Shown: positions 1 through 64,000 of the stretch, in pieces
Numbering within the stretch: position 1 is the stretch's first letter
How the letters are laid out: each line of letters starts with the position of its first letter
From: Gemmatimonadota bacterium
GTDB lineage: Bacteria > Gemmatimonadota > Gemmatimonadetes > Gemmatimonadales > GWC2-71-9
Length of the DNA stretch: 64,000 nt
Direction: 5' to 3'
Assembly: GCA_039588295.1 (NCBI GenBank)
Contig: JBDHAB010000009.1
Span: 1-64,000, forward strand
Translations under genes and position numbers: made by a program
The notes under the pieces: generated by a model
Told to the model about the DNA's origin: nothing
The model's input: the letters and a program-made list of their open reading frames with translations, nothing else
The model's database searches: none

Positions 1-9
1 TTCCCGGAG

Positions 10-738
10 GTGGATGGGTTGTATTACATGCGAGCACGGTGGTATGAGCCCGGGACCGGGCGGTTCTTGAGTGAGGATCCGATCGGGGGGATCAATCGTT
101 ACGTGTATGCCAGCGGAGACCCTGTGAATCTCGCTGATCCGACAGGACTAATAGATTGCCCCCCCGGGGAACACGTGACTTGGATTCTGGTGCAGGATGA
201 CGAAGGAGGCTCGAGCTGGGAACCGCGGTGCGTTAAGGGGGGGTCCGGCACTCCGGTGTTGGAACCGGTTCAGGTCGTAGCCCCCGCCCCTCTGTACTTC
301 CCATCGGTCTTCAGCGGTGGCTTCGGCAACCGAGGGCCACGTTGGACATTCGCGAGAGGCCCGAGTATCCCAGCAGGTTTCTTGTCGGGAAGCGCGGGGC
401 CTCCGTCCCAGCAGGACGTGGCGCAGCACGTCCGCACTCCCCAGCAGTGCTTCGACGAGAGCATCGCACCAGTTGCCAAGTTCATCCGCGGTTCTTGGGA
501 GGCGATCACCGGCGTGAGCGCCGTCGCAACTGTCGTGCGGTTCACCGGAGGTCTCACTTCGCGACGCGGGACTGTCTTAAGAAACTTCAAAGGCCGGCCG
601 GTGTTCGGCGGCGCGATGAGGGCCGTAGGTGGGTTCGCCTTTGACAGTACTGTGTGGCTCACCGCTGGTGTGGCGGGTCTCGCGTCTTCGTATCTTGCAG
701 CCACCTCGGTTATCTGCGATATCAACCCGAACTATTAG
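10..738 (+). CDS. RHS repeat-associated core protein, C-terminal part (gene probably starts upstream of the window); putative polymorphic toxin
   Basis: GLYYMRARWYEPGTGRFLSEDPIGG..NRYVYASGDPVNLADPTGL is the RHS core ending in the DPxG cleavage motif, followed by a ~195-aa variable tail. Confidence 0.9.
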   Translation: MDGLYYMRARWYEPGTGRFLSEDPIGGINRYVYASGDPVNLADPTGLIDCPPGEHVTWILVQDDEGGSSWEPRCVKGGSGTPVLEPVQVVAPAPLYFPSVFSGGFGNRGPRWTFARGPSIPAGFLSGSAGPPSQQDVAQHVRTPQQCFDESIAPVAKFIRGSWEAITGVSAVATVVRFTGGLTSRRGTVLRNFKGRPVFGGAMRAVGGFAFDSTVWLTAGVAGLASSYLAATSVICDINPNY

Positions 739-762
739 CATGAGGGAAGGAAGATAGGCTGA

Positions 763-1017
763 ATGACATCGAATCCGACTGGTACTCATCACAGTGGCGA
801 CGTTGAGGAGCTTCGGGAGCGACTAGCGCAAGCTGTGACCATCGCAATCGCGCTATTTCTTGCCAGCTTCGTTCTCGGAGCAGTTGCTGGGTGGGGTGCG
901 GGTCTGGTGGGCAGAAAGCCGCTTTCGGCTCTGGTAATGGTCGCGTCCGCGCTCATTGGTTTGGGAATCGTGATTTGGAGATACTACTTGGTGAGTCGGC
1001 CGATGCTTCGCGACTGA
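763..1017 (+). CDS. Small two-helix membrane protein, candidate RHS immunity protein
   Basis: 84 aa, two hydrophobic segments, directly downstream of the RHS tail. Confidence 0.55.
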   Translation: MTSNPTGTHHSGDVEELRERLAQAVTIAIALFLASFVLGAVAGWGAGLVGRKPLSALVMVASALIGLGIVIWRYYLVSRPMLRD

Positions 1018-1373
1018 AGATGACGTCCAAGGTGTAGATAATGCGCTCTGACGCGCCTATCTGCGCGGATCTGATGAGGGGCTCTGCGGATTCTGGGAAT
1101 TGGGGGGGTACTACGATGATCGCCGACGATCGCAGGTCCACGCCAAATAGCAGGAAACCAACGGAATAGCCGACTGTGATAGTCGGTGAGCGTCCAGAGC
1201 GGCGAACTCGTGGGGACTCGCAGTGATTGGGCGCGGCAGCGTAGCGCTGCGTGGGTTCCCGAACACCGGGGAGTGGTTGCGCACGACGCGGCAGGAATCC
1301 AGGCCAATGAGGAGCCGACAACCCACGGTCTTAGAGCAGTCGATTGGGGTTGACGGATTGTGACGTCGAGAGC

Positions 1374-1419
1374 TGGATAGTGTGACAAATCGTGCGGTCG
1401 ATCTTGGATAGTGTGACAA
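1374..1419. repeat. 15-bp direct repeat TGGATAGTGTGACAA (2 copies)
   Basis: Exact copies at 1374-1388 and 1405-1419; a third TGTGAC core at 1359-1364. Confidence 0.8.
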
Positions 1420-1705
1420 GATGTCGCGGTTTGGGCGTTTCTCGGGCCGCTCTCCAGGCGTGTGCCTTCAGCCGCTCGGCCACCTGTCCTGGGAATGCTA
1501 AGCGGTTGAAAAAAGACGAGATCGGGAAGCGGCGTCAAGCGGTGCGGCGGAGGGCCTTCCACGGGAGATCCGTGAGTCCGCGGCGGATTTCCGACGAACG
1601 CGCTGCCACACCGCAGCGGTGTGCTACCGCTCGATCAAATCGGCTCCGACACTGTGCACTGGTGGCAGCCGCCTCGCCGGTCGCCACCAGCCGCGGAGCG
1701 CAGAA

Positions 1706-2263
1706 CTACCTTCCAACCACTACCGCCCGAGACGGCATCACCACGTCGAGTGTGACGTCCCCGAAGTCCTGCTCAATAACGGTCAGCTCGTGGACCTGCA
1801 CCTCGAGTCCGGCGACGTAGTCTGCCGCCGCAACCTCCATCTCGATCGCGAACAGCACGTCGCTCTTCAACCCGTTGGGTGCCGCGCCCGCGGCCTTCAC
1901 CAACCCCGGCCCGGCGGTGAGATTGATCGCCCGGAGCACGCCATCATCTAACGTCGCTGCTTCGATCGGCTGGAGCTTTTCGGGATCGTACACCACATCC
2001 ACGAGATAGCCGGTCGGCGTGAGTGCGACGTCTACCGCTCGCACTTTGCCGGTCAGCGTGATGCGGGTGCCCGGGGTCGCAGCATCGTTGTCCACAGTGA
2101 GATAGACATTCACACCGGGTTTGAGAACGGCCTCCTCCGCGGATTCCCGTGGTCGCGTGGCCTCGTCGGTGCAGGCGCTCAAACCCGCGACAAGTACCAG
2201 GCCGACCGACAGGAACGCGGCGGTCACCAGCGAGTTCCTTCCCGGCTTTGCGTATCTAGACAT
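1706..2263 (-). CDS. Lipoprotein with cohesin-like beta-sandwich domain
   Basis: RBS GAGGAGGAG before ATG 2263; lipobox LSAC; cohesin-like pattern (VVYDPEKL...NLTAGPGLVKAAGAAPNG...LFAIEMEV). Confidence 0.65.
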   Translation of the reverse strand: MSRYAKPGRNSLVTAAFLSVGLVLVAGLSACTDEATRPRESAEEAVLKPGVNVYLTVDNDAATPGTRITLTGKVRAVDVALTPTGYLVDVVYDPEKLQPIEAATLDDGVLRAINLTAGPGLVKAAGAAPNGLKSDVLFAIEMEVAAADYVAGLEVQVHELTVIEQDFGDVTLDVVMPSRAVVVGR

Positions 2264-2316
2264 CTCTCCTCCTCTACTCCACCGGTGGCGAGACTCCATC
2301 TGAGGATGCGTCCGCA

Positions 2317-3159
2317 TCACGGTAGCTGACAGTTCTCCAATGCGTACTTGTCGATGCGATGGTAACTGGGCACGCCGATGCCGACGAGCCGGCGCAGGAT
2401 GTAGACGGCATCCATGCTGCTCACGGCAGCGTCACGGTCCACGTCACCGAGGTCGATGTCACACGTGCCGCAGATCGGCAGGGCCACGAGATGCCGGAGA
2501 ATCTGGACCGCATCGGCAACACCCACCGCCGCATCGCGTGTGACGTCGGCGAAGGCATACTCAGCCACGCCGATCCCCTCCGGTGGCGGCACCTCGAGAT
2601 CGGGCAGCAGATCCTCTGCCAGTTCTCCACTCAGCTCGGTGATGTACTTCTCCGGCAGGGATACGCAGTCACCAGGCTGGGCAGATGCCGGAAGAAAGAG
2701 GACCAGCGTGTCCAGCGTGACCTGCGGCACCCCCACGGCATCCGCCCGCGCCGCGACGCAGCGCACCCATTCATAGTGGTGATCCGGAAACGTCCCTCCT
2801 TGAACACAGCATCCTCCCCACTCGAACAGGCCTCCGAAGTCTCCTTCCTGCAAGATGGGGGGTGACGGGTGCGGGGTACCCATGTCATCGGGCATGACCA
2901 TTGAGTCTCGAATGCCGGCGACCGGTAGATTGGTTGTGCCATCCCTGCTGTAGAGGATCTGTGGGAGCCAGAAATACTCACCGCGGATGGCGCGCGTATC
3001 CGCGACGTCGGGCCACGCGGCGTTGCTGATGCCCTCTCTGACGAACCGTGCGACGTACGGCTCCGTCTGCGACCAGAGTTCGGCCGGCAGCGACGCTACC
3101 AGCAACGCGAGCGCTCCCGCGAGGCCGCAGCACCTCGCGACCGATTGTTTCCCATACAT
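2317..3159 (-). CDS. Secreted protein with C-terminal dockerin-like domain
   Basis: RBS AGGAGG before ATG 3159; signal peptide; duplicated F-hand repeats ADVTRDAAVGVADAVQILRHLV and GDVDRDAAVSSMDAVYILRRLV. Confidence 0.8.
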   Translation of the reverse strand: MYGKQSVARCCGLAGALALLVASLPAELWSQTEPYVARFVREGISNAAWPDVADTRAIRGEYFWLPQILYSRDGTTNLPVAGIRDSMVMPDDMGTPHPSPPILQEGDFGGLFEWGGCCVQGGTFPDHHYEWVRCVAARADAVGVPQVTLDTLVLFLPASAQPGDCVSLPEKYITELSGELAEDLLPDLEVPPPEGIGVAEYAFADVTRDAAVGVADAVQILRHLVALPICGTCDIDLGDVDRDAAVSSMDAVYILRRLVGIGVPSYHRIDKYALENCQLP

Positions 3160-3260
3160 GATTCCCTCCTGAGCTGCGAAAGTCACAAGTCCCATTCTCC
3201 GACGGCGCATCAATCGTCCGTCGGCCGTTTCGCTTTCTCGGGACGCTCGCCGACGCTCGC

Positions 3261-4550
3261 TCACGGCGTTACCACGCACACGGTAACCGGCTCGGTTATG
3301 ATGAGCGCGCGAGCCAAGAGATCGATGGCCTCAAACGTCACCGGATCGATGGCCTTCAGTTCCGTGAGGGTCGGGACGAGCTGGGTGCATCCCGTGGCCA
3401 GCCCTTCCACCGAGAAGGTGAGCGCCGTGAGCACGTCGCCCGTCAAACCGGACGCGGAGACGCCCGAGAACTTGAGCGTGCCGGCGGGCGTCTCGTTCGA
3501 TAGGAACAGGTCCCAGATTGTCCCCGCCGCATCATCGCGATAGTCGAGCAGCGAGGCACTCCAGGTCACGTCACCGACCGCCGAAGTCACCGGCTCCGGG
3601 ATCTGGGTCACATCCAGCTGCAGTGTGATGTCGGACGTGCCGCCCACCGCCGGACCTTCGGGAGCGGCGAGCGTGCGTACGACAACGGCCGGCTTCACCG
3701 TCACGGCCACGCAACCGTCGGCCTCGGGCCCGGAGCTACTCGCGCACACGGTGCTCGTCCCCTCGGCCATGCCTGTGACCTCGCCCGTCCCGGGATCCAC
3801 CTCGGCAATGGACGGCGCCGAGCTCGACCAGGTCACCGTCGGGCCGCTGACCGCCAGCCCGACCCGGTTGCGGACGACGGCGCTCAGTGTCTCGGTCAGC
3901 CCGATCCCTACCTCCGGGTCCACCGGACTCACGTCCACCCATCCATCGTCGTACTGGATCGGAGCCCAGACGTACACCGTGAACTCGAACGTCACGACGG
4001 TCGGGTCCACGTCCCACGTCCAGGTCTTTGCCTGCGACACCTCACCGGTGGCAAGGATCTCATCGTATTGGTGATAGGGCTGATTGCTGCCGGTGAACGT
4101 TCCGGTTCCCGAAGCGTTCGACACGGTAACCGTGCCGGTCCCGCTCGTGACGCTTGGACCAGTGTGGAAGAACACTCGCACACCGTCCGCATGGAGCGAT
4201 GAGCCATCCGTGGTGCCCAGCGCCTGACCGATCAGATTCTGCACGGTCACATCAGCCTGGAATACCTGACTGCCGTCATAGCTGACGTTTGAGGATGTGA
4301 GCTGTACGTAACTGCCCTGCCCACCGAGTGTGATCGAGAGCGAGAGGCCAGACCCGCTCTGTCCATGCGATGAGCCACATGTCAGGGTCCCGGCTTCCAC
4401 CCCTCCACGACACGCAATGCCGATTGCCACGAGGTCGGTCTCCACGACTGTGGGCGCCGATGGGAGCTGGTCGTCGCCGCACCCACTCGCGATGAGAAGC
4501 GCGATAGTGGCTAGGGCAATCCGAAATCGAGACATCGCTCTGCGCTCCAT
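3261..4550 (-). CDS. Surface lipoprotein: conserved N-terminal beta domain, Big_2 Ig-like domain and C-terminal cohesin-like domain
   Basis: Lipobox ASGC; VTWSSSAPSIAEVDPGTGEVTG (Big_2); C-terminal VTWSASLLDY...GTLKFSGVSASGLTGDVLTALTF; N-domain clearly paralogous to the 5605-6609 protein. Confidence 0.75.
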   Translation of the reverse strand: MERRAMSRFRIALATIALLIASGCGDDQLPSAPTVVETDLVAIGIACRGGVEAGTLTCGSSHGQSGSGLSLSITLGGQGSYVQLTSSNVSYDGSQVFQADVTVQNLIGQALGTTDGSSLHADGVRVFFHTGPSVTSGTGTVTVSNASGTGTFTGSNQPYHQYDEILATGEVSQAKTWTWDVDPTVVTFEFTVYVWAPIQYDDGWVDVSPVDPEVGIGLTETLSAVVRNRVGLAVSGPTVTWSSSAPSIAEVDPGTGEVTGMAEGTSTVCASSSGPEADGCVAVTVKPAVVVRTLAAPEGPAVGGTSDITLQLDVTQIPEPVTSAVGDVTWSASLLDYRDDAAGTIWDLFLSNETPAGTLKFSGVSASGLTGDVLTALTFSVEGLATGCTQLVPTLTELKAIDPVTFEAIDLLARALIITEPVTVCVVTP

Positions 4551-4634
4551 TGTTGCCTCCGTGGCCGTGGTGAAACGGCCGACAACTTGCCTACCCTAGT
4601 GCTCGATAACCGCGGAGCGGTTGGTCACACGTTC

Positions 4635-4814
4635 CTAGAACACGGTCGATCCGGTCCCCGGATCTCCCACCCCGGGAATCGGACTGCCGGTCTGCAGCGT
4701 GAGATCCGTGAGCTTCGGGAGATCCACGACCTCAGGAGTCAACCAAGGCTTGCGTGGTCGGTTGGGTTCTGCGGTCTCGGTTTGCCGCGCGCGGCGATCG
4801 TCGTTCGAAGACAT
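4635..4814 (-). CDS. 59-aa RiPP precursor-like peptide (lasso-type leader), missing from the ORF track
   Basis: Manual translation MSSNDDRRARQTETAEPNRPRKPWLTPEVVDLPKLTDLTLQTGSPIPGVGDPGTGSTVF; GGGAG 6 nt before ATG; WxxPxV leader motif and Gly/Pro-rich core. Confidence 0.7.
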   Translation of the reverse strand: MSSNDDRRARQTETAEPNRPRKPWLTPEVVDLPKLTDLTLQTGSPIPGVGDPGTGSTVF

Positions 4815-4846
4815 GACAAACTCCCAGGATCCTGTTACAAGGATCG

Positions 4847-4928
4847 GCCAGGGCCTTGCGGTCTCGTCGTCGGTGGGCGTCCGAATGGAGGGCGTCGCTC
4901 TGGCGACGGGGCCGTCGAGGCCACCGGC
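4847..4928. promoter_or_regulatory. Conserved palindromic leader element, copy A
   Basis: Shares GGTCTCGTCGTCGG, two GGCGTC, GGCGRCGGGGCC and CACCGRCG with 6639-6722; lies ~30 nt upstream of ATG 4814. Confidence 0.6.
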
Positions 4929-5028
4929 GCTGATGGTGCAGTTCCTATGCTAGTGTTGCTTCGCTATCACCCCAAGAACATGAACTGTTCGATTCGCATG
5001 GTGCCGTTCATTGCCAGCTCATACCACG

Positions 5029-6609
5029 TTACGGATTCGCGAACGCAAACGTGACCGGGCAGTAGGAGGAGAACACCCCGGGCGGCCACTCATACTCGTA
5101 CGCCCGGTACGCCAGGACCGCCGGTCCGTACGCCGCATCTGAGAAGAGACTGATGTATGTGCAGACCTCGTTGGATTGGGCAGCCCGGTATCCGCTGACG
5201 TTGATGCGCTCGGTCACCGTGTGACTCTCGCCTTCGCTCACCGAGAAGGCAGCGGTCGTCACGTCGTACATCGGATTGCTCGGGGTGCCCAAGATCGTGG
5301 ATGTCACCTCGACCGTACCCGCCCCCCCGGCGACCTCGATTCGCACGGTATCAACGTCGGACTCCCCCTGACCGTCGGTCGCCCTCAGCGTGATGGTGTG
5401 GCCGCCAACCATGACGTCGAAGTCTTTGTCGTACTCGATCGCCGTCAGTTCGGGAAGGATGCCGAATTCTCGCCATGTGGTGGTGACGAGGTCCCACTCG
5501 ATGGCGAGGTGGCTCAGGTCATTCCGCGTGAAGGAGGTCCCTGTGCCAATTTGACCGTCGAGGTCCGACTCCCAGACAAGCGACGCTCCGGTCAGAGGAC
5601 CGTCCTACGGGTCGGAACCGCTCCCCTGGAAGCTGATCGCGTCGCCTTCGCCAAAGCTGTCCCAGTCCGATGGCGAGCTAATCGTCGCCGTCGGCTCCGC
5701 GTTGGCCGGGGCTCCTTGCCATGTTCCCGAGCAGGTGCTCCCGGACCTGGTTAACTGCCAGGTGCCCGAGGCCTCGTCACCGAGCGTGGTGAATGTGCCC
5801 CCAAAGACGAAGCGGGTCCCCATGGGATCCGTGTGGTCGATGTTGAATTGACGATCGGTGATCGGCCACGTGCTGCCGAACCCCACCGACCCCGAAAAGG
5901 GCGCCGAGCCGCACATGTAGTTATCGAAGTGGAACCAGATAAGGGTGATGGCACTGCTCTGCGCGTTGACGGTGAAGTCCACGGTGCCGAAGGCCGGGGT
6001 GGGCGTGGCCTCCCATTCCCCCGGGACCACCGGGATATCGGTGCTGACGTACACGGAGAATGCGAACGTCTCGACCGTGGGCGATACACTCCACAGCCAC
6101 GTCTTCGCTGCCGAGACGTCGTTGGTCTGCAAGATCTCGCTGTACTCGAAGTAGGGCTGCACGGCCCCCGTAAAAGTCCCGGTTCCATCTGCATTGGCCA
6201 CCGTCACCGTGCCGGTCCCGCTCGTCACATCGGGCCCCGTGTGGAAGAACACCTTGATCCCCGTGACCGTGGTGCCGTCTGGCGTCCCCATCGGTTGCGC
6301 AATCAGGTTCTGGACGGTGACATCAGCCTGAAACACGTCCGAGCCGTCGTAACTCACATTGGTCGAGGCCAGCTGCACATAGGTCCCTTGACCTCCCACG
6401 ACAACCGCGAGCTGCAGCCCCGCTGGCGTACCCAAGGTTGGCTGTCCGCAGGCGACCGTCCCGGCATCAATGTTGGCTCGGCACTGGACCACCTGTGGAG
6501 CCGGTGGATCGAGGACATCGAGGGGCGCCGTCGGTGCGTCACCGTCCCAGCAGGCTGCGGGGGTAAGCAGTGCCAGTGCGGCGCCGCTGAGCGCGAGACG
6601 GTTTCGCAT
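5029..6609 (-). pseudogene. Surface lipoprotein (paralogous N-domain plus PKD/Ig-like domain) interrupted by an in-frame TAG at 5605-5607
   Basis: Frame continues ...GSGSDP*DGPLTGASLVWESDLDGQIGTGTSFTRNDLS...VGGHTITLRATD into the 5029-5412 ORF; lipobox PAAC. Confidence 0.75.
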
Positions 6610-6638
6610 GAGGTTACCTCGAATCCTGCGTACGCGAT

Positions 6639-6722
6639 GCCGTCGAAGGACTGGGGTCTCGTCGTCGGGCCGGCGTCAAACTGCGGCGTCAGTCGGGCGG
6701 CGGGGCCATGGTCACCGACGGC
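6639..6722. promoter_or_regulatory. Conserved palindromic leader element, copy B
   Basis: Similar to 4847-4928; outer stem GCCGTCG/CGACGGC; ~30 nt upstream of ATG 6609. Confidence 0.6.
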
Positions 6723-6953
6723 TGGTTTCGTTCTAAAAACGCCACGAGTATGCTCGGCGGGACATGGGTTCGCAAGTGTAGCACCACCAACACATTACGA
6801 GCTTTTCACTTCAGTATGGTTTGAGACGCCGCATGCCGAGATCAGGCGGCGCGAATCCGCGCGCACGCCGTTCGCATTGTCCGAATCGCTAGGTTGAAAA
6901 GTGTGGGCCTCAGCGCGCGGGTGCGCGTGGTGTTGAGACGAACGGGAGGGAGC

Positions 6954-7967
6954 ATGCCGACGTGGTCACGATCTCCGGGATTCCTGAGCATGATTCGCTT
7001 CATCCGCGATTGGCGCTCACTCGTCAGGATGCACTTTCTCCACGCTGCCCTCGAGTCCGGTTTACTGCAGGCGCTGAGGACACCGGTATCGAAGGACGAG
7101 CTGTTGCGCCAGCTCGAGGTGAAGCGGCCGGAGCTGCTGGACGCCCTGCTCGATGTGGGACTCGCGGTCGGTGAGCTGTCATGCAAGGGTGGACGCTACG
7201 CGGTGAAGGGACGACGGGCGCGATCGCTCATCGGCGATCTGGGTGACCCGCTCGCGGCGCTCGTTCAGGCCAACGTCACCTGCTACAACTCGGTGTATCG
7301 GAACGTGACGGACCGGCTGCGCGGCGCGCCGCCGGGTGAATACCTCGAGGAGATCGGCGACCTGGTCGCCAGAGTTTCCAAGCTGGCAGAACCGTACGTC
7401 CGCAAGTTCATCAAACGCGCTGTGGCGGGCCGAGGACGGATGCGGATACTCGACGTGGGTTGCGGGTCGGGTGTGTATCTCAAGGCCGCCCATGAAGTCA
7501 ATTCGGAGGCCACGGGTGTTGGCATCGACATGGACGGAGCGGTGGTGGAGCAGGCACGACGCAACCTGGAGCGCTGGCGTTTGACAGACAAATTCGAGGT
7601 GATGGTCGCAGATATTCAGGTGCCACCCGGCGATCTCGCGGGCCCGTTCGACTTGATCACGCTGTACAATGTCATCTACTACATCCCGCTGGGAGAGAGA
7701 GTGAGCCTCTTCCGTTCGCTCGGGTCGTTGCTCACCTCGGGCAGCACACTCGCGATCGTGACCAGCACCCAGAGCCAGGGGCGGGACCTGTTCGCGGCGA
7801 ATCTAAATGTCGCCACGAGCTCCACGGTGGGAAACACGCCGCTCCCGGCACTCGGCGAGCTCACGGACCAACTCGCAGGGGCCGGCTTCACCGACGTCAC
7901 AACGACGCGACTGGTAGCCAGAAGTACGTTCTACGGAATTCGAGCCTCCTCGGTCTCACGGCGTTGA
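6954..7967 (+). CDS. Class I SAM-dependent methyltransferase with N-terminal dimerisation/wHTH domain
   Basis: ILDVGCGSG motif I; RBS GGAGGGAG before ATG 6954. Confidence 0.85.
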   Translation: MPTWSRSPGFLSMIRFIRDWRSLVRMHFLHAALESGLLQALRTPVSKDELLRQLEVKRPELLDALLDVGLAVGELSCKGGRYAVKGRRARSLIGDLGDPLAALVQANVTCYNSVYRNVTDRLRGAPPGEYLEEIGDLVARVSKLAEPYVRKFIKRAVAGRGRMRILDVGCGSGVYLKAAHEVNSEATGVGIDMDGAVVEQARRNLERWRLTDKFEVMVADIQVPPGDLAGPFDLITLYNVIYYIPLGERVSLFRSLGSLLTSGSTLAIVTSTQSQGRDLFAANLNVATSSTVGNTPLPALGELTDQLAGAGFTDVTTTRLVARSTFYGIRASSVSRR

Positions 7968-8046
7968 TCGGGATGGCGTGCATTGCCTATTCTACAGACG
8001 CCCTCTCCCGAGGAGTGTAACGACGTCTGATCGCGCCGAACGCCCA

Positions 8047-8745
8047 GTGAGCGACGGCACACGCCCGCGTGGCCGCATTTCGTTCGCCGCGGTACCGTCT
8101 GAAACCACGTGGTACCGACCGCTCTACAAACCACTGGTGTTCCTCTCGAACGTCGCGCTGGCAGCTTGGATCTATCCGTGCTGGCGTACGGTTCGGATCC
8201 ACTGGACGCCGTCCCTCGATGCGTTGGCGCGACTCACACGGGACACGCAGCGGCCGCTGGTGTTCTACTCGTGGCATGCCTACGAGCCGGTCACCCTGTG
8301 CGCGTTCCGCGACGTTCCACCTGGACTGAGGCCGACCGGCATTGGGCACGATGGCCTCCTGTCGCGCATGCTGCAGCAGGCCACGGCGTGGTTCGGGTTC
8401 CGGGTGTGGATCTATCGCCGTAAGTCACCGATCCGGCCGAAGCAACAGATCATCGACATGGTTCGCACTCGCGGGTGCCACATCGGGTTGTTCGCCGATG
8501 CCGGCGGACCCTACGGTCGCGTGAAGCCCGGACTGCCGGAGATCGCCAGGGCGACCCACGCCTGGCTCGTGCCGCTCATCGTACGCGGTCGGCCGATCAT
8601 CAAGCTCAGACGACCATGGCACTACCAGTTCCCGTTGCCGTTTGGCACGCTCCGGGCCCACCATGGGGAGCCCATTGACGGGCGGGCCGCCACGGTGGAC
8701 GGGTGCCAGGAAGCCTTGGACGAGCTCGAAAGCCTGGCGCGCTGA
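8047..8745 (+). CDS. DUF374-like lysophospholipid acyltransferase family protein (start uncertain)
   Basis: FYSWH, ADAGGPYGRVKPG and PLPFG motifs. Confidence 0.7.
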   Translation: MSDGTRPRGRISFAAVPSETTWYRPLYKPLVFLSNVALAAWIYPCWRTVRIHWTPSLDALARLTRDTQRPLVFYSWHAYEPVTLCAFRDVPPGLRPTGIGHDGLLSRMLQQATAWFGFRVWIYRRKSPIRPKQQIIDMVRTRGCHIGLFADAGGPYGRVKPGLPEIARATHAWLVPLIVRGRPIIKLRRPWHYQFPLPFGTLRAHHGEPIDGRAATVDGCQEALDELESLAR

Positions 8746-9099
8746 TGCCCGAGCGGCGAGGAAAGCCCAAGGGCTGGCAGCGGTTGCCAGCACGAGGCCC
8801 GTAGCCATCTGGTGGTGCGGCGTCATCAGCCAAGTCGCCCGGCCGGCAAAAGAAACGACCCCGCAGTTGCCTGCGGGGCCGCTGCGCCGGGAACGTTGGA
8901 GCCGCTGCTCAGAGCTTGACACCCCTCCGCCGACGCGCGTCCAAAGTATGAGATATCGGCAGCCAGGTCAAATCCTGGCGGGGCTTGGACTTGGCCTCGG
9001 CCCGGGTGCGATGTCCAGAATGCCGGACTTTCGGGAGTGCCCACACGACGAGCCCGTCCCATTTTGGGACGGCTCGTTGTTGCCCGGGTTGGGCCCGTC

Positions 9100-10584
9100 T
9101 CAGGATGCCTTCTCGATGGCGTCCTTCCTGATCAGCGCGTATCCCACGCTGTTGAAGTTGTAGCTGGTGAGATCCTGGAAGATCTGTCGGGCTTCGGCCT
9201 CACTGCCCGCGCCCTCGAGCGCGAGCGCGAGATGGTACTTGGTGTAGATGTTGGCGGGGTTGGCCTGCCGGTAGTGCTCGACGGCAGCGGTGTAGTCACC
9301 CTGGAGCAGGCTCACCATTCCCAGGAGGTCGTGGGCCGCCTCGTTGCGGCGCGGATTGGCGTCGGTTTCCAAGAGGCTCATGAACTCGCTCGCCTTCTCC
9401 GTCGCCGCGGCATAGTCGCCCCGGCGCGCGGCGAGCACGCCGTCCCAATAAGCGATGTTGGCTTGCTGTCCTCGACTGAAGGCCTCGGTCCCAACCCGCT
9501 CCGCCTGCTCCATGAGCAACGGCTTACGGCGCTCCAGCGCACTCTCGGCAGCGTCGAGCATGTTGTGATGCAGCGCGATCTGGGCCGCACTCGTCAAGGC
9601 AAAGATGGTCTGCCCGGTCGGGCCGGGGAGGTCCATGGTGCCGATCGCATCCGCCAGCCCGATCAACTCATCGATCGCGGCCTGCGGGTTGCCTTCGTGC
9701 ACACCGACAAAGGCTCGATACACGGCAAAGGCGGCCTTCTGGTTGCCCACACCCATTGCAATGGAGGAGTCGTAGTCGGCCCGTGCCTCGTCGTAGTTCC
9801 CCAAGAATGAGTTCACGTGACCGCGCTGCTGGAGCGGCGAAGCGTTGCCCGGGTCCAGCTCTGCCGCCCGGGTGTACGACGCTCGAGCCTGTTCCAACTG
9901 ATTGAGGGCGCGGTACGCGTCTCCCATCAGGTCGTGGCTGTTGGCCTCATTCGGTTCCAGTTCGACCACCTTGCTCATGTACTCCTCCACCTTCGCAAGG
10001 TCGACGGGGTCGTTGAACAGGAACGAGTTGCCCAGCTGCATGTAGGCGGGCGCGAAATTGGGAGCCAACTCGGTGGCCGTCATCATCGAGGCCCGAGCCG
10101 CCGTGTTGTCGTTGAGTCCCGTCTGGATGCCGGCGAGCGTGAGCCAGGCCCGAGGGCTCTCGGGTACCACCTCCACCAGCCGCTGGGCCGATTGGAGCTG
10201 ACCCTGGGCATCGTTGTCCAAGCCCTTGCTGGTGATCTCGATCAGCAGTTGTTCGGCTTCGGAGGCCCCCGGGGCTTTCTCCTGTGCGAGCCGCAGGTTG
10301 GCCATGAACTGGTCGGTCGAGGTGGCGGTGTTGGCCAAGTTCCAGTAGCCGAGTGCAAAGTCCGGGTCGGATTCGACCGCCCACTCGAAGTGCTCCTGGG
10401 CTTCGAAGAAACGGACCATGTCCATCGCGTGCTGCCCCTGTAGGAACCGGTCCCTGGCCTCCTCGGAGCTGGTGGTCATGGGGATTCCCATCACCACGTC
10501 GGCGTCGGGCTGGCCCTCTTGGCCCGCACAGGCGGTGATCAGCACCAAGACCGCGAGTCGGACCGATGAACGCACGGATTGCAT
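9100..10584 (-). CDS. TPR-repeat lipoprotein
   Basis: Lipobox ITAC; IPMTTSSEEAR start; many TPR helices. Confidence 0.85.
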   Translation of the reverse strand: MQSVRSSVRLAVLVLITACAGQEGQPDADVVMGIPMTTSSEEARDRFLQGQHAMDMVRFFEAQEHFEWAVESDPDFALGYWNLANTATSTDQFMANLRLAQEKAPGASEAEQLLIEITSKGLDNDAQGQLQSAQRLVEVVPESPRAWLTLAGIQTGLNDNTAARASMMTATELAPNFAPAYMQLGNSFLFNDPVDLAKVEEYMSKVVELEPNEANSHDLMGDAYRALNQLEQARASYTRAAELDPGNASPLQQRGHVNSFLGNYDEARADYDSSIAMGVGNQKAAFAVYRAFVGVHEGNPQAAIDELIGLADAIGTMDLPGPTGQTIFALTSAAQIALHHNMLDAAESALERRKPLLMEQAERVGTEAFSRGQQANIAYWDGVLAARRGDYAAATEKASEFMSLLETDANPRRNEAAHDLLGMVSLLQGDYTAAVEHYRQANPANIYTKYHLALALEGAGSEAEARQIFQDLTSYNFNSVGYALIRKDAIEKAS

Positions 10585-10728
10585 GGAACCTCCTGATGGA
10601 ATGAGCGCCGACCGTGTCGGGCAGCGCCACCGACACATGGCTTTCGCAAGCAGGTGAAGATACTGGCGGGACCATCGCCTGCAAGCGTTCGAGCCTCGCG
10701 CCCCTCCAAGACGTTGGGCTGAGTCAGA

Positions 10729-11379
10729 TCACCGCCTGTAACTCACCGAAATCCCCGACCGGCTCGAGCGGACGATCTCCGTCTCCAGGTTCGGTGTGCT
10801 CCTCAGTTCCTCTAGGAACTCGCGGATGCCGCGCATGCCGCGACCCGACACATTGTGCGCGGTGAAACACCCGCCAACCTCGAGCTTTGGCAGCAGAGAC
10901 CGGAAGTACTGCGCATACCAGTCTTTGTCCGCGTCTACGAACACGAAGTCGAACGGGCCCTCCAATGCCGGCACCAACTCGTGCGCGTCGGCAAGTCGAG
11001 CGTCGATGTAGTCGCTGAGCCCGGCCTCGTCGAAGTTCCGTCGTGCTTGGTTGTATCGCCGTTCGTCTATCTCGATCGTGATCAGCTTGCCACCGGTCTT
11101 GCTGAGCGCCCAGGCAATCCATATGGCCGAGTGCCCCGTTGACGTTCCGACTTCCAGGGCTCTCGTATAGCCGTGTTCGAGAATGAGATCGTACAACACG
11201 CGGCCATCGGATTCCGGGACGTTCATGTCCCGCCACGCACGCTGATTTGCCTCCAGGAAACGCGTCACCCGACCGTCGATGTCCTGGTGTCGGCGCCCCT
11301 CCTGCGCGGAACAGATCGACGCAGGAACACTGCCGCCCATGAGCACTGCGGCACAGCCAAGGATGATGCTCGTCTTCAT
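10729..11379 (-). CDS. O-methyltransferase (class I SAM, CCoAOMT/Methyltransf_3-like) with N-terminal signal-like sequence
   Basis: ALEVGTSTGHS, FDFVFVDADK, AHNV. Confidence 0.85.
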   Translation of the reverse strand: MKTSIILGCAAVLMGGSVPASICSAQEGRRHQDIDGRVTRFLEANQRAWRDMNVPESDGRVLYDLILEHGYTRALEVGTSTGHSAIWIAWALSKTGGKLITIEIDERRYNQARRNFDEAGLSDYIDARLADAHELVPALEGPFDFVFVDADKDWYAQYFRSLLPKLEVGGCFTAHNVSGRGMRGIREFLEELRSTPNLETEIVRSSRSGISVSYRR

Positions 11380-12672
11380 GGTCGTTCTCCGTTGTCTCCA
11401 ATGTTGCTGTCATGCCGTTCGGTGGGTGGGGTCTCGCCTGCGTGCGGCATCGTTGGCGCTTGGAATCGGCCGTGTCTCGACCGGCCGAACGCGAAGTAGG
11501 CCGGTACACCGAGGGCAACCGTCACTAGGGCGATGGACGACTCGACAGGTCGCTCCAGGTATGCAAGAACGAGTATCAGTGTGCTGACGGAGGCGAACAC
11601 GAGCGGCACCAGTGGATACGCGGGCATTCGGAACCCGTTGGCACCACCCGCACGCAACTTGAACACCCCGATCACTGTGAGAATTGGGAAAATCCCCAGG
11701 CAGAAGCCCATGTAGGTCAGGATCTGGTCGAACGTCCCTGACATGACCATCACGATCGCGATCAGGCACTGGAGCACGATCGACTTCGACGGCACACGGA
11801 AGATCGGATGTACTTCCGCCGCGATCTTGAAGAAGTATCCGTCCTGCGCCATCGCGTAATACACCCGCGGACCCAAGATGATGAGCGCGCTGATGGAGGA
11901 GAGCAGGGCCGAGGTAGAGGAGCATGACAACGCTGGTCCCCACCAGGAGCGAGCGCGGCAGGTTCCGACGTGGATCCCTAATTTCCGAGCCGATGTAGGC
12001 GGACGCGTTCCAGCCGCTATACGCGAACATGATCCACATCAGCGACAGGCCGATGGTCTTCCAGCCGGCGAGGCTGGTGTCGAAGCCGGTGCCGGCGGTG
12101 AAGTGTTCGAGGCTCCCTCTCCCCACCGAGAACCCGACCACGATCAGCGCGGCGATCAAAAGCACCTTCCCCACGGTCAGGTAGTTCTGAAGCTTCGAAC
12201 CGAACGCGATTCCTCTCAGGTGGACAAGCGTGAAAGCCGCAATCACGACGATCGCCATCGAACGTTTGAGAATCTCGGGATCGCCCCAGCCGAAGAGCCC
12301 CGGGAAGGCCCGGCTGAAGTACTCGCTGAAACCGAGCGACGATGCCGCCAACGGGGCGGAGAAGCCGACGAAGAACGACACCCAACCGCTCAGGAAACCG
12401 AATGCCGGATGGAACAACGTCGACAGGTAGACGTATTCGCCACCTGCGCGAGGCATCGCTGCCCCGAGCTCGCCGTAGCAGAGCGCGCCGCAGAGGGCCA
12501 ACACGCCGCCACCAACCCAGAGCAGCATCATGAGGGTGGGATTCCCCAGCTCGGCCATGAGGAGGCCCGACGTCGTGAAGATCCCGACCCCGATCATGCT
12601 GGCAACAACGAGATTGGCGGCGGGGAAGAGCCGGAGCGTTCTCGCGAGAACGTGCGGTTGGTTGTCGCTCAT
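11376..12672 (-). pseudogene. APC-family amino acid permease, frameshifted near 11909
   Basis: MIGVGIFTTSG, YGELGAAMPRAGGEY and YSGWNAS in one frame; GPRVYYAMAQDG and the C-terminus in another frame. Confidence 0.85.
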
Positions 12673-12951
12673 CCGGTCTCTCAATGGCCGCGTCACTGAA
12701 GGTGCCAATCCCACCGCAGCGGCTGCCTCCTCACGACGCGTAACCTCGGGATCGCGTGCGTTCGCCGGCGAGGGGTCATGGTACACCGAGTGGGACGCGA
12801 AAGATACCTCGACGTTAGGAACCGAGTGGCCGGTTCCACGTTGACGGGTACGGCGACGGGAACGGTAGCGAGGGTCGAAGAGTACTACAGCGGGAACGCG
12901 CTGTCCGTAGGTGACTGCCCACGTGGGCTCAGTGTCTCGGCGGGAGGTCGC

Positions 12952-13641
12952 ATGTTGCACCGAAGGATCCATGCCAGGCACGGCGGCCTCGTGCTCCTGG
13001 TCCTCACAGCCTTTCTTCCCCCGCTTCGTGCCGATGCGCAAATCGAGCGCACGCACCGCGACGAATGGCAGAAGGTGGACGAGATTTTCGCGGCCCTGGG
13101 GCTCGAAGAAGGCCACCACATCGCCGATATCGGAGCAGGCGGTGGGTTCCTGTCGGTGCGGCTCAGTGTGCGCGTGGGACCCGAAGGAAGAGTCTACGCC
13201 GTGGACATCGACGCGGACGTGCTCGAGGAGCTTCAGGAGACGGCCCGCAGCGAGTCGTTGGACAACATCGAGACGATCCTCGGTGAGACTGACGATCCCC
13301 GATTGCCCGAACGGTCATTGGATGCCGCGCTGATCGTCAATGCGTACCACGAGATGCGCGAATACGAAGGCATGCTCGCGGGCGTCCGGCGGGCGCTCCT
13401 GCCCGGCGGGCGGCTGGTGATCGTGGACAACCCGCCGCGCGACTCCACGCGGTCCCGCCTCAGCCAGATTGGGCAGCACGACATCGCCATCGGCCTGGTG
13501 GAACGAGACCTCGAGGGAGCTGGATTTCAGGTGGTGGAACGGGTACCGAGCTTCATCGACTGGGACCACGGCCGGCACCATCACCAAGAGTGGATGCTCG
13601 TTGCGGTTCTCCCGGACACTGCGGGAGCCGTTATTCGTTGA
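12952..13641 (+). CDS. Class I SAM-dependent methyltransferase with N-terminal signal-like sequence
   Basis: IADIGAGGG, VYAVDID, NAYHE, LLPGGRLVIVD. Confidence 0.85.
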   Translation: MLHRRIHARHGGLVLLVLTAFLPPLRADAQIERTHRDEWQKVDEIFAALGLEEGHHIADIGAGGGFLSVRLSVRVGPEGRVYAVDIDADVLEELQETARSESLDNIETILGETDDPRLPERSLDAALIVNAYHEMREYEGMLAGVRRALLPGGRLVIVDNPPRDSTRSRLSQIGQHDIAIGLVERDLEGAGFQVVERVPSFIDWDHGRHHHQEWMLVAVLPDTAGAVIR

Positions 13642-14329
13642 ACGCCCGAAACTCCGTCACGGCCTTCGGTCCGCTGCGTGCGAGGCCGGCGTAGAAGCCC
13701 TCTTGGTCGCTCGTCCGATAGTCGAGCCGCTCTACCTGGAACGGCACTAACCGCTCGCGGCCACGCCGCCGCTCACGTACCTCGACGAAGTACGCCACCG
13801 CATTCGCGACGCTCCGCGCATCGGTCCAATCCGATTTGTAGACAGGGATCCCCGAGCGCGCGAAGATCCAGGTCATGTTCGGCATCGTGCCGTAGGTGCG
13901 GTGACAAGCGCCATCCAACGCGTCGAGCAAGATCGGGCGGGTGACACCCAACACGTCGCGCAGTGCCTCAGCGTGTCGGGCCTTCTGCTCCATTGACTCG
14001 AGGTGAGGGAAGTGCTCGCCCGGATGCGCTTCGTGTGTATACAGGAAGATCGATCCCACTCCGCGCGCGGCGTACTCGCGGGCCAAAGCGTTCATGGATG
14101 GCGCCGCCATCCCACAGTACGGTCACGTGAAGCTGCCGAACTCCACAATGGTGTACTCGCTGGCTGACCAGACCTCACGCAATCGGGTCTCCGGGCCGCC
14201 GAGGTGCCACAGAGGGAAGTCGGGGGCCCGCTGCCCGAGCGGCGGGCTCCGGTCGAACCGGAGCCAAGGCAGGACGGTCGTTTTTGTGAACTCCGCGTAG
14301 TTGTAGCGGGCGAGCAGGTCGTCGGGCAC
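13631..14329 (-). CDS. Deiodinase-like thioredoxin-fold selenoprotein (Sec codon TGA at 14123-14125)
   Basis: Two ORF-track fragments are in frame: APDFPL...VEFGSFT-U-PYC...YTHEAHPGE...YGTMPN; hairpin GGAUGGC-GGC-GCCAUCC just after UGA. Confidence 0.85.
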
Positions 14330-14413
14330 GGGGTACTCCGGGGCTCGATTTGCGGAAGGCGCTCCGGGCGCGACCGCGTCGAGTCGTCATGACTCAACAA
14401 GTCGCTCAGCTGC

Positions 14414-15043
14414 CTATCTGAGAGCGTCCAGCTCCCTCACGATATCCTCGTTCGTAGGTCGGATCTTGTAGTTCACCTCGACCACCTTCCACCGAACCAC
14501 ACCATCCATATCGATGATAAACGTCGCTGGGTGCGTAATCTCGCGGCCCTTGGGGTCGTCCTGGTTGAAGAGCCCGTACCGATCGATCACGGCGTGGCCC
14601 GGGTCCGAGAGCAGGGGGTAGTCGGGTGTGATCCCGTCCTCAGCGGAAATCCGGTCGACCATCTTCTGGAGATCCTCCTCGCCGTCGACCGAGATTGCGA
14701 GGAGCTGCGTCGTACGCTTCTGGTCGTCATTGAGGAGAGTTCTCAGCTTCCCGAGCTGACTGGCGCAGTAGGGTCACCAGTGCCCGCGGTAGAATACGAG
14801 GACTACATTCTTCTGCCGGCGGAACTGCGAAAGCGTCAGCACCTCTCCTGTGAGCGCCCGAAGCGAGAAGTCTGGGGCCAGGTCGCCGACGGCAACGCGC
14901 TCGAGATCGATCGGGGGAAGGTCGTGGCCGTCCTTCGGACCGAGCTTGAGCCCGAGCCAACTTCCTCGCACCCCGACCAGCACGCCGAGTGTAACAACCA
15001 GCAGCGCGATTGCCGCGAGTGCGATGCCACCCCTCATACGCAT
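14414..15043 (-). CDS. AhpC/TSA (peroxiredoxin-like) selenoprotein with N-terminal membrane anchor (Sec codon TGA at 14774-14776)
   Basis: In-frame fusion VGDLAPDFSL...VFYRGHW-U-PYC...LLAISVD...LLSDP...PATFIID; hairpin UCAGCU-CGGGA-AGCUGA after UGA. Confidence 0.85.
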
Positions 15044-15266
15044 GCTTCCATCCCCCGCGATGGCGTGATCCGGGTCCGTCGGCAGTCGGCCTGCCGCAGT
15101 CCGGGCTGACCAAGGCAACCTGGGGCGGCGTGACAGCGGTCGCAAGCGGTGGACCCAGCGCCCCGAACTCAATCGCAGTCGAGACGATCAGGCTTGCCTG
15201 GTCTGCTCCCCGTATTCCGGACTGCTAGACGTGAGACTATGCTAACCCGAGAGTTGGGGAGGTTCT

Positions 15267-15539
15267 ATGGGGCGGCAGAGTCGGTTCCACGTTGAGCAGA
15301 TCGTGAAGATCCTGCGTGAGTACGAGACGAGTGGGCTGCCCGTGAGCACGTTCTTACGGCGCTACGGGGTATCGCGGGAGACGTTCTACCGCTGGCGGCG
15401 CAAGTATGGGGGCCTGACGGAGAGTGATGCATCACGGCTGAAGCGGCTCGAGCGGGAGAATGCCCGGTTGAAGATGCTCGTGGCGGAGCGGGATCTCGAG
15501 GTGGAGGTGTTGCGGGAGATCACGCGAAAAAAATCGTGA
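15267..15539 (+). CDS. IS3 transposase OrfA (HTH)
   Basis: YGVSRETFYRWRRKYGG...RLKRLERENARLK; A7 slippery run at 15527-15533. Confidence 0.92.
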   Translation: MGRQSRFHVEQIVKILREYETSGLPVSTFLRRYGVSRETFYRWRRKYGGLTESDASRLKRLERENARLKMLVAERDLEVEVLREITRKKS

Positions 15540-16414
15540 GCGCGCCGGCCAGACGGGCGCTGGTCGGGATGCTGAGGCAGCGCGGCATCGCGGTCCAGCG
15601 GGCCTGCGTGCTGGTGTCGGTGGCCCGTTCCGCCGTGGGCTATGTGTCGCGGCAGGCGGCGAAGGATGCGCCGTTGCAGCGTCTGCTCCGCCGGTTTGCC
15701 CAGCGGCATCCGCGGCATGGGTATCGGCGCGCCTGGGTATGGCTGCGGCGGAAGGGTCATCGGGTGAATCGCAAGCGGGTGTACCGGCTCTGGTGCCAAG
15801 CCGGCCTGGCGTTGCCGCGGCGTCGGGCGGCCCGGCGGCGCTGGCGCGGCCCGCGGGTGGATCCGGTGGCCCGCGCCCCGACGGCGGTGTGGGCGTGCGA
15901 CATCCTCCACACGCGCTGTGGGCCTGGGCAGGTGGTGCGGTGTTTGTCGGTGGTGGACGAGTACACGCGCGAGTGTTTGGCGATCGAGGTGGCGAGCTCC
16001 CTGCCGGCAGACCGTGTCGTGGGGTGTCTGGCGCGCCTGGTGGAGCAGCATGGGGCGCCGCAGTACCTGCGCACGGACAATGGCACGGAGTTTCTGGCGC
16101 GCCGCACGCAGCAGTGGCTACGCCACCACGGCATTCAGGCAGCGCGGATCGAGCCCGGTAAGCCGTGGCAGAATGGGGTGGTGGAGAGCTTTCACAGTCG
16201 GTTGCGCGACGAGTGTGTGGATCGCGAGTGGTTTGGCAGTGTGGCCGAGGCGGCGGTCATCATCGAGGCGTATCGGCAGAGCTACAACGCGACCCGGCCG
16301 CACAGCAGTCTGGGCTACCGCACCCCCGCCGAGGTACGGTCGGAACATGACACGATGGTAGACACCGGCGTTCCGCAGCCAGGACGCCAGGAAATGGTCA
16401 GTGTCTCACGCTAG
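15536..16414 (+). CDS. IS3 transposase OrfB (DDE integrase core)
   Basis: WACD, VVDEYTRECL, TDNGTEF, PGKPWQNGVVESF, YNATRPHSSLGY. Confidence 0.95.
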   Translation: MSAPARRALVGMLRQRGIAVQRACVLVSVARSAVGYVSRQAAKDAPLQRLLRRFAQRHPRHGYRRAWVWLRRKGHRVNRKRVYRLWCQAGLALPRRRAARRRWRGPRVDPVARAPTAVWACDILHTRCGPGQVVRCLSVVDEYTRECLAIEVASSLPADRVVGCLARLVEQHGAPQYLRTDNGTEFLARRTQQWLRHHGIQAARIEPGKPWQNGVVESFHSRLRDECVDREWFGSVAEAAVIIEAYRQSYNATRPHSSLGYRTPAEVRSEHDTMVDTGVPQPGRQEMVSVSR

Positions 16415-16581
16415 TTCGTCCCAAGAATGGGGAGCACCTGATGCCGGCAACACAAATGTCCCATCAGCGGCACCCGAAGTCCCAACATGGGCCTACCCTC
16501 AGCGCCGGTCCGGGTCCATCGTGTACATGGACGTTTCGGCTGCTTCACCGCGTCGTGCCGTAACGAGGCAAGGAGGAATCG

Positions 16582-16842
16582 TTGGCAGACCGCCAGGTGA
16601 CCCATACGCGGAAGGACGTTGACGGGGACATCGTGGTGCTGTGCAACCCGCTGAGCTCTTGGATCCTGCGGGCGAAGGACGGCGCCCTGGAAGATATCGA
16701 GCACGGTGTCCACACCTACTATGTCGAGAGCAACGGCAGCCGTGTGTATGTGCAGGCGGTGGACTGGCTGGTCGGCAAGCGGCTCGAGACCACCACGGAT
16801 CCGACATCGGCGAGCAACCTGCGCAACCTACCGGACGGCTAG
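16582..16842 (+). CDS. DUF3892-like small protein
   Basis: 86 aa; DIEHGVHTYYV and terminal TTDPTSASNLRNLP pattern; RBS AGGAGG before TTG. Confidence 0.7.
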   Translation: MADRQVTHTRKDVDGDIVVLCNPLSSWILRAKDGALEDIEHGVHTYYVESNGSRVYVQAVDWLVGKRLETTTDPTSASNLRNLPDG

Positions 16843-16971
16843 CCACAGTGGTGCCGAAGTGGCCATGCCATGCGGCTCGAAACACCGCTCTCACCGCGTT
16901 CGAGCTTGCGCGGTGTCGGAGCCGCATTCCATACTAGTGTAAGCGCCTCACGACTCGGACGGTCAGCTACT

Positions 16972-18252
16972 ATGGAGTTTTTCTCAGACTCGCAGTCATC
17001 AGACGTTCCGGCGTCACTGCATGCGGACTTCCTCGACGCGACCCGAAGGGGCGTTCGACCGGACCAGGGTCGGCTCGCGGGCTTTCTCGTCCTGCGGCTC
17101 GTCGATGCTTCGGGGGAGTCGGGTCGAGCGGGCGCGGCCGAGGCCCTCAAGTATCAGCTCAACGCCACGGCGGAATCCGTTGCCGCACTCCCGAAGACTG
17201 CGGAGCGCGGGTGGCTGGACTCCATCGTCGCGGGGGTCGGGGACTTTCTTGGATCACGAGGCCGCCAGCCTCTGTTGAGTGGGCTCGTGGCCTATGCCGA
17301 CTGGCTGGAACAGGAACTGCACCTCGATGAGTCGGTTGACGTCCTGCGGACGGCCCAGCGGGCCCTTGGGGTGAGCGTGGAGCCGTCGGCGGTCTCGGTG
17401 TACCTCGCGCTGGGTCGGTCACTAAGGCTCCTGGGCCGGCTCCACGAATCGAAGGCGGCGTACGAACGAGCCGAAGGCGCCGCGCGTGAGTTGGGCGACG
17501 ACCATGGGCGGCTTCTCAGCACGATCGGTCACGCGTATACGCTGCAGAAGACCGGAAACTTGCCAGCGTCCGAGCACATGCTGCGGTCGGCGCTCGCGCA
17601 AGGGGTGGCCCTTGGCGACCGCGACGCCGAGGCGCGGGCGTGCCATGACCTCGCCATCTGTGTGTTTCACATGGGGCGGCCGGTCGAAGCGGCGCCACTC
17701 GCGTTCCGGGCATTCCGACTCTATGACCAGCCGCAGAAACGGACTCGTGCCCTGAGCGACACTGGGCAGATTCTCAAGGAGACGGGTCAGTACGATGCTG
17801 CCGGCAAAGCGCTACGGGCGGCCCTGGAGCGGGAGCCACCGCCCGAAGTGCGGGTCCGAATCCTCGTGGAGTTGCTCGATCTGCACGCGCTCATGGAGAA
17901 CGAGATCGCGTTCGGCCGGCTCCGCAAAGAGATCGAAGTGGAATACGATCGGATTCCCATCGACGAGAGGGTCGACTTCGAGCTCAAGTTGGGTCGGGGG
18001 CTGGCGCGGTTCGGCCGCCTGCAACAGGCCCGTGCCCATCTGGACGAGGCGTTGCAGCTCGCCGAGCAGCACGGGCTGCCGGAGTGGCTGTTTCGCGCGG
18101 AGGCCTTACTGGCGAAACTGGAGGACGCGCAGGGCGCCGAGAGCTGCCGAGCCCCGTCACCGGGAACTCAGAGTTCGACGGATCTCGACGCCACGATCGC
18201 CGACTTGGAAGCGCTGAGCGTCGGCGAATTGGCGCACGACGGACAACGCTGA
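16972..18252 (+). CDS. Cytoplasmic TPR-repeat protein (candidate peptide receptor)
   Basis: Tandem TPR helices; no signal peptide or catalytic motif recognised. Confidence 0.75.
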   Translation: MEFFSDSQSSDVPASLHADFLDATRRGVRPDQGRLAGFLVLRLVDASGESGRAGAAEALKYQLNATAESVAALPKTAERGWLDSIVAGVGDFLGSRGRQPLLSGLVAYADWLEQELHLDESVDVLRTAQRALGVSVEPSAVSVYLALGRSLRLLGRLHESKAAYERAEGAARELGDDHGRLLSTIGHAYTLQKTGNLPASEHMLRSALAQGVALGDRDAEARACHDLAICVFHMGRPVEAAPLAFRAFRLYDQPQKRTRALSDTGQILKETGQYDAAGKALRAALEREPPPEVRVRILVELLDLHALMENEIAFGRLRKEIEVEYDRIPIDERVDFELKLGRGLARFGRLQQARAHLDEALQLAEQHGLPEWLFRAEALLAKLEDAQGAESCRAPSPGTQSSTDLDATIADLEALSVGELAHDGQR

Positions 18253-18259
18253 CGGGGGC

Positions 18260-18421
18260 CTAGGTGCCTGAGCCCTGGGAGCCTGTATCGTCTCGCTGAG
18301 GGGCCTCGATTTCGCTGTCGGGGTTATCGAGCGCTGGTGCCAATGGGTCGGCGCAGCCCGCGATCGACAGGGTGACGGCGGCGATCGCTGCAAGGAGTGG
18401 AAGCCGGGTGCGTCGCGACAT
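18260..18421 (-). CDS. 53-aa small lipopeptide, missing from the ORF track
   Basis: AGGAGG 5 nt before ATG; MSRRTRLPLLAAIAAVTLSIAGC-ADPLAPALDNPDSEIEAPQRDDTGSQGSGT; lipobox IAGC. Confidence 0.8.
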   Translation of the reverse strand: MSRRTRLPLLAAIAAVTLSIAGCADPLAPALDNPDSEIEAPQRDDTGSQGSGT

Positions 18422-18533
18422 TGGGACCTCCTGTGGTGGGGTGTGGGTGAGTCTGTCTGACTAAAGGTTGGGAGGTCGTGCGCGGTCGGGATAGACCCCG
18501 ATTGGGGCATCGAACGTCCGTTCTGGGACATTT

Positions 18534-19337
18534 ATGCTTGTTTTGGGTGCCGTTCACCCCACGCTGACGCGGCAACTGCGACAGGCCGCGAGCTACCGGT
18601 ACACCATCGTGTCGGTACAGGCCTGGAGTGCGGTCGTGACCACGATCCGGCAGCGGCCGGTCGAGATCGCGGTGGTGGACCCGGCCCTGGAGGGACCGGT
18701 GAGGGCGCGGGAGATCGAGCGGCTCCGGGTCCTGTTCCCGTCACTTCCGCTGGTGTTGTACTCTCGGCTGACGCCCGACCTCCCACAGGTGCTCTTGCGG
18801 CTCGGACAATTGGGGGTGCGGACGGTGCTCCTTGCGGGGCACGAGGATCACCCAGCGAGAATGCGGGAAGCGCTCACAGAGGAGGGGACCCGCATCCTGT
18901 CGCGCCAGTTGCTGGGGGAGATGGGGGACCTGCTGGAGGATTTGCCCGGCGAGCTGCGGTGGGTCATCGAGGCGATCGTGCGGGCCCCCGCCGAATTCCA
19001 AACGGTGCAGGAACTGGCGGATCGTGCTCGTATGGATCGGCGCACCTGTGCCCGCTGGTTTGCCCGGGTGAACCTGCCGCCACCCAGCACCATGCTGACG
19101 GTCCTGCGGGCGCTGTACGCGCATCGCCTGCTGCAAGATCCGGGGTTCACGGTGGAAGACGTTGCGGCGCGTTTGGGGTATCTGCGCGCCCGCTCCCTCA
19201 CGCGCAGCATCAAGGAGATATTCGGCATGACCCCGGCCGAAATCCGCCTGTCGCTCTCCGCCGATGATGCCCTTTCCCTCGTACGCCGGCGGTTCTTCAA
19301 AGCGAGAGGATCTGAGCGGGATCTGCGGATCAGTTGA
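18534..19337 (+). CDS. AraC-family regulator with N-terminal receiver-like domain
   Basis: EIAVVDP...FPSLPLVLYS (REC-like); C-terminal TVEDVAARLGY...IFGMTP (AraC HTH). Confidence 0.85.
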   Translation: MLVLGAVHPTLTRQLRQAASYRYTIVSVQAWSAVVTTIRQRPVEIAVVDPALEGPVRAREIERLRVLFPSLPLVLYSRLTPDLPQVLLRLGQLGVRTVLLAGHEDHPARMREALTEEGTRILSRQLLGEMGDLLEDLPGELRWVIEAIVRAPAEFQTVQELADRARMDRRTCARWFARVNLPPPSTMLTVLRALYAHRLLQDPGFTVEDVAARLGYLRARSLTRSIKEIFGMTPAEIRLSLSADDALSLVRRRFFKARGSERDLRIS

Positions 19338-19361
19338 GGTCCGAGAGGACGACTAAAGCCG

Positions 19362-20084
19362 CTACGGGCTATCGACCCGCAGGGCAAGCTCGATGTATCG
19401 CTCCAGTTCTTCGAGCGACCGCGCGCCCCGAAACCGTCGCCCGTTGATAAAGAACGTGGGTGTCCCCGTCACGCCGTGTTCCCACCCATCCAGCAGGTCC
19501 TGGGCGACCATGGCACGTGTTGTCCGGTCGTCCAAGCATCGAGCAAACACCCCTTCGTCCAATCCCGTTGCCACGGCGTGTGCCCGAACGCGTTCCACGG
19601 TCAACGCGCCCGTCTCACGGAGCAGTGCGTTCCGGTACTCCCAGAACCCGTCCTGCTGATGTGCACACTCGACCGCCCGAGCCGCCACCACTGCATGGGC
19701 GTGGAGTGCCGGGATCGGGAAGTTCCGCACCATGTAGCGGATCCGATCACCGTGACGATCGAGTAGGCTCGGCAGGGTCTCGGTGGCGTGCCGGCGACAG
19801 AACGGGCACTCGTAGTCGGTGAACTCGACGATGGTCACGGGCGCGTCTGCCCGACCGCGGGCCGGGCGGTCCTCACGAGCTACGTCGAACCGGGAGGCCT
19901 GACTCCAGGCTGCTGAATCGGCGATGACGTCGATGGAACGGCGGTCGGGTGAGCGGCGGATCGCTCGACCCCCAAGAAATAACCCCACGCCACCGACAAC
20001 GCCGACCAAGACGGCCGCCGCCACCATCACGTGGCTCCTTTTCAGGACGATCGCAATGTGATCGTCGTCACGCTGAATCTGCAT
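19362..20084 (-). CDS. DsbA-family thiol-disulfide oxidoreductase, membrane anchored
   Basis: EFTDYECPFC and GVTGTPTFFING. Confidence 0.9.
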   Translation of the reverse strand: MQIQRDDDHIAIVLKRSHVMVAAAVLVGVVGGVGLFLGGRAIRRSPDRRSIDVIADSAAWSQASRFDVAREDRPARGRADAPVTIVEFTDYECPFCRRHATETLPSLLDRHGDRIRYMVRNFPIPALHAHAVVAARAVECAHQQDGFWEYRNALLRETGALTVERVRAHAVATGLDEGVFARCLDDRTTRAMVAQDLLDGWEHGVTGTPTFFINGRRFRGARSLEELERYIELALRVDSP

Positions 20085-20277
20085 GTACCGGGTCGCTCCG
20101 CGTTCAAGCTCCAATTCCAACACGTGTGCTGGGGCGTGTCAACCAGCCGTCCATGGTCGAGCCTTGCTGCGATGGATGGCGAGGGCTATGTTCGCCCCGT
20201 GCACGACGCTGGCGTGCGATGGGCGCACGTTTGCACTCCAGACCGCTACGCCGGTCCGGGCGAGAAAGGAGTGCCGT

Positions 20278-20505
20278 ATGAAGAAGGTCAGGCTCGCATT
20301 GCTTTCAGTTGCAGTGGCACTCGGGACCGCTGTGCTCGCGACAGTCTCCTGTAGCGACGATTCGTGCCCAGGTATTGTCTGCAGCGACTGTAGCGGCTCG
20401 GGCGACTGCGACATCACGTGCGACGCGGGGGAGCAGGAATTCTGTGGCAACTTCGGCTTCTTCGAGGACCCGACTCTTCGTTGCGCCTACTGCGAGGCGC
20501 TGTAA
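20278..20505 (+). CDS. Small cysteine-rich lipoprotein (75 aa)
   Basis: RBS AAGGAG; MKK signal peptide, lipobox TVSC, eight further Cys. Confidence 0.75.
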   Translation: MKKVRLALLSVAVALGTAVLATVSCSDDSCPGIVCSDCSGSGDCDITCDAGEQEFCGNFGFFEDPTLRCAYCEAL

Positions 20506-20667
20506 GCGACCGGATCCGAAGACTCCGAACGGCTGCAACAGCCCACAGCGTGACTCACCGCCGCACGCACCGGTGGGCCCTGAGCCCACCGGATCTCTCT
20601 GCGGTCTCAGTGTAGGCGCGTCACGCTCTCAAGGTCGTGTGGCCGTCCCGGGCAAACGGGGACTCGT

Positions 20668-21699
20668 CTGATCACACCACCTCCACAAACGGAAACCGAA
20701 CTCGAAGAGCGGCTGTCGCGCCCGACCGACGCGGAGATCGTCGCGCTGGCAGGGCTCGACGGCGACTTGCTGGTTCTCGGGGCGGGTGGGAAGATGGGCC
20801 CAAGCCTCGTTCGGTTCGCGTATCGTGCAACGGAAGCCGCAGGCATCGAGCGGCGAATTATCGCCGTGTCGCGCTTCCGTTCGGCGGCGGCGCTCGATGC
20901 GGTAGCCGCGACCGGTGTGGAGACGATCAGGTGTGACCTGCTCGACCCCGGCGCGCTCGCCGGATTGCCGGATGCACCCAACGTCATGCTGATGGCAGGG
21001 CAGAAGTTCGGCACGACGGAAGACCAGGCGACCACCTGGGCTCTGAATGCACTGCTGCCGGCCATGGTGGCGACACGCTTCGCGAGATCCAAGCTCGTGG
21101 TGTTCTCGACGGGGAACGTGTATCCACTCACCCCTGTGACCGGAACGGGATCGACCGAGTCCGATCCGGTTGGCCCGATTGGCGAATATGCGCAGTCGGT
21201 CCTGGCACGGGAGCGGCTCGTGACGTTCCTCTCGCGAGAGCGGCACATACCGACGATCATCCTGCGCCTGAACTACGCGGTGGAGCTTCGCTACGGTGTG
21301 CTCCGTGATCTGGCCGATCGACTCCGGCGTCGAGAGCCGATCGACCTCACCATGGGCTATGTGAACGTGATCTGGCAGCGGGATGCGACCGCGGTTGCCC
21401 TCCAGTCGTTCGCCCACTGCGCAGTGCCACCCACCGTGTTGAACGTGACCGGTCCGGAGAAGCTGTCGGTGCGGGACTTGGTGGTGCGTCTGGCCGAACG
21501 CTTGGGGCTGGAGCCGAAGTTTTCGGGAGAGGAAGCATCGACGGCGCTGCTCAGTGACGCATCCCGCTGCCGAGCGCTGTTCGGGCCGCCGACGAAGGAC
21601 CTGGACACGCTGCTCGATTGGGTGGCCGACTGGGTTCGGCGCGGAGGCAGCTCCCTCGGCAGGCCGACGCACTTCGAGGAACGCGAGGGACGATTCTGA
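20668..21699 (+). CDS. NAD-dependent epimerase/dehydratase (start uncertain, possibly CTG 20668)
   Basis: LGAGGKMG Rossmann motif, STGNVY, EYAQS, RLNYA. Confidence 0.85.
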   Translation: MITPPPQTETELEERLSRPTDAEIVALAGLDGDLLVLGAGGKMGPSLVRFAYRATEAAGIERRIIAVSRFRSAAALDAVAATGVETIRCDLLDPGALAGLPDAPNVMLMAGQKFGTTEDQATTWALNALLPAMVATRFARSKLVVFSTGNVYPLTPVTGTGSTESDPVGPIGEYAQSVLARERLVTFLSRERHIPTIILRLNYAVELRYGVLRDLADRLRRREPIDLTMGYVNVIWQRDATAVALQSFAHCAVPPTVLNVTGPEKLSVRDLVVRLAERLGLEPKFSGEEASTALLSDASRCRALFGPPTKDLDTLLDWVADWVRRGGSSLGRPTHFEEREGRF

Positions 21700-22745
21700 T
21701 GACGCTGAACGTCCGGGCGCGGCTGCGTGAAGGGTTGGTCATCCCGGCCCATCCGCTCGCCCTCACGGCGGGGAGGCGGCTGGACGAGCGTCGCCAGCGG
21801 GCGCTGACGCGGTACTACTTGGACGCTGGTGCTGGCGGCATTGCCGTTGGCGTGCACACGACCCAGTTCGCGATCCGCGATCCGGCGGTGAACCTGTATG
21901 AGCCGGTCCTCGCGCTCGCGGCGGCGACCATGGACGAGCACGCCGCCGCTGGAGCCGCGGTTGTGCGAATCGCCGGTATCGCGGGTGATACCCCGCAAGC
22001 GACCGCCGAAGCTGCACTGGCTCGGCGTCTGGGATACCACGTTGGCCTCGTGAGTGTCGGAGGGCTCGAGGAACGGTCGCTCGACGCGCTGATCGATCAC
22101 GTCCGTGCCGTGGTCGAGGTCATGCCGGTGATGGGCTTCTACCTGCAGCCGGCGGTAGGTGGTCGCGAACTCCCGGTTGCCTTCTGGCGGAGCCTGGCCG
22201 AGCTGGACGACCTCGTGGCGATCAAGATCGCCCCGTTCAATCGGTACCGGACGTTGGACGTGGTTCGAGCCGTGACAGAGGCGGGGCGCGCCGAGGACAT
22301 CGCGCTGTACACCGGCAACGACGACCACATCCTCCTCGACCTGCTTACGCCGTTCCAGTTCGGCTCCGGTCCAACTGTTCGCATGGTAGGCGGTCTTCTG
22401 GGTCAGTGGGCAGTCTGGACCCGTCGCGCGGTGGAGTTACACGCGGAATGCAGACAGGTTGCTATGGATGGGAGTCCCGTGCCTTTCGAGCTGTTGACGA
22501 TCGCGGCCCAGCTCACGGATGCGAACGGCGCGATCTTCGACGCCACGCACGGCTTCGGGGGATGTCTGCCTGGGATTCATGAGGTCCTGCGGCGTCAGCG
22601 ACTATTGGCAGGCACGTGGTGTCTCGAGCGCACGGAGACTCTTGCGCCAGGCCAGCTGGAGGAGATCGACCGCGTGCTTGCGGCCTATCCGCACCTCACT
22701 GACGACGCATTCGTTGCGGAACACCTGGATCGGTGGCTGCGTTAA
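21699..22745 (+). CDS. Dihydrodipicolinate synthase family protein
   Basis: VIPAHPLAL, GVHTTQF, FYLQPAVGG, IKIAPF; coupled to the epimerase by a TGATG overlap. Confidence 0.88.
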   Translation: MTLNVRARLREGLVIPAHPLALTAGRRLDERRQRALTRYYLDAGAGGIAVGVHTTQFAIRDPAVNLYEPVLALAAATMDEHAAAGAAVVRIAGIAGDTPQATAEAALARRLGYHVGLVSVGGLEERSLDALIDHVRAVVEVMPVMGFYLQPAVGGRELPVAFWRSLAELDDLVAIKIAPFNRYRTLDVVRAVTEAGRAEDIALYTGNDDHILLDLLTPFQFGSGPTVRMVGGLLGQWAVWTRRAVELHAECRQVAMDGSPVPFELLTIAAQLTDANGAIFDATHGFGGCLPGIHEVLRRQRLLAGTWCLERTETLAPGQLEEIDRVLAAYPHLTDDAFVAEHLDRWLR

Positions 22746-22839
22746 CAGTTGTGTGCCGACTTGCGAATTCCTCATGTCTCGGTCATTTATGCGATTCGTG
22801 CGATCAGCGTTTGATCGTCCGCCCGATCTTTGATTCAAG

Positions 22840-23355
22840 TTGAGGCGCTTCGTCTTGCTGCCAAAGGTCTTTCATAACGGTTTCGTCGTCGGTGCCATTG
22901 GTGCAAGCGCCGTCGCGGTGTGGTTCCTCGTGGTCGACCTCGTGGGCGGGCGTCCGTTCGCCACTCCGGCATTGCTGGGTTCAGCCGTGTTTTGGGGAGT
23001 CCGCGACCCCACCGACGTGCAAATCACCTACGCGGCGGTGGTCGGCTACACAATGCTCCACGCCGTGGCCTTCTTCGCGGTCGGCGTGATTGCCGCCGCG
23101 TTCGCGTGCATGGTGGAGCGTTTTCCGTCGACGTTGTTCCTTATCGTTGTGTTCTTCGCAGTCTTCGAGTTCGGCTTCTACGTTCTCGTTGCGCTCATGG
23201 CGCAGCCGCTCCTGGGAGCGCTCGCCTGGTGGAGCGTGGCGTTGGGCAACCTCATCGCGGCTGGTGGCATGGGCTACTACCTATGGCAGGCCCACCCACG
23301 CATTCGCGAATCCCTGGCATTGCATCCGCTCGGCGATATCGCGGACGGCGAGTAG
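22840..23355 (+). CDS. Integral membrane protein, unknown function
   Basis: Four hydrophobic segments. Confidence 0.7.
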   Translation: MRRFVLLPKVFHNGFVVGAIGASAVAVWFLVVDLVGGRPFATPALLGSAVFWGVRDPTDVQITYAAVVGYTMLHAVAFFAVGVIAAAFACMVERFPSTLFLIVVFFAVFEFGFYVLVALMAQPLLGALAWWSVALGNLIAAGGMGYYLWQAHPRIRESLALHPLGDIADGE

Positions 23356-23538
23356 GCTCGTGCCTCGGGTGGGCCGTTCTCTCCCACCTGGGATACCTGA
23401 TCGACCTTGTTGCTGATTCGTTGTTCTTGCCCTGGCTCTCGTATCTCCCGAGCCGTATCATAGCCTCACGTACCGATCGGCTCCCGTGGCTTCGTGTTCA
23501 ACTTCCTCGAGCGCCGTGATGGCGCCCACGATCAGGAC

Positions 23539-24921
23539 ATGGACACGATCAAGTTCACGCTCATCAATCCGACGTCTCCGCTCTGGCGCGCTCGTCCGGG
23601 AACACGTCCGCGCGGGGCCCGCGTGTTCCGATTCTCGATGCTCCCGAGTCTCCAAGTTGCGGCATCCATGCCACCGGGCGTGGAGACTCGGATCGTCGAT
23701 GAAGATGTCGAGCCAATCGATTTCGATCTCGAGGCGGATCTCGTCGGCATCTCGTTCATGACCTTCAACGCCCCAAGGGCGTACGCGATCGCCGATCGGT
23801 TGCGGCGCGAGAAAGGCAAGACGGTGATCCTCGGTGGGTACCATCCCACGTTCTTGCCCGAGGAGGCGATTCAACACGCGGATGCCGTGTGCATCGGTGA
23901 GGCAGAGCACAACGTACCGCGTATGGCAGAGGATTTCGCCGCTGGACGCCTCCAGCCGTTCTACCGGAGCGATCTCGTGGATCTGAAGGGCTTGCCAGTG
24001 CCTGATCGAAATCTCATTCGCAGGCGGGCATACATCACGGTCGATGCGTTGCAGGCCACACGAGGTTGCCCGTACCGCTGCAAGTTCTGCTCGATTGCGG
24101 CCTTTCACCGCTACCGCATACGGACGCGCCCCGTCGACGAAGTTGTCGAGGAGCTAAAGACGCTCGGCCGATACGTGGCCTTCATGGACGACAACATCAT
24201 CGGGGACCGCGACTACGCCGTGCAGCTCTTCGGTGCCATGATACCGCTGGGGAAGCGATGGTTCAGCCAGTGTGGTGTTGGCATCGCCTACGATGAGGAG
24301 CTGCTGCGGTTGGCGGTCCGGAGCGGGTGCCGCGGCCTATTCGTCGGCTTGGAATCGCTGTCGCAGGAGAATCTCAACGGCTGGTGTAAGCACGGCAACC
24401 GGGCGAAGGACTATTGTCGCCTCATTCGCAGGTTACACGAGGCCGGGGTCGGCGTGTATGCCGGCGTCGTCTTCGGCAGTGACGCCGACACCCCTGAGAC
24501 CTTCGAAGCAACGCTCGAGTTTCTGCTTGACGCGAACGTCGACGCACTTCAGGCGACGAGGCTCACGCCGTTTCCAGGCACACCGCTGTTCGACGATATG
24601 GAGCGGGCAGGACGCATCGTTGATCGGGAATGGGCGCATTACGATTTCTCGCACGTCGTGTTCGAGCCACTGCACATGAGTCCCACCACGCTCGATCGGG
24701 GGACGGCTTGGGTCCTGCGACAGTTCTATGCTCGGCGGAAGATCGTGCAGCGGCTATGGAAGGAGCTCAGGTATCTCAGCCCGGCGGCGTTCTCGCGCGT
24801 TGCCATTCCGTTGAACTTCGGGTACCGCCACAGGCTGGGAACGAATGGCACGCTTGGCCGGGGCAGGGCGTTCGTTCCGCCGTCGAGGGGGTTCGAGCGA
24901 GAGCCCAGACGTGACTCATGA
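23539..24921 (+). CDS. B12-binding domain radical SAM protein
   Basis: LGGYHPT, GEAE, RGCPYRCKFC (CxxxCxxC), DDN, TPFPGT. Confidence 0.9.
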   Translation: MDTIKFTLINPTSPLWRARPGTRPRGARVFRFSMLPSLQVAASMPPGVETRIVDEDVEPIDFDLEADLVGISFMTFNAPRAYAIADRLRREKGKTVILGGYHPTFLPEEAIQHADAVCIGEAEHNVPRMAEDFAAGRLQPFYRSDLVDLKGLPVPDRNLIRRRAYITVDALQATRGCPYRCKFCSIAAFHRYRIRTRPVDEVVEELKTLGRYVAFMDDNIIGDRDYAVQLFGAMIPLGKRWFSQCGVGIAYDEELLRLAVRSGCRGLFVGLESLSQENLNGWCKHGNRAKDYCRLIRRLHEAGVGVYAGVVFGSDADTPETFEATLEFLLDANVDALQATRLTPFPGTPLFDDMERAGRIVDREWAHYDFSHVVFEPLHMSPTTLDRGTAWVLRQFYARRKIVQRLWKELRYLSPAAFSRVAIPLNFGYRHRLGTNGTLGRGRAFVPPSRGFEREPRRDS

Positions 24922-24952
24922 GCATTTCTCGGGGTATGCATGGCGGACCGAG

Positions 24953-25378
24953 ATGCAATCGACACCCATGACCCGCTTCTGCCTGCTTGCGAGTGCCGGA
25001 GTGTTTCTGGCCGTCCTGGGGACCTCGGCGTGTGAGGACCTTGAGAGCCAGTGTGCCTGTACCCTGGAGTTCCGGACGTACACGGCCACGGTAGTCGACG
25101 ACACGGGCAGCCTGGTGCCCGACGTCATCGTCACCCGAACCAATCTCCGTACCGGCGCGACGTTGGAGCCGACCTGGCTGGGCATGCTGCAGCCGGGCGT
25201 GTACCTCTTGGCGGATGACGGGTTGCGCGACGCGTTCTCGAGCAACGGAGATACGCTGCGGGTCACGGGCGCCAAGGGTAACGACACATTTTCCGCCGAT
25301 TTCGTGTTCGCCGTTCCAGATCCGTGCCGTTGCCACGTGCAGAAACTGGCCGGACCGGACACGGTGGTGATTGGGTAG
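24953..25378 (+). CDS. Hypothetical lipoprotein
   Basis: Lipobox TSAC; CACTLEF and CRCH cysteine pairs. Confidence 0.65.
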   Translation: MQSTPMTRFCLLASAGVFLAVLGTSACEDLESQCACTLEFRTYTATVVDDTGSLVPDVIVTRTNLRTGATLEPTWLGMLQPGVYLLADDGLRDAFSSNGDTLRVTGAKGNDTFSADFVFAVPDPCRCHVQKLAGPDTVVIG

Positions 25379-25466
25379 GCGAACGGCGTTACGCGGCGTT
25401 CCCTTCGCCAACTCGTGGTGCTGTGTTATCTTAGATAACCTATATCCCGAGACCGGAGACTGGTTC

Positions 25467-25664
25467 ATGGCAAGACCGGGTCCGGCGAGCCACGCCAAAC
25501 GCAAGCGCGAGTTCGCCAAGAAGGAGAAGCGACAGGCTAAGCTGGAGCGTCGTGCGCTGAGGAAGGAGCAGAAGGGGCAGCAGCCAGCTCCCACCGTTGA
25601 ACCTGGGCAGGATCCTGATCTGATCGGAATCGTTCCAGGCCCCCAGGCGCCAATCATCGACTGA
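25467..25664 (+). CDS. Small basic protein
   Basis: KRKREFAKKEKRQAKLERR...DPDLIGIVPGPQ; RBS GGAG. Confidence 0.7.
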   Translation: MARPGPASHAKRKREFAKKEKRQAKLERRALRKEQKGQQPAPTVEPGQDPDLIGIVPGPQAPIID

Positions 25665-25700
25665 CAGCCCCGGGTGGGGACTCACTAGGGGTTTCCGTCC

Positions 25701-26435
25701 GTGCTCACGCTCGTCGCGGTCTTCGCTGCCGGCCTCACCGCAGGCTTTCTCAACGTAATGGCCGGCGGTGGGTCGCTCATCACGCTACCCATCCTCATCT
25801 TTCTCGGCCTTCCCGTTGCCGTTGCCAACGGCACGAACCGGGTCGCCATCCTCGTGCAAAATGTCGCGGCGGTGAGCAGCTTTCGCCGCCAGGGCTACCG
25901 AGACGCGCGCGCGGGGCTCGCCTTTGCCCTCACGACGATTCCGGGTGCCATCGTCGGTGCGTTCCTGGCCGTTCGGGTCGGCGAGGCAACGTTCCGCGCG
26001 ATTCTGGCCGGTGTGCTGGCCGTCGCCGTGGTCGGCCTCGTGTTCCCGACTCGGAAGCGGGGCACGCCCGCCGAGGCGGGGACGCGGGTTCGCGCCATTG
26101 CGTTCCTCGCGTTTTTCGGCATCGGCTTCTATGGCGGGTTCATTCAGGCGGGCGTGGGGTTCCTGCTGATGCTCGTGCTGCACCAGCTTCTCCGCTTCGA
26201 TCTGGTGCGGACCAACATGCACAAGGTGCTCATCATCCTCGTCTTCAGTCTTCCCGCGCTCATGGTGTTTGTCGCCACCGGCAACGTCGCCTGGACTACG
26301 GCCGGTGCGCTTGCCGTCGGGAATGCCCTGGGGGCGATCGTGGCCACGCGTGTATCGGTCGCGGGTGGGGAGCGGCCGGTCCGAATCGTGGTGGGAGTTG
26401 CCTTGCTGCTGATGGCGGTACGGCTGGTCTGGTAA
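25701..26435 (+). CDS. TauE/SafE family sulfite exporter
   Basis: AGFLNVMAGGGSL, ANGTNR, GFYGGFIQAGVG. Confidence 0.9.
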   Translation: MLTLVAVFAAGLTAGFLNVMAGGGSLITLPILIFLGLPVAVANGTNRVAILVQNVAAVSSFRRQGYRDARAGLAFALTTIPGAIVGAFLAVRVGEATFRAILAGVLAVAVVGLVFPTRKRGTPAEAGTRVRAIAFLAFFGIGFYGGFIQAGVGFLLMLVLHQLLRFDLVRTNMHKVLIILVFSLPALMVFVATGNVAWTTAGALAVGNALGAIVATRVSVAGGERPVRIVVGVALLLMAVRLVW

Positions 26436-26522
26436 ACGCAGCGTCTTCAGGGTGGGCTGCACTTGACGCTTGCTTGACGCGACCCACGTAAATGGGAAGC
26501 AACCGCAGCCCCGGGGGCGATC

Positions 26523-27113
26523 GTGCGGAGCTTCCTCCTTCCATCGCTCGTGCTTCTCCTCAGCCCACTGGCAAGCGCCGTGGGACAAGAGGCGCGCCTG
26601 GCGCCCGGCCAACGCGTCCGGGTCACGGCTCACACGTGCCAGCTCCGCCGCACACCGGTGACCTTCGTGGCATTTCGCGCTGACAGCATGCATGTGCGGT
26701 ACGTCAAGAAACGCCTCGACCACGGCAGCGTTGTCACCGATTCGCTGAGCGCAGCGGTGCCGCTTGCAGCCGTGACGAAGCTCGAGGTCCCTGCCGGACG
26801 GCGGTCCAACTGGGACAAGGGCGCCCGCAGCGGTGCGATCGTCGGGGGGCTGGTTGGGTTGGGCTTTGGCGCCCTGTTGGTGGCGGACTGCGGCGACGAC
26901 AGAGGGTTGCTCTGCCCCGGGGACGGAGGCGAACAAGCAAAGGCGATCGTAGTCTCCGCGGCCGTGTTGGGCATGGCCGGAGGCGTCCTGGGCACCGTGA
27001 TCGGCGCGATGTCATCCCGAGAGGTATGGCAGGAGGTGCCGGTTGGACGCCCGCGCGTCGCCGTCTTCCCCACACCGACCGGCCTCGCGGTGGGGGCGGC
27101 GATCAGGTTCTGA
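26523..27113 (+). CDS. Hypothetical secreted/membrane protein with glycine-zipper helices
   Basis: Signal peptide; GAIVGGLVGLGFG and GGVLGTVIG. Confidence 0.65.
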   Translation: MRSFLLPSLVLLLSPLASAVGQEARLAPGQRVRVTAHTCQLRRTPVTFVAFRADSMHVRYVKKRLDHGSVVTDSLSAAVPLAAVTKLEVPAGRRSNWDKGARSGAIVGGLVGLGFGALLVADCGDDRGLLCPGDGGEQAKAIVVSAAVLGMAGGVLGTVIGAMSSREVWQEVPVGRPRVAVFPTPTGLAVGAAIRF

Positions 27114-27144
27114 GTTAGGCGCGACCCACGTTGGAAACGAACGA

Positions 27145-27170
27145 CGGGGCCGGTTCGAGAACCGGCCCCG
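27145..27170. terminator. Hairpin between convergent genes (probable terminator)
   Basis: CGGGGCCGGTT-cgag-AACCGGCCCCG. Confidence 0.7.
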
Positions 27171-27197
27171 CTTGTTGGCCGACCGTGATCGCTTCCG

Positions 27198-29447
27198 CTA
27201 CCAGGGGTAGGTCGGCGGCTCCAGGTGCTCGATAAGGAAGTCGATTCGCTTCTGGGACGCGTGCCGTCCCGCAGCCCCGCGAAGCCCGTGGCGATTCCCG
27301 GGATAGAGCATGAGGTCGAACTGGCGCCCCGCCTCGACGAGCGCGTCGATGAGCTGCGTCGTGTTGCCGGGGTGGACGTTGTTGTCCACCGCCCCGTGCA
27401 TGATGAGGAGCTTGCCCTTCAGGTTCTTGGCGTAGGGGATTGCCGAGCCGAGGTCATACCCCTCCTCGTTCTCCTGCGGCGTGCGCATGTAGCGCTCGGT
27501 GTAGATCGTGTCGTAGTTGCGCCAATCGGTGACCGGAGCATGGGCCACGCCCACGTGAAACAGCTCGGGCTCCTTGACGAGCGCCATCACGGTCATGTAG
27601 CCACCGTACGATCCCCCGTAGATGCCCACGCTGGTGGCGTCGGCGTAGGGCCGCTCGACGATCTGCTTCAACGCAGCGGCCTGATCGGCCAGATCCACCT
27701 GTCCGAGCTTGAGGTACGTCTCCATTTCGAACGCCTTGCCGCGGTTGCGCTCACCGCGGTTGTCCACTCTCCACACCATGAATCCGAGCTGCGCCAGACG
27801 CTGGTCCCCGCTGTTGTGGTAGTACCGGTTGCTGATCGCTTTCGAGTGTGGGCCACCGTAGACGGGTACGACCACCGGGTAGGCGATGGTCGAATCGTAG
27901 TCGGCGGGCTTATAGAGCATTCCGTGCAGATCAGTGACGCCATCCGCGGCCTTGACGACCACCAGCTCCGGTGGCTCGAGGCCCAGAGAATCCAGCTTGG
28001 CCGTGTTGGTGGTCATGAGATTCCGGATGAGCGTGCCGTCGGCGTGATGCAGATTGGCCGTGAGTGGTGTGGTGAACGAGGAATAGGAGTCGACGTAGTA
28101 CTGGCCCGCCGGGTCCATGCTGATACGGTGGGACCCAGGTTCGGTGGTGAGCTTTTCCAAACCCGAGCCATCGAGCCGTACCCGGAAGAAGTGGGTCTCG
28201 AGCCCCATCTCCGTGTTCCCCGTGAAGTACACCCACTCCTCGTTGTCGTCGACACCGACCACGCTGCCGACGGGCCACTCACCGCTCGTCAACTGCGCAA
28301 GCTGGTTGCCCTGGAGGTCGTACAGATACAGATGGCGCCAGCCGGTCCGCTCGGAGGTCCACAGAAACCGTTGTCCGTCTTCCAGCAGTCTGAAGTCGTC
28401 ATGGAGGTTGACGAAGGCAGGCTCCTGCTCCGTCAGAACGGTCCGGACCCCTCCGGTGCGCACATCGGCGGCGAGGAGCTCGAGCACGCTCTGGTGACGG
28501 TTGAGGCGTCGGAGCAGGATCTCGTTGCCCCGCGGCAGCCACATGGGCCGCACGATGTAGTTGTCGGGCGTGCTGTTCGTCTGGACTTCGACCGTCTCGC
28601 CGGTCTCGATATCGACGATCTTGAGTACCACCGTAGGGTTGGGTTCGCCGGCCTTCGGATAGCTCTGCAATTCCAGTTGAGCTTCGGCCAGCGTGTCGTG
28701 CACGATGGGGTATTTGTGGACGGCGCTCTCGTCGGACCGGTAGTAGGCAAGCTTTCGGCCGTCCGACGAGAACCAGTAGGCGTCCCGCTGGCCGAACTCT
28801 TCGGGATAGACCCAGTTGGGCCGACCGTTGAACGTGTCCAGGTTGCCGTCGAACGTGAGCCGCTGCTCTCCGCCCGTCGTGGTGTTGGTGACGTAGAGAT
28901 CGTATCCCTTCACGTGGGCGAACCGCGCATAGTCCGGTGAGTAGCTTCCGTTCCACAGCTGGCTGCCGGCCATGCCACGCATCAAGTCCTCCGAATAGGG
29001 TTGAGGCTCGATCTTGGGACGCCGCAGTTGGCGCAGTCGATGCGCAGCGAAATCGAAGAGGAAGTACCGATCACCCGCCTCGAACGTCATGGCGCCGCCG
29101 TCGTGCACGAACGCGAACTGGCGAAACGGCAGGCCCGTTGCATTCTCACCCGTGATATTGGCGTACTGCCCGGCGATCGCCCCCGTGGTAGCCGCGTCGA
29201 AGAGGGGAGATTCCTCCTCGGTCACAGGGTCCACCCGATAGAACTGCCTGGCACCCGCCGTATCGGCGCGGCTCGTAAAGTAGCCCCGTCCTCCGGGCAA
29301 CCACCGGATCTGCGAAGAGCCGTTGGTGGAGGTTAGACCCCGCCACTGATCATAGAGCTCCTTACCGCGCAGCTGCGCCTGGGCATCCCGGGTGAGGCCC
29401 ACGGACAGCAGACTGAGGGCCAGCATGGTTGTGCCTATCCGCTTCAT
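27198..29447 (-). CDS. Dipeptidyl peptidase IV family (S9B) serine peptidase
   Basis: WVYPEE, YPKAG, GGSYGG, DNNVH, H near C-terminus; signal peptide. Confidence 0.92.
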   Translation of the reverse strand: MKRIGTTMLALSLLSVGLTRDAQAQLRGKELYDQWRGLTSTNGSSQIRWLPGGRGYFTSRADTAGARQFYRVDPVTEEESPLFDAATTGAIAGQYANITGENATGLPFRQFAFVHDGGAMTFEAGDRYFLFDFAAHRLRQLRRPKIEPQPYSEDLMRGMAGSQLWNGSYSPDYARFAHVKGYDLYVTNTTTGGEQRLTFDGNLDTFNGRPNWVYPEEFGQRDAYWFSSDGRKLAYYRSDESAVHKYPIVHDTLAEAQLELQSYPKAGEPNPTVVLKIVDIETGETVEVQTNSTPDNYIVRPMWLPRGNEILLRRLNRHQSVLELLAADVRTGGVRTVLTEQEPAFVNLHDDFRLLEDGQRFLWTSERTGWRHLYLYDLQGNQLAQLTSGEWPVGSVVGVDDNEEWVYFTGNTEMGLETHFFRVRLDGSGLEKLTTEPGSHRISMDPAGQYYVDSYSSFTTPLTANLHHADGTLIRNLMTTNTAKLDSLGLEPPELVVVKAADGVTDLHGMLYKPADYDSTIAYPVVVPVYGGPHSKAISNRYYHNSGDQRLAQLGFMVWRVDNRGERNRGKAFEMETYLKLGQVDLADQAAALKQIVERPYADATSVGIYGGSYGGYMTVMALVKEPELFHVGVAHAPVTDWRNYDTIYTERYMRTPQENEEGYDLGSAIPYAKNLKGKLLIMHGAVDNNVHPGNTTQLIDALVEAGRQFDLMLYPGNRHGLRGAAGRHASQKRIDFLIEHLEPPTYPW

Positions 29448-29645
29448 CGATCGCTCCAGCTTGGCTGAGAAGGTACAGCATGATATCGCAGCGATACTGT
29501 CATCGGTAGGTGGAGCGATCCTGAGGAGGTCAGCTCCGGGCGCCACGCAGCAGTCAGGGGGTCCAGGTGGCTCAGATCCGGCGCTCGACTATCTTCCGTG
29601 TCGCACTGATGCCCGAATGTCCGACACGCGAACCAGGGATGACCC

Positions 29646-30062
29646 TTGACCGACCGAGAGCCCGACCGTAGCGCGCCCACGCGTTTCGCCCATTCGCATC
29701 TGCTCGATGCCGTCCCCGATGCCATCGTGATCGTCGATGCTAACGGGCGAGTCGCTCGAGTGAACGCGCGTGCAGAGGGATTGTTCGGGTACTCGCGGGA
29801 CGAGCTCATCGGCGAGCCGGTGGAACTGCTGCTCCCAGAACGGATTCGCGCGCAGCATGTCGGTGATCGGGAGGGATACGGCCGCAATCCGCACGTCCGA
29901 CCGATGGGTGCAGACCTCGACCTCCGTGCCCGACACAAAGACGGTCACGAGTTTCGCGTCGAGATCAGCCTGTCCCCGTACCAAACGCAGGAGGGGCCGC
30001 AAGTCGTGTGCTCGATCCGCGACGTCCCTGCCCGCCACCGTGGTCCCGTGGAGCCCGAGTAG
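29646..30062 (+). CDS. Stand-alone PAS domain protein (possibly a truncated sensor)
   Basis: PDAIVIVD..G....VN..AE.LFGYS.DELIG, ARHKDGHEF.VEISLSP. Confidence 0.8.
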   Translation: MTDREPDRSAPTRFAHSHLLDAVPDAIVIVDANGRVARVNARAEGLFGYSRDELIGEPVELLLPERIRAQHVGDREGYGRNPHVRPMGADLDLRARHKDGHEFRVEISLSPYQTQEGPQVVCSIRDVPARHRGPVEPE

Positions 30063-30082
30063 CGCCCCGCGGTGCGAAGCGA

Positions 30083-30622
30083 CTACGGCGCCACCGCCAC
30101 CGCGCCGAGTCGCCGCTCGACCACAGGCCGAACCCCCGTCATCCCGGCTAGTTCCGCAAGCCTGAGTGCTTCGTCGGCCTCCACACCCCGGTGCTCTGCC
30201 AGCCACACGCCCCACAGCCCGGATACACGATTGCCCGAACCGCAATGCAGCAGCGTCGGCCCTTGGTGTTGCTCCATCACGTCGGCGAGACCGGCGACCT
30301 GTTCGTCGGTGATCGCCGAGACCGGACTCTCCATGGGGATGCTCACAAACGTCATGCCGAGGCCCTCCACGGCCGCCCGCTCATCCCACTCGACCTCCTG
30401 CACCCCTCTCGTGGAGACGATTGTCTGGTATCCCTGCGCGGCGAGGTATTCCAGTGCCGCCTGGGAAGGCTGCCCGCCGATCAGCACATCGCCCACCTGC
30501 GCGCAGTTTCGCATCCCCTCGACCTGGCAAGGAACGGGATCGGCCACGACGGTGTCACTTGCCCGCTCCGAGCAGGCAAGCAATGGAACAAGGGCGAGCA
30601 GGACCAGAAATCGTTTGGGCAT
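30083..30622 (-). CDS. DUF442/BLH-like sulfurtransferase (PTP-like fold) lipoprotein
   Basis: GGQP and LLHCGSGNR; lipobox LLAC. Confidence 0.8.
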   Translation of the reverse strand: MPKRFLVLLALVPLLACSERASDTVVADPVPCQVEGMRNCAQVGDVLIGGQPSQAALEYLAAQGYQTIVSTRGVQEVEWDERAAVEGLGMTFVSIPMESPVSAITDEQVAGLADVMEQHQGPTLLHCGSGNRVSGLWGVWLAEHRGVEADEALRLAELAGMTGVRPVVERRLGAVAVAP

Positions 30623-30707
30623 CTCATCGACCTCGAGCGTCTGGGTTCGGTCACCAGGCAAGATCGCGACCCGATTGGCCGGCAGCCTCGTGACCGAGGC
30701 CCCTCGT

Positions 30708-31187
30708 TCAGCTGGATCCTGCGGACGGCGTCGATTGGTGCGCGTGCAACAGCTTCCAGCCCCCGTTCCGGCGGACGAACACCTCCGTCCACGCAACGGG
30801 GCCACTGGAGACCGTATCCCCCTCCATCCCGATCACGGTCACCACGCCGCCGAGGGTGAGGGCCACGGCGTCCGGCGAGAGAACGGAAACCTCCGCCGGA
30901 TGCCATTCGACCGTCTGGCGGCCCATCTGTCCGTAGGATTGACGCAGCAGTTGGGAGAGTGAGGCATACCCGACCACCCGTCCATCCATTACGAGCCCGA
31001 CATCGGGGGCGAAGAAGCTGAGCACCGCCTCCGCGTCGACCGCCTCGGCGGCGGCGACCAGGTCGATCTGTACCTGAAGGATCGTGTCAACGAGCGCTAG
31101 GCGCTGATCCTCGGTGAGATCAACGCTTGTTGGCTGGCACGCCGCCAGCAGCACCAGCGCGAAGCCTACGAGTCCGATTCGTCGCAT
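30708..31187 (-). CDS. NTF2/SnoaL-like (DUF4440) lipoprotein
   Basis: Lipobox LAAC; C-terminal VFVRRNGGWKLLHAHQS. Confidence 0.8.
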   Translation of the reverse strand: MRRIGLVGFALVLLAACQPTSVDLTEDQRLALVDTILQVQIDLVAAAEAVDAEAVLSFFAPDVGLVMDGRVVGYASLSQLLRQSYGQMGRQTVEWHPAEVSVLSPDAVALTLGGVVTVIGMEGDTVSSGPVAWTEVFVRRNGGWKLLHAHQSTPSAGSS

Positions 31188-31352
31188 TGGGTTCCCCGAT
31201 CCGGTTCACGAGCCTGGCCAATCTAGCCCCCGCCGTGCCCGGCTGGAAGAGCGTAGGTCACCCTCCGGCATTGACAACGAGAACGGCATCCCCACTGTTT
31301 GAGGCGGCAGCATCGAGTACCCACTTTGCGCACATGAGCGGATAGGCGGCCG

Positions 31353-31922
31353 ATGAAGCTTCCGGAGACCAGAGTTCGATACCCGAGTTGGGTTGCCTCG
31401 GACATCGATTGGGAACAGCGTTACCCGACCGTCGAGGGTCGCATGCGGTTGGCGATCCAGCTGTCGCGGGAGAACGTGCTGCGGGACACCGGTGGTCCCT
31501 TCGGCGCGGCCATCTTCGAGCACGAAACCGGACGGCTGGTTTCTGTTGGGGTCAATCTCGTGGTCGCCAACGCCAACTCGACGCTCCATGCAGAGATGGT
31601 GGCGTTCATGATGGCCGAAGCGCGCCTGGGCCACTATTCACTTGGCTCGGTGGAGCTTCCGGCCCACGATCTTGTGACATCGTGTGACCCGTGCGCCATG
31701 TGCCTGGGTGCGATCTTGTGGGCAGGCGTCAAGCGGGTCGTGACCGGTGCGGGACATATGGATGCCAAGCGACTCGGCTTCGACGAGGGACCGGTGTTTC
31801 CGGAGTCGTACGAGTACCTCGAGTCCAAGGGCATCGAAGTCGTGCGCGGTGTCCTCCGCCAACAGGCGGCAGAGGTGCTGGATTTCTATCGGGAACGGGG
31901 CGGGCCGATTTACAACGGGTAA
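31353..31922 (+). CDS. Nucleoside/nucleobase deaminase (guanine deaminase-like, CDA fold)
   Basis: GGPFGA, HAE, SCDPCAMC, GFDEG. Confidence 0.88.
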   Translation: MKLPETRVRYPSWVASDIDWEQRYPTVEGRMRLAIQLSRENVLRDTGGPFGAAIFEHETGRLVSVGVNLVVANANSTLHAEMVAFMMAEARLGHYSLGSVELPAHDLVTSCDPCAMCLGAILWAGVKRVVTGAGHMDAKRLGFDEGPVFPESYEYLESKGIEVVRGVLRQQAAEVLDFYRERGGPIYNG

Positions 31923-31987
31923 GAATGAGAGACCCCTCCTCGCCCAATCTCTGCCACCAGGACGACTGAACCGAACGCGCCAGGCCG

Positions 31988-34651
31988 ATGCCCGAAGTCT
32001 CATTCACGCTGAACGGCCGCGCCATCACGGTGAGCTACGAGGAAGGAATGCACTTCCTCGAAGTTCTTCGTGACCGATGCGGCGTCACCTCCCCCAAGGA
32101 CGGGTGTGCACCGCAGGGCTACTGCGGTTGCTGCACCATCCTCGTGAATGGACGTCCGGTGCTGGCCTGTCTTCGCAAGCCGGAGCAGATGGCAGGGAAG
32201 GACGTCACGACGCTCGAGGGACTCTCGGAGGCGAAACGGTGGGTACTGTCCGATGCCTTTGTGCACGAAGGCGCCATTCAGTGCGGCTACTGCATCCCCG
32301 GCATCGTTGCGCGAGCGTCGGCGCTGCTCGACGACGGGCGGGCCTGCGATGCGGTCGAGGTTCGGAAAGCACTCAGCGGCCACCTGTGTCGCTGTACTGG
32401 CTACGCCCGCATCGTCGACGCCGTGCAAACGGCGGGTGAGGCTTGGAGCGGCGGTAGGGGTGCCGACACCGCGGAGCCACGGAGACCACATTTCTTTGGA
32501 GAACAATTCGGCGCGAAGCGATCGTCGGAACTCGGCAATCTCGCGGGGATCGGAAGGTCGCTGGTGCGGTACCGCGGGGTCGACCATGCGATGGGCGACA
32601 AGGCGTATGTCGCCGATATGCAGGTGGACGGGATGCTACACGGCGCGGTCGTACTGAGTGAACATCCTCGGGCCACGGTGACGAGCATCGAGGTGAGCGC
32701 CGCGCTTCAGCTGCCAGGGGTCGTACGCGTCATCACAGCCGAAGACGTGCCCGGTGCCCGCATGGTTGGACTCATCGTCCACGACTGGCCCGTCTTCGTG
32801 GCGATCGGCGAGACAACCCGTTGCGTGGGCGATGTGCTCGCCCTCGTGGTCGCCGACACGCAGTTCCACGCGCGCCGCGCCGCGGGGGCCGTACAAGTCG
32901 GCTACGATGTGCTCGAACCTGTCACGGATCCCGTCACGGCCCTCGAGCCGGACGCCCCGGCAATTCACGAAGCCGGCAATCTGCTCGAGACATCGGCTTT
33001 TCAACGCGGTGACGTGGCAGCCGCACTGGCGGCGTCGGTACATGTTGTCGAGCAGACCTTCGCGACGCAGCGTGTCGAGCACGCGTTTCTCGAACCGGAA
33101 GCATGCCTCGCTGTCCCCGACGAGGACCACCTCAAGGTCTACTCGCAGGGGCAGGGCGTGCATGACGACCAGGAGCAGATTGCGGCGATTCTCGGAGTCG
33201 AACGTGGCACCATCGAAGTCGAGTTGGTCGCGAACGGCGGTGCCTTTGGAGGGAAGGAGGACCTATCGGTCCAGGGCCACACGGCGCTCGCCGCACGACT
33301 CCTCGGCCGCCCGGTTAAGACGGTTCTCACGCGGGAGGAGTCGATCAGGATTCACCCGAAACGGCATCCCATTACCCTCCATTACACCGTGGGCGCTGAT
33401 GCGGAGGGGCACCTCACAGCGGTCCGGGCGCGCATGCTCGGCGACACGGGCGCCTATGCCTCCGTCGGCATGAAGGTGCTGGAGCGGGCAGCCGGTCACT
33501 CGTGCGGGCCCTATCGTGTCCCCAACGTCGACATCGAGGCCAAGACCGTCTACACCAACAATCCCCCCTGTGGGGCGATGCGTGGCTTCGGAGCGAACCA
33601 GGCAGCGTTCGCCATCGAGGGCATGATGGACCTCATCGCGGAGCGCGTGGGGGTAGACGGGTACGACATCAGAGAACGGAATATCCTGGCGCCCGGTGAC
33701 CGATTCGCCACTGGGCAAGTCATGACGCGGAGCTGTGGAATTCGACAGACGCTCGAGGCCGTCAAGCATGTTTATAAGAAGGCGAAGTACGTCGGCATCG
33801 CATGCGGCATCAAGAATACCGGTATCGGCAACGGGCAGGAGGACAACGGACGCGTCGTCATTCAGATACTGAACGACGGTGAGATCGAGATTCGGACGGG
33901 GTATACCGACATGGGACAGGGGCTGTTCACCGTCCTGCGTCAGGTTGTGAGCGAGGAAACCGGACTCGACACCGCGATTATGCGGGTCCGCACGGTGAGC
34001 TACGACGACGTGGTGTGCGGAATGACCACCGCGTCGCGGGCGACGGCGCTCGGAACAGCGGCTGGGCAGATCGCCGCTCAGAAACTGGCGGCGGATCTAA
34101 AGTCACGTTCGCTCGCACAGCTGGTCGGGCAAGAGTACATTGGCGAATACATTTGTGACTTCACGACCAAGCCCGGCGTTGAGGCCGTGGATCCCAAGAC
34201 GCACCTCACGTTTGGCTACGCGACTCAGGTCGTGATGCTCGATGACGACGGACTGATACAGCGTGTCGTTGCCGCACACGACGTGGGGCGGGCGATCAAC
34301 CCGCTGCAGTGCACCGGCCAGATCGAGGGATCCGTGCACATGGGTCTGGGCTATGCGCTGTCGGAGGACCTCCCGTGCTGTGCGGGACGTCCGGATTCCT
34401 TGTTGCTTCGCGATCTGGGGATCGTGAAGGCCAAGGACACTCCTGAGATCGATGTCATCCTGGTGGAAGTTCCCGATGAGATCGGTGGCTATGGTTCCAA
34501 GGGCGTGGGGGAGATCGGTCTCGTGCCGACCGCCGGTGCCGTTGCGGCCGCTCTCCACTCGTATGACGGTGTTCGGCGGTTCCGCCTGCCGATGAGCGAC
34601 GCGCCGGCTGCCGTCGCGTCGGTGCCCAAGAGCCGGCGGCGGCCCGCGTGA
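31988..34651 (+). CDS. xdh: Molybdenum hydroxylase with fused 2Fe-2S and Mo domains (selenium-dependent xanthine dehydrogenase-like)
   Basis: KDGCAPQGYCGCC, QCGYCIPG, LCRCTGY, GGAFGGKE, MRGFG, KGVGEIG. Confidence 0.88.
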   Translation: MPEVSFTLNGRAITVSYEEGMHFLEVLRDRCGVTSPKDGCAPQGYCGCCTILVNGRPVLACLRKPEQMAGKDVTTLEGLSEAKRWVLSDAFVHEGAIQCGYCIPGIVARASALLDDGRACDAVEVRKALSGHLCRCTGYARIVDAVQTAGEAWSGGRGADTAEPRRPHFFGEQFGAKRSSELGNLAGIGRSLVRYRGVDHAMGDKAYVADMQVDGMLHGAVVLSEHPRATVTSIEVSAALQLPGVVRVITAEDVPGARMVGLIVHDWPVFVAIGETTRCVGDVLALVVADTQFHARRAAGAVQVGYDVLEPVTDPVTALEPDAPAIHEAGNLLETSAFQRGDVAAALAASVHVVEQTFATQRVEHAFLEPEACLAVPDEDHLKVYSQGQGVHDDQEQIAAILGVERGTIEVELVANGGAFGGKEDLSVQGHTALAARLLGRPVKTVLTREESIRIHPKRHPITLHYTVGADAEGHLTAVRARMLGDTGAYASVGMKVLERAAGHSCGPYRVPNVDIEAKTVYTNNPPCGAMRGFGANQAAFAIEGMMDLIAERVGVDGYDIRERNILAPGDRFATGQVMTRSCGIRQTLEAVKHVYKKAKYVGIACGIKNTGIGNGQEDNGRVVIQILNDGEIEIRTGYTDMGQGLFTVLRQVVSEETGLDTAIMRVRTVSYDDVVCGMTTASRATALGTAAGQIAAQKLAADLKSRSLAQLVGQEYIGEYICDFTTKPGVEAVDPKTHLTFGYATQVVMLDDDGLIQRVVAAHDVGRAINPLQCTGQIEGSVHMGLGYALSEDLPCCAGRPDSLLLRDLGIVKAKDTPEIDVILVEVPDEIGGYGSKGVGEIGLVPTAGAVAAALHSYDGVRRFRLPMSDAPAAVASVPKSRRRPA

Positions 34652-34696
34652 CGGGTCACGGCCGCGCACTGTGGTAGGCTCACGGGAGGTGGCGCC

Positions 34697-36820
34697 ATAG
34701 CCGAGTTGGTCCCGATCCCGTTCGCCGATCTGGTGCGTCGCATGCGCCGAGAGGTCGAGGTACGCCAGACCATCTTCGATCTGCCAGTTCGCAAGTGGTT
34801 CCATCCGGATCCCGATCTCGATTTCAGCGCCACCCACTTCGATCGCCGAGCGGCGACACCGGTTGGTCCGGCGGCTGGACCGCACACCCAACTCGCCCAG
34901 AACATCGTGCTCGCCTGGCTCGCCGGCAGCCGTATCATCGAACTCAAGACGGTGCAGGTGAACGATCGTCTCGCAATACCTCGCCCGTGCATCCACGTCC
35001 CGAACGTCGGGTTCAACGTGGAGTGGTCGCAGGAACTGCGGGTGGGGCAATCGGCCATGGAGTACGCGAAGGCAGCGTACCTGATCGCGGTCCTCAAGGC
35101 GACTCACGCGTTCGGCGGGTTTGAGGATGGTGGAGAGGCGGATTTCGACACGGTCTTCGACATCAGTGTCGGATACGATCTCGAGGGCATTCGCTCGGAA
35201 CCGGTTTCAGGGTTTCTCGACGCGCTGCGACACCCCGAGCCGTTGTTCGACGAGCTGCGCGAGCAACTGCCGAGCGACCTCGCCCAATTCCGCGACGTGT
35301 CACTCCCGAGCCCGATCTCGGACTGTGTTACGCTCTCCACCTTCCACGGCTGCCCTGCGGATCAGATTCAAGCGATTGCGGAACATCTGCTGGAGGACCG
35401 AGGGCTCCACACCATCATCAAGCTCAACCCCACGCTCTTGGGCTTCGATGCCGTGCGAGACCTGCTGTACGATCGACTCGGATACCTCCACCTGGAGTTA
35501 CAGCGGGAGGCGTTCGAAAACGATCTGGCTTATGAGGACGGTCTCACCATTCTGCGAAACCTCCGCGTGCTGGCCGACCGGCGCGGTTCGATGATCGGCG
35601 CCAAGTTCACCAACACCTTGGTGGTGGCAAACAAGAGCGAGTTCTTCCCGACCCAGTCGGATCCGTACATGTACCTGTCGGGGCCGCCGCTCCATGTGAT
35701 CTCCATGAATCTCATGCAACGGTTCCGAGAAGACCTCGGCTTCGAGTTCCCGGTTTCGTTCTCCGCGGGGGTCGATGCGAAGAACTTCTCCGAGACCGTT
35801 GCGTGCGGTATGGTGCCGGTGACCACCTGCACCGACCTGCTTCGGCAAGGTGGCTACGGGAGACTGCCGGCATACCTGCGATCGCTGGCGCGCGCGATGC
35901 GTCGAGTTGGCGTCACGACTCGGGAGGCGTTCGTGCTGGCCGCCCACGGCCACGGAGCTGCTGCGGCAAAGACCGCGTTCGCAGCCGCCCCCGATGACGG
36001 CGCCATCTGGGAGCGGGAAGGGAGGGGAATTGGTGACACCGCCAAGCGGCAGCCCAATGAGCTTCCCCGACTGCTGAGGGAGCGTGCCGCGACGGCGGGA
36101 ATCGACGGTGACGAGCTTGTGCTTGCGGCCACCCGGGTCGCTGGCCGTCTGAACGGGCAGGCAATCGTGCCCGACTTGGCCAATGATCCGCGCTACGGTG
36201 TGAACGCGAACGCCAAAACGCCGCGTCGGGTCGACGGCACGCTGGGGCTCTACGACTGCATCAACTGCGACCTGTGCATTGCGGCCTGCCCCAACGACGC
36301 AATCTTCGCCTATGAGGTGGAACCGCTCGACGTGCCTACCGAGCGATTCGCCGGGTCCGGAGCCAACCTCGAGCGAACCATTGGCCAGGGCTTCGCCATT
36401 CAGGAGCGTCATCAGCTGGCCGTGGTGGAGGGAGGATGCAACGAGTGCTCGAACTGCGAGGTCTACTGTCCGGAGGACGGGGCACCCTTCGTGGTCAAGG
36501 AGCGCGTGTTCTTTACGGTCGTCGATTTTGAGCGCTGTCATCACCTGGATGGGTTCTGTCGTGACGGCGATGTGCTCCACGCCCGCCTCGGCGGGACAGC
36601 AATGCAACTGCTACCAAGCGCAAACGAGGGTCGTGCGACGCTGACGGGTCCCGGGTTCCGGTTCGACGTGTCGTGGCCGGGACTCGGAGTCACATCCGGC
36701 GAGATTACCGACTCGGGCCGGACGTTTGACACGGCGCTTCTCTACCGCATGCGCATGGCGTGGCAGTCCATCTTTGCGTCGCGCGCGCCCAACGCGGTGA
36801 ATCCGGCGGGGCATCCATGA
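34697..36820 (+). CDS. ygfK: YgfK-like flavoprotein (DHODH-like barrel plus C-terminal 4Fe-4S), shortened form
   Basis: GPAAGPHTQLAQNI, ELKTVQ, RPCI, NVEWSQEL, TLSTFHGCP, KLNPTLLG, CNECSNC. Confidence 0.8.
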   Translation: MAELVPIPFADLVRRMRREVEVRQTIFDLPVRKWFHPDPDLDFSATHFDRRAATPVGPAAGPHTQLAQNIVLAWLAGSRIIELKTVQVNDRLAIPRPCIHVPNVGFNVEWSQELRVGQSAMEYAKAAYLIAVLKATHAFGGFEDGGEADFDTVFDISVGYDLEGIRSEPVSGFLDALRHPEPLFDELREQLPSDLAQFRDVSLPSPISDCVTLSTFHGCPADQIQAIAEHLLEDRGLHTIIKLNPTLLGFDAVRDLLYDRLGYLHLELQREAFENDLAYEDGLTILRNLRVLADRRGSMIGAKFTNTLVVANKSEFFPTQSDPYMYLSGPPLHVISMNLMQRFREDLGFEFPVSFSAGVDAKNFSETVACGMVPVTTCTDLLRQGGYGRLPAYLRSLARAMRRVGVTTREAFVLAAHGHGAAAAKTAFAAAPDDGAIWEREGRGIGDTAKRQPNELPRLLRERAATAGIDGDELVLAATRVAGRLNGQAIVPDLANDPRYGVNANAKTPRRVDGTLGLYDCINCDLCIAACPNDAIFAYEVEPLDVPTERFAGSGANLERTIGQGFAIQERHQLAVVEGGCNECSNCEVYCPEDGAPFVVKERVFFTVVDFERCHHLDGFCRDGDVLHARLGGTAMQLLPSANEGRATLTGPGFRFDVSWPGLGVTSGEITDSGRTFDTALLYRMRMAWQSIFASRAPNAVNPAGHP

Positions 36821-38193
36821 GCGACACGGTACTCCTCGGAAACGGCTTCGTCCTCTCCGGCGCGGTCACCCCGGACCCGTTCGTGCCCGACGTAGTTCCC
36901 GGAGGCGCGGTGGCTTGGAGCGGCGATCGCATCCAGGCCGTCGGGGCGGAGGCGGACCTCCGACGTCAGTTCCCCGAGGCTCGCTACCTCGACGCTCGCG
37001 GAGGGGTCGTGCTTCCCGGACTCGTCAACTTGCACCACCACTTCTACTCGGCCATGGCGCGTGGTCTCGATCCGCGGGCTCCCGTGAGAAACTTCGCAGA
37101 GGTTCTCGACCGGCTCTGGTGGCGACTGGATCGTGCGCTCGACGCCGAGACCGTGCGTGTGTCGGCCGAGCTCGCACTTGCCGACTGTATTCGATCAGGA
37201 TGTACGACGGTATTCGATCACCATGCGTCGCCCAATACCATCACAGGAAGTCTCGACTCCATTGCGCGGGTGATCGAAACGTGCGGCCTATCGGCAGTCC
37301 TGTGTTACGAGGTGACGGATCGAAACGGCCGTGACGGAGCGGTCGCCGGTATTGAAGAGAATCTCGAGTTCATTGCCTCGCGGCGCGGCGACCCCAGGAT
37401 TCGTGGAACGCTCGGCCTCCACGCGAGCTTCACGCTCCGAGAGGAGACTCTCGCCGAAGTGGCGAGGCGGAGGCCGACTGACTGTGGCTGCCACATCCAT
37501 CTCGCAGAGGATCCTCTGGACGTCGTCGAGTCCCGTGAGCGGTTTGGCGTTGGCCCGACGCAACGTCTCGAGGCTAACGGACTCCTTGATGCACGAAGCC
37601 TGCTGGCGCATGGCATCCACCTCGAAGAGAGCGACTATGAGATGATCGCTCGAAACGATGCGGTCATCATTCACAATCCGGAGTCCAACGCCAATAATGG
37701 AGTCGGATACCTGGACGTGATCCGGACTGCCCGCGGAGGATGTCTGATGGGGCTCGGCACCGACGGGATGTCAGGGTCGATGTTACGCGCGTTGCGGATG
37801 AGTTTCCTGATTCACCGGCATGTGCGCCGGGATCCCGCGGCGGGGTTCGACGGCTTGCCCCAGCTATTGGCCAACAATGTGCGAGTCGCGCGTCGGTTCT
37901 TCGATGAACCGAGGCTTGGTGAACTCACGCCCGATGCCCCCGCGGATGTCATCGTGGTCGACGCGCCACCGCCGACGAGTCTCGACGGCGCCAACGCGTT
38001 TGCTCACACGGTATACGGGCTGAGTGAGGCTCCCGTGCGGCACACGGTGGCCCGCGGACATGTGCTGCTCGAGGATTTCCGTCACACAACGATGGACATC
38101 GAGGACCTGGCCGCCCGTGCCCGCCATCTCGCCCCAGTGCTCTGGGAACGCTTTCATGCACTCCCGTGGGGCACTACGTTTCTCGGAGACTGA
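36817..38193 (+). CDS. ssnA: SsnA-like amidohydrolase
   Basis: HHHFYS, LWWRLDRALD, DHHASP, GLHASFT, HNPESNANN, GLGTDG. Confidence 0.85.
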   Translation: MSDTVLLGNGFVLSGAVTPDPFVPDVVPGGAVAWSGDRIQAVGAEADLRRQFPEARYLDARGGVVLPGLVNLHHHFYSAMARGLDPRAPVRNFAEVLDRLWWRLDRALDAETVRVSAELALADCIRSGCTTVFDHHASPNTITGSLDSIARVIETCGLSAVLCYEVTDRNGRDGAVAGIEENLEFIASRRGDPRIRGTLGLHASFTLREETLAEVARRRPTDCGCHIHLAEDPLDVVESRERFGVGPTQRLEANGLLDARSLLAHGIHLEESDYEMIARNDAVIIHNPESNANNGVGYLDVIRTARGGCLMGLGTDGMSGSMLRALRMSFLIHRHVRRDPAAGFDGLPQLLANNVRVARRFFDEPRLGELTPDAPADVIVVDAPPPTSLDGANAFAHTVYGLSEAPVRHTVARGHVLLEDFRHTTMDIEDLAARARHLAPVLWERFHALPWGTTFLGD

Positions 38194-38212
38194 GATCAAG
38201 ATCGGTGGTGGT

Positions 38213-39697
38213 ATGACAGACGATCGGGAAAGTATTCGCCGGCGGGCGGTGGAGACGTGTCGAGCACGGCGGATTCTCATTCCTACCTTTGCCGAGCTTC
38301 GCGATCCGGGCACGATTGACCCAGCAGTGGTGAGTGCGCTGCAAGCGGTCGATATGCAGGCCGTGGATCCGCTGAATCTCTTCCGCATTACCTGGCACAA
38401 CGATCCGGCCACGGGTGGCTTCGGTCCCGTGAACGCCCTGGTGTTTCCCAGTGAGCTCACCGGCGTCCGGGCCCGCATCGTGGGCTTGGTCGGCGAGTTC
38501 TTCCCCACGCGGGCGCACAAAGTCGGAGCGGCGTTCGGCTGCCTGGTCCCCAGGTTGGTGACCGGAGCGTTCGATCCGACCAAGCATCGGGCGGTGTGGC
38601 CGTCGACGGGCAACTATTGTCGGGGTGGAGCATTCGACAGCGCTCTGCTCGGGTGCCATGCCGTAGCTATTCTGCCGGAGGGAATGAGTCGAGAGCGCTT
38701 CGAGTGGCTCGAGGAGATCGGTGCCGAGATTATCGCCACACCCGGATGCGAGAGCAACGTCAAAGAGATCTTCGACGCCTGCTGGGAAATCCGGAAGACT
38801 CGACCGGAGTGTGTCATCTTCAATCAGTTCGAAGAGTTCGGGAACTACCAGTGGCATTACGGTGTGACCGGGCTGGCTGCCGAGTCGGTCTTCCAGCGAT
38901 TGGCGACCCCAAACGACCGACTCGCTGCGTGGGTTGGCGCCACCGGATCGGCGGGAACGCTTGCGGCCGGTGATTACCTGAAGCATCGGCACCCGGGACT
39001 ACGGATAACGGCGGCAGAGGCGCTGCAGTGCCCGACGCTCCTCTACAACGGGTTTGGCGGGCACCGCATTGAAGGCATTGGTGACAAACATGTGCCGTGG
39101 ATTCACAACGTGCGCAACACGGACGTCGTCACGGCTGTCGACGATGAAGCCACGATGAGGCTCATGCGTTTGTTCAACGATCCCGTAGGGCAGAGCCACC
39201 TCCGTACCGCGGGTGTGCCGGCCGACGTCGTCACGCAGCTGCCGCTGCTCGGAATCTCGAGCATCTGTAACCTCCTGGCCGCCGTGAAGACGGCGAAGTA
39301 TTTCGAGTTTGACGCACACGACGTGCTCATGACGTCGCTTACCGATTCCGTCGGCCTGTATCGAACACGTTTGACGGAACTGGAACACGCCGCCGGTCCG
39401 TACACGGAAGTTGGCGCCGCGGGCGACTTTGGCCGCCATCTCCTTGGCGCGGCCGTCGACCATCTGAAGGAACTGCGCTACGTCGAGCGCAAGGCGATTC
39501 ACAATCTCAAATACTTTACCTGGGTCGAACAGCAGGGAAAGACGGTCGAGGAACTCGACGCCCTGTGGGCTCCGGCGTTTTGGGAGGAACTGGTAGAGCA
39601 ACTCCCCGAGTGGGACGAGCGGATTGCGACGTTCAACCGTGACACGGGCGTGCTCGAGATGTTGCGGTCCGAGCACACCGCCGGGCAGGCGACATGA
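38213..39697 (+). CDS. PLP-dependent fold-type II enzyme (cysteine synthase-like, long form)
   Basis: AHKVGAA, WPSTGNY, GHRIEGIGDKH. Confidence 0.8.
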   Translation: MTDDRESIRRRAVETCRARRILIPTFAELRDPGTIDPAVVSALQAVDMQAVDPLNLFRITWHNDPATGGFGPVNALVFPSELTGVRARIVGLVGEFFPTRAHKVGAAFGCLVPRLVTGAFDPTKHRAVWPSTGNYCRGGAFDSALLGCHAVAILPEGMSRERFEWLEEIGAEIIATPGCESNVKEIFDACWEIRKTRPECVIFNQFEEFGNYQWHYGVTGLAAESVFQRLATPNDRLAAWVGATGSAGTLAAGDYLKHRHPGLRITAAEALQCPTLLYNGFGGHRIEGIGDKHVPWIHNVRNTDVVTAVDDEATMRLMRLFNDPVGQSHLRTAGVPADVVTQLPLLGISSICNLLAAVKTAKYFEFDAHDVLMTSLTDSVGLYRTRLTELEHAAGPYTEVGAAGDFGRHLLGAAVDHLKELRYVERKAIHNLKYFTWVEQQGKTVEELDALWAPAFWEELVEQLPEWDERIATFNRDTGVLEMLRSEHTAGQAT

Positions 39698-39707
39698 GTG
39701 GACCGGC

Positions 39708-40961
39708 ATGGAGCGCGCTGAGGACATGACGACCGTTGGTGGTGACGCGACAGCGGCCGCGCGCAGGTATGAAGACGACATCGTCGCGTTTCTGCGCGAC
39801 ATGATTGCGATCCCGGCCGAGAGCCTTCGGGAGGGCGCGCGCTGCGAGCGCGTCCGTGCCGAGTATGAGCGGCTGGAGCTGGATGAAGTCTTCTTTGACA
39901 AGCTGGGCAATGTCGTAGCGACGGTCGGCACGGGACCGCTCAAGATCCTCATGGACGGTCACATCGACTGTGTGGGTGTCGGCGACCCCAACGCCTGGAC
40001 CTACGATCCGTTTCAAGGAAAGCATGAGGGCGGCAAGGTCTACGGCCGTGGCGCGGTTGATGAGCTTCCCGCCGTCGCCTGCATGGCGTACGCCGCGAGG
40101 CTTCTGAAGGATCGCGGTGTACCGGAGGAGGTCACGTTGTACCTCACCGCCAGCGTCATGGAGGAGGACTGCGACGGGTACTGTCTGCTTCATCTGGTCG
40201 AGACCGAGGGTATCCGACCGGACGTTGTGGTTTTGGGGGAGCCAACCGACCTCAACGTGTATCGGGGCCACCGTGGTCGGGTAGAGCTTGCCGTTACGAC
40301 TCGAGGTGTGTCCGCCCATGCTGCACATAGCGAGCGTGGGGTGAATGCGCTGTACAAGGTCGCACCGATCATCACGGATATTGAAGCGTTGAACGAGCGC
40401 CTGCCGGAAGATGTGTTCCTCGGAAAAGGCTCGATTGTCGTCTCGTTCATCGAGTGCACGACGCCATCGCTGAACGCCGTTCCCGACAGCGCAAAGATCT
40501 ACTTGGATCGGCGTATGACCGCCGGAGAGACGGTGGAGAGCGTGATGGCGGAGCTCCACGCGCTGCCACACCTAGGTGATGCGACCGTCGAGGTGCTCGA
40601 ATACGATGCCACGAGCTGGCGCGGGGCCCAGGCGCGGCAGGAGAAGTTCTACCCGACGTGGGTGCTGCCGGAGGAGCATCCCCTGGTGCAGGGTGTGAGT
40701 GAAGCAGCCGGTGCCGTGTTGGGCCGCCCACCCGCGATCTCGCGATGGTCGTTCTCCACCAATGGCGTTGCCAGCATGGGGCGACTCCGCATTCCCACGG
40801 TGGGGTTCGCTCCGGGCCTCGAGGAGCTGGCACACACGACCGATGAATGGGTACTCGTCGACGATCTCGTTCGGGCGACGGCGGTCTACAGTCTCATTCC
40901 CGGCTTTCTGGCCGAGAAGAGGGAAGCCCTCGTTGACGCTCGCATCGTGACCGAGGGTTGA
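39708..40961 (+). CDS. ygeY: YgeY-family M20 metallohydrolase
   Basis: DGHIDCVG, GRGAVDE, MEEDCDG, GHRGR, WSFSTNGV. Confidence 0.85.
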   Translation: MERAEDMTTVGGDATAAARRYEDDIVAFLRDMIAIPAESLREGARCERVRAEYERLELDEVFFDKLGNVVATVGTGPLKILMDGHIDCVGVGDPNAWTYDPFQGKHEGGKVYGRGAVDELPAVACMAYAARLLKDRGVPEEVTLYLTASVMEEDCDGYCLLHLVETEGIRPDVVVLGEPTDLNVYRGHRGRVELAVTTRGVSAHAAHSERGVNALYKVAPIITDIEALNERLPEDVFLGKGSIVVSFIECTTPSLNAVPDSAKIYLDRRMTAGETVESVMAELHALPHLGDATVEVLEYDATSWRGAQARQEKFYPTWVLPEEHPLVQGVSEAAGAVLGRPPAISRWSFSTNGVASMGRLRIPTVGFAPGLEELAHTTDEWVLVDDLVRATAVYSLIPGFLAEKREALVDARIVTEG

Positions 40962-40964
40962 GTG

Positions 40965-41939
40965 ATGGCCGGAGAGCTCAAGGGCCGAAACTTCATATCG
41001 ACGCAAGACTGGACGACCGACGAACTCGAAACGTTGTTCGAGCTGGCGGTGGACCTCAAGGCCGCCAAAGCAGACGGTCGAGCAACGGCGCTCCTTTTGG
41101 CCAAGACTCTGTACATGATCTTCTTCGATGCCTCGACCCGCACGCGGAATTCCTTCGAGACGGGAATGACGCAACTCGGCGGCCACGCCATTTATCTTTC
41201 CCCGGACAAGATGCAAATCAGCCATGGAGAGAACGCGAGAGACACGGCGAAAGTGCTGTCGCGGTACGGGGATGGCATTGCAATTCGGCACTGTGCCTAC
41301 GGCGAGGGGAACGGCTATCTGAACGAGGTGGCACGGCATGCCGAGATCCCGGTCATGAACATGCAGTGCGACGTGTATCATCCGTGCCAGATCTTGGCGG
41401 ACTATCTGACTATGCGAGAGAAGTTCGGGGATACGCGCGGTCTCAAGCTCGGTGTCGCCTGGACGAGCGCGCCGAACTACGTGCGGCCGCTGTCGGTACC
41501 CCAAAGTCTGATCCTCCTCATGCCACGCTTCGGCATCGACGTGACCCTGGCGTATCCCCCAGAGTTCAAGTTGCTGCCAAAGATCGAGGATCAGGCGAAG
41601 GCGAACGCCCAAGAGTCGGGAACTCAATTCGAGATCAGCCACGAGTTCGAGGACGCTTTTCGCGACGCAGATGCGGTCATTCCGAAGTCGTGGGGGCCGC
41701 TGGTCACCACGGAGGACGTTCCCGAGGGCCTCGAGCTCATCGAGCGTTACCCCCGGTGGCGGTGCGACAGTACACACATGGCCCTCGGCAAACCCCACAT
41801 GATCTACATGCACCCGCTCCCCGCCGATCGCGGTCGTGAAGTGACCGATGAAGTAATCGATGGTCCCCAATCGGTCGTCTACGACCAGGCCGAGAACCGA
41901 CTGCACGTACAGAAGGCACTGATGGCGCTCACGATGTAG
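40965..41939 (+). CDS. Ornithine carbamoyltransferase-family enzyme (YgeW-like by context)
   Basis: STRTR, HPCQ, HPLPADRG, QAENRLH. Confidence 0.85.
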   Translation: MAGELKGRNFISTQDWTTDELETLFELAVDLKAAKADGRATALLLAKTLYMIFFDASTRTRNSFETGMTQLGGHAIYLSPDKMQISHGENARDTAKVLSRYGDGIAIRHCAYGEGNGYLNEVARHAEIPVMNMQCDVYHPCQILADYLTMREKFGDTRGLKLGVAWTSAPNYVRPLSVPQSLILLMPRFGIDVTLAYPPEFKLLPKIEDQAKANAQESGTQFEISHEFEDAFRDADAVIPKSWGPLVTTEDVPEGLELIERYPRWRCDSTHMALGKPHMIYMHPLPADRGREVTDEVIDGPQSVVYDQAENRLHVQKALMALTM

Positions 41940-41961
41940 CGCGCCATCCAAAGACATCAAC

Positions 41962-43212
41962 GTGGCAAATTTTCGATTCCGCTGTTCCGAGTGTGGTGCG
42001 TCGTACGAGGAGCGCGACGTGCAGCTCGTCTGCCCGGTGTGCACGCGTCATCAACTCCCCGGCGGATTCACGCGAGGTGTGCTGGAGGTCGTGTTGGATT
42101 GTCTGCCGGTCGAATGGCCGGCGGCCCCGTGCTGGTCCGACCCGTTTCTCACCGCTTTTCTTCCGATACCCGACGCCAGGTTCGTGCCGCCGTTGCGTGT
42201 CGGCGGCACGCCGCTTCTCGAAGTGCCGGTCCTGCGCGAGCGCTTGCGAATGCCCCGTCTGTCGATCAAGGACGACACGCGAAATCCGAGCGGCTCGACG
42301 AAAGACCGCGCGTCCATGTTGGTGGTGTCCAAGGCGCGGGAATACGGCCGGGACACGGTGGCCGCCGCATCGACGGGCAATGCGGCGACCGCACTTGCGG
42401 CCGTGGCTGCCGCTACGGGCCTTCGAGCCGTGGTGTTTGTACCGCACACTGCACCGGAAGCAAAGCTGATTCAGATGTTGAGCTACGGGGCCACTGTGTT
42501 CCGGGTGGATGGGAGCTACGACGATGCCTTTGAACTGTGCCTGAAAGCCTGCGATCGGTTTGGGTGGTACAACCGCAACACGGCGCTCAATCCGTTTACG
42601 ATCGAGGGGAAGAAGACCGCGGCACTCGAGATCGCTGCCGACCTGGCGCCGGCACAGCCCGACGTCGTCGTGGTCCCGACCGGCGACGGGGCGATCTTGG
42701 CTGGCGTCGCCAAGGGGTTTGCCGACCTTGCCGCCAGCGGCCTCCTCCAGCGACTGCCGCGCCTCGTGGCGGTGCAGCCCGAGGGATCGGCGGGAATCGC
42801 CAATGCGTTGCGCGACGGCAGCGGGACGGTCACGCCGGTCACCGACGCCCACAGTGTCGCCGACAGTCTCACCGTTCAAACGCCGCGCAATGCCTTGCTC
42901 TGCCTGCGTGCGGTGCGCCGTTCGGGGGGGTGCGGCGTTACGGTGAGCGACGAACGGATCATCCAGGCGATCGGCGAGTTGGCGCAGCGCACCGGTGTCT
43001 TTGCGGAACCCGCCGGTGCGGCGGCGCTGGCCGGGCTCGAGGCTGCGCTCGACCAACGACTGCTGGACCGCGACGAACGTGTTGTGCTGCTCGTGACCGG
43101 ATCCGGCCTCAAGGATGTGGCCAGTGCTGTACGCAGCGTTCAAACGCCTACACCGATACCGGCGTCGATCGACGCCGTCGCCGAACGGTTACACGGGAGC
43201 AATCCCGAGTAG
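41962..43212 (+). CDS. Threonine synthase-like PLP enzyme with N-terminal Zn ribbon
   Basis: CSEC..CPVC, NPSGSTKDR, ASTGNA, EGKKT, LLVTGSGLKD. Confidence 0.85.
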   Translation: MANFRFRCSECGASYEERDVQLVCPVCTRHQLPGGFTRGVLEVVLDCLPVEWPAAPCWSDPFLTAFLPIPDARFVPPLRVGGTPLLEVPVLRERLRMPRLSIKDDTRNPSGSTKDRASMLVVSKAREYGRDTVAAASTGNAATALAAVAAATGLRAVVFVPHTAPEAKLIQMLSYGATVFRVDGSYDDAFELCLKACDRFGWYNRNTALNPFTIEGKKTAALEIAADLAPAQPDVVVVPTGDGAILAGVAKGFADLAASGLLQRLPRLVAVQPEGSAGIANALRDGSGTVTPVTDAHSVADSLTVQTPRNALLCLRAVRRSGGCGVTVSDERIIQAIGELAQRTGVFAEPAGAAALAGLEAALDQRLLDRDERVVLLVTGSGLKDVASAVRSVQTPTPIPASIDAVAERLHGSNPE

Positions 43213-43250
43213 CCAAGCTCGGAGTGCGTTCACTTCCCTCGGTATCTGGT

Positions 43251-44036
43251 CTAGGGCTGTAGCAGGCGACGCAACACGTTTTGCGTGACGCGCCGACGGT
43301 ACGCTGCCGTCGAGCGAACGTCATCGATGGGTCGGATGTCGTCGACGACCGCGTCGACGGCGCCATCGACGTCGCCCCGGTCCAGTGCCGCCTCGGCGCT
43401 TGGGGCGCGCAGTGGTACCTCGGCGACGGACCCGATGGCAACGCGCGCGGGCTCCAGGCACACGGCCATCACCACTTTGGAGATTGCCTGCGCCTGGCGT
43501 GTGCCGATCTTGCGGAAGCGAATCGCACGCCCGTCCCGCGGGAAACGGACCCTGACGAGCAGTTCGTCGGACCGGAGCGCCGTCTTTCGATACCCCACGA
43601 AGTACTCGGATGCCGAAATCGACCGGCGACTCGTGACGATCGTGGCGTCGGCCGCAAGCATGACCGGGAGGGTATCACCGGCAGGGGATGCGGTCCCCAG
43701 GTTACCGCCCAGCGTGCCGCGGTTCTGGATCTGGGCTGCGCCGATCGTGCGTGACACCTCGGCAAGAGCCGGAAGGTGGCGCTGGACGAGATCCGACTCG
43801 ATGATCCCCGTGTATGGTTCCGCGGCCCCGATCTCGATGGCGCCGTCGACCTCGCGAATGCCCTTGAGCTCCCCGAGCGACCAGATGTCCAGCAGGGCGG
43901 CTGGCCGAATCTGACGGCTGTGAAGCAGCACCATCAGGTCGGTGCCGCCCGCCAGAGGCCGGCAGTCAGCCGTCGTGGCGAGGAGGTCGAGCGCCTCCGA
44001 TAATGAGCGCGGCTTCAAGAAGGTCGGGTAGGGCAC
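43251..44036 (-). CDS. Molybdenum hydroxylase FAD-binding subunit (XdhB/CoxM-like)
   Basis: LAGGTDL, QIQNRGTLGGNLGTASPAGD, PIDDVRSTAAYR. Confidence 0.9.
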   Translation of the reverse strand: MPYPTFLKPRSLSEALDLLATTADCRPLAGGTDLMVLLHSRQIRPAALLDIWSLGELKGIREVDGAIEIGAAEPYTGIIESDLVQRHLPALAEVSRTIGAAQIQNRGTLGGNLGTASPAGDTLPVMLAADATIVTSRRSISASEYFVGYRKTALRSDELLVRVRFPRDGRAIRFRKIGTRQAQAISKVVMAVCLEPARVAIGSVAEVPLRAPSAEAALDRGDVDGAVDAVVDDIRPIDDVRSTAAYRRRVTQNVLRRLLQP

Positions 44037-44473
44037 GCGAGAATCGCTTCGATGATCTTGGTGTAACCGGTGCAGCGGCACAGGTTGCCGGCGATGGCCG
44101 TCTGCGCCTCTTCATAGGTCGGAGTAGGATTGCGCTGCAGCAGGGCGTGGGCCGAGAGCAACATTCCCGGAGTACAGATTCCACACTGCGCTGCTCCACG
44201 TTCCAGGAACGTGTGCTGAAGCGGCGCGAGCTTGCCATTCCGTTCGAGACCCTCAACCGTGAGCACCCGGCAGCCCTCGACCTGACCGACCGACACCAGG
44301 CAACTGTTCACCACTTCGCCGTCGATCAAGACCGAGCAGGCTCCGCACTCTCCTTCGCCGCAACCCTCTTTGGTCCCGGTCATCCCCAACTCTTCCCGGA
44401 GCACGTCCAGCAATCTCCGCGCGCCCGGCGCGTCGACCGACACCGCGTGGTCGTTCACGGTAAACGAAATCAT
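44015..44473 (-). CDS. Molybdenum hydroxylase 2Fe-2S subunit (CoxS-like)
   Basis: KEGCGEGECGAC, QCGICTPG, GNLCRCTGY; ATGA overlap with the Mo-subunit stop. Confidence 0.92.
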   Translation of the reverse strand: MISFTVNDHAVSVDAPGARRLLDVLREELGMTGTKEGCGEGECGACSVLIDGEVVNSCLVSVGQVEGCRVLTVEGLERNGKLAPLQHTFLERGAAQCGICTPGMLLSAHALLQRNPTPTYEEAQTAIAGNLCRCTGYTKIIEAILACPTRPS

Positions 44474-46596
44474 GAACTCATTGCCGTAAGGAGCTTCTCG
44501 GGTGTGGCGGGCACTTCGTCCAGCCAAACCCCAGTGGCATCGTGAATCGCGGCCACGACGGCCGGCGCGGGGCCGTCCATCGGGATTTCTCCAATGCCTT
44601 TGGCGCCAAACGGACCGCCCGAGTACGGGTTCTCCACCAGGACCGTCTTGATGCGGGGCGCATCCAACGCGGTCGGGATGATATAGGTGGCGAGTCGGTC
44701 GTTCACGTACCCGCCGTCCGCCATCTTCATCTCCTCGATGGTTGCGTACCCAACAGCCTGGAGGACGCCGCCTTCGACCTGGCCCTCCGCCAGGATGGGG
44801 TGGAGGGCTCTGCCCGGGTCGAGGGCCGCGACGAGGTTCGTGACCCGCACCTCCCCGGTATCGCGGTCCACCTCCACGTCGACGACGACGCATGCATAGG
44901 CGAACACGGGATACGCGTCCCCGCGGTACCGCTCATCGTCCCAGCGTATCGTCGACGGTTGCACATAGGTTTTGTCGACCCGAATCGGCGGTTGCTCGGT
45001 GGCCATCCGTTCCCGAACCTCGCGCGCCGCCTCGGCCACGAGTCCCCCGACGACCATGGCGGTGCGCGATGCAACCGTGGGCCCACTATTCGGCACGACC
45101 GACGTGTCCTGGGGCACGATCGTGACGTCCTCGTATGGCACCTCCAGGGCATCCGCGGCGATTTGCGCGAGGATCGTGTTAGCTCCCTGTCCCATCTCGG
45201 TCTGCGCAGTGAGTACTCGGAACTCTCCGTCCCGACTGCACTCGACGGTAACCTGGCTCGCGAGCTTCTTCTCACCACTCCCCGTGAACCCGGATCCGTG
45301 ATAGACGAGGGAGACTCCTCGGCCGTGCAGTACCGAGGGGCTGGATGGCACAACGACGGGGGAGGCGTTTTTCAATGCCGCGTCCAACACGAGCTCGGTC
45401 CCGACGCTCTCGTTGAGCTGCTGACCGGTCGCGGTCGTATCGCCGACCCGAAACATCCATTTGCGCCGGAGATCGATACTCGGCACGCCGAGGACTTCGC
45501 TGACGTGTTCGACCATGAGTTCAGCGCCGAACTCGGATTGGGGTGCACCGAACCCTCGAAACGCGCCGTTGGGGGGTGTATTGGTGGCCATGGCCGTGGC
45601 GCGAATCCGGACGTTGGGGCACGCGTAGGGCCCTGCCGCGTGGATGGCGCCGCGCGACAGCACGACCGGGCTGAGCGTGCAGTACGCCCCGCCATCCAGC
45701 ACGAACTCGATGTCCTGCGCGAGTAACGATCCGTCTCCACCGACGCCGGTACGGTGCCGAATCGTACCCGGGTGCCGTTTGGTCGTGGCCGCAATGTCCT
45801 CGTGCCGGTCGTAAATCAGCCGCACCGGACGGCTTGCCTTGACGGCGAGGAGCGCGGCATGGATCGCCACGAGCGACGGGTACTCCTCTTTGCCACCGAA
45901 GGCCCCGCCAACCTCGGCCGGAATGACGACGACCTGCTCATCGGACACGCCGAGCGTTCGCACGACGGCCTTGTGCACGTAGTACGGGCACTGCAGCGAT
46001 CCGTAGATGGTCACGCCGCCATCGTCCATGGGCACGGCGATCGCACCCTGTGGCTCAATGTAGAGTTGCTCCTGGTGACCGACCCGAAACGTGCGTTCGA
46101 CAACGATCTCTGCGTCGCCAAGCGCTTTGTCCACGTCCCCCTTGACGATGGCGATACGGGCCAGTTCCTCGCTCGCGTCGTGGAGGTGGAGAACGGGATC
46201 CATCCGCTCAAACTCGATGCGGATGTGCTCCGCAGCGGCTTCGAGTAAGTCCCGATCGGGTGCCGCAACGAGCACGATGGGCTCTTCGCGATGGCGGATC
46301 TCCCGCTCCGCCAGAGCCGGCTGATCGTCGCGGATGAGTTGCACGACGTTCTCACCGGGTATGTCGGCAGCGGTGACGACCACTACCTGGTCCCAGGTGA
46401 AGGCGGGGTCGAACGCGATGGTGCGAATCAGGCCGCGGGGAATGGTGGATCGAATGGTTCTCCCGTGCCACGCGTCCGGAAGGGCGAGGTCGTCGGTGTA
46501 ACGTGCTCGACCGGTGACCTTCAGGCGTCCCTCGCGACGCGGCACGGATCGGCCGACGCTTCCTGCGGGAGTCTGCGATGGGAATGGGACTGCCAT
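44470..46596 (-). CDS. Xanthine dehydrogenase family molybdopterin-binding subunit
   Basis: GGAFGGKEE, AFRGFGAPQ, EMGQG, GPTVASR, AKGIGE. Confidence 0.92.
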   Translation of the reverse strand: MAVPFPSQTPAGSVGRSVPRREGRLKVTGRARYTDDLALPDAWHGRTIRSTIPRGLIRTIAFDPAFTWDQVVVVTAADIPGENVVQLIRDDQPALAEREIRHREEPIVLVAAPDRDLLEAAAEHIRIEFERMDPVLHLHDASEELARIAIVKGDVDKALGDAEIVVERTFRVGHQEQLYIEPQGAIAVPMDDGGVTIYGSLQCPYYVHKAVVRTLGVSDEQVVVIPAEVGGAFGGKEEYPSLVAIHAALLAVKASRPVRLIYDRHEDIAATTKRHPGTIRHRTGVGGDGSLLAQDIEFVLDGGAYCTLSPVVLSRGAIHAAGPYACPNVRIRATAMATNTPPNGAFRGFGAPQSEFGAELMVEHVSEVLGVPSIDLRRKWMFRVGDTTATGQQLNESVGTELVLDAALKNASPVVVPSSPSVLHGRGVSLVYHGSGFTGSGEKKLASQVTVECSRDGEFRVLTAQTEMGQGANTILAQIAADALEVPYEDVTIVPQDTSVVPNSGPTVASRTAMVVGGLVAEAAREVRERMATEQPPIRVDKTYVQPSTIRWDDERYRGDAYPVFAYACVVVDVEVDRDTGEVRVTNLVAALDPGRALHPILAEGQVEGGVLQAVGYATIEEMKMADGGYVNDRLATYIIPTALDAPRIKTVLVENPYSGGPFGAKGIGEIPMDGPAPAVVAAIHDATGVWLDEVPATPEKLLTAMSS

Positions 46597-46740
46597 AGAC
46601 GACGATACGGCGCGCGACGGCTCGTTGACAACCCCTCGCGCCCGCGTCTCGGTAGGTCGACCTCGGTGGCCACCCGCTCATCCGGACTGGTGTTAGCTGT
46701 GTCACAGTCCGGCCCCCGATCCCGTGGCTACCGTTGCCGC

Positions 46741-47733
46741 ATGCCAAAACGCCGTCTTCATCGCCGCGCGGTGCTCGGTGTGGCCCTGATCGGGCTCCTT
46801 GCCGGATGCACCGCACCGGAGCCGCCCGACGTGGTCTGGGTGACGGTTCCCAGCGCCCCCGTGGAAGCGGTGGCCGAGTCGCTGGCCGCGTATGAGATCG
46901 TCGGATCGGCGAAAGCATTCGCCCGGTTCGCACGGATGGGGCGCAAGCATCTTGGAATCAAGGAGGGGACCTACCCACTGACACCGGGCACACCCATGGG
47001 CGCAGTCCTCGTTGTCCTCCGCAAGGGCCGGCCTCTGGCGAGGCGCCTGGCCGTCTCGCCGGGAATCTGGCTTACCGAGCTTGCCGTGGAGGTCGAGCAG
47101 ACCCTCGGAATCCCGGCTGACCGTGTCCGGGCAGTTGCTGGTGATTCAGGTCTCCGATCTCGAGCGCGCACGCGCGGGGAGACCCTCGAGGGGTACCTGT
47201 ATCCGACCGTGTACTACGTGCCGGTCGGTGCGAGCGCGCACGACCTCGTGCGGCAGATGGTGGACACGTTTGAGGCGCGGTGGAGCCCCGACTGGGATGC
47301 TCGGCTGGACACGATGGGTCTCAGTCGAGATGAGCTGGTGACGCTCGCGTCGATCATCGAAGGAGAAGACCCGCACGATGCCGATCGGCTGCACGTTTCC
47401 TCGGTGTACCACAACCGACTCGCCGAGGGACAGAGACTCCAGGCCGATCCGACCGTTGTGTACGCACTCGGACAGCGCCGCCGGCTGCGATTCGCGGACT
47501 ATGGGACGAGGTCGGACTACAACACGTATCGCATCGGGGGCCTGCCGCCTACTCCGATCGGTCAACCCAGTGGTGCGAGCTTGGAGGCGGCGCTCTACCC
47601 GGCGGCAACCGAGTTCCGCTACTTCGTTGCCCGCCCGGACGGCCGGCATGTCTTCACGCGCTCCTACCGCGAACATCTCAGCGCCATCCGCGGGGCGCGG
47701 CGCCCGATGCCGTCTCAGAACTCATCGCGGTGA
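46741..47733 (+). CDS. mltG: Endolytic transglycosylase MltG
   Basis: LEGYLYP, LASIIEGE, NRL....LQADPTVVY, YNTY...GLPPTPI. Confidence 0.88.
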   Translation: MPKRRLHRRAVLGVALIGLLAGCTAPEPPDVVWVTVPSAPVEAVAESLAAYEIVGSAKAFARFARMGRKHLGIKEGTYPLTPGTPMGAVLVVLRKGRPLARRLAVSPGIWLTELAVEVEQTLGIPADRVRAVAGDSGLRSRARTRGETLEGYLYPTVYYVPVGASAHDLVRQMVDTFEARWSPDWDARLDTMGLSRDELVTLASIIEGEDPHDADRLHVSSVYHNRLAEGQRLQADPTVVYALGQRRRLRFADYGTRSDYNTYRIGGLPPTPIGQPSGASLEAALYPAATEFRYFVARPDGRHVFTRSYREHLSAIRGARRPMPSQNSSR

Positions 47734-48040
47734 TGGCACATTGCTCCAGGGCCCAACCCGCGGGAGACGAGGCCCCTGGGTGCCTCCGTCCCGCTTAGAG
47801 GTTGCATGAAGCCCCGCGGCTCAAGTGGCGGTCGTTCAGGTGGTTAGTGATCACCGACGGTGTTCGCAGCCGAAGAAACACCGTCAACCGCACCGGTGCG
47901 GTTGTGACGTAGATCATCGTTGCGGGCGGCTCCCGACCCCAGGGTAGGTGCATCCCAAGCAGGTATGACGAGCGCCGTGAGCGGACTGCGTCCGTTCCGG
48001 CATTTGTGTTGTTTCCGTGATCCAACGAGGAGTGGACTCT

Positions 48041-49303
48041 ATGCAACTCGTCCAGGCCTTTGTTCCAGAGGAGTGGCGCGGAGCCGTCGACGCACTCTCC
48101 GTTCCGGTGTCCTGGATTCCAGGCTGGCACGCCGCGATGGTGAACTTCACCTGGTATGGCGATTCGACACTCGAAGTCCTGTTCAAACGGGTCGTCGTGC
48201 TCATGCCGATGTTCTTGTTACTGATCGGGGTGTGGGTCACCATGGTATCGCTCTATACGATTCCGTTCCGGTCCAATCGCGGTCGATTCGCCACGGCCAT
48301 GCTCACCTCTTGGTGGGATGCCGGGCGTACCGCATGGTTCTACTGGGCGGGACTCGTGCGACTCATGATCGTGCTGGTCGGGTGGGCGTGGGGATTGCTG
48401 CGACTGGTCCTGAGCTTCGGTGTCGCGGCAGTCAAAGGCGCCTTCCAGTCGCCGCTGCGGCTCCTGGATTGGACGTCGCGTAACTACTTCAAACCGGGCG
48501 TTCCCTGGCTCGCGTTTCTCGCCCTGCTTCTCTGGTCGGCGGTGGAAGCGCTCGTGTTCATGTACACGCTGCAACCGACGCTGACCGAAGTGTTGGCGGG
48601 GATTACCGGGTTTGAGCCTGACCCCAGGTTGCTGGCCCCGCTCCTGTGGATCTTCTTGTTCTTCCTGGTGCTCGGGAGTTTTGCGTGTATCCATGCGCTC
48701 GCCGCGGCGGTCCGCGCGAAGGACATCCCCCAGATCATCCAGATGTCCGCGGTCGAGCTGTTTGTGATGTTCTTTGAGGTCATCTTCCTGTACCGCGAGC
48801 TGATCGACGCGATCACGCCGTGGATTGCGCAGACGACGAGCGAGCAGGTGCGACTCGGGTTGTTCTCGACGCTCGCCCTCGCCTCGTTCGGATGGGTGGG
48901 CGTCCGCGGGATGACCTGGTTCCTGTTCGGACGGTACGGAACGCCTGCTCTTGTTGCAGTCCTGGCTCGCGAAACCATCAGACAAGAGACGGCAACGGCT
49001 CAGGTGTTGACACCGCAACCGGATCTGTGGAAGGCTCCCATCGCGGCGCTGAAGGCGGAGACCGAGTGGTTCCAACGCGAGGCACGCAGAGTGTTCGAGC
49101 TCGTGTCGCTGCCCGTGTTACAACTCTTCGCCGCCGCCGTCAACTTCGCGGTCGTTGCAATTGGATCGCGTCCGATGTTTACGCTTCCGTTCAGGAGTCT
49201 TGACGAAGTATTGGCGAGGACCCCCAAGCTCTCTGGTGGGAAGAACGCCGTCTCCGTGCGTCAACCGCGCTCCGAACCGGCGCCAGAGTTGGGAGGCATG
49301 TGA
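48041..49303 (+). CDS. Polytopic membrane protein, unknown function
   Basis: RBS GAGGAG; about eight hydrophobic segments; coupled to the next gene by a TGATG overlap. Confidence 0.8.
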   Translation: MQLVQAFVPEEWRGAVDALSVPVSWIPGWHAAMVNFTWYGDSTLEVLFKRVVVLMPMFLLLIGVWVTMVSLYTIPFRSNRGRFATAMLTSWWDAGRTAWFYWAGLVRLMIVLVGWAWGLLRLVLSFGVAAVKGAFQSPLRLLDWTSRNYFKPGVPWLAFLALLLWSAVEALVFMYTLQPTLTEVLAGITGFEPDPRLLAPLLWIFLFFLVLGSFACIHALAAAVRAKDIPQIIQMSAVELFVMFFEVIFLYRELIDAITPWIAQTTSEQVRLGLFSTLALASFGWVGVRGMTWFLFGRYGTPALVAVLARETIRQETATAQVLTPQPDLWKAPIAALKAETEWFQREARRVFELVSLPVLQLFAAAVNFAVVAIGSRPMFTLPFRSLDEVLARTPKLSGGKNAVSVRQPRSEPAPELGGM

Positions 49304-50058
49304 TGCGGCCGATGAACCTCGCACTGCTGATGGGCCTCGTCGTCTGCGCCTCCTGCGCCCCGGCCGACGGCGCGCGGCAGGCCCGTTCGACATTGGTAAT
49401 CGGAATCGACGTGAGCGGCTCGTTTCGTGCCACGGGCAACTACGACGACGCGATCGACTTCGCCGCCCATTATCTGTATGGCCACTTGAACGGAATGGGT
49501 GAGTTGCGGGTGCCGTCGGCCGTCTTTGTCGGTTCCGTGGGTGGAGCGCGGGTTGGCGAGCCGAAGTCGTTCCAGCCGATTCACGCGTTTCAGGGGAAGG
49601 GCGTGGACGAAATCCGGGCGCAGCTCCGGGACTATTTCCCGCCCGAGGATGCGTTCACCGACTTCAACGCCTTCTTTGACCGCGTAGCGACCCTGGTCAA
49701 GCGTCAGCGACTCGTGCTCGCGCCGCTCGATGTCGTAATTCTCAGCGACGGGATTCCCGACCACACCGGCCGAAGCTCCACGGAGACAACCAGCGCGTAC
49801 GCCAAGATCGACTTGGAGGTGCTGGAGTTTCTCTCGCGCAGCGTGACGGTCCGTCTGCTGTATGGTTCGCCCACCGCGTCCGTGGCGTGGGAGCGAGACG
49901 TCGAGCGGCAGCGAGTGCGCATGTGGACCGTGGACGAACAGGTCATGGACGGCTGGAAGGAGCAGGCCGCCCCGGGATTGGAGACCGCCGAGCACCACGA
50001 GCTGTGGTCCTGGATTCGCGACAACGTGGACTTCCGGGTACGGAGCCGACGACTCTGA
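49303..50058 (+). CDS. VWA-like (MIDAS) exported protein/lipoprotein
   Basis: Signal with Cys; IGIDVSGS (DxSxS), TDF, VILSDG. Confidence 0.75.
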   Translation: MRPMNLALLMGLVVCASCAPADGARQARSTLVIGIDVSGSFRATGNYDDAIDFAAHYLYGHLNGMGELRVPSAVFVGSVGGARVGEPKSFQPIHAFQGKGVDEIRAQLRDYFPPEDAFTDFNAFFDRVATLVKRQRLVLAPLDVVILSDGIPDHTGRSSTETTSAYAKIDLEVLEFLSRSVTVRLLYGSPTASVAWERDVERQRVRMWTVDEQVMDGWKEQAAPGLETAEHHELWSWIRDNVDFRVRSRRL

Positions 50059-50092
50059 GTCTCGACGCCGGCCAACCGTGTGAGGCGCCTGC

Positions 50093-50419
50093 GTGAAACG
50101 CATCATCAGGTGGCTGATTCTGATTGCGTTCTTCGGCATCGTGGCAGGGACCGGCTCGTACGCCGGCGCACGGTTCACTGCCGGGAAGTTGCTGGGTCCT
50201 CGGCCACCGGTCGAAGGGCGAACCAGTACGTTTGCGTACCGGGGTGTCGATAACCTGCGCGGGAACCCGCGTGCGTGGGTCTTCACGTATTCCCGAGTCC
50301 GGCTCCCGGGAGTCTCCCGCGCGCAGATTGTCGTCTCGCCCACCGGGAAGCTGTTGGCGAGTCTCCCTCCGGATCTCGAGGAGCGAATCGCAGCGTACCG
50401 ACGCTCGCTCGAGCCGTAA
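50093..50419 (+). CDS. Small membrane-anchored protein
   Basis: N-terminal hydrophobic helix; last gene before a hairpin. Confidence 0.7.
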   Translation: MKRIIRWLILIAFFGIVAGTGSYAGARFTAGKLLGPRPPVEGRTSTFAYRGVDNLRGNPRAWVFTYSRVRLPGVSRAQIVVSPTGKLLASLPPDLEERIAAYRRSLEP

Positions 50420-50441
50420 TCGACCGGAGCCCCAAACGAGC

Positions 50442-50479
50442 AAGGCCCCGCAGCCCGGGTGACCGGGCCGCGGGGCCTT
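50442..50479. terminator. Hairpin between convergent genes (probable terminator)
   Basis: AAGGCCCCGCAGCCCGG...CCGGGCCGCGGGGCCTT. Confidence 0.7.
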
Positions 50480-50544
50480 CGTTCTGAGCGGTCCGTATGG
50501 TGGCGGGGCGGGTGAGAGTCGTTCCGCCGCCGCACGACCCTCGA

Positions 50545-51405
50545 TCAGCTTCCTGAGGGCGGGCCGCTGTTGACCCGCAGCTCCTTGACTCGTATCTCGA
50601 CGGTCATCTCGCCGCCTTCGCTGGCCATCATCTGTTCCATCGCCTCGATCTGCTTGGCCACCATCTGTTCCATCATCTTGCGCTGCGCCTCAGGCATCTG
50701 CTCCATTTGGCGCTTCATCTCAGCCATCTGCTCGCGTATCTCCGCCCGTTTCGCATCGTCCATTCCAGCTGCTTCGTCCCAGCCCTTCACCCTGGTCGTG
50801 ATGAGAAACGGGTGAAGCATACCATCCACCTCACGGTAATCCGTGAAATCCGACGTGCTCGCAACCGCGTGGGTCTTGCCCTCCGAGGTCAGCTCGCCCT
50901 CGATCACGAGTCGCTGTACGACCATGTCATCGGTGTCGACGAAAAACGTGCCGGTCTGCGGACGAAAATCGTCGTCCTCCTCGGTCGCTTGCGCGCCAAA
51001 ATCGATTTCGTCCAAGTTCGATACCGTGATGACGTGCACTTCGGTGCCATTGACTTGATCTCGGCCATTATACCGGGCGTGTTCCACCATTTGCGGAACC
51101 AGCGAGTAGAACTCCTCCCAGTCGCCTTCGTCGCTTTCCGTTGCCGGCATCGCCATGCCGCCCACAACGGTGCTTCGCAGGTGAAAGACCGGGCGCCCGT
51201 TCGTCATCTCCTTCTCGAAGTACATGACGGTCTCGGTTCCCATGACCTCCTGAACCACTGTGTAGTTCTGCACGCCCGCTGTGCGGCTCTGGTATGCCTC
51301 GAGCATGCGATTGATAACGTCCGCGGCAGACTGCGCCCGTGCGCTGGATGCGAGGACGAGCGCGAATGTGAGCGATGAAGTAACAACACGGGCAACCTTA
51401 CGCAT
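50545..51405 (-). CDS. Secreted protein, LolA-like/unknown, with Met/Glu-rich coiled tail
   Basis: RBS GGAGG; signal peptide ARA-Q; FTDYREVDGMLHPF. Confidence 0.7.
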   Translation of the reverse strand: MRKVARVVTSSLTFALVLASSARAQSAADVINRMLEAYQSRTAGVQNYTVVQEVMGTETVMYFEKEMTNGRPVFHLRSTVVGGMAMPATESDEGDWEEFYSLVPQMVEHARYNGRDQVNGTEVHVITVSNLDEIDFGAQATEEDDDFRPQTGTFFVDTDDMVVQRLVIEGELTSEGKTHAVASTSDFTDYREVDGMLHPFLITTRVKGWDEAAGMDDAKRAEIREQMAEMKRQMEQMPEAQRKMMEQMVAKQIEAMEQMMASEGGEMTVEIRVKELRVNSGPPSGS

Positions 51406-51594
51406 GAACCCTCCTATAGTGCCATGGGATGACGAAGAGCGAATCATAGCGACGGTGCGGGCGAAGGACCAGGACGGAGGCCTACGGGATCCCGGGAGTG
51501 TCGATCGGTACGGCCGCCGGAGGTGGCGCCGCCTGACCACGTTTCCCTCATTGCTCTCACGTCACCACCTCGCTCTGGAAATACCGGCCGGGTT

Positions 51595-53619
51595 CTACCG
51601 CCCGCTGTCCTCCGACACCGGGCGCTCACCCCGGCTGTGCTTCTCGAACCAGCCGCGGAGATAGAGTTGTGTCCGCAGGAAGTTCGATGGTTTCCTGGAC
51701 GTTCCGTGCCATTCGTCTTTGAAGCGCACCATGGCAGTGGGAACTTTCCGGTAGCGCAGCGCCTGGTAGTACTCCTCGGTTTGCGGCATCGGAGTCCGGA
51801 GATCGTTCTCGCCCGTCATCAGCATGGTCGGAGTCGTCACGTTGCCCACGTACATGATCGGTGAACGGCGCAAGTGTTCCGACGGGTCTTCCCAGGGGAG
51901 TTGGTCGAAGTTGCGATACCAGCTCGCGCCGTCGGTCGTGCCGACGAACGACATCCAGTTTGTGACTGGACAGTTGGCGGACGCAGCGGCAAATCGGTCC
52001 GTATGGCCCACGATCCACGAGGTCAGCACCCCGCCGCCGGAGCATCCGTACACGAAGAGGTTATCGGGATCGACGTAGCCACGGGTGATCACGGTGTCGA
52101 CACCAGTCATCAGGTCGTCGAAGTCCCTACCGGGATACGCACGCTTGATCTCGTTGCCAAACGCACTGCCATATCCTGAGCTGCCGCGCGGGTTGATGTA
52201 CAGCACGACGTAGCCGTTCGCCGCATGTTCCTGCCAGGCGAAATTGAAACCCACGCCGTACATCCCGTGTGGTCCCCCGTGAATCGACAGCATCATGGGG
52301 TAGTCCGTGGAGGCATCGAAATCAGGTGGCTTGACGACCCAGGCCTGAATCCGCAGTCCGTCAACCGAGGGGTACCAGATCTCCTCCACCTCGCCGAGTC
52401 GTCTTCCCAGAAGAACGTCGGCGTTGACATCGGTCAATTGACGGAACTCCGGCCGGCGGAGGTCAAACGCCACGACGTCTCCCGGCTCGTGTGGGCTCGT
52501 GAGCGTGCCGACCGCCATACGACCATCGGTCATGCTGGTCATTCGCACGCGATGATTGCCTCGGGTCACCTGCCGCACGCCACCCTGTACGGATGCGAAG
52601 TACACGTTGGTCGTTCCCGCATCGTTCGCCGAGAAGTAGACACCGCTGTTGTCGGGAGCCCACCGCATGCCAGAGGGTTGGCGATCGAAGTCACCGGAGA
52701 TCATCCGCGAGCCGGAGCCGTCGACGTTCATGACGTAGATCTTGTTCGTGATGTAGGTGTCATCAGTCCAGTCGTATCCGGTGTAGGCCACGAATCGCCC
52801 GTCGGGTGAGGCCTCAGGGTTCCCGTCTGGTCCACGGCGGTCGGTCAAATCGCGGATCGCGCCGGTCGCGACGTTGACCGCATAGATCTCTGACTCGCGC
52901 CACTCATGCTCCGCATCCTCGGTGCGCAGGCCCGAGAACAGGATCTCTTGGCCGTTCGGCGTCCAGGACGGTGACCCGTGGTTCCAGTCGCCGTCGGTCA
53001 GCTGTCGTGGCGTTCCGCCGGTCGCGGGGACCACGAAGATGTGGTTGTAGCCATCGTCGATGTAGCCGACACGATCGCGCCGATAGCGCAGGCGGGTGAC
53101 GACCTTTGGCTCGGCGGTCCACTTGGCGCCTTCGGGGCGGGCGGGGAGCTTGACGCGCCAGGTGTCCCGCTCCGGCACGCTCATCGAGAACGCCAGGGAG
53201 TTGCCGTCGGGCGCCCAGCGAATCGATCGCGGCGACTTATCGACATGCGTGATCTGTGAGGTCGCACCCTCCGCATCCATCCAACGGACGAAGATCTGAT
53301 TCCCCTTCGGGTCTCCGCTTCGTGTGAAAGCGATTCGCGTACCGTCCGGAGACCAGCGGGCCGACGAGCCGTTGGTCAGGTATCGGTTCCGGCTGCCGTC
53401 GAGGTTCATGATCCAGAGGTCGGAGTCCCATCGGTCGTTGACCTTGTCGATCCGGCTCCGCGTGTAGATGATCTGGCGACCGTCGGGCGAGATCTGCGGG
53501 TCGCTGACACGCTCCCAGTCGAGGAAGGTCGAGAGCTCCAGTGTGTTGGACTGCTGTGCCGTAACGGGGCCGACGGTGAGCACCGTCAGCGCGACGAGCA
53601 CCGATGTGTGGCGGACCAT
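51595..53619 (-). CDS. S9C family peptidase (acylaminoacyl peptidase-like) with beta-propeller
   Basis: IHGGPH, GCSGGG nucleophile elbow, GENDLRTP, EWHG; PD40-like repeats. Confidence 0.92.
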   Translation of the reverse strand: MVRHTSVLVALTVLTVGPVTAQQSNTLELSTFLDWERVSDPQISPDGRQIIYTRSRIDKVNDRWDSDLWIMNLDGSRNRYLTNGSSARWSPDGTRIAFTRSGDPKGNQIFVRWMDAEGATSQITHVDKSPRSIRWAPDGNSLAFSMSVPERDTWRVKLPARPEGAKWTAEPKVVTRLRYRRDRVGYIDDGYNHIFVVPATGGTPRQLTDGDWNHGSPSWTPNGQEILFSGLRTEDAEHEWRESEIYAVNVATGAIRDLTDRRGPDGNPEASPDGRFVAYTGYDWTDDTYITNKIYVMNVDGSGSRMISGDFDRQPSGMRWAPDNSGVYFSANDAGTTNVYFASVQGGVRQVTRGNHRVRMTSMTDGRMAVGTLTSPHEPGDVVAFDLRRPEFRQLTDVNADVLLGRRLGEVEEIWYPSVDGLRIQAWVVKPPDFDASTDYPMMLSIHGGPHGMYGVGFNFAWQEHAANGYVVLYINPRGSSGYGSAFGNEIKRAYPGRDFDDLMTGVDTVITRGYVDPDNLFVYGCSGGGVLTSWIVGHTDRFAAASANCPVTNWMSFVGTTDGASWYRNFDQLPWEDPSEHLRRSPIMYVGNVTTPTMLMTGENDLRTPMPQTEEYYQALRYRKVPTAMVRFKDEWHGTSRKPSNFLRTQLYLRGWFEKHSRGERPVSEDSGR

Positions 53620-53887
53620 GGCTGCCTCCGGGTGTTCGCACTCGTGCGGTTCGTCCAACAAGATGGCGGGAGGCCCCCACCAGGGCCAGCGGGACACTGT
53701 GGGCTCCGAAGCGACTCATCGTGGACCTGTTCTACCCACGCCGTCGTGGGGCTGTCAGTGACGCGAGTCATGGGGTATCATTAATCCCTACTAAACAGAT
53801 CCCCTATTGCCGGGTCCCGATACGCGCGGGCGGGACCCCCGAAGGCTTCTGGCCCACAGCGGCTGTCCGCGTACAAGGAGCAGAGCT

Positions 53888-54520
53888 ATGGCTATCCGAT
53901 TGGGCGACAGCGCCCCCGACTTCACGGCCGAAACCACCGACGGAACGATCAACTTCCATGAGTGGAAGGGAGGCAGCTGGGCCGTGCTGTTCTCGCACCC
54001 GAAGGATTTCACCCCTGTCTGCACGACGGAACTGGGCAGGGTTGCCGGGCTCAAGCGTGAATTCGAGAAACGGAACACGAAGGTGATCGGTCTGAGCGTC
54101 GATCCGCTGGACAGCCACAGGGGCTGGGTGCAGGACATCGAGGATGTCACCGGCAACGCGCTGAACTTCCCGCTCATCGCGGATCACGATCGCAAGATCT
54201 CCGATCTGTATGACATGATCCACCCGAACGCGGACAACACGCAGACCGTCCGATCGGTGTTCGTCGTCGGTCCCGACAATAAGGTGAAGCTGTCGCTCAC
54301 CTACCCGGCGAGCACCGGCCGAAACTTCGATGAGCTGTTACGGACCATCGACTCGCTGCAGCTCACCGCCAACCACGCCGTGGCCACACCGGCGGACTGG
54401 AAAGACGGTGAGGACGTGATCATCGGCACGGGTGTCACCGACGAAGAGGCTCACAAGAAGTTTCCTGGCTTCGAGGCGAAGAAGCCGTACCTGCGAGTCA
54501 TCAAACAACCGAAGAACTAA
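53888..54520 (+). CDS. 1-Cys peroxiredoxin (Prx6)
   Basis: FSHPKDFTPVCTTE, YPASTGRNFDE, TPADW. Confidence 0.95.
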   Translation: MAIRLGDSAPDFTAETTDGTINFHEWKGGSWAVLFSHPKDFTPVCTTELGRVAGLKREFEKRNTKVIGLSVDPLDSHRGWVQDIEDVTGNALNFPLIADHDRKISDLYDMIHPNADNTQTVRSVFVVGPDNKVKLSLTYPASTGRNFDELLRTIDSLQLTANHAVATPADWKDGEDVIIGTGVTDEEAHKKFPGFEAKKPYLRVIKQPKN

Positions 54521-54545
54521 GCAGGCGAGAGCTTGGTCTGGAGCG

Positions 54546-54569
54546 ACGGGGAGCGGGCACGCTCCCCGT
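54546..54569 (+). terminator. Hairpin after the peroxiredoxin gene
   Basis: ACGGGGAGCG-ggca-CGCTCCCCGT. Confidence 0.6.
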
Positions 54570-54640
54570 TCTCCATTCCCGTTACAACAAACATGTACAT
54601 TGCTTCCGAATGGGAGAGTTCCTTGGAGGGCTAGGAAACG

Positions 54641-55807
54641 ATGTCCAACACTTCCAGCGCACCAGAAGTATCGAGCGTGCGGCTCGCGCGTGCGCTCGAA
54701 TTGGGCGAGCCGGTGCAGCTGGTCGACGTTCGGGCTCCGGCTCGCGTGGCGACGGGCCGCATCGATCTCGTGCCCGACGAACACTTCCATAACATCGTGG
54801 GATCTCAGCTCGTGAAGACTGCGAGCCTGGACGGGACCGGCATCGATCCAGCCGTGCCGGTCACGGTGGTCTGCGGGCACGGAAACGATAGCAAGGTGCT
54901 CGCGGTCCACTTGAATCGTCTCGGGTGTCAGGCCAGCTCACTCGCCGGTGGAATGACCGCCTGGATGATGCTGGCTCTTGCGCGGGACCTGGACACGCCT
55001 GCATCCCTCGATCGGCTGATCCAGTTCGATCGCATCGGGAAGGGCGCGTTGGGCTACCTGCTCATCAGCGAAGGTGAGGCGCTGATCGTGGATCCGCCGC
55101 GTGACGTTGTGGCATACCTGCAGGCGGCACGGGATGCGAGTGCCAAGGTGGTCGGGGTTGCCGACACGCACGTGCACGCGGACTACATCAGTGGGGCGCC
55201 CACACTCAGTCGGGCGCTCGGCGTGCCGTATTGTCTGCACCCGGCCGACGCGGTGTATCCCTATGACGGCACCCCGGGGCAGCTCCAGTTTCACGCGCTC
55301 GAGGAGGGCGGCACGATCCAATTCGGCCGCTGCACCGTGCGCGCCATGCACACGCCGGGACACACCGAGGGAAGTCTCACGTACCTGATTGACGATGCGG
55401 TCGCGCTGACCGGCGATTTCATCTTCGTAAGCTCGGTGGGGCGTCCCGACCTGGCCGGCAAGGCGAGCGAGTGGACGGCTGACCTGTGGGACAGTCTCGA
55501 GCGTGCCAAACGCGAGTGGTCACCCGAGGTGATGGTCTATCCCGCGCACTACGGATCGGACGCCGAGCGCCGCGCCAATCGCGCGGTGGGAGAGCGGTTC
55601 GAACGGCTGCCCGAGGCGAATGCGGTAATGCGCTTCACCGACCGTGACGCGTTTACGGCGTGGGTCGAGAACCAGACCGCGTCGTTCCCCGAGGCGTACC
55701 GCAAGATCAAGGCGGTGAACGTGGGCTTGCTACCGGTCGACGAGCGCGAGGCAGATGAGCTCGAGGTCGGGAAGAACGAGTGTGCGCTGGGGGGAGCGGT
55801 AGCATGA
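54641..55807 (+). CDS. Rhodanese plus MBL-fold persulfide dioxygenase-like fusion
   Basis: LVDVR, VVCGHG, LAGGM (rhodanese); THVHAD, HTPGHT, TGD, GRPDL, PAH (MBL). Confidence 0.85.
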   Translation: MSNTSSAPEVSSVRLARALELGEPVQLVDVRAPARVATGRIDLVPDEHFHNIVGSQLVKTASLDGTGIDPAVPVTVVCGHGNDSKVLAVHLNRLGCQASSLAGGMTAWMMLALARDLDTPASLDRLIQFDRIGKGALGYLLISEGEALIVDPPRDVVAYLQAARDASAKVVGVADTHVHADYISGAPTLSRALGVPYCLHPADAVYPYDGTPGQLQFHALEEGGTIQFGRCTVRAMHTPGHTEGSLTYLIDDAVALTGDFIFVSSVGRPDLAGKASEWTADLWDSLERAKREWSPEVMVYPAHYGSDAERRANRAVGERFERLPEANAVMRFTDRDAFTAWVENQTASFPEAYRKIKAVNVGLLPVDEREADELEVGKNECALGGAVA

Positions 55808-56949
55808 CACGCACGCTCATCCTCGGCGGCGGCTTCGGTGGCATCACAGTCGCCACGGAGCTTCGGCGTCACCTCGGTGACGATCACGAGATCGTACTCG
55901 TGGATCGCCGCGAGCAGTTTGCCATGGGGCTCCGCAAGCTGTGGGCACTCGTCGGGATCGGGAGCTACGAGGAGGGCTCTCGTCCCCGCCAGCGCCTGAG
56001 TCAACATGGCGTCCGATTCCTTCACCGCCAGGTCACCAACATCGATCCCGTGAAACGCCGGGTCGCAACCGATCGGGAGACGCTCGAGGGGGACTACCTC
56101 GTCGTCGCACTCGGTGCAGAACCGCGGCCCGATTTGGTGCCTGGGCTCGCTGAGCACGCGTACAACGCGTGGGACGAGGGAGCAGTCCCGGGGTTGGCGA
56201 CCGCGATCGGACGTTTCACCGGGGGCCGCATTGCGATCGTGATCGCCGGCGTGCCCTACACGTGCCCGCCCGCGCCGTTCGAATGCTCGATGCTGCTGGA
56301 CGATCATCTGCGGGAGCGTGGGTTGCGCGATCGAACCGAGATCACGGTGGCGACTCTGCAACCGATGCTGTTGCCCAATGCGGGCAAGGAAGGCTCGGCC
56401 TGGCTCGCGGACCAACTCGGGGCGCGCGGGATCGAGTTCCACGTGAAGCGGAGGGTCGAGCGCGTGGAGCCGGGACACATCGTGTTTACGGATGGTGACC
56501 TCGAGAGCGATGTCGTTATCGGCGTGCCGCCGCACCGGGTGCCGGCGGTGGTCACGGCGAGCGGTCTGACCGGGGACGGGGAGTGGATTGCGGTCGATCC
56601 CGCGACCCTAGAGACCGACCATGAGAACGTGTTCGCGGTCGGCGACGTCACACAGATCAAGCTGGCGAACGGACTCCCGCTCCCTAAGGCGGGTGTCATG
56701 GCGGAGCTTGAAGGCCAGCGTGTGGCGGCGGCGATCGCGGCGGACGTGCGTGGCGAGGCGTCGCCCCGGGCGTTCGACGGCCGGGGCTATTGCTTCATTG
56801 AAATGGGAAAGACGAAGGCGACGCTCGTCGAAGGTGACTTCTTTGCCACGCCCGAACCCCGGATCGCGCTCAAGGACGTCTCTGCCGAGTACGCGGCACA
56901 AAAACGCCAGTTCGAAGCGGAGCGCTTGGCACGCTGGTTCGGGAAGTAA
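55804..56949 (+). CDS. Sulfide:quinone oxidoreductase-like FAD flavoprotein
   Basis: GGGFGG, CPPAPFE, FAVGD, LPKAG, GYCFIE. Confidence 0.85.
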   Translation: MTRTLILGGGFGGITVATELRRHLGDDHEIVLVDRREQFAMGLRKLWALVGIGSYEEGSRPRQRLSQHGVRFLHRQVTNIDPVKRRVATDRETLEGDYLVVALGAEPRPDLVPGLAEHAYNAWDEGAVPGLATAIGRFTGGRIAIVIAGVPYTCPPAPFECSMLLDDHLRERGLRDRTEITVATLQPMLLPNAGKEGSAWLADQLGARGIEFHVKRRVERVEPGHIVFTDGDLESDVVIGVPPHRVPAVVTASGLTGDGEWIAVDPATLETDHENVFAVGDVTQIKLANGLPLPKAGVMAELEGQRVAAAIAADVRGEASPRAFDGRGYCFIEMGKTKATLVEGDFFATPEPRIALKDVSAEYAAQKRQFEAERLARWFGK

Positions 56950-57094
56950 CCGGGAGCGGCACTCGCGTTGCAGGCCGGAGGGCGGCGTCGTAGCAGCGCG
57001 CTCACGGCGACACGGAGGGCTCCGCGGTAGATTCCCTCATCCTTGTCGATCCGCCGATCCGCCGCGCCAACCACGGAATCACATCGCCCGAGCC

Positions 57095-57589
57095 ATGTCA
57101 CACAGCCCACACGCTATCCAAGACTACTACCCGGAGGACGTCGCCCAGTGCTACGGTTGTGGCCGGCTCAACTCGCACGGTCATCAGCTCAAGAGTCACT
57201 GGGACGGTGATGAGACCGTGGCGACGTTCGTACCGCAGCCCTACCACACGGCGATTCCCGGGTACGTGTACGGTGGTCTGATCGCCTCCCTGATCGACTG
57301 CCATGGAACCGGCACGGCGGCGGCCGTTGCCGCGCGGATGGAAGGTTTCGACATCGAAGCGGCGCAGGTCTCGATCGATCGGGTGCCGCGCTTCGTCACG
57401 GCAGCGCTCAACGTCGAGTATCTTCGACCGACACCGCTCGGCCCGGTCTTGGAAATGCGGGGGACGGTGAGACAGGTGACCGAGCGAAAGATTGTGGTGG
57501 ACGCCACGGTTTCGGCGGACGGTGTGCTCACCGCTCGCGGGAGGGTGGTGGCCGTGCGCATGCCCGAGCATATGGTTGGCAGGGGATAA
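57095..57589 (+). CDS. PaaI-family thioesterase
   Basis: CYGCG, YGGLIASLIDCH, YLRPTP. Confidence 0.85.
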   Translation: MSHSPHAIQDYYPEDVAQCYGCGRLNSHGHQLKSHWDGDETVATFVPQPYHTAIPGYVYGGLIASLIDCHGTGTAAAVAARMEGFDIEAAQVSIDRVPRFVTAALNVEYLRPTPLGPVLEMRGTVRQVTERKIVVDATVSADGVLTARGRVVAVRMPEHMVGRG

Positions 57590-57614
57590 GGGATAAGGGA
57601 TAAGGGATAAGGGG
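57583..57614 (+). repeat. Heptamer tandem repeat (GGGATAA)x4 plus GGGG
   Basis: Exact units at 57583, 57590, 57597 and 57604; the first includes the thioesterase stop codon. Confidence 0.95.
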
Positions 57615-57665
57615 TGCCCCCGGGTATCACGTTGAATCGACCGAGAGGATACTGGGACCCGTGAC

Positions 57666-58568
57666 ATGACTGAGCGTCGAGTGGATTCACAAGAGTACTT
57701 TCGACCGACGCGTGCCCTGTCGGTCGTGATCGTACCACTGTTCTTAGTGCTGGCCGCGTCGCAGTTCACCGTGCCGTGGGGCGAAGGTGCGGTGTACCGG
57801 CCAGCGTCGGCGATATGGGGCATGAACGGCCATCGCGTCGTGGCGGCGATCGCCGAGCGTCATCTGCTGCCCATCACGCGCCTCCGCATCACGGAGTTGA
57901 TCGGCCCGTACTCCTTGGCGCAGATCGGGAATTGGGCCGACTGGTATCGGGGACGACCCGAAGGGCAGCACACGGCCACGTGGCATTACGTCAACATTCC
58001 GCCGGGTGAGGAGTATGCCGAGCCGGACTCGGAGACGCCGCGGGATCTCGTGCAGGCGATGCGGCTCCAGGAGCGGATACTCGGTGACGCCGGGCGCTCG
58101 CGAGAGGAGCGCGCGGTGGCGCTCAAGCTCTTGGTGCACTTCATCGGCGACGCACATCAGCCGCTTCACGCAGGCTATGCGGCGGACCGCGGCGGCAACC
58201 TCGTGCAGGTCCGCTGGTTCGGCATGGTCACCAACCTGCATAGCGTCTGGGATTCGCACCTCGTTGAGCACCAGCGTCTCAGCTACACCGAGTACGTCGA
58301 TTTCCTCGACTTCGCATCGGCGGAAGACATCGGTGCATGGAGCGACTCACGCTATCTGGACTGGATCGAGGAATCGCGGGCGCTGCTTAACCAGGCGTAC
58401 GCACCGATCCGCTCCGTGGAGCAGGACGAGATTCCCGATCTCGGTTGGGACTACGTCAACGCGATGACCCCAGTGTTCGAGCGGCGGTTGCTGCAAGGGG
58501 GCATTCGGTTGGCCGGTGTATTGAACCGGGTGTTGGGGGGGGTGGTACGACCGGCACCTGAGCATTAG
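57666..58568 (+). CDS. S1/P1 nuclease
   Basis: WGMNGH, WAD, WHYVN, HFIGDAHQPLH, GGN, NLHSVWD. Confidence 0.93.
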   Translation: MTERRVDSQEYFRPTRALSVVIVPLFLVLAASQFTVPWGEGAVYRPASAIWGMNGHRVVAAIAERHLLPITRLRITELIGPYSLAQIGNWADWYRGRPEGQHTATWHYVNIPPGEEYAEPDSETPRDLVQAMRLQERILGDAGRSREERAVALKLLVHFIGDAHQPLHAGYAADRGGNLVQVRWFGMVTNLHSVWDSHLVEHQRLSYTEYVDFLDFASAEDIGAWSDSRYLDWIEESRALLNQAYAPIRSVEQDEIPDLGWDYVNAMTPVFERRLLQGGIRLAGVLNRVLGGVVRPAPEH

Positions 58569-58616
58569 TGGAGCGCGGCCCCGGCCGGGCACGCGTCGCG
58601 AACAGCGGAGGGGACG

Positions 58617-60608
58617 ATGTCTAGCGCAACGTTGACTCGCGGTTCACCTGTCATACGGTCCGTCGTGCTCGCAGCGGCGCTGAGCGGTGGTCTCATCCCT
58701 GGTGCCGAACTTGTCGCGCAGCAGCTCGAAGTCCCGGACATCCTCGAGCCCCACATCACGTTTCTCTCAAGCGCTCCCGCGATCGACGGTATTCTGGATC
58801 AGGACCTCGTTCGCCTGCTACCTCAGCGGGAGTTTGCCTTCACCCACGTGGGGGACGAGTACTATGCGATGGGGGATGCTGCCGAGAGCCCAGATGCTCC
58901 GGCCAGTTACCGGCTCGGGTACGGAACGGATTTCTTCTACGTGTACGTGGAGGCTGAGGCCGACAAGCTCACCTTCCGGGACCGCGCCTATCAGAACGGC
59001 GACGGGTTCAGCCTGGTACTCGCCGTTCCCCGACCGGGCAATGCTCCCACCGACGAGTTCTACGTCCTCTCATGCTCGGCGGTGAATCAGCGGCGGATGG
59101 AGTGGACCAGGCGCGTGTTCTGGTACTACAACGTCGACGACATCTTCGTGCGTACCAGCGATGAGACCAGGTTGGAATTCCGCGAGGGCGACGGGGAGAT
59201 CAGCTTCGAGCTGTACCTGCCGTGGAAGGATGTCCATCCGTACCACCCTTGGCTCTCGGACGGCATCGGCTTCAACCTGCGCTTCGTAAAGGCCATCGAG
59301 GACGGAGGCAGGGACTTCTACCTCGTGGCTCCGTACTCTGTCGGCGCGGAGAACAGCAACCGGCAGTACCTGAGACTCGACTTCGAGACGCCGCGACTCG
59401 AGGGTGACGCGTCACAGACATTCGCGCTGGTCCAGCCGAACACGGTTGGCGCCGGCGACAGCCTGCGTGCGATGATCGCCACCGTATCCGATCGGCCCTT
59501 CACTCAGGACATGCGCCTGGACGTGCGGTCGGGTGAGGGACAGACCGTGAAGGTCCACCGGCGGCAGTTGGATCATGAGGCTGGTCTCACGGTCAACGAG
59601 TTGACCGTGGATACCAAGGGCATTCCGCCGGGTGGCTACCGCATGGAGTGGCAGTCACAAACGAACGGCGCGCGAGTCGAGAAGGGACTCACGGTGTTGC
59701 CTCCGGTGGATCTGTTCGAGCTGGGCCGCCGACACACAACGGTCCGTAGCAGGCTCTCGGAAGGGAGCTACTCAACGATCGAATTCTATCTCCAGGAGAT
59801 CGAGCAACAGCTCGCAGCCCTCAAGCCCTACGAGACCGCGGCCGCACAGAGGCTTCGGATGGTGCAGATCACCGACTATATGGAGCGGGCGCTCCGGGGC
59901 GAGGATGCGATCGCGGAGCGGAGGGAGTTCGTCCGCCGCGCGTATCGTTCGACGCTCGACAACACGTTGCAGCCGTATGTCGTGTGGGTCCCACCGGACT
60001 TCGATCCCGAGAAACGATATCCGCTCCTCGTGTTCCTCCATGGCAGCGCGTCTGATGAGACCAATATCGTGGGAGGCGGGAGGTTCATCCCGGACGGCTT
60101 CATCGCCCTGGGTCCCAAAGGGCGAGGCCCGTCCAACGCCTGGAGCTGGGATCACGCTCAGGAGGATGTTGCAGAGTCGATCGATGCCGTGATCGCCAAC
60201 TACCCGATCGACACCGACAGGATCGTGCTTTCGGGCTTCTCGATGGGAGGGTACGGTGTGTACCGTACCTTTTACGAGACGCCGGACAAGTACAAAGCTG
60301 TGGTCGTGTTGAGCGGGGCGCCCAACCTTGCGAACCAGTATGCCGACGACGACAGGTTCCCGGACTTCAACCAGGATCGGTATCTCGAGGTGTTCGAAGG
60401 AATCCCGATGTTCGTGTTCCATGGTCGCCGGGATCGGAACGTCCCGTTCGGGCCGACTGCCGCATTGGTTGACAAGCTCAAAGCGGTCGGTGCCAGCGTG
60501 GAATTTCACGTGGAGGATGACAAGGGTCACGAGTCTCCAGGCGCCGAGACAGTCAGCGCGCTGCATCGGTGGCTGAGGCGCGTGCTCGGATTGGCGGAGC
60601 CGAAATGA
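58617..60608 (+). CDS. Secreted alpha/beta hydrolase with N-terminal CBM9-like domain
   Basis: APAIDG N-terminus; LVFLHG, GFSMGG, HGRRD, KGH. Confidence 0.8.
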   Translation: MSSATLTRGSPVIRSVVLAAALSGGLIPGAELVAQQLEVPDILEPHITFLSSAPAIDGILDQDLVRLLPQREFAFTHVGDEYYAMGDAAESPDAPASYRLGYGTDFFYVYVEAEADKLTFRDRAYQNGDGFSLVLAVPRPGNAPTDEFYVLSCSAVNQRRMEWTRRVFWYYNVDDIFVRTSDETRLEFREGDGEISFELYLPWKDVHPYHPWLSDGIGFNLRFVKAIEDGGRDFYLVAPYSVGAENSNRQYLRLDFETPRLEGDASQTFALVQPNTVGAGDSLRAMIATVSDRPFTQDMRLDVRSGEGQTVKVHRRQLDHEAGLTVNELTVDTKGIPPGGYRMEWQSQTNGARVEKGLTVLPPVDLFELGRRHTTVRSRLSEGSYSTIEFYLQEIEQQLAALKPYETAAAQRLRMVQITDYMERALRGEDAIAERREFVRRAYRSTLDNTLQPYVVWVPPDFDPEKRYPLLVFLHGSASDETNIVGGGRFIPDGFIALGPKGRGPSNAWSWDHAQEDVAESIDAVIANYPIDTDRIVLSGFSMGGYGVYRTFYETPDKYKAVVVLSGAPNLANQYADDDRFPDFNQDRYLEVFEGIPMFVFHGRRDRNVPFGPTAALVDKLKAVGASVEFHVEDDKGHESPGAETVSALHRWLRRVLGLAEPK

Positions 60609-61810
60609 GCCTCTCCCGTCGTACCTTCCTTGGCGGTGTGGCGGCCGCAGCGCTTGGGGAACCGGGCCAGCTTCCTGCCCGGACCGGGCACACTGCTGCA
60701 ACGACTGACCGGTTCGACCCGTGGCTCGAAGTCGATAGTGCCGCCCTGCGCTACAACGTCAGGGTGGTTTCCCGCTTGGTGGGCGGCCGGCCGATCATGG
60801 CGGTCGTCAAGAACAACGCCTACGGACTGGGGCTCACGACCGTGGCTACCGCGATCGAGTCGCTTCCGGAGATCATGGGGTTCGCGGTGGTGCGGACGGC
60901 GGCGGCATTGGAGTTGCGCGAAGCCGGCGTCCGGAAACCTGTGTTGCTGATGGGACTTTTCGCGGACGCTGACGGGGCGGCGCTGGTCGCCCGGGGCATC
61001 CACCTCAGCCTCTGCACCGACGATGCCGGGGAACGCGTCGCCCGAGCCGTCGAACGGGCCGGCCGCCCCGCGCACGTACACCTGTACGTCGACACGGGCA
61101 TGAGCCGGATGGGTGTGCCGTATCACCGGGCGCTGTCCTGGGTGCTCGACGCCGGCCGGCTCGAGGGTGTGCACATCGAAGGGATGTTCACGGCGTTCAC
61201 CGAGGATCCCGAGTTCGACCAGGAGCAACTCCGACGCTTCACGGCGCTGGCCGGTGCAGCCCGTGCGCGCGGCGCGAATCTAGGTCGTCTGCACGCCGCT
61301 TCCTCCGCCGGGGTATTCAACTTCAGTGAGGCGCACCTCGATCTGGTGCGACCCGGCATCGCGCTCTTCGGCGCCTACCCGAGCGATGCGGCGACCGAGC
61401 GCACCATCGCTGAACTCCGGCCTGCCGTGCGGCTCCGCGCCCGCGTCGTGCGAGTGGAGCAACTCCGCCCTGGCGACAGCGTGAGCTACGGCCGCAGGTA
61501 TGTGGCCTCGGAGCCAACCTGGATCGCGACGCTTCCGGTTGGTCACGCGGATGGCTACCCGCGCGCTGCGGTGAGCGGTAGCGTGGTGCTGATCAACAGC
61601 CGGCTGTACCCAGTGATCGGCGCTGTGAGTGCGAGCCACACCATCGTGAACGTCGGCAGCGAGCGCACTGCCGCGATCGGCGACAGTGCGACGCTCCTGG
61701 GTCCGGACGACCCCGCGATTCACCCCAACGCGCTCGCGACCACGGCGGGCGTGTCGGTGTACGACGTGCTGATGCACCTCAACCCAAGGCTGCCGAAAGT
61801 CACGGTGTGA
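60605..61810 (+). CDS. alr: Alanine racemase family protein with twin-arginine signal
   Basis: AVVKNNAYGLG, DTGMSRMG, VRPGIALFG, VSYG, GHADG; N-terminal SRRTFLG. Confidence 0.88.
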   Translation: MSLSRRTFLGGVAAAALGEPGQLPARTGHTAATTDRFDPWLEVDSAALRYNVRVVSRLVGGRPIMAVVKNNAYGLGLTTVATAIESLPEIMGFAVVRTAAALELREAGVRKPVLLMGLFADADGAALVARGIHLSLCTDDAGERVARAVERAGRPAHVHLYVDTGMSRMGVPYHRALSWVLDAGRLEGVHIEGMFTAFTEDPEFDQEQLRRFTALAGAARARGANLGRLHAASSAGVFNFSEAHLDLVRPGIALFGAYPSDAATERTIAELRPAVRLRARVVRVEQLRPGDSVSYGRRYVASEPTWIATLPVGHADGYPRAAVSGSVVLINSRLYPVIGAVSASHTIVNVGSERTAAIGDSATLLGPDDPAIHPNALATTAGVSVYDVLMHLNPRLPKVTV

Positions 61811-61817
61811 GGCTGGC

Positions 61818-62411
61818 ATGATTGCCGTGCGGATCCTGGCGTTGTCGTCTGTAATCTTGGCTGCCGTGCCGGCCGGCCCGGCAACGAGCCAGCACGCTGT
61901 GCCGATGCCGGTCTCGCGTCGCGCGTCGCACCTCATGCGCACTGTCATGCAGGAATCCGGCACGGACACGATCAAGGTCGATACCGGCTCCTTCACCGTG
62001 GAGCTTCGCGACAAGGAGTTTCTCGCCATCATGGATGGTGGGATTCACGGGGTATCGGGCCACCGGGTTGTCGTATCGACTTACGGGGTAGCGCGGTGGG
62101 AGCGGACGGTCGACTCGGTCGATCCGCAGGGAGAATCCGGCAGCGGACTGACCCGCTTGTCGAACCGCGATCGCGACCAACTCGCTGAGTGGGCGGACCG
62201 GGCGTGGGCGGCCGCGCGCTCGGAGGGAGGTCGCGCCAATCTCTCCAAGCCATCGTTCCCGCCAGAAGTACCTCGCTGGGTGTGGGCCATTGTGGTGCGG
62301 CGTGGGGACGACGTCGGGATCGTGGTAGGCAATGACAACGCGCCCAAGGAATTCCGGCCAATCCTGGAGTGGCTGCGGGAGAACGTGGATGGGTGGGTGT
62401 TGGGGTCGTGA
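61818..62411 (+). CDS. Hypothetical secreted protein
   Basis: Signal-like N-terminus; follows the racemase gene closely. Confidence 0.55.
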   Translation: MIAVRILALSSVILAAVPAGPATSQHAVPMPVSRRASHLMRTVMQESGTDTIKVDTGSFTVELRDKEFLAIMDGGIHGVSGHRVVVSTYGVARWERTVDSVDPQGESGSGLTRLSNRDRDQLAEWADRAWAAARSEGGRANLSKPSFPPEVPRWVWAIVVRRGDDVGIVVGNDNAPKEFRPILEWLRENVDGWVLGS

Positions 62412-62469
62412 TCGCCCGCCGATGCCGGTCAGTGGCTCAGCTACTCGGCAGCAAAGCTGTTGGGCGAGA

Positions 62470-62679
62470 TGCGGGAAGCGGGCAGTCCTGGTTCTGGTCC
62501 AGCAAAGCGACGGCCAGTTTCGTGCCACAGCGCCGCAGCTGCCAGAGTTGGTAGTCGAGGGGCCGACTGCCGAAGAGGCGGTAAGACAGATTCGCGATAC
62601 CGTGATCGCGGAGCGACTTGGGCTTGAAGCCCGTGGTGAAGAGATCCCAATGTCAAGAGTGAACGCCATATACGCCTAA
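62470..62679 (+). CDS. HicB-like antitoxin domain (start unclear, possibly a remnant)
   Basis: QQSDGQFRATAPQLPELVVEGPTAEEAVRQIRD...GEEIP matches the HicB N-terminal pattern. Confidence 0.55.
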   Translation, partial: CGKRAVLVLVQQSDGQFRATAPQLPELVVEGPTAEEAVRQIRDTVIAERLGLEARGEEIPMSRVNAIYA

Positions 62680-62813
62680 CAACCTAACCGCACCTCTTTC
62701 AGGACGTGTCGTCGTCGAATCTTGTTCGGTAAAGCATCGCCTGCTACGGTGTTGCGCTATCCGAGGCAGTTTCTTCGGCTGAGACTCCGGTCGTCGATGC
62801 GGTGGGAATACCC

Positions 62814-63980
62814 TTACAGAGCGAAATCTCCGCCCAGCAAGAACCCGCAGTCCCTGGTGGACTTGGGTACGGATCCGTCGAGCCTCTGACTTTTGACGCA
62901 GTTCAGTCCAACGACGAGCCCCAAGTCTTTCCAACGTCCGAACGATATTCCCAGAACCAAGTCGTCCAGGAGACCGCCCGGAAGTATGTTGGTCCCCAAT
63001 GCGAGTCCTAGTGAAGGAAACGACCGCCACGGGAGCCTCGGCTGCAAACCGTGAAAAGGATAAAACTGACCGAAGAGGTACAGCGCTTGTCTGAGGTCCG
63101 CCCCCCTTGACACCAGAGCAGTGTCCTTGTATTCGCGCGTTGCGGCCCAAGTGGTGACGGCGGCTCCAAGACTTACGCCAAAGGGCGACCCCGAGTGGTT
63201 GCCGAAGCTGTAATGGATGCCTCTGGCGCTGTCGCCGAAGAACTCTACGCTCGGCGCCACACGACGAAAGGAAATCCTGTTTCGTGTGTTCTCCGATAGC
63301 GAAAACCGGTGCATTGCCACGTACAACGCGAGCGTATCTCCCGTGGTATCCGTCGTCTTCCCCAGAAGACGCAGGTGAAGTCCGACAGTGGTGTCCCGAG
63401 TAGCTGCAGGGTCCGACGGGGTCCGGCCTCCAATGAGGGATTTGACGAGGGACACGAGGACTCGGTCCTTCTTGTACTCCAGAGAAGTCAGTGTTACCTC
63501 GATACCGGCGCCTCCGGCTTCGGTCGTGGTGGTGGTAGTCGTTATGGTGTGCGCGGTATCAGCCTTGATGAGGGCAGTATCACTTTGGCCACCGGTTGTG
63601 TCCTTCCTGCTTTCAATAGTGACTCTCATTGTCGAATCTGTCGTGACGCGTGGCGGCCGGTGGAACGGACTCTCGGAGAAGACTAGCAGCCAGAGATGCC
63701 TCTTGCCGGGCAGCTCGTGTTGAAGCTTGCCGTCAAGTATCAGTCCCTGTCTGGTTGTACTGTCCTTTCTGATGAACACCACGAAGTCGGACAGCGACGA
63801 ATCAAACATGCTACCGAAGTACTTCTCGAGCACTGGGTTCCAGTTTGGCACCGTATCGCCGTCAACAATCGTGTCGCGTCCCAAGAGTCCGTGTAGATGT
63901 CTGATTCCCGCGGCATCAAACGCCGGCGTGGTGCCTGTCTTAAATGGCGGTGCGCACCCGACCAAGATCCATAGATACAC
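62814..63980 (-). CDS. Hypothetical exported protein (start may lie beyond the window)
   Basis: 388-aa open frame, visibly less GC-biased than flanking genes, Thr-rich linker, beta-strand-like C-terminus. Confidence 0.65.
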   Translation of the reverse strand: MYLWILVGCAPPFKTGTTPAFDAAGIRHLHGLLGRDTIVDGDTVPNWNPVLEKYFGSMFDSSLSDFVVFIRKDSTTRQGLILDGKLQHELPGKRHLWLLVFSESPFHRPPRVTTDSTMRVTIESRKDTTGGQSDTALIKADTAHTITTTTTTTEAGGAGIEVTLTSLEYKKDRVLVSLVKSLIGGRTPSDPAATRDTTVGLHLRLLGKTTDTTGDTLALYVAMHRFSLSENTRNRISFRRVAPSVEFFGDSARGIHYSFGNHSGSPFGVSLGAAVTTWAATREYKDTALVSRGADLRQALYLFGQFYPFHGLQPRLPWRSFPSLGLALGTNILPGGLLDDLVLGISFGRWKDLGLVVGLNCVKSQRLDGSVPKSTRDCGFLLGGDFAL

Positions 63981-64000
63981 TGTGACCGCGACAACCGGGC

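Follow-up and report, generated by a model that had tools for sequence, protein, structure and literature searches.

The present data suggest that a 59-aa open reading frame near the beginning of a Gemmatimonadota contig probably encodes the precursor of a phosphopeptide modified by a radical-SAM enzyme in a pathway without a cyclase; genes on other contigs would supply the maturation enzymes, and the peptide would work with a neighbouring lipoprotein. The stretch analysed (the window, 64,000 nucleotides) is the beginning of contig C9 of a genome of 4.5 Mb that is 96% complete. Judged by its sequence, the open reading frame is a genuine gene: the preliminary description had singled it out together with a ribosome-binding site, and both are borne out, the translation being as quoted and GGGAG standing 6 nt before the ATG (Table 1). 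The gene is taken as real because it has paralogues and homologues and because synonymous exceeds non-synonymous change. A six-frame phmmer search of its own genome returned four paralogues, on C7, C2, C20 and C57 (E 4e-19 to 3e-12), and nothing further below E 0.15; every conserved residue is kept in all five copies, and each of the five is flanked by a gene of one lipoprotein family. Over 35 distinct precursor DNA copies pS was 0.65 and pN 0.23, and when only the columns left free by the search pattern were counted the values were 0.66 and 0.39. Some 70 nt of non-coding DNA upstream of the precursors are alike in C9, C20, C57 and the loci L029 and L030; this stretch, for which an Rfam search gave no match, could possibly be an operator or an RNA element.

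Table 1. Features of the precursor locus (positions in the window) and of the enzyme genes on contigs C2 and C35 of the same genome.
Feature	Position	Strand	Basis or remark
Precursor peptide gene P0001, 59 aa	4635..4814	-	translation, paralogues, profile matches, pS/pN
Shine-Dalgarno-like GGGAG, 6 nt ahead of ATG	4821..4825	-	sequence
Predicted leader, residues 1-40, N-terminus variable	4695..4814	-	Trp-anchored alignment; cleavage site predicted
W24-x-x-P27-x-V29, RRE motif in leader	4745-4728	-	
Thr39, leader residue -2	4700-4698	-	
Predicted 19-aa core, Gln41-Phe59	4638..4694	-	predicted
Thr42, likely kinase site	4691-4689	-	predicted
Conserved non-coding stretch upstream of precursor	4858..4928	-	five aligned copies
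Upstream lipoprotein, same family as downstream lipoprotein	5029..6609	-	interrupted by in-frame TAG at 5605-5607
Downstream lipoprotein	3261..4550	-	signal peptide with lipobox-like Cys24, shared domain, Big_2 domain
Shared beta-sandwich domain (~165 aa) of downstream lipoprotein	about 4445-3942	-	
Secreted protein, weak dockerin-like C-terminus below Pfam cut-off	2317..3279	-	outside conserved cassette
Lipoprotein, weak cohesin-like domain below Pfam cut-off	1706..2320	-	similar gene behind family lipoprotein in L029
Radical-SAM enzyme	C2:176761-177828		
B2 protease	C2:177717-178211		
Stand-alone RRE	C35:25573-25857		
HprK-like kinase	C35:25871-26833		

The homologue search with neighbourhood analysis that had been proposed for this peptide recovered a family in which the WxxP motif and the leader Thr are conserved. 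Fourteen of 15 related loci from public genomes hold true homologues, all in Gemmatimonadota, the remaining one being a chance match. The profile, built from 17 precursor copies, matches 28 of 401 genomes of the phylum; when it was used to score 8000 candidates, at least 915 protein clusters at 90% identity were found at E<=0.01, and clustering at 50% identity gave 305. No Pfam or NCBIfam family matched the precursor, and an Atlas look-up with the homologue P0004 returned unnamed clusters only. The leader motif for RRE binding, (Y/W)xxPx(L/V/I), is kept almost throughout (Trp in 286, Pro in 284 and Leu, Val or Ile in 283 of 287 homologues), counts that derive from sequences found with the profile of the same family, in which kin are not independent. 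The Trp-anchored alignment leaves out four of 291 rows, namely P0122, P0145 and P0254, in which the leader is missing, and P0139, a chimera of peptide and radical SAM. A Thr lies 15 residues past the Trp in 274 of 279 homologues, which is leader position -2 at the canonical spacing, and a Ser or Thr lies 18 residues past it in 278 of 279; the consensus reads WxxPx(L/V/I)x(E/D)LPxLTDLTL. According to the available portions of the sources, Bsf leaders carry YxxPxL at -17/-14/-12 and Thr at -2 (PMC10368454), and LppA and PbaA have their aromatic residue at -16 and -15 (PMC13381572).

If the Trp is set at -17 by this canonical spacing, Thr39 falls at -2 and the core runs from Gln41 to Phe59, so that by analogy cleavage most likely occurs after ...LTL (Leu40), which would make Asp51 core residue 11. 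The preliminary description had cut after ...QTG to obtain S1...D8, or alternatively G1...D9; these registers would move the Trp to -20 or -19, and the likely site lies three to four residues closer to the N-terminus. One or the other of the two registers has its acid in 112 of 239 parsed homologues, and under the canonical cleavage Asp or Glu at core positions 7-9, as a lasso core would have it, is found in 38 of 245. Of 245 stand-alone homologues, 244 carry Ser or Thr as core residue 2, which in four homologues is the sole Ser or Thr of the core. In their accessible text, two studies describe kinases of similar reach: BsfK phosphorylates core Ser3 with the help of the RRE (PMC10368454), and LppK likewise acts on core Ser3 (PMC13381572). 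Because both kinases act there and the hydroxyl at core 2 is conserved, Thr42 is likely the kinase site by analogy. However, LppK does not accept Thr in place of Ser3 (PMC13381572, same portion), yet Thr is what most homologues have here. The most conserved core residues are Ile46 and Gly48 (core 6 and 8; Ile or Val in 282 and Gly in 282 of 287), and what stays constant is Ile/Val-x-Gly together with the hydrophobic character of the end, where Phe is replaceable; core length varies widely, and the first residue is Gln, Leu, Ala or Val. Core cysteines number none (121) or two (5), never one, among 126 parsed representatives. The pairs connect the IxG and TVF ends (P0223, P0224, P0244, P0263 and P0290; also P0123 and P0141), a pattern that suggests a core shaped as a hairpin and reaching an oxidising compartment.

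Complete loci in relatives consist, in order, of the precursor, a radical-SAM gene, one or more lipoprotein genes, and genes for a TolB-like protein, an RRE, a B2 protease and an HprK-like kinase, with a nucleotidyltransferase gene on the opposite strand; near-complete cassettes were found at L067, L072, L073, L075-L078, L120 and L121. It had been stated that the window holds no cyclase, B protease or PqqD gene, and a Pfam scan of the 11 open reading frames of positions 1-10638 found none; whole-genome searches for cyclase, B2 and RRE gave no match on contig C9. The suggestion of an RRE-dependent precursor matured in trans and tied to surface proteins is supported by the leader motif, by the lipoprotein linkage and by enzyme genes elsewhere in the genome, where the cassette is split: the radical SAM and B2 lie at C2:176761-178211, with the C2 paralogue 4 kb away, and the RRE, the kinase and the nucleotidyltransferase at C35:25573-27990. 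Four of these are orthologues of the genes of L023 (RRE E 2e-17, kinase 4e-62, nucleotidyltransferase 4e-42, radical SAM 1e-129). The B2 protein scores above the NF033537 cut-off with its TCLYR and AHAW motifs intact, the kinase keeps its GK and SDD motifs, and the RRE is above the PF05402 cut-off, its best NCBIfam lasso B1 score being 59 against 70 bits.

The linkage is also seen among genomes of the phylum. A radical-SAM orthologue (E<=1e-40) occurs in 28 of 401 genomes, 26 of them shared with the peptide set, and the kinase profile at E<=1e-10 matches 27 of the 28 peptide genomes (23 at <=1e-40) as against 3 of 20 controls negative for peptide and lipoprotein, these weakly (1e-29 to 1e-33), the genomes behind all such co-occurrence counts being related and hence not independent. 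The two radical-SAM genomes outside the peptide set carry a divergent clade, and for one of them a divergent precursor was found. The gene immediately following 43 distinct precursors in the fetched loci encodes a radical SAM in 18 cases, a lipoprotein domain in 19 (7 of them fused) and a TolB-like protein in 2, with none in the other 4; a radical SAM or lipoprotein domain lies within 4.5 kb of 41 of the 43. Only 16 of the 28 peptide genomes have a close B2 orthologue (E<=1e-20), and the otherwise complete cassettes L023, L074 (a single-contig genome) and L082 lack one; with B2 so patchy, leader removal may be optional or performed by another protease. Divergent relatives (L116:8872-11850, L117:9748-12735, L157:118-3603 and L119:9280-10175) have the same type of leader with other cores: in G171 and G271 a long core ending in IPGSTGFFP beside a radical SAM of 37-40% identity, and in G111 and G363 (two tandem open reading frames) two-Cys cores.

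The precursor had been described as heading an operon of cohesin/dockerin surface proteins. It stands instead between two genes of one lipoprotein family; the link to surface proteins is upheld, the immediate neighbour being a family lipoprotein with a Big_2 domain, and the dockerin and cohesin labels fit the next two genes, each below the Pfam cut-off (E 0.011 and 0.016). The TAG within the upstream lipoprotein gene is a mutation or an assembly error. The genome has nine genes of this family, two of which (on C13 and C38) have no adjoining precursor. Among the 401 genomes the lipoprotein domain occurs in 37, including 25 of the 28 peptide genomes and 12 without a match to the peptide profile. 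In 3 of those 12 it lies beside kinase, nucleotidyltransferase and RRE genes, and neither precursor nor B2 nor radical SAM was detected in the vicinity, an arrangement visible in the lipoprotein-kinase-nucleotidyltransferase-RRE operons of L146, L147 and L151. The family is unstudied. Its shared N-terminal domain is modelled confidently as all-beta (pLDDT 89) with two invariant cysteines; there was no PDB sequence match under E 0.08 and no Foldseek match at E<=0.001, and the best Z was 7.7, so that homology to a close sequence or fold in the PDB assigns it no function. At L033:5136-8408 (G000:C20:18135-21407), L026 and L078, pairs of secreted proteins that carry adhesin-like repeats come after the family lipoproteins.

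In two genomes the precursor and the lipoprotein are one polypeptide. Seven genes, four in tandem in G293 and three in G102, are in-frame fusions, every precursor copy there being fused; the order is leader, core ending in STVF, hydrophobic stretch, lipobox-like Cys and lipoprotein domain, and in G293 the enzyme genes lie downstream. Of 25 longer database hits, 19 share this build, with an intact leader and core before a lipoprotein signal peptide. Since the fused copies conserve the core while the N-terminus drifts, the substrate of the enzymes in these genomes would have to be a lipoprotein signal peptide. Read-through of the precursor stop codon into the lipoprotein was considered and rejected: in the stand-alone cases the lipoprotein lies in frame 0, 1 or 2 in 6, 4 and 7 instances (counted by eye), and all three stop codons are used. 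Elsewhere in the window, the contig opens at positions 1-738 with what looks like the C-terminus of an RHS repeat-associated core protein, which gave no Pfam match; a small membrane open reading frame lies behind it at 763-1017, and we take the two to resemble a polymorphic toxin-immunity pair. Two overlapping open reading frames at 15267-16414 resemble an IS3-family transposase pair, to judge from their translation.

The radical-SAM enzyme combines CxxxCxxC with five invariant C-terminal cysteines (C233, C252, C253, C307 and C310) in 28 of 28 rows, so that one would be left over if they ligate a single auxiliary cluster. It is of RiPP type in that a CxxxCxxC radical SAM with auxiliary-cluster cysteines is genetically tied to a short precursor. 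Its model (pLDDT 89) is structurally closest to BlsE (7vob, E 4e-14, TM 0.66), a sugar-nucleoside decarboxylase, and then to SkfB and PqqE. Against EpeE only the SAM-binding start aligns (profile 6-86, E 1e-4); the substrates of EpeE and PoyD are preferentially beta-branched residues.

These observations allow a model of maturation. The stand-alone RRE would bind W24xxP27xV29 in the leader and the HprK-like kinase would, quite probably, phosphorylate Thr42, core residue 2. The nucleotidyltransferase encoded on the opposite strand of C35 may plausibly then decorate the Thr42 phosphate, in the manner of the pseudomycoidin nucleotidyltransferase, which adds a hexose to phosphate in the accessible part of its description (PMC8498205). 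For the radical chemistry and the function of the product we infer a scheme in which the radical SAM might tentatively be assigned hydrogen abstraction at Ile46-x-Gly48, the likeliest outcome being epimerisation of Ile46 in which the spare Cys would donate the hydrogen, as EpeE and PoyD use a Cys in the portion of the source available (PMC8326336). Cleavage after Leu40 by the B2 protease, a step we hold with the same fair degree of confidence as the phosphorylation, would release the linear 19-mer Gln41-Phe59, and no macrolactam would be formed. The core could perhaps fold as a hairpin in which the IxG and TVF ends touch, leave the cytoplasm and serve as dedicated partner of the lipoprotein family, a step held a little less firmly than the decoration of the phosphate.

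An alternate scenario, which we consider unlikely, is that the radical SAM acts on a sugar or nucleotide attached to phospho-Thr42 by decarboxylation, oxidation or epimerisation, with the Gly-rich core as a carrier only. BlsE is the top fold match and third sequence match, core length varies widely, no reactive side chain is common to all cores (the STVIP/STVVP class has other residues in place of Phe), and the 37-40% identical enzyme of G171 and G271 serves a much longer and different core. However, the core keeps Ile/Val and Gly at positions 6 and 8 in nearly all homologues, IPG recurs in the divergent cores, and the peptide enzymes SkfB and PqqE score nearly as high as BlsE. Somewhat less probable still is a C-C or C-O crosslink by which the radical SAM would close the hairpin from the IxG end to the TVF end, as a macrocycle replacing the lasso ring. 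Natural Cys pairs at both ends imply contact, and a cyclase has been exchanged for a radical SAM; however, the Cys-pair variant of L168 lies directly ahead of a radical-SAM gene, and the shortest cores leave few residues between the ends. As this single Cys-pair locus recovered keeps the radical SAM, a disulfide in place of a radical-SAM link is unsupported, and an obligatory aryl crosslink at the C-terminal Phe was rejected, the Phe being absent from 34 of 126 parsed cores, so that such a crosslink cannot be general.

It is improbable that the window copy is a passenger, duplicated with the lipoprotein genes and no longer processed in its own genome. The machinery is spread over two contigs, the upstream lipoprotein gene is interrupted, and G109 retains the peptide and the lipoprotein while searches for radical SAM, kinase and B2 gave no match there; however, the five copies keep all conserved residues, all enzymes are present with intact motifs, and the open reading frame has its ribosome-binding site. 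Least of all survives the lasso product first proposed, with an S1-D8 or G1-D9 ring closed in trans by an asparagine-synthetase-like protein of the same genome: the WxxPxV leader, the lasso-type RRE, B2 and four AsnB-like genes, one without the N-terminal Cys (C159:14920), would fit it, but the likely cleavage site lies too early, the ring acid is unconserved (the C20 copy has none and the C2 copy has Asn), no AsnB-like gene occurs in 51 loci (some overlapping), none of the 28 peptide genomes reaches the lasso cyclase cut-off NF033535 (G039, G102 and G293 are without any match), the best of the four proteins from the genome's own cyclase search scores 299 against 525, and the AsnB-like genes of C159 have a YxxP precursor of their own, all of which makes it very improbable indeed. 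The cluster on C159 (L010:8383-18747) is a second RRE-dependent one, with a 44-aa YxxPxV precursor ending rich in Trp (C159:14537-14403), an RRE, two AsnB-like genes (one without the N-terminal Cys), an HprK-like kinase, a nucleotidyltransferase, two DUF455 ferritin-like genes, a third gene and a membrane protein. Its YxxP beside the WxxP of the family studied here echoes the Y/W discrimination described in the accessible part of PMC13381572.

What survives is the other option first raised, a new class of peptides associated with surface assemblies, and the precursor is likely a member of a class of modified peptides not yet described. No description of the cassette was found in the openly readable main texts of the literature, though a supplementary table, such as that of RRE-Finder, may list it. 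The RiPP family is large (at least 915 protein clusters), uniform and apparently undescribed, in a mostly uncultured phylum, and it re-uses the lasso leader module with a radical-SAM enzyme. Since the substrate can now be named, along with a likely cleavage site and a likely target residue for the kinase, five small genes become directly testable in E. coli, and the system gives a handle on the unexplained nucleotidyltransferases of paeninodin and LPP clusters. The fusions of precursor and signal peptide suggest RiPP chemistry applied to protein export. A bolder proposal, which we think doubtful, is that the RiPP product is a working part of a surface protein system and not a free metabolite, each lipoprotein having its own hairpin peptide, phosphorylated and modified by the radical SAM. 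If so, the peptide would come from the adjoining gene or, when fused, lie within the lipoprotein's own signal peptide, and RiPP enzymes would edit a Sec/lipoprotein signal peptide, licensing export, anchoring or assembly of a surface protein. Lasso clusters have been reported in 29 MAGs (PMC11316326), and some of the lasso calls in genome surveys of Gemmatimonadota may represent this radical-SAM phosphopeptide system.

Known systems share parts of the cassette, here compared as far as the available portions of the respective papers extend. The phosphorylated lasso peptides of the Bsf type from Bradymonadales (PMC10368454) are likewise Gram-negative and have a discrete RRE (B1), a B2 cysteine peptidase, a kinase, an N gene in several clusters, the leader motif at -17/-14/-12 and RRE-assisted phosphorylation near the core N-terminus; in contrast, the present family has no cyclase and no conserved ring acid, its core begins with Gln, Leu, Ala or Val, and it adds the radical SAM, the TolB-like protein and a dedicated lipoprotein family. 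The paeninodin and pseudomycoidin lasso clusters (PMC8498205, PMC13381572) have the WxxP leader, B1, B2, the HprK-like kinase and the nucleotidyltransferase in common with it; however, they modify a C-terminal Ser and are cyclised, whereas here the conserved hydroxyl belongs to core residue 2, the peptide ends in hydrophobic residues and the cyclase is lacking. EpeE (YydG) and PoyD (PMC8326336) are radical-SAM epimerases with a conserved extra cysteine, but their systems lack a kinase, a lipoprotein partner and a leader module of the lasso type, and only the SAM-binding region aligns. The SynChlorMet and GeoRSP models stayed below their NCBIfam cut-offs (ScmF 99 against 400, GeoRSP 65 against 400), as did those of the HPr-rel-A cassette (HprK_rel_A 28 against 200, PqqD_rel_X 27 against 35). 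RRE-Finder, in the part available, mentions lasso-type RREs beside radical-SAM enzymes without a cyclase in general terms. The linear polyphosphorylated peptides (LPP) of Bacillota (PMC13381572) are also cyclase-less, with a lasso-like leader, a discrete RRE, an HprK kinase acting on core Ser3, an NTP transferase and a linear product, as predicted here; the combination that marks them, discrete RRE, HprK-like kinase and NTP transferase without a cyclase, is found here as well. However, LPP pathways employ an SpI-type peptidase together with an MsbA-like exporter, and the LPP leader is of the YxxP type, its consensus YxxPxVLxHQxIxFETxxS not being matched by that of this family; B2 fills the peptidase slot in the cassettes, and no conserved SpI-type peptidase or MsbA-like gene was noticed among the gene calls of the loci. 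The main text of the LPP paper (PMC13381572) makes no mention of radical SAM, lipoprotein or Gemmatimonadota. The family is not lasso, as cyclase and ring acid fail, and not LPP, as the leader consensus fails; it resembles the Bsf, paeninodin and LPP phosphopeptide pathways and is a member of none.

Follow-up and report, generated by a model that had tools for sequence, protein, structure and literature searches.

The locus considered here lies in a 64,000-nt window (the whole stretch of DNA analysed) from a genome of the Gemmatimonadota, and raises the question of whether a cytoplasmic TPR protein, a minute lipoprotein precursor and an AraC regulator together form a peptide communication system. 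Two reports attribute cytoplasmic receptors for peptide pheromones to the Bacillota (PMC10075063; PMC9765709), and searches of literature listings found no description of this cassette. A preliminary description of this DNA proposed a Rap-Phr-like module of three genes with GxxGSG as the mature signal; the linkage of the genes, the Rap-like fold and a duplicated tail unit speak for such a module, whereas neither the motif nor the count of three genes holds across the family. We consider it probable that the cassette is an autoinduction circuit based on a peptide and similar in its working to Rap-Phr of Bacillus. The features on which this reading is built are collected in Table 1.

Table 1. 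Features of the cassette and its surroundings, in positions of the window.
Feature	Position	Strand	Basis and details
53-aa pre-pro-lipopeptide ORF	18260..18421	-	sequence; begins MSRRTRLPLLAAIAAVTLSIAGC, ends GSQGSGT
Shine-Dalgarno AGGAGG of the peptide gene	18427..18432	-	sequence; 5 nt before ATG
Predicted -10 element (CAACCT) of the peptide promoter	18465..18470	-	inferred from pattern conservation
Tandem direct-repeat operator, 21-bp period	18493..18530	-	repeat analysis of cassettes; TGTCCCAGAA.../TGCCCCAATC...
267-aa pseudo-receiver-AraC regulator	18534..19337	+	HTH_18 E 1e-15; AF2 model
Cytoplasmic helical-repeat protein, 426 aa, candidate peptide receptor/anti-activator	16972..18252	+	Pfam TPR; AF2 model
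86-aa ORF with AGGAGG, DUF3892-like, predicted regulon member	16582..16842	+	ESM Atlas match (0.91) with DUF3892 clusters, taken only as a lead
Second operator copy, preceding both the 86-aa ORF and the TPR gene	16457..16494	+	PWM 15.0; -10 CATCGT at 16517-16522
IS3-family element	15204-16436		orfA 15267-15539, orfB 15536-16414, rve_3

The small gene is present as had been claimed, read from 18421 to 18260 with its AGGAGG and an IAGC lipobox, and its stop codon does lie 7 nt from that of the convergent TPR gene. The precursor is made up of a Sec/SPII signal, the lipobox (IAG-C23), an acidic linker and a C-terminal candidate signal, (T)GSQGSGT; it is encoded by a single-copy gene in this genome, and a Pfam and NCBIfam search of the 53-aa ORF gave no match. 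Homologous loci were collected (176 fetched, 175 with a TPR match, 165 unique), of which 159 were evaluable, that is, with a score of at least 100 bits, a closed frame and at least 165 nt downstream. A convergent lipobox ORF of 39–88 aa is found at 153 of these 159, in agreement with the expectation that TPR homologues would have an adjacent small lipopeptide; since the identical detection rule, applied to the 1928 long ORFs of this genome, finds one at only 88, that of the cassette among them, the small lipobox ORF is not a chance occurrence. The lipobox, scored by a PROSITE-style rule, is kept in 152 of the 153 precursors, and an RBS-like element precedes 139 of the genes. Across 21 disjoint pairs of homologues of equal length the dN/dS ratio is 0.21 (0.19 for the mature part) and 337 of the 573 differences fall on third codon positions; judged by these substitutions, the peptide gene is under purifying selection.

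A TPR profile built from 38 homologues matches 152/301 genomes of the order (78/136 in family f1, 73/137 in f2 and 0/27 in f3) and 108/251 across the phylum, with only 8/82 outside these three families; both tallies count one unpublished genome, G118, which is used in no other result. All 17 loci of named TPR relatives belong to Gemmatimonadota/Gemmatimonadales, and no phage or viral match was found. In three genomes (G003, G026 and G095) the AraC orthologue lies at a contig end and the absence of the TPR gene is an assembly break. The TPR, peptide and AraC genes occur together at 146 of the 154 loci with enough flank; five of the six TPR genes without a peptide also lack AraC, and the sixth is located between two AraC genes. 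Among 20 further, weaker TPR loci the peptide is present at 14, including 7/7 from other families of the class. Trees of the TPR and AraC proteins of 40 loci have 12 supported splits in common, and 2 of 20 TPR splits are in conflict.

Orphan TPR homologues without peptide and AraC (L017, L026, L095, L144, L157, L192, L193 and L195) are possible eavesdroppers, and on the L095 contig a strong operator of the kind discussed below, divergent from the orphan gene, precedes a Cas GSU0053 gene (L222). Variant layouts were seen in L027, L194 and L188, with a peptide-less TPR gene between two AraC homologues, or with tandem TPR genes and an upstream AraC.

The TPR protein, encoded once in this genome, had been called all-TPR. 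In the AF2 model (pLDDT 93) this is true of residues 99–388, which form eight helical hairpins followed by a C-terminal helix (RRNPP(A) receptors have 5–9 hairpins), whereas residues 18–93 form a non-TPR helical bundle, in which 32–48, 55–71 and 77–93 make up a three-helix bundle; there is no HTH or other DNA-binding domain. An alternative upstream ATG at 16870 would give 460 aa, but the alignment of homologues begins at approximately residue 10 of the shorter, 426-aa protein. Alignments with Rap structures cover model residues 30–370, N-terminal bundle included (aligned ranges: RapH 4–370 and Rap of pLS20 9–363; rmsd 5.5–6.7 for searches with the whole protein). RapH-Spo0F is among the top fold matches, and Rap is on a par with APPBP2, LGN and MalT. 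As modelled, the protein folds like Rap, with which it shares 10–12% identity; the sequence similarity to RapJ (E 0.008 only) ranks behind eukaryotic TPRs.

The predicted groove contains the near-invariant positions R152, N196, R259 and D263 beside hypervariable ones, and the receptor–peptide covariation anticipated for such a pair is present in weak form. This weakness, the frequent Cys loop of the precursors (see below) and a weak, sub-cutoff match to the RiPP-associated TPR protein HaaT (E 3e-5) would suit a reading with no receptor–ligand relation, in which an AraC-activated small lipoprotein acts as a surface marker, an antimicrobial or a RiPP-like loop, with a chaperone, an immunity factor or a cofactor of AraC in the TPR protein. 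We hold this to be rather unlikely, given that modifying enzymes are not conserved near the cassettes, that gain or loss of the cytoplasmic TPR protein goes with that of the exported peptide, and that the repeat unit of the precursors has the size of a pheromone.

As for the signal itself, only 11 of the 153 peptides have the proposed GxxGSG among their last 10 residues, and it is not supported as a family motif; what speaks for the tail is the dN/dS ratio given above and the duplication of the terminal 7–8 residues. Internal repeats, sought from mature residue 8 onward, exist in 12 of the 153 precursors, and in all 12 they consist of the terminal 7–9 residues, in up to six copies (SIQGSGT, for instance, is doubled and SGYNGSGT is present sixfold). 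In three more distant precursors 7-mers are repeated three, five and three times, and the units repeated in distant members are HTIGSGN, DYVNPLG and DFVNPHV. These terminal repeats match the repeated mature peptides reported for RRNPPA propeptides (PMC9765709). In 76 of 136 complete cassettes, those with a clear register (the other 60 being omitted from the tail count), the last seven residues, or the seven preceding the last Cys, follow the pattern [DGEV]-x-[QSNA]-[GN]-S-[NG]-[TN], with 61 distinct cores among the 76. Two extra cysteines, mostly 7–8 residues apart, are found in 107 of the 153 precursors and none in 46, including the peptide of this window; several precursors have one repeat unit inside the Cys loop and another copy at the free C-terminus, and this identical unit links the two forms. 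Paralogous cassettes have different tails in 15/15 genomes. By this reasoning the predicted signal of the locus at 18260–18421 is GSQGSGT or TGSQGSGT.

The same precursors could serve a cell-autonomous or contact-range sensor, in which the lipopeptide does not leave its envelope anchor and the tail, once released, is re-imported only by the producer or by a touching cell, so that envelope proteolysis or lipoprotein trafficking, and not population density, would be reported. Such a sensor would account for a lipobox kept almost throughout the family rather than a plain SPI signal, the route used by 92% of RRNPPA propeptides with a predicted one (PMC9765709), and for the surface and envelope genes among the predicted targets. 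The diversity of the tails and the distinct tails of paralogues fit channel-specific communication better, however, and the multiplication of the tail fits dose amplification; we regard this sensor as unlikely.

On its other side the peptide gene faces the divergent AraC gene, another point of the preliminary description borne out by the sequence, across a spacer of 112 nt. The spacers of the cassettes contain a conserved direct repeat, and with the spacing left free the best pair of half-sites is 21 bp apart in 129/141 cassettes, compared with 8/141 when shuffled. A -10-like hexamer of the pattern NANNNT, its T conserved in 92%, follows 39–45 nt from the proximal half-site in 122/124 cassettes, which places this half-site over the -35 position; in the window the distal half is 3 nt from the AraC ATG. 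In AraC/XylS class II regulation, as at araI1-I2, two direct half-sites are 21 bp apart, the proximal one lies over the -35 and the regulator gene is divergent. The cassettes match this geometry, including the correctly spaced -10, and AraC appears to control the peptide promoter. In 6/145 loci an operator also precedes the TPR gene by 88–114 nt, in the orientation of that gene; the window adds a further case, at -500. A strict operator pattern is found in 56/78 f1 genomes with the TPR gene and in 4/58 without it, many of the positives being the cassette's own site and related genomes not being independent; a reversed-pattern control gave zero matches.

The N-terminus of the regulator, described as receiver-like, is a (β/α)5 receiver in the fold of the AF2 model (pLDDT 93), followed by the AraC domain, with FixJ, RcsB and StyR as Foldseek matches. 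The acidic pair after β1 and the conserved Lys after β5 are nevertheless absent across 141 regulators, which have A-V-P-x at positions 6–9 and D-D-x-P at 104–107. Since D49, at the end of β3, is kept (138/141, with T/S77 after β4 in 120/141) but the pair and the lysine are not, phosphorylation seems unlikely and a protein input plausible. Unlike the regulator of araI1-I2, whose N-terminus is a sugar-binding cupin, this one has a degenerate receiver, and its input is probably a protein partner. Two distant paralogues in this genome (G000:C1:185735-186508 and C4:9688-10383) are stand-alone receiver-AraC proteins in unrelated contexts, with no operator, TPR or peptide gene nearby. Receiver-AraC paralogues of similar score were also observed in genomes without a detected cassette.

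The module is not one of three genes throughout the family, for in 108 of 132 cassettes the AraC gene is followed by a fourth, a canonical single-domain receiver with an intact DD, D, T and KP signature. This receiver and the RapH-Spo0F fold match could point to the logic of Rap-Spo0F, with the TPR protein as a peptide-controlled phosphatase or binder of the receiver and AraC driving only the expression of the peptide. That arrangement seems to us quite improbable: the receiver is missing from the other 24 cassettes, those of this window and its three congeners among them, its linkage is looser than that of AraC, and the cassette query found no receiver orthologue in this genome (best match 91 bits, below the 98 of the lowest cassette receiver).

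An operator matrix built without this genus gave, for this genome, 9 sites that score more than 14 bits, compared with 1 and 0 in two shuffles. From other genomes, 40 matches, chosen by eye among the matches listed (150), were fetched; eight without a matrix match, two contig-broken cassettes and one of low score were dropped, leaving 29 loci with 30 sites. Taken with the 9 secondary sites of this genome (eight scoring more than 14 bits and one 11–13), 34 of 39 secondary sites have a -10 pattern at the right offset, against 0–8 at twelve other offsets, in a test independent of the matrix. The predicted targets in this genome include the DUF3892-like ORF (no match in a Pfam search and no conservation with the cassette), a lipoprotein of the thermolysin family together with an exosortase, a methyltransferase of the PEMT type, DUF7508 together with a sigma factor of the ECF type, and an unknown lipoprotein; three sites have no clear target. 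Those in other genomes include a TonB receptor with YfiR, histidine kinases, receivers, a type IV pilin, GmrSD, HsdM, DUF4062, phospholipase D, a subtilase, a Cas GSU0053 gene (third in line) and a sigma-54 activator; of the 32 target proteins scanned, 12 have no family. The predicted regulon is small and not conserved.

Some individual sites deserve mention. At G000:C33:27470-29886 (L241) the operator precedes the lipoprotein protease (M4) and the exosortase, and the protease is a candidate processing enzyme for the precursor. An 88-bp operator-promoter module is duplicated at G000:C53:2151-2238 and C65:5707-5794, with 94% identity, before unrelated DNA, which suggests that it moves as a unit. 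At site 4160 of G000:C4 (L243:2795-2878) the operator is followed by a 28-aa ORF with a single transmembrane segment and a strong RBS.

With the gene itself, its linkage, repeat unit and distribution, the protein folds and the operator geometry established computationally, the preferred autoinduction circuit can be sketched. The precursor would be exported by Sec and, as the lipobox indicates, lipidated at Cys23; a protease would free the last 7–8 residues, here (T)GSQGSGT, and an oligopeptide transporter would return them to the cytoplasm, where they would enter the concave TPR groove. The genome encodes LspA, 3 family-5 peptide-binding proteins and 3 OPT transporters. A family-5 oligopeptide-binding protein gene is directly upstream of the TPR gene and co-oriented in 13/155 loci, all of family f2 (L020, L021, L025, L130, L135, L139-L143, L145, L146 and L149); five of the 13 were scanned and all five confirmed. 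The TPR protein would control the kinase-independent pseudo-REC-AraC by direct contact, slightly more probably as an anti-activator from which the peptide releases AraC, a polarity favoured on two grounds only, the analogy with Rap and the operators upstream of some TPR genes. Free AraC, bound to the 21-bp tandem repeats over the -35, would turn on the peptide gene, which is a positive feedback, and in some cases the TPR gene, a negative one. Its other targets would be few, particular to each genome and concerned with the surface, defence and signalling, and it would probably block its own start.

The Rap-Phr type (Bacillus, plasmid pLS20, phage phi105) has counterparts of the features predicted for the cassette: a cytoplasmic protein of three-helix bundle and TPRs, an adjacent small exported propeptide with a short C-terminal unit that is sometimes repeated, orphan receptors, and action on a separate protein of the response-regulator type (PMC9765709). 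Rap-Phr is the RRNPPA branch without a DNA-binding domain; in PlcR-PapR and NprR-NprX of the Bacillus cereus group the receptor carries its own HTH, whereas the cassette divides sensing and DNA binding between two proteins. Unlike Rap-Phr, the Gemmatimonadota family has a diderm host, an SPII lipoprotein precursor in nearly all members, a convergent gene layout, a frequent Cys loop and its own cis-encoded pseudo-REC-AraC, predicted to activate the peptide promoter. RRNPP(A) systems are those of Bacillota or their mobile elements; since this host lies outside that range, and common descent and peptide binding are conjectural, the cassette is not filed as an RRNPPA member.

To a broader proposition we give slightly less than even credence, namely that a lineage-wide, multi-channel system of peptide communication arose in this diderm phylum independently of RRNPP. 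A heptapeptide tethered as a lipoprotein, and often looped by a disulfide, would cross two membranes and be read by the cytoplasmic TPR protein. This would release the pseudo-receiver AraC, itself free of any kinase, to drive autoinduction together with a fast-turning regulon that comprises defence genes (restriction, CRISPR-associated) and those for pilins, proteases and two-component systems. The cassette is present in about half of the sampled Gemmatimonadales genomes, and, if the proposition is true, peptide communication extends to a two-membrane phylum and the question becomes by what route a peptide cut from a lipoprotein is set free and taken up again. The predicted signals, operator and target promoters are directly testable without culturing the organism.

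The surroundings of the cassette vary. The IS3 element has terminal inverted repeats at 15204-15222 and 16418-16436, ends 20 nt before the second operator and has no other full-length copy in the assembly. A divergent gene for a GspH/FimT-like minor pilin is upstream of the TPR gene in 60/155 loci (e.g. L067:3040-3465); it is absent at the cassette of this window, whose flanks are also rearranged relative to the congeners. At 11410-13119 and 11376-11930 (-) of the window an apparent amino-acid permease extends over two overlapping frames and is possibly frameshifted. Lastly, an intergenic repeat of 35–40 bp exists in dozens of near-identical copies (G000:C53 at approximately 1735-1775, C4, C5, C7, C13, C44, C73, C99 and others).
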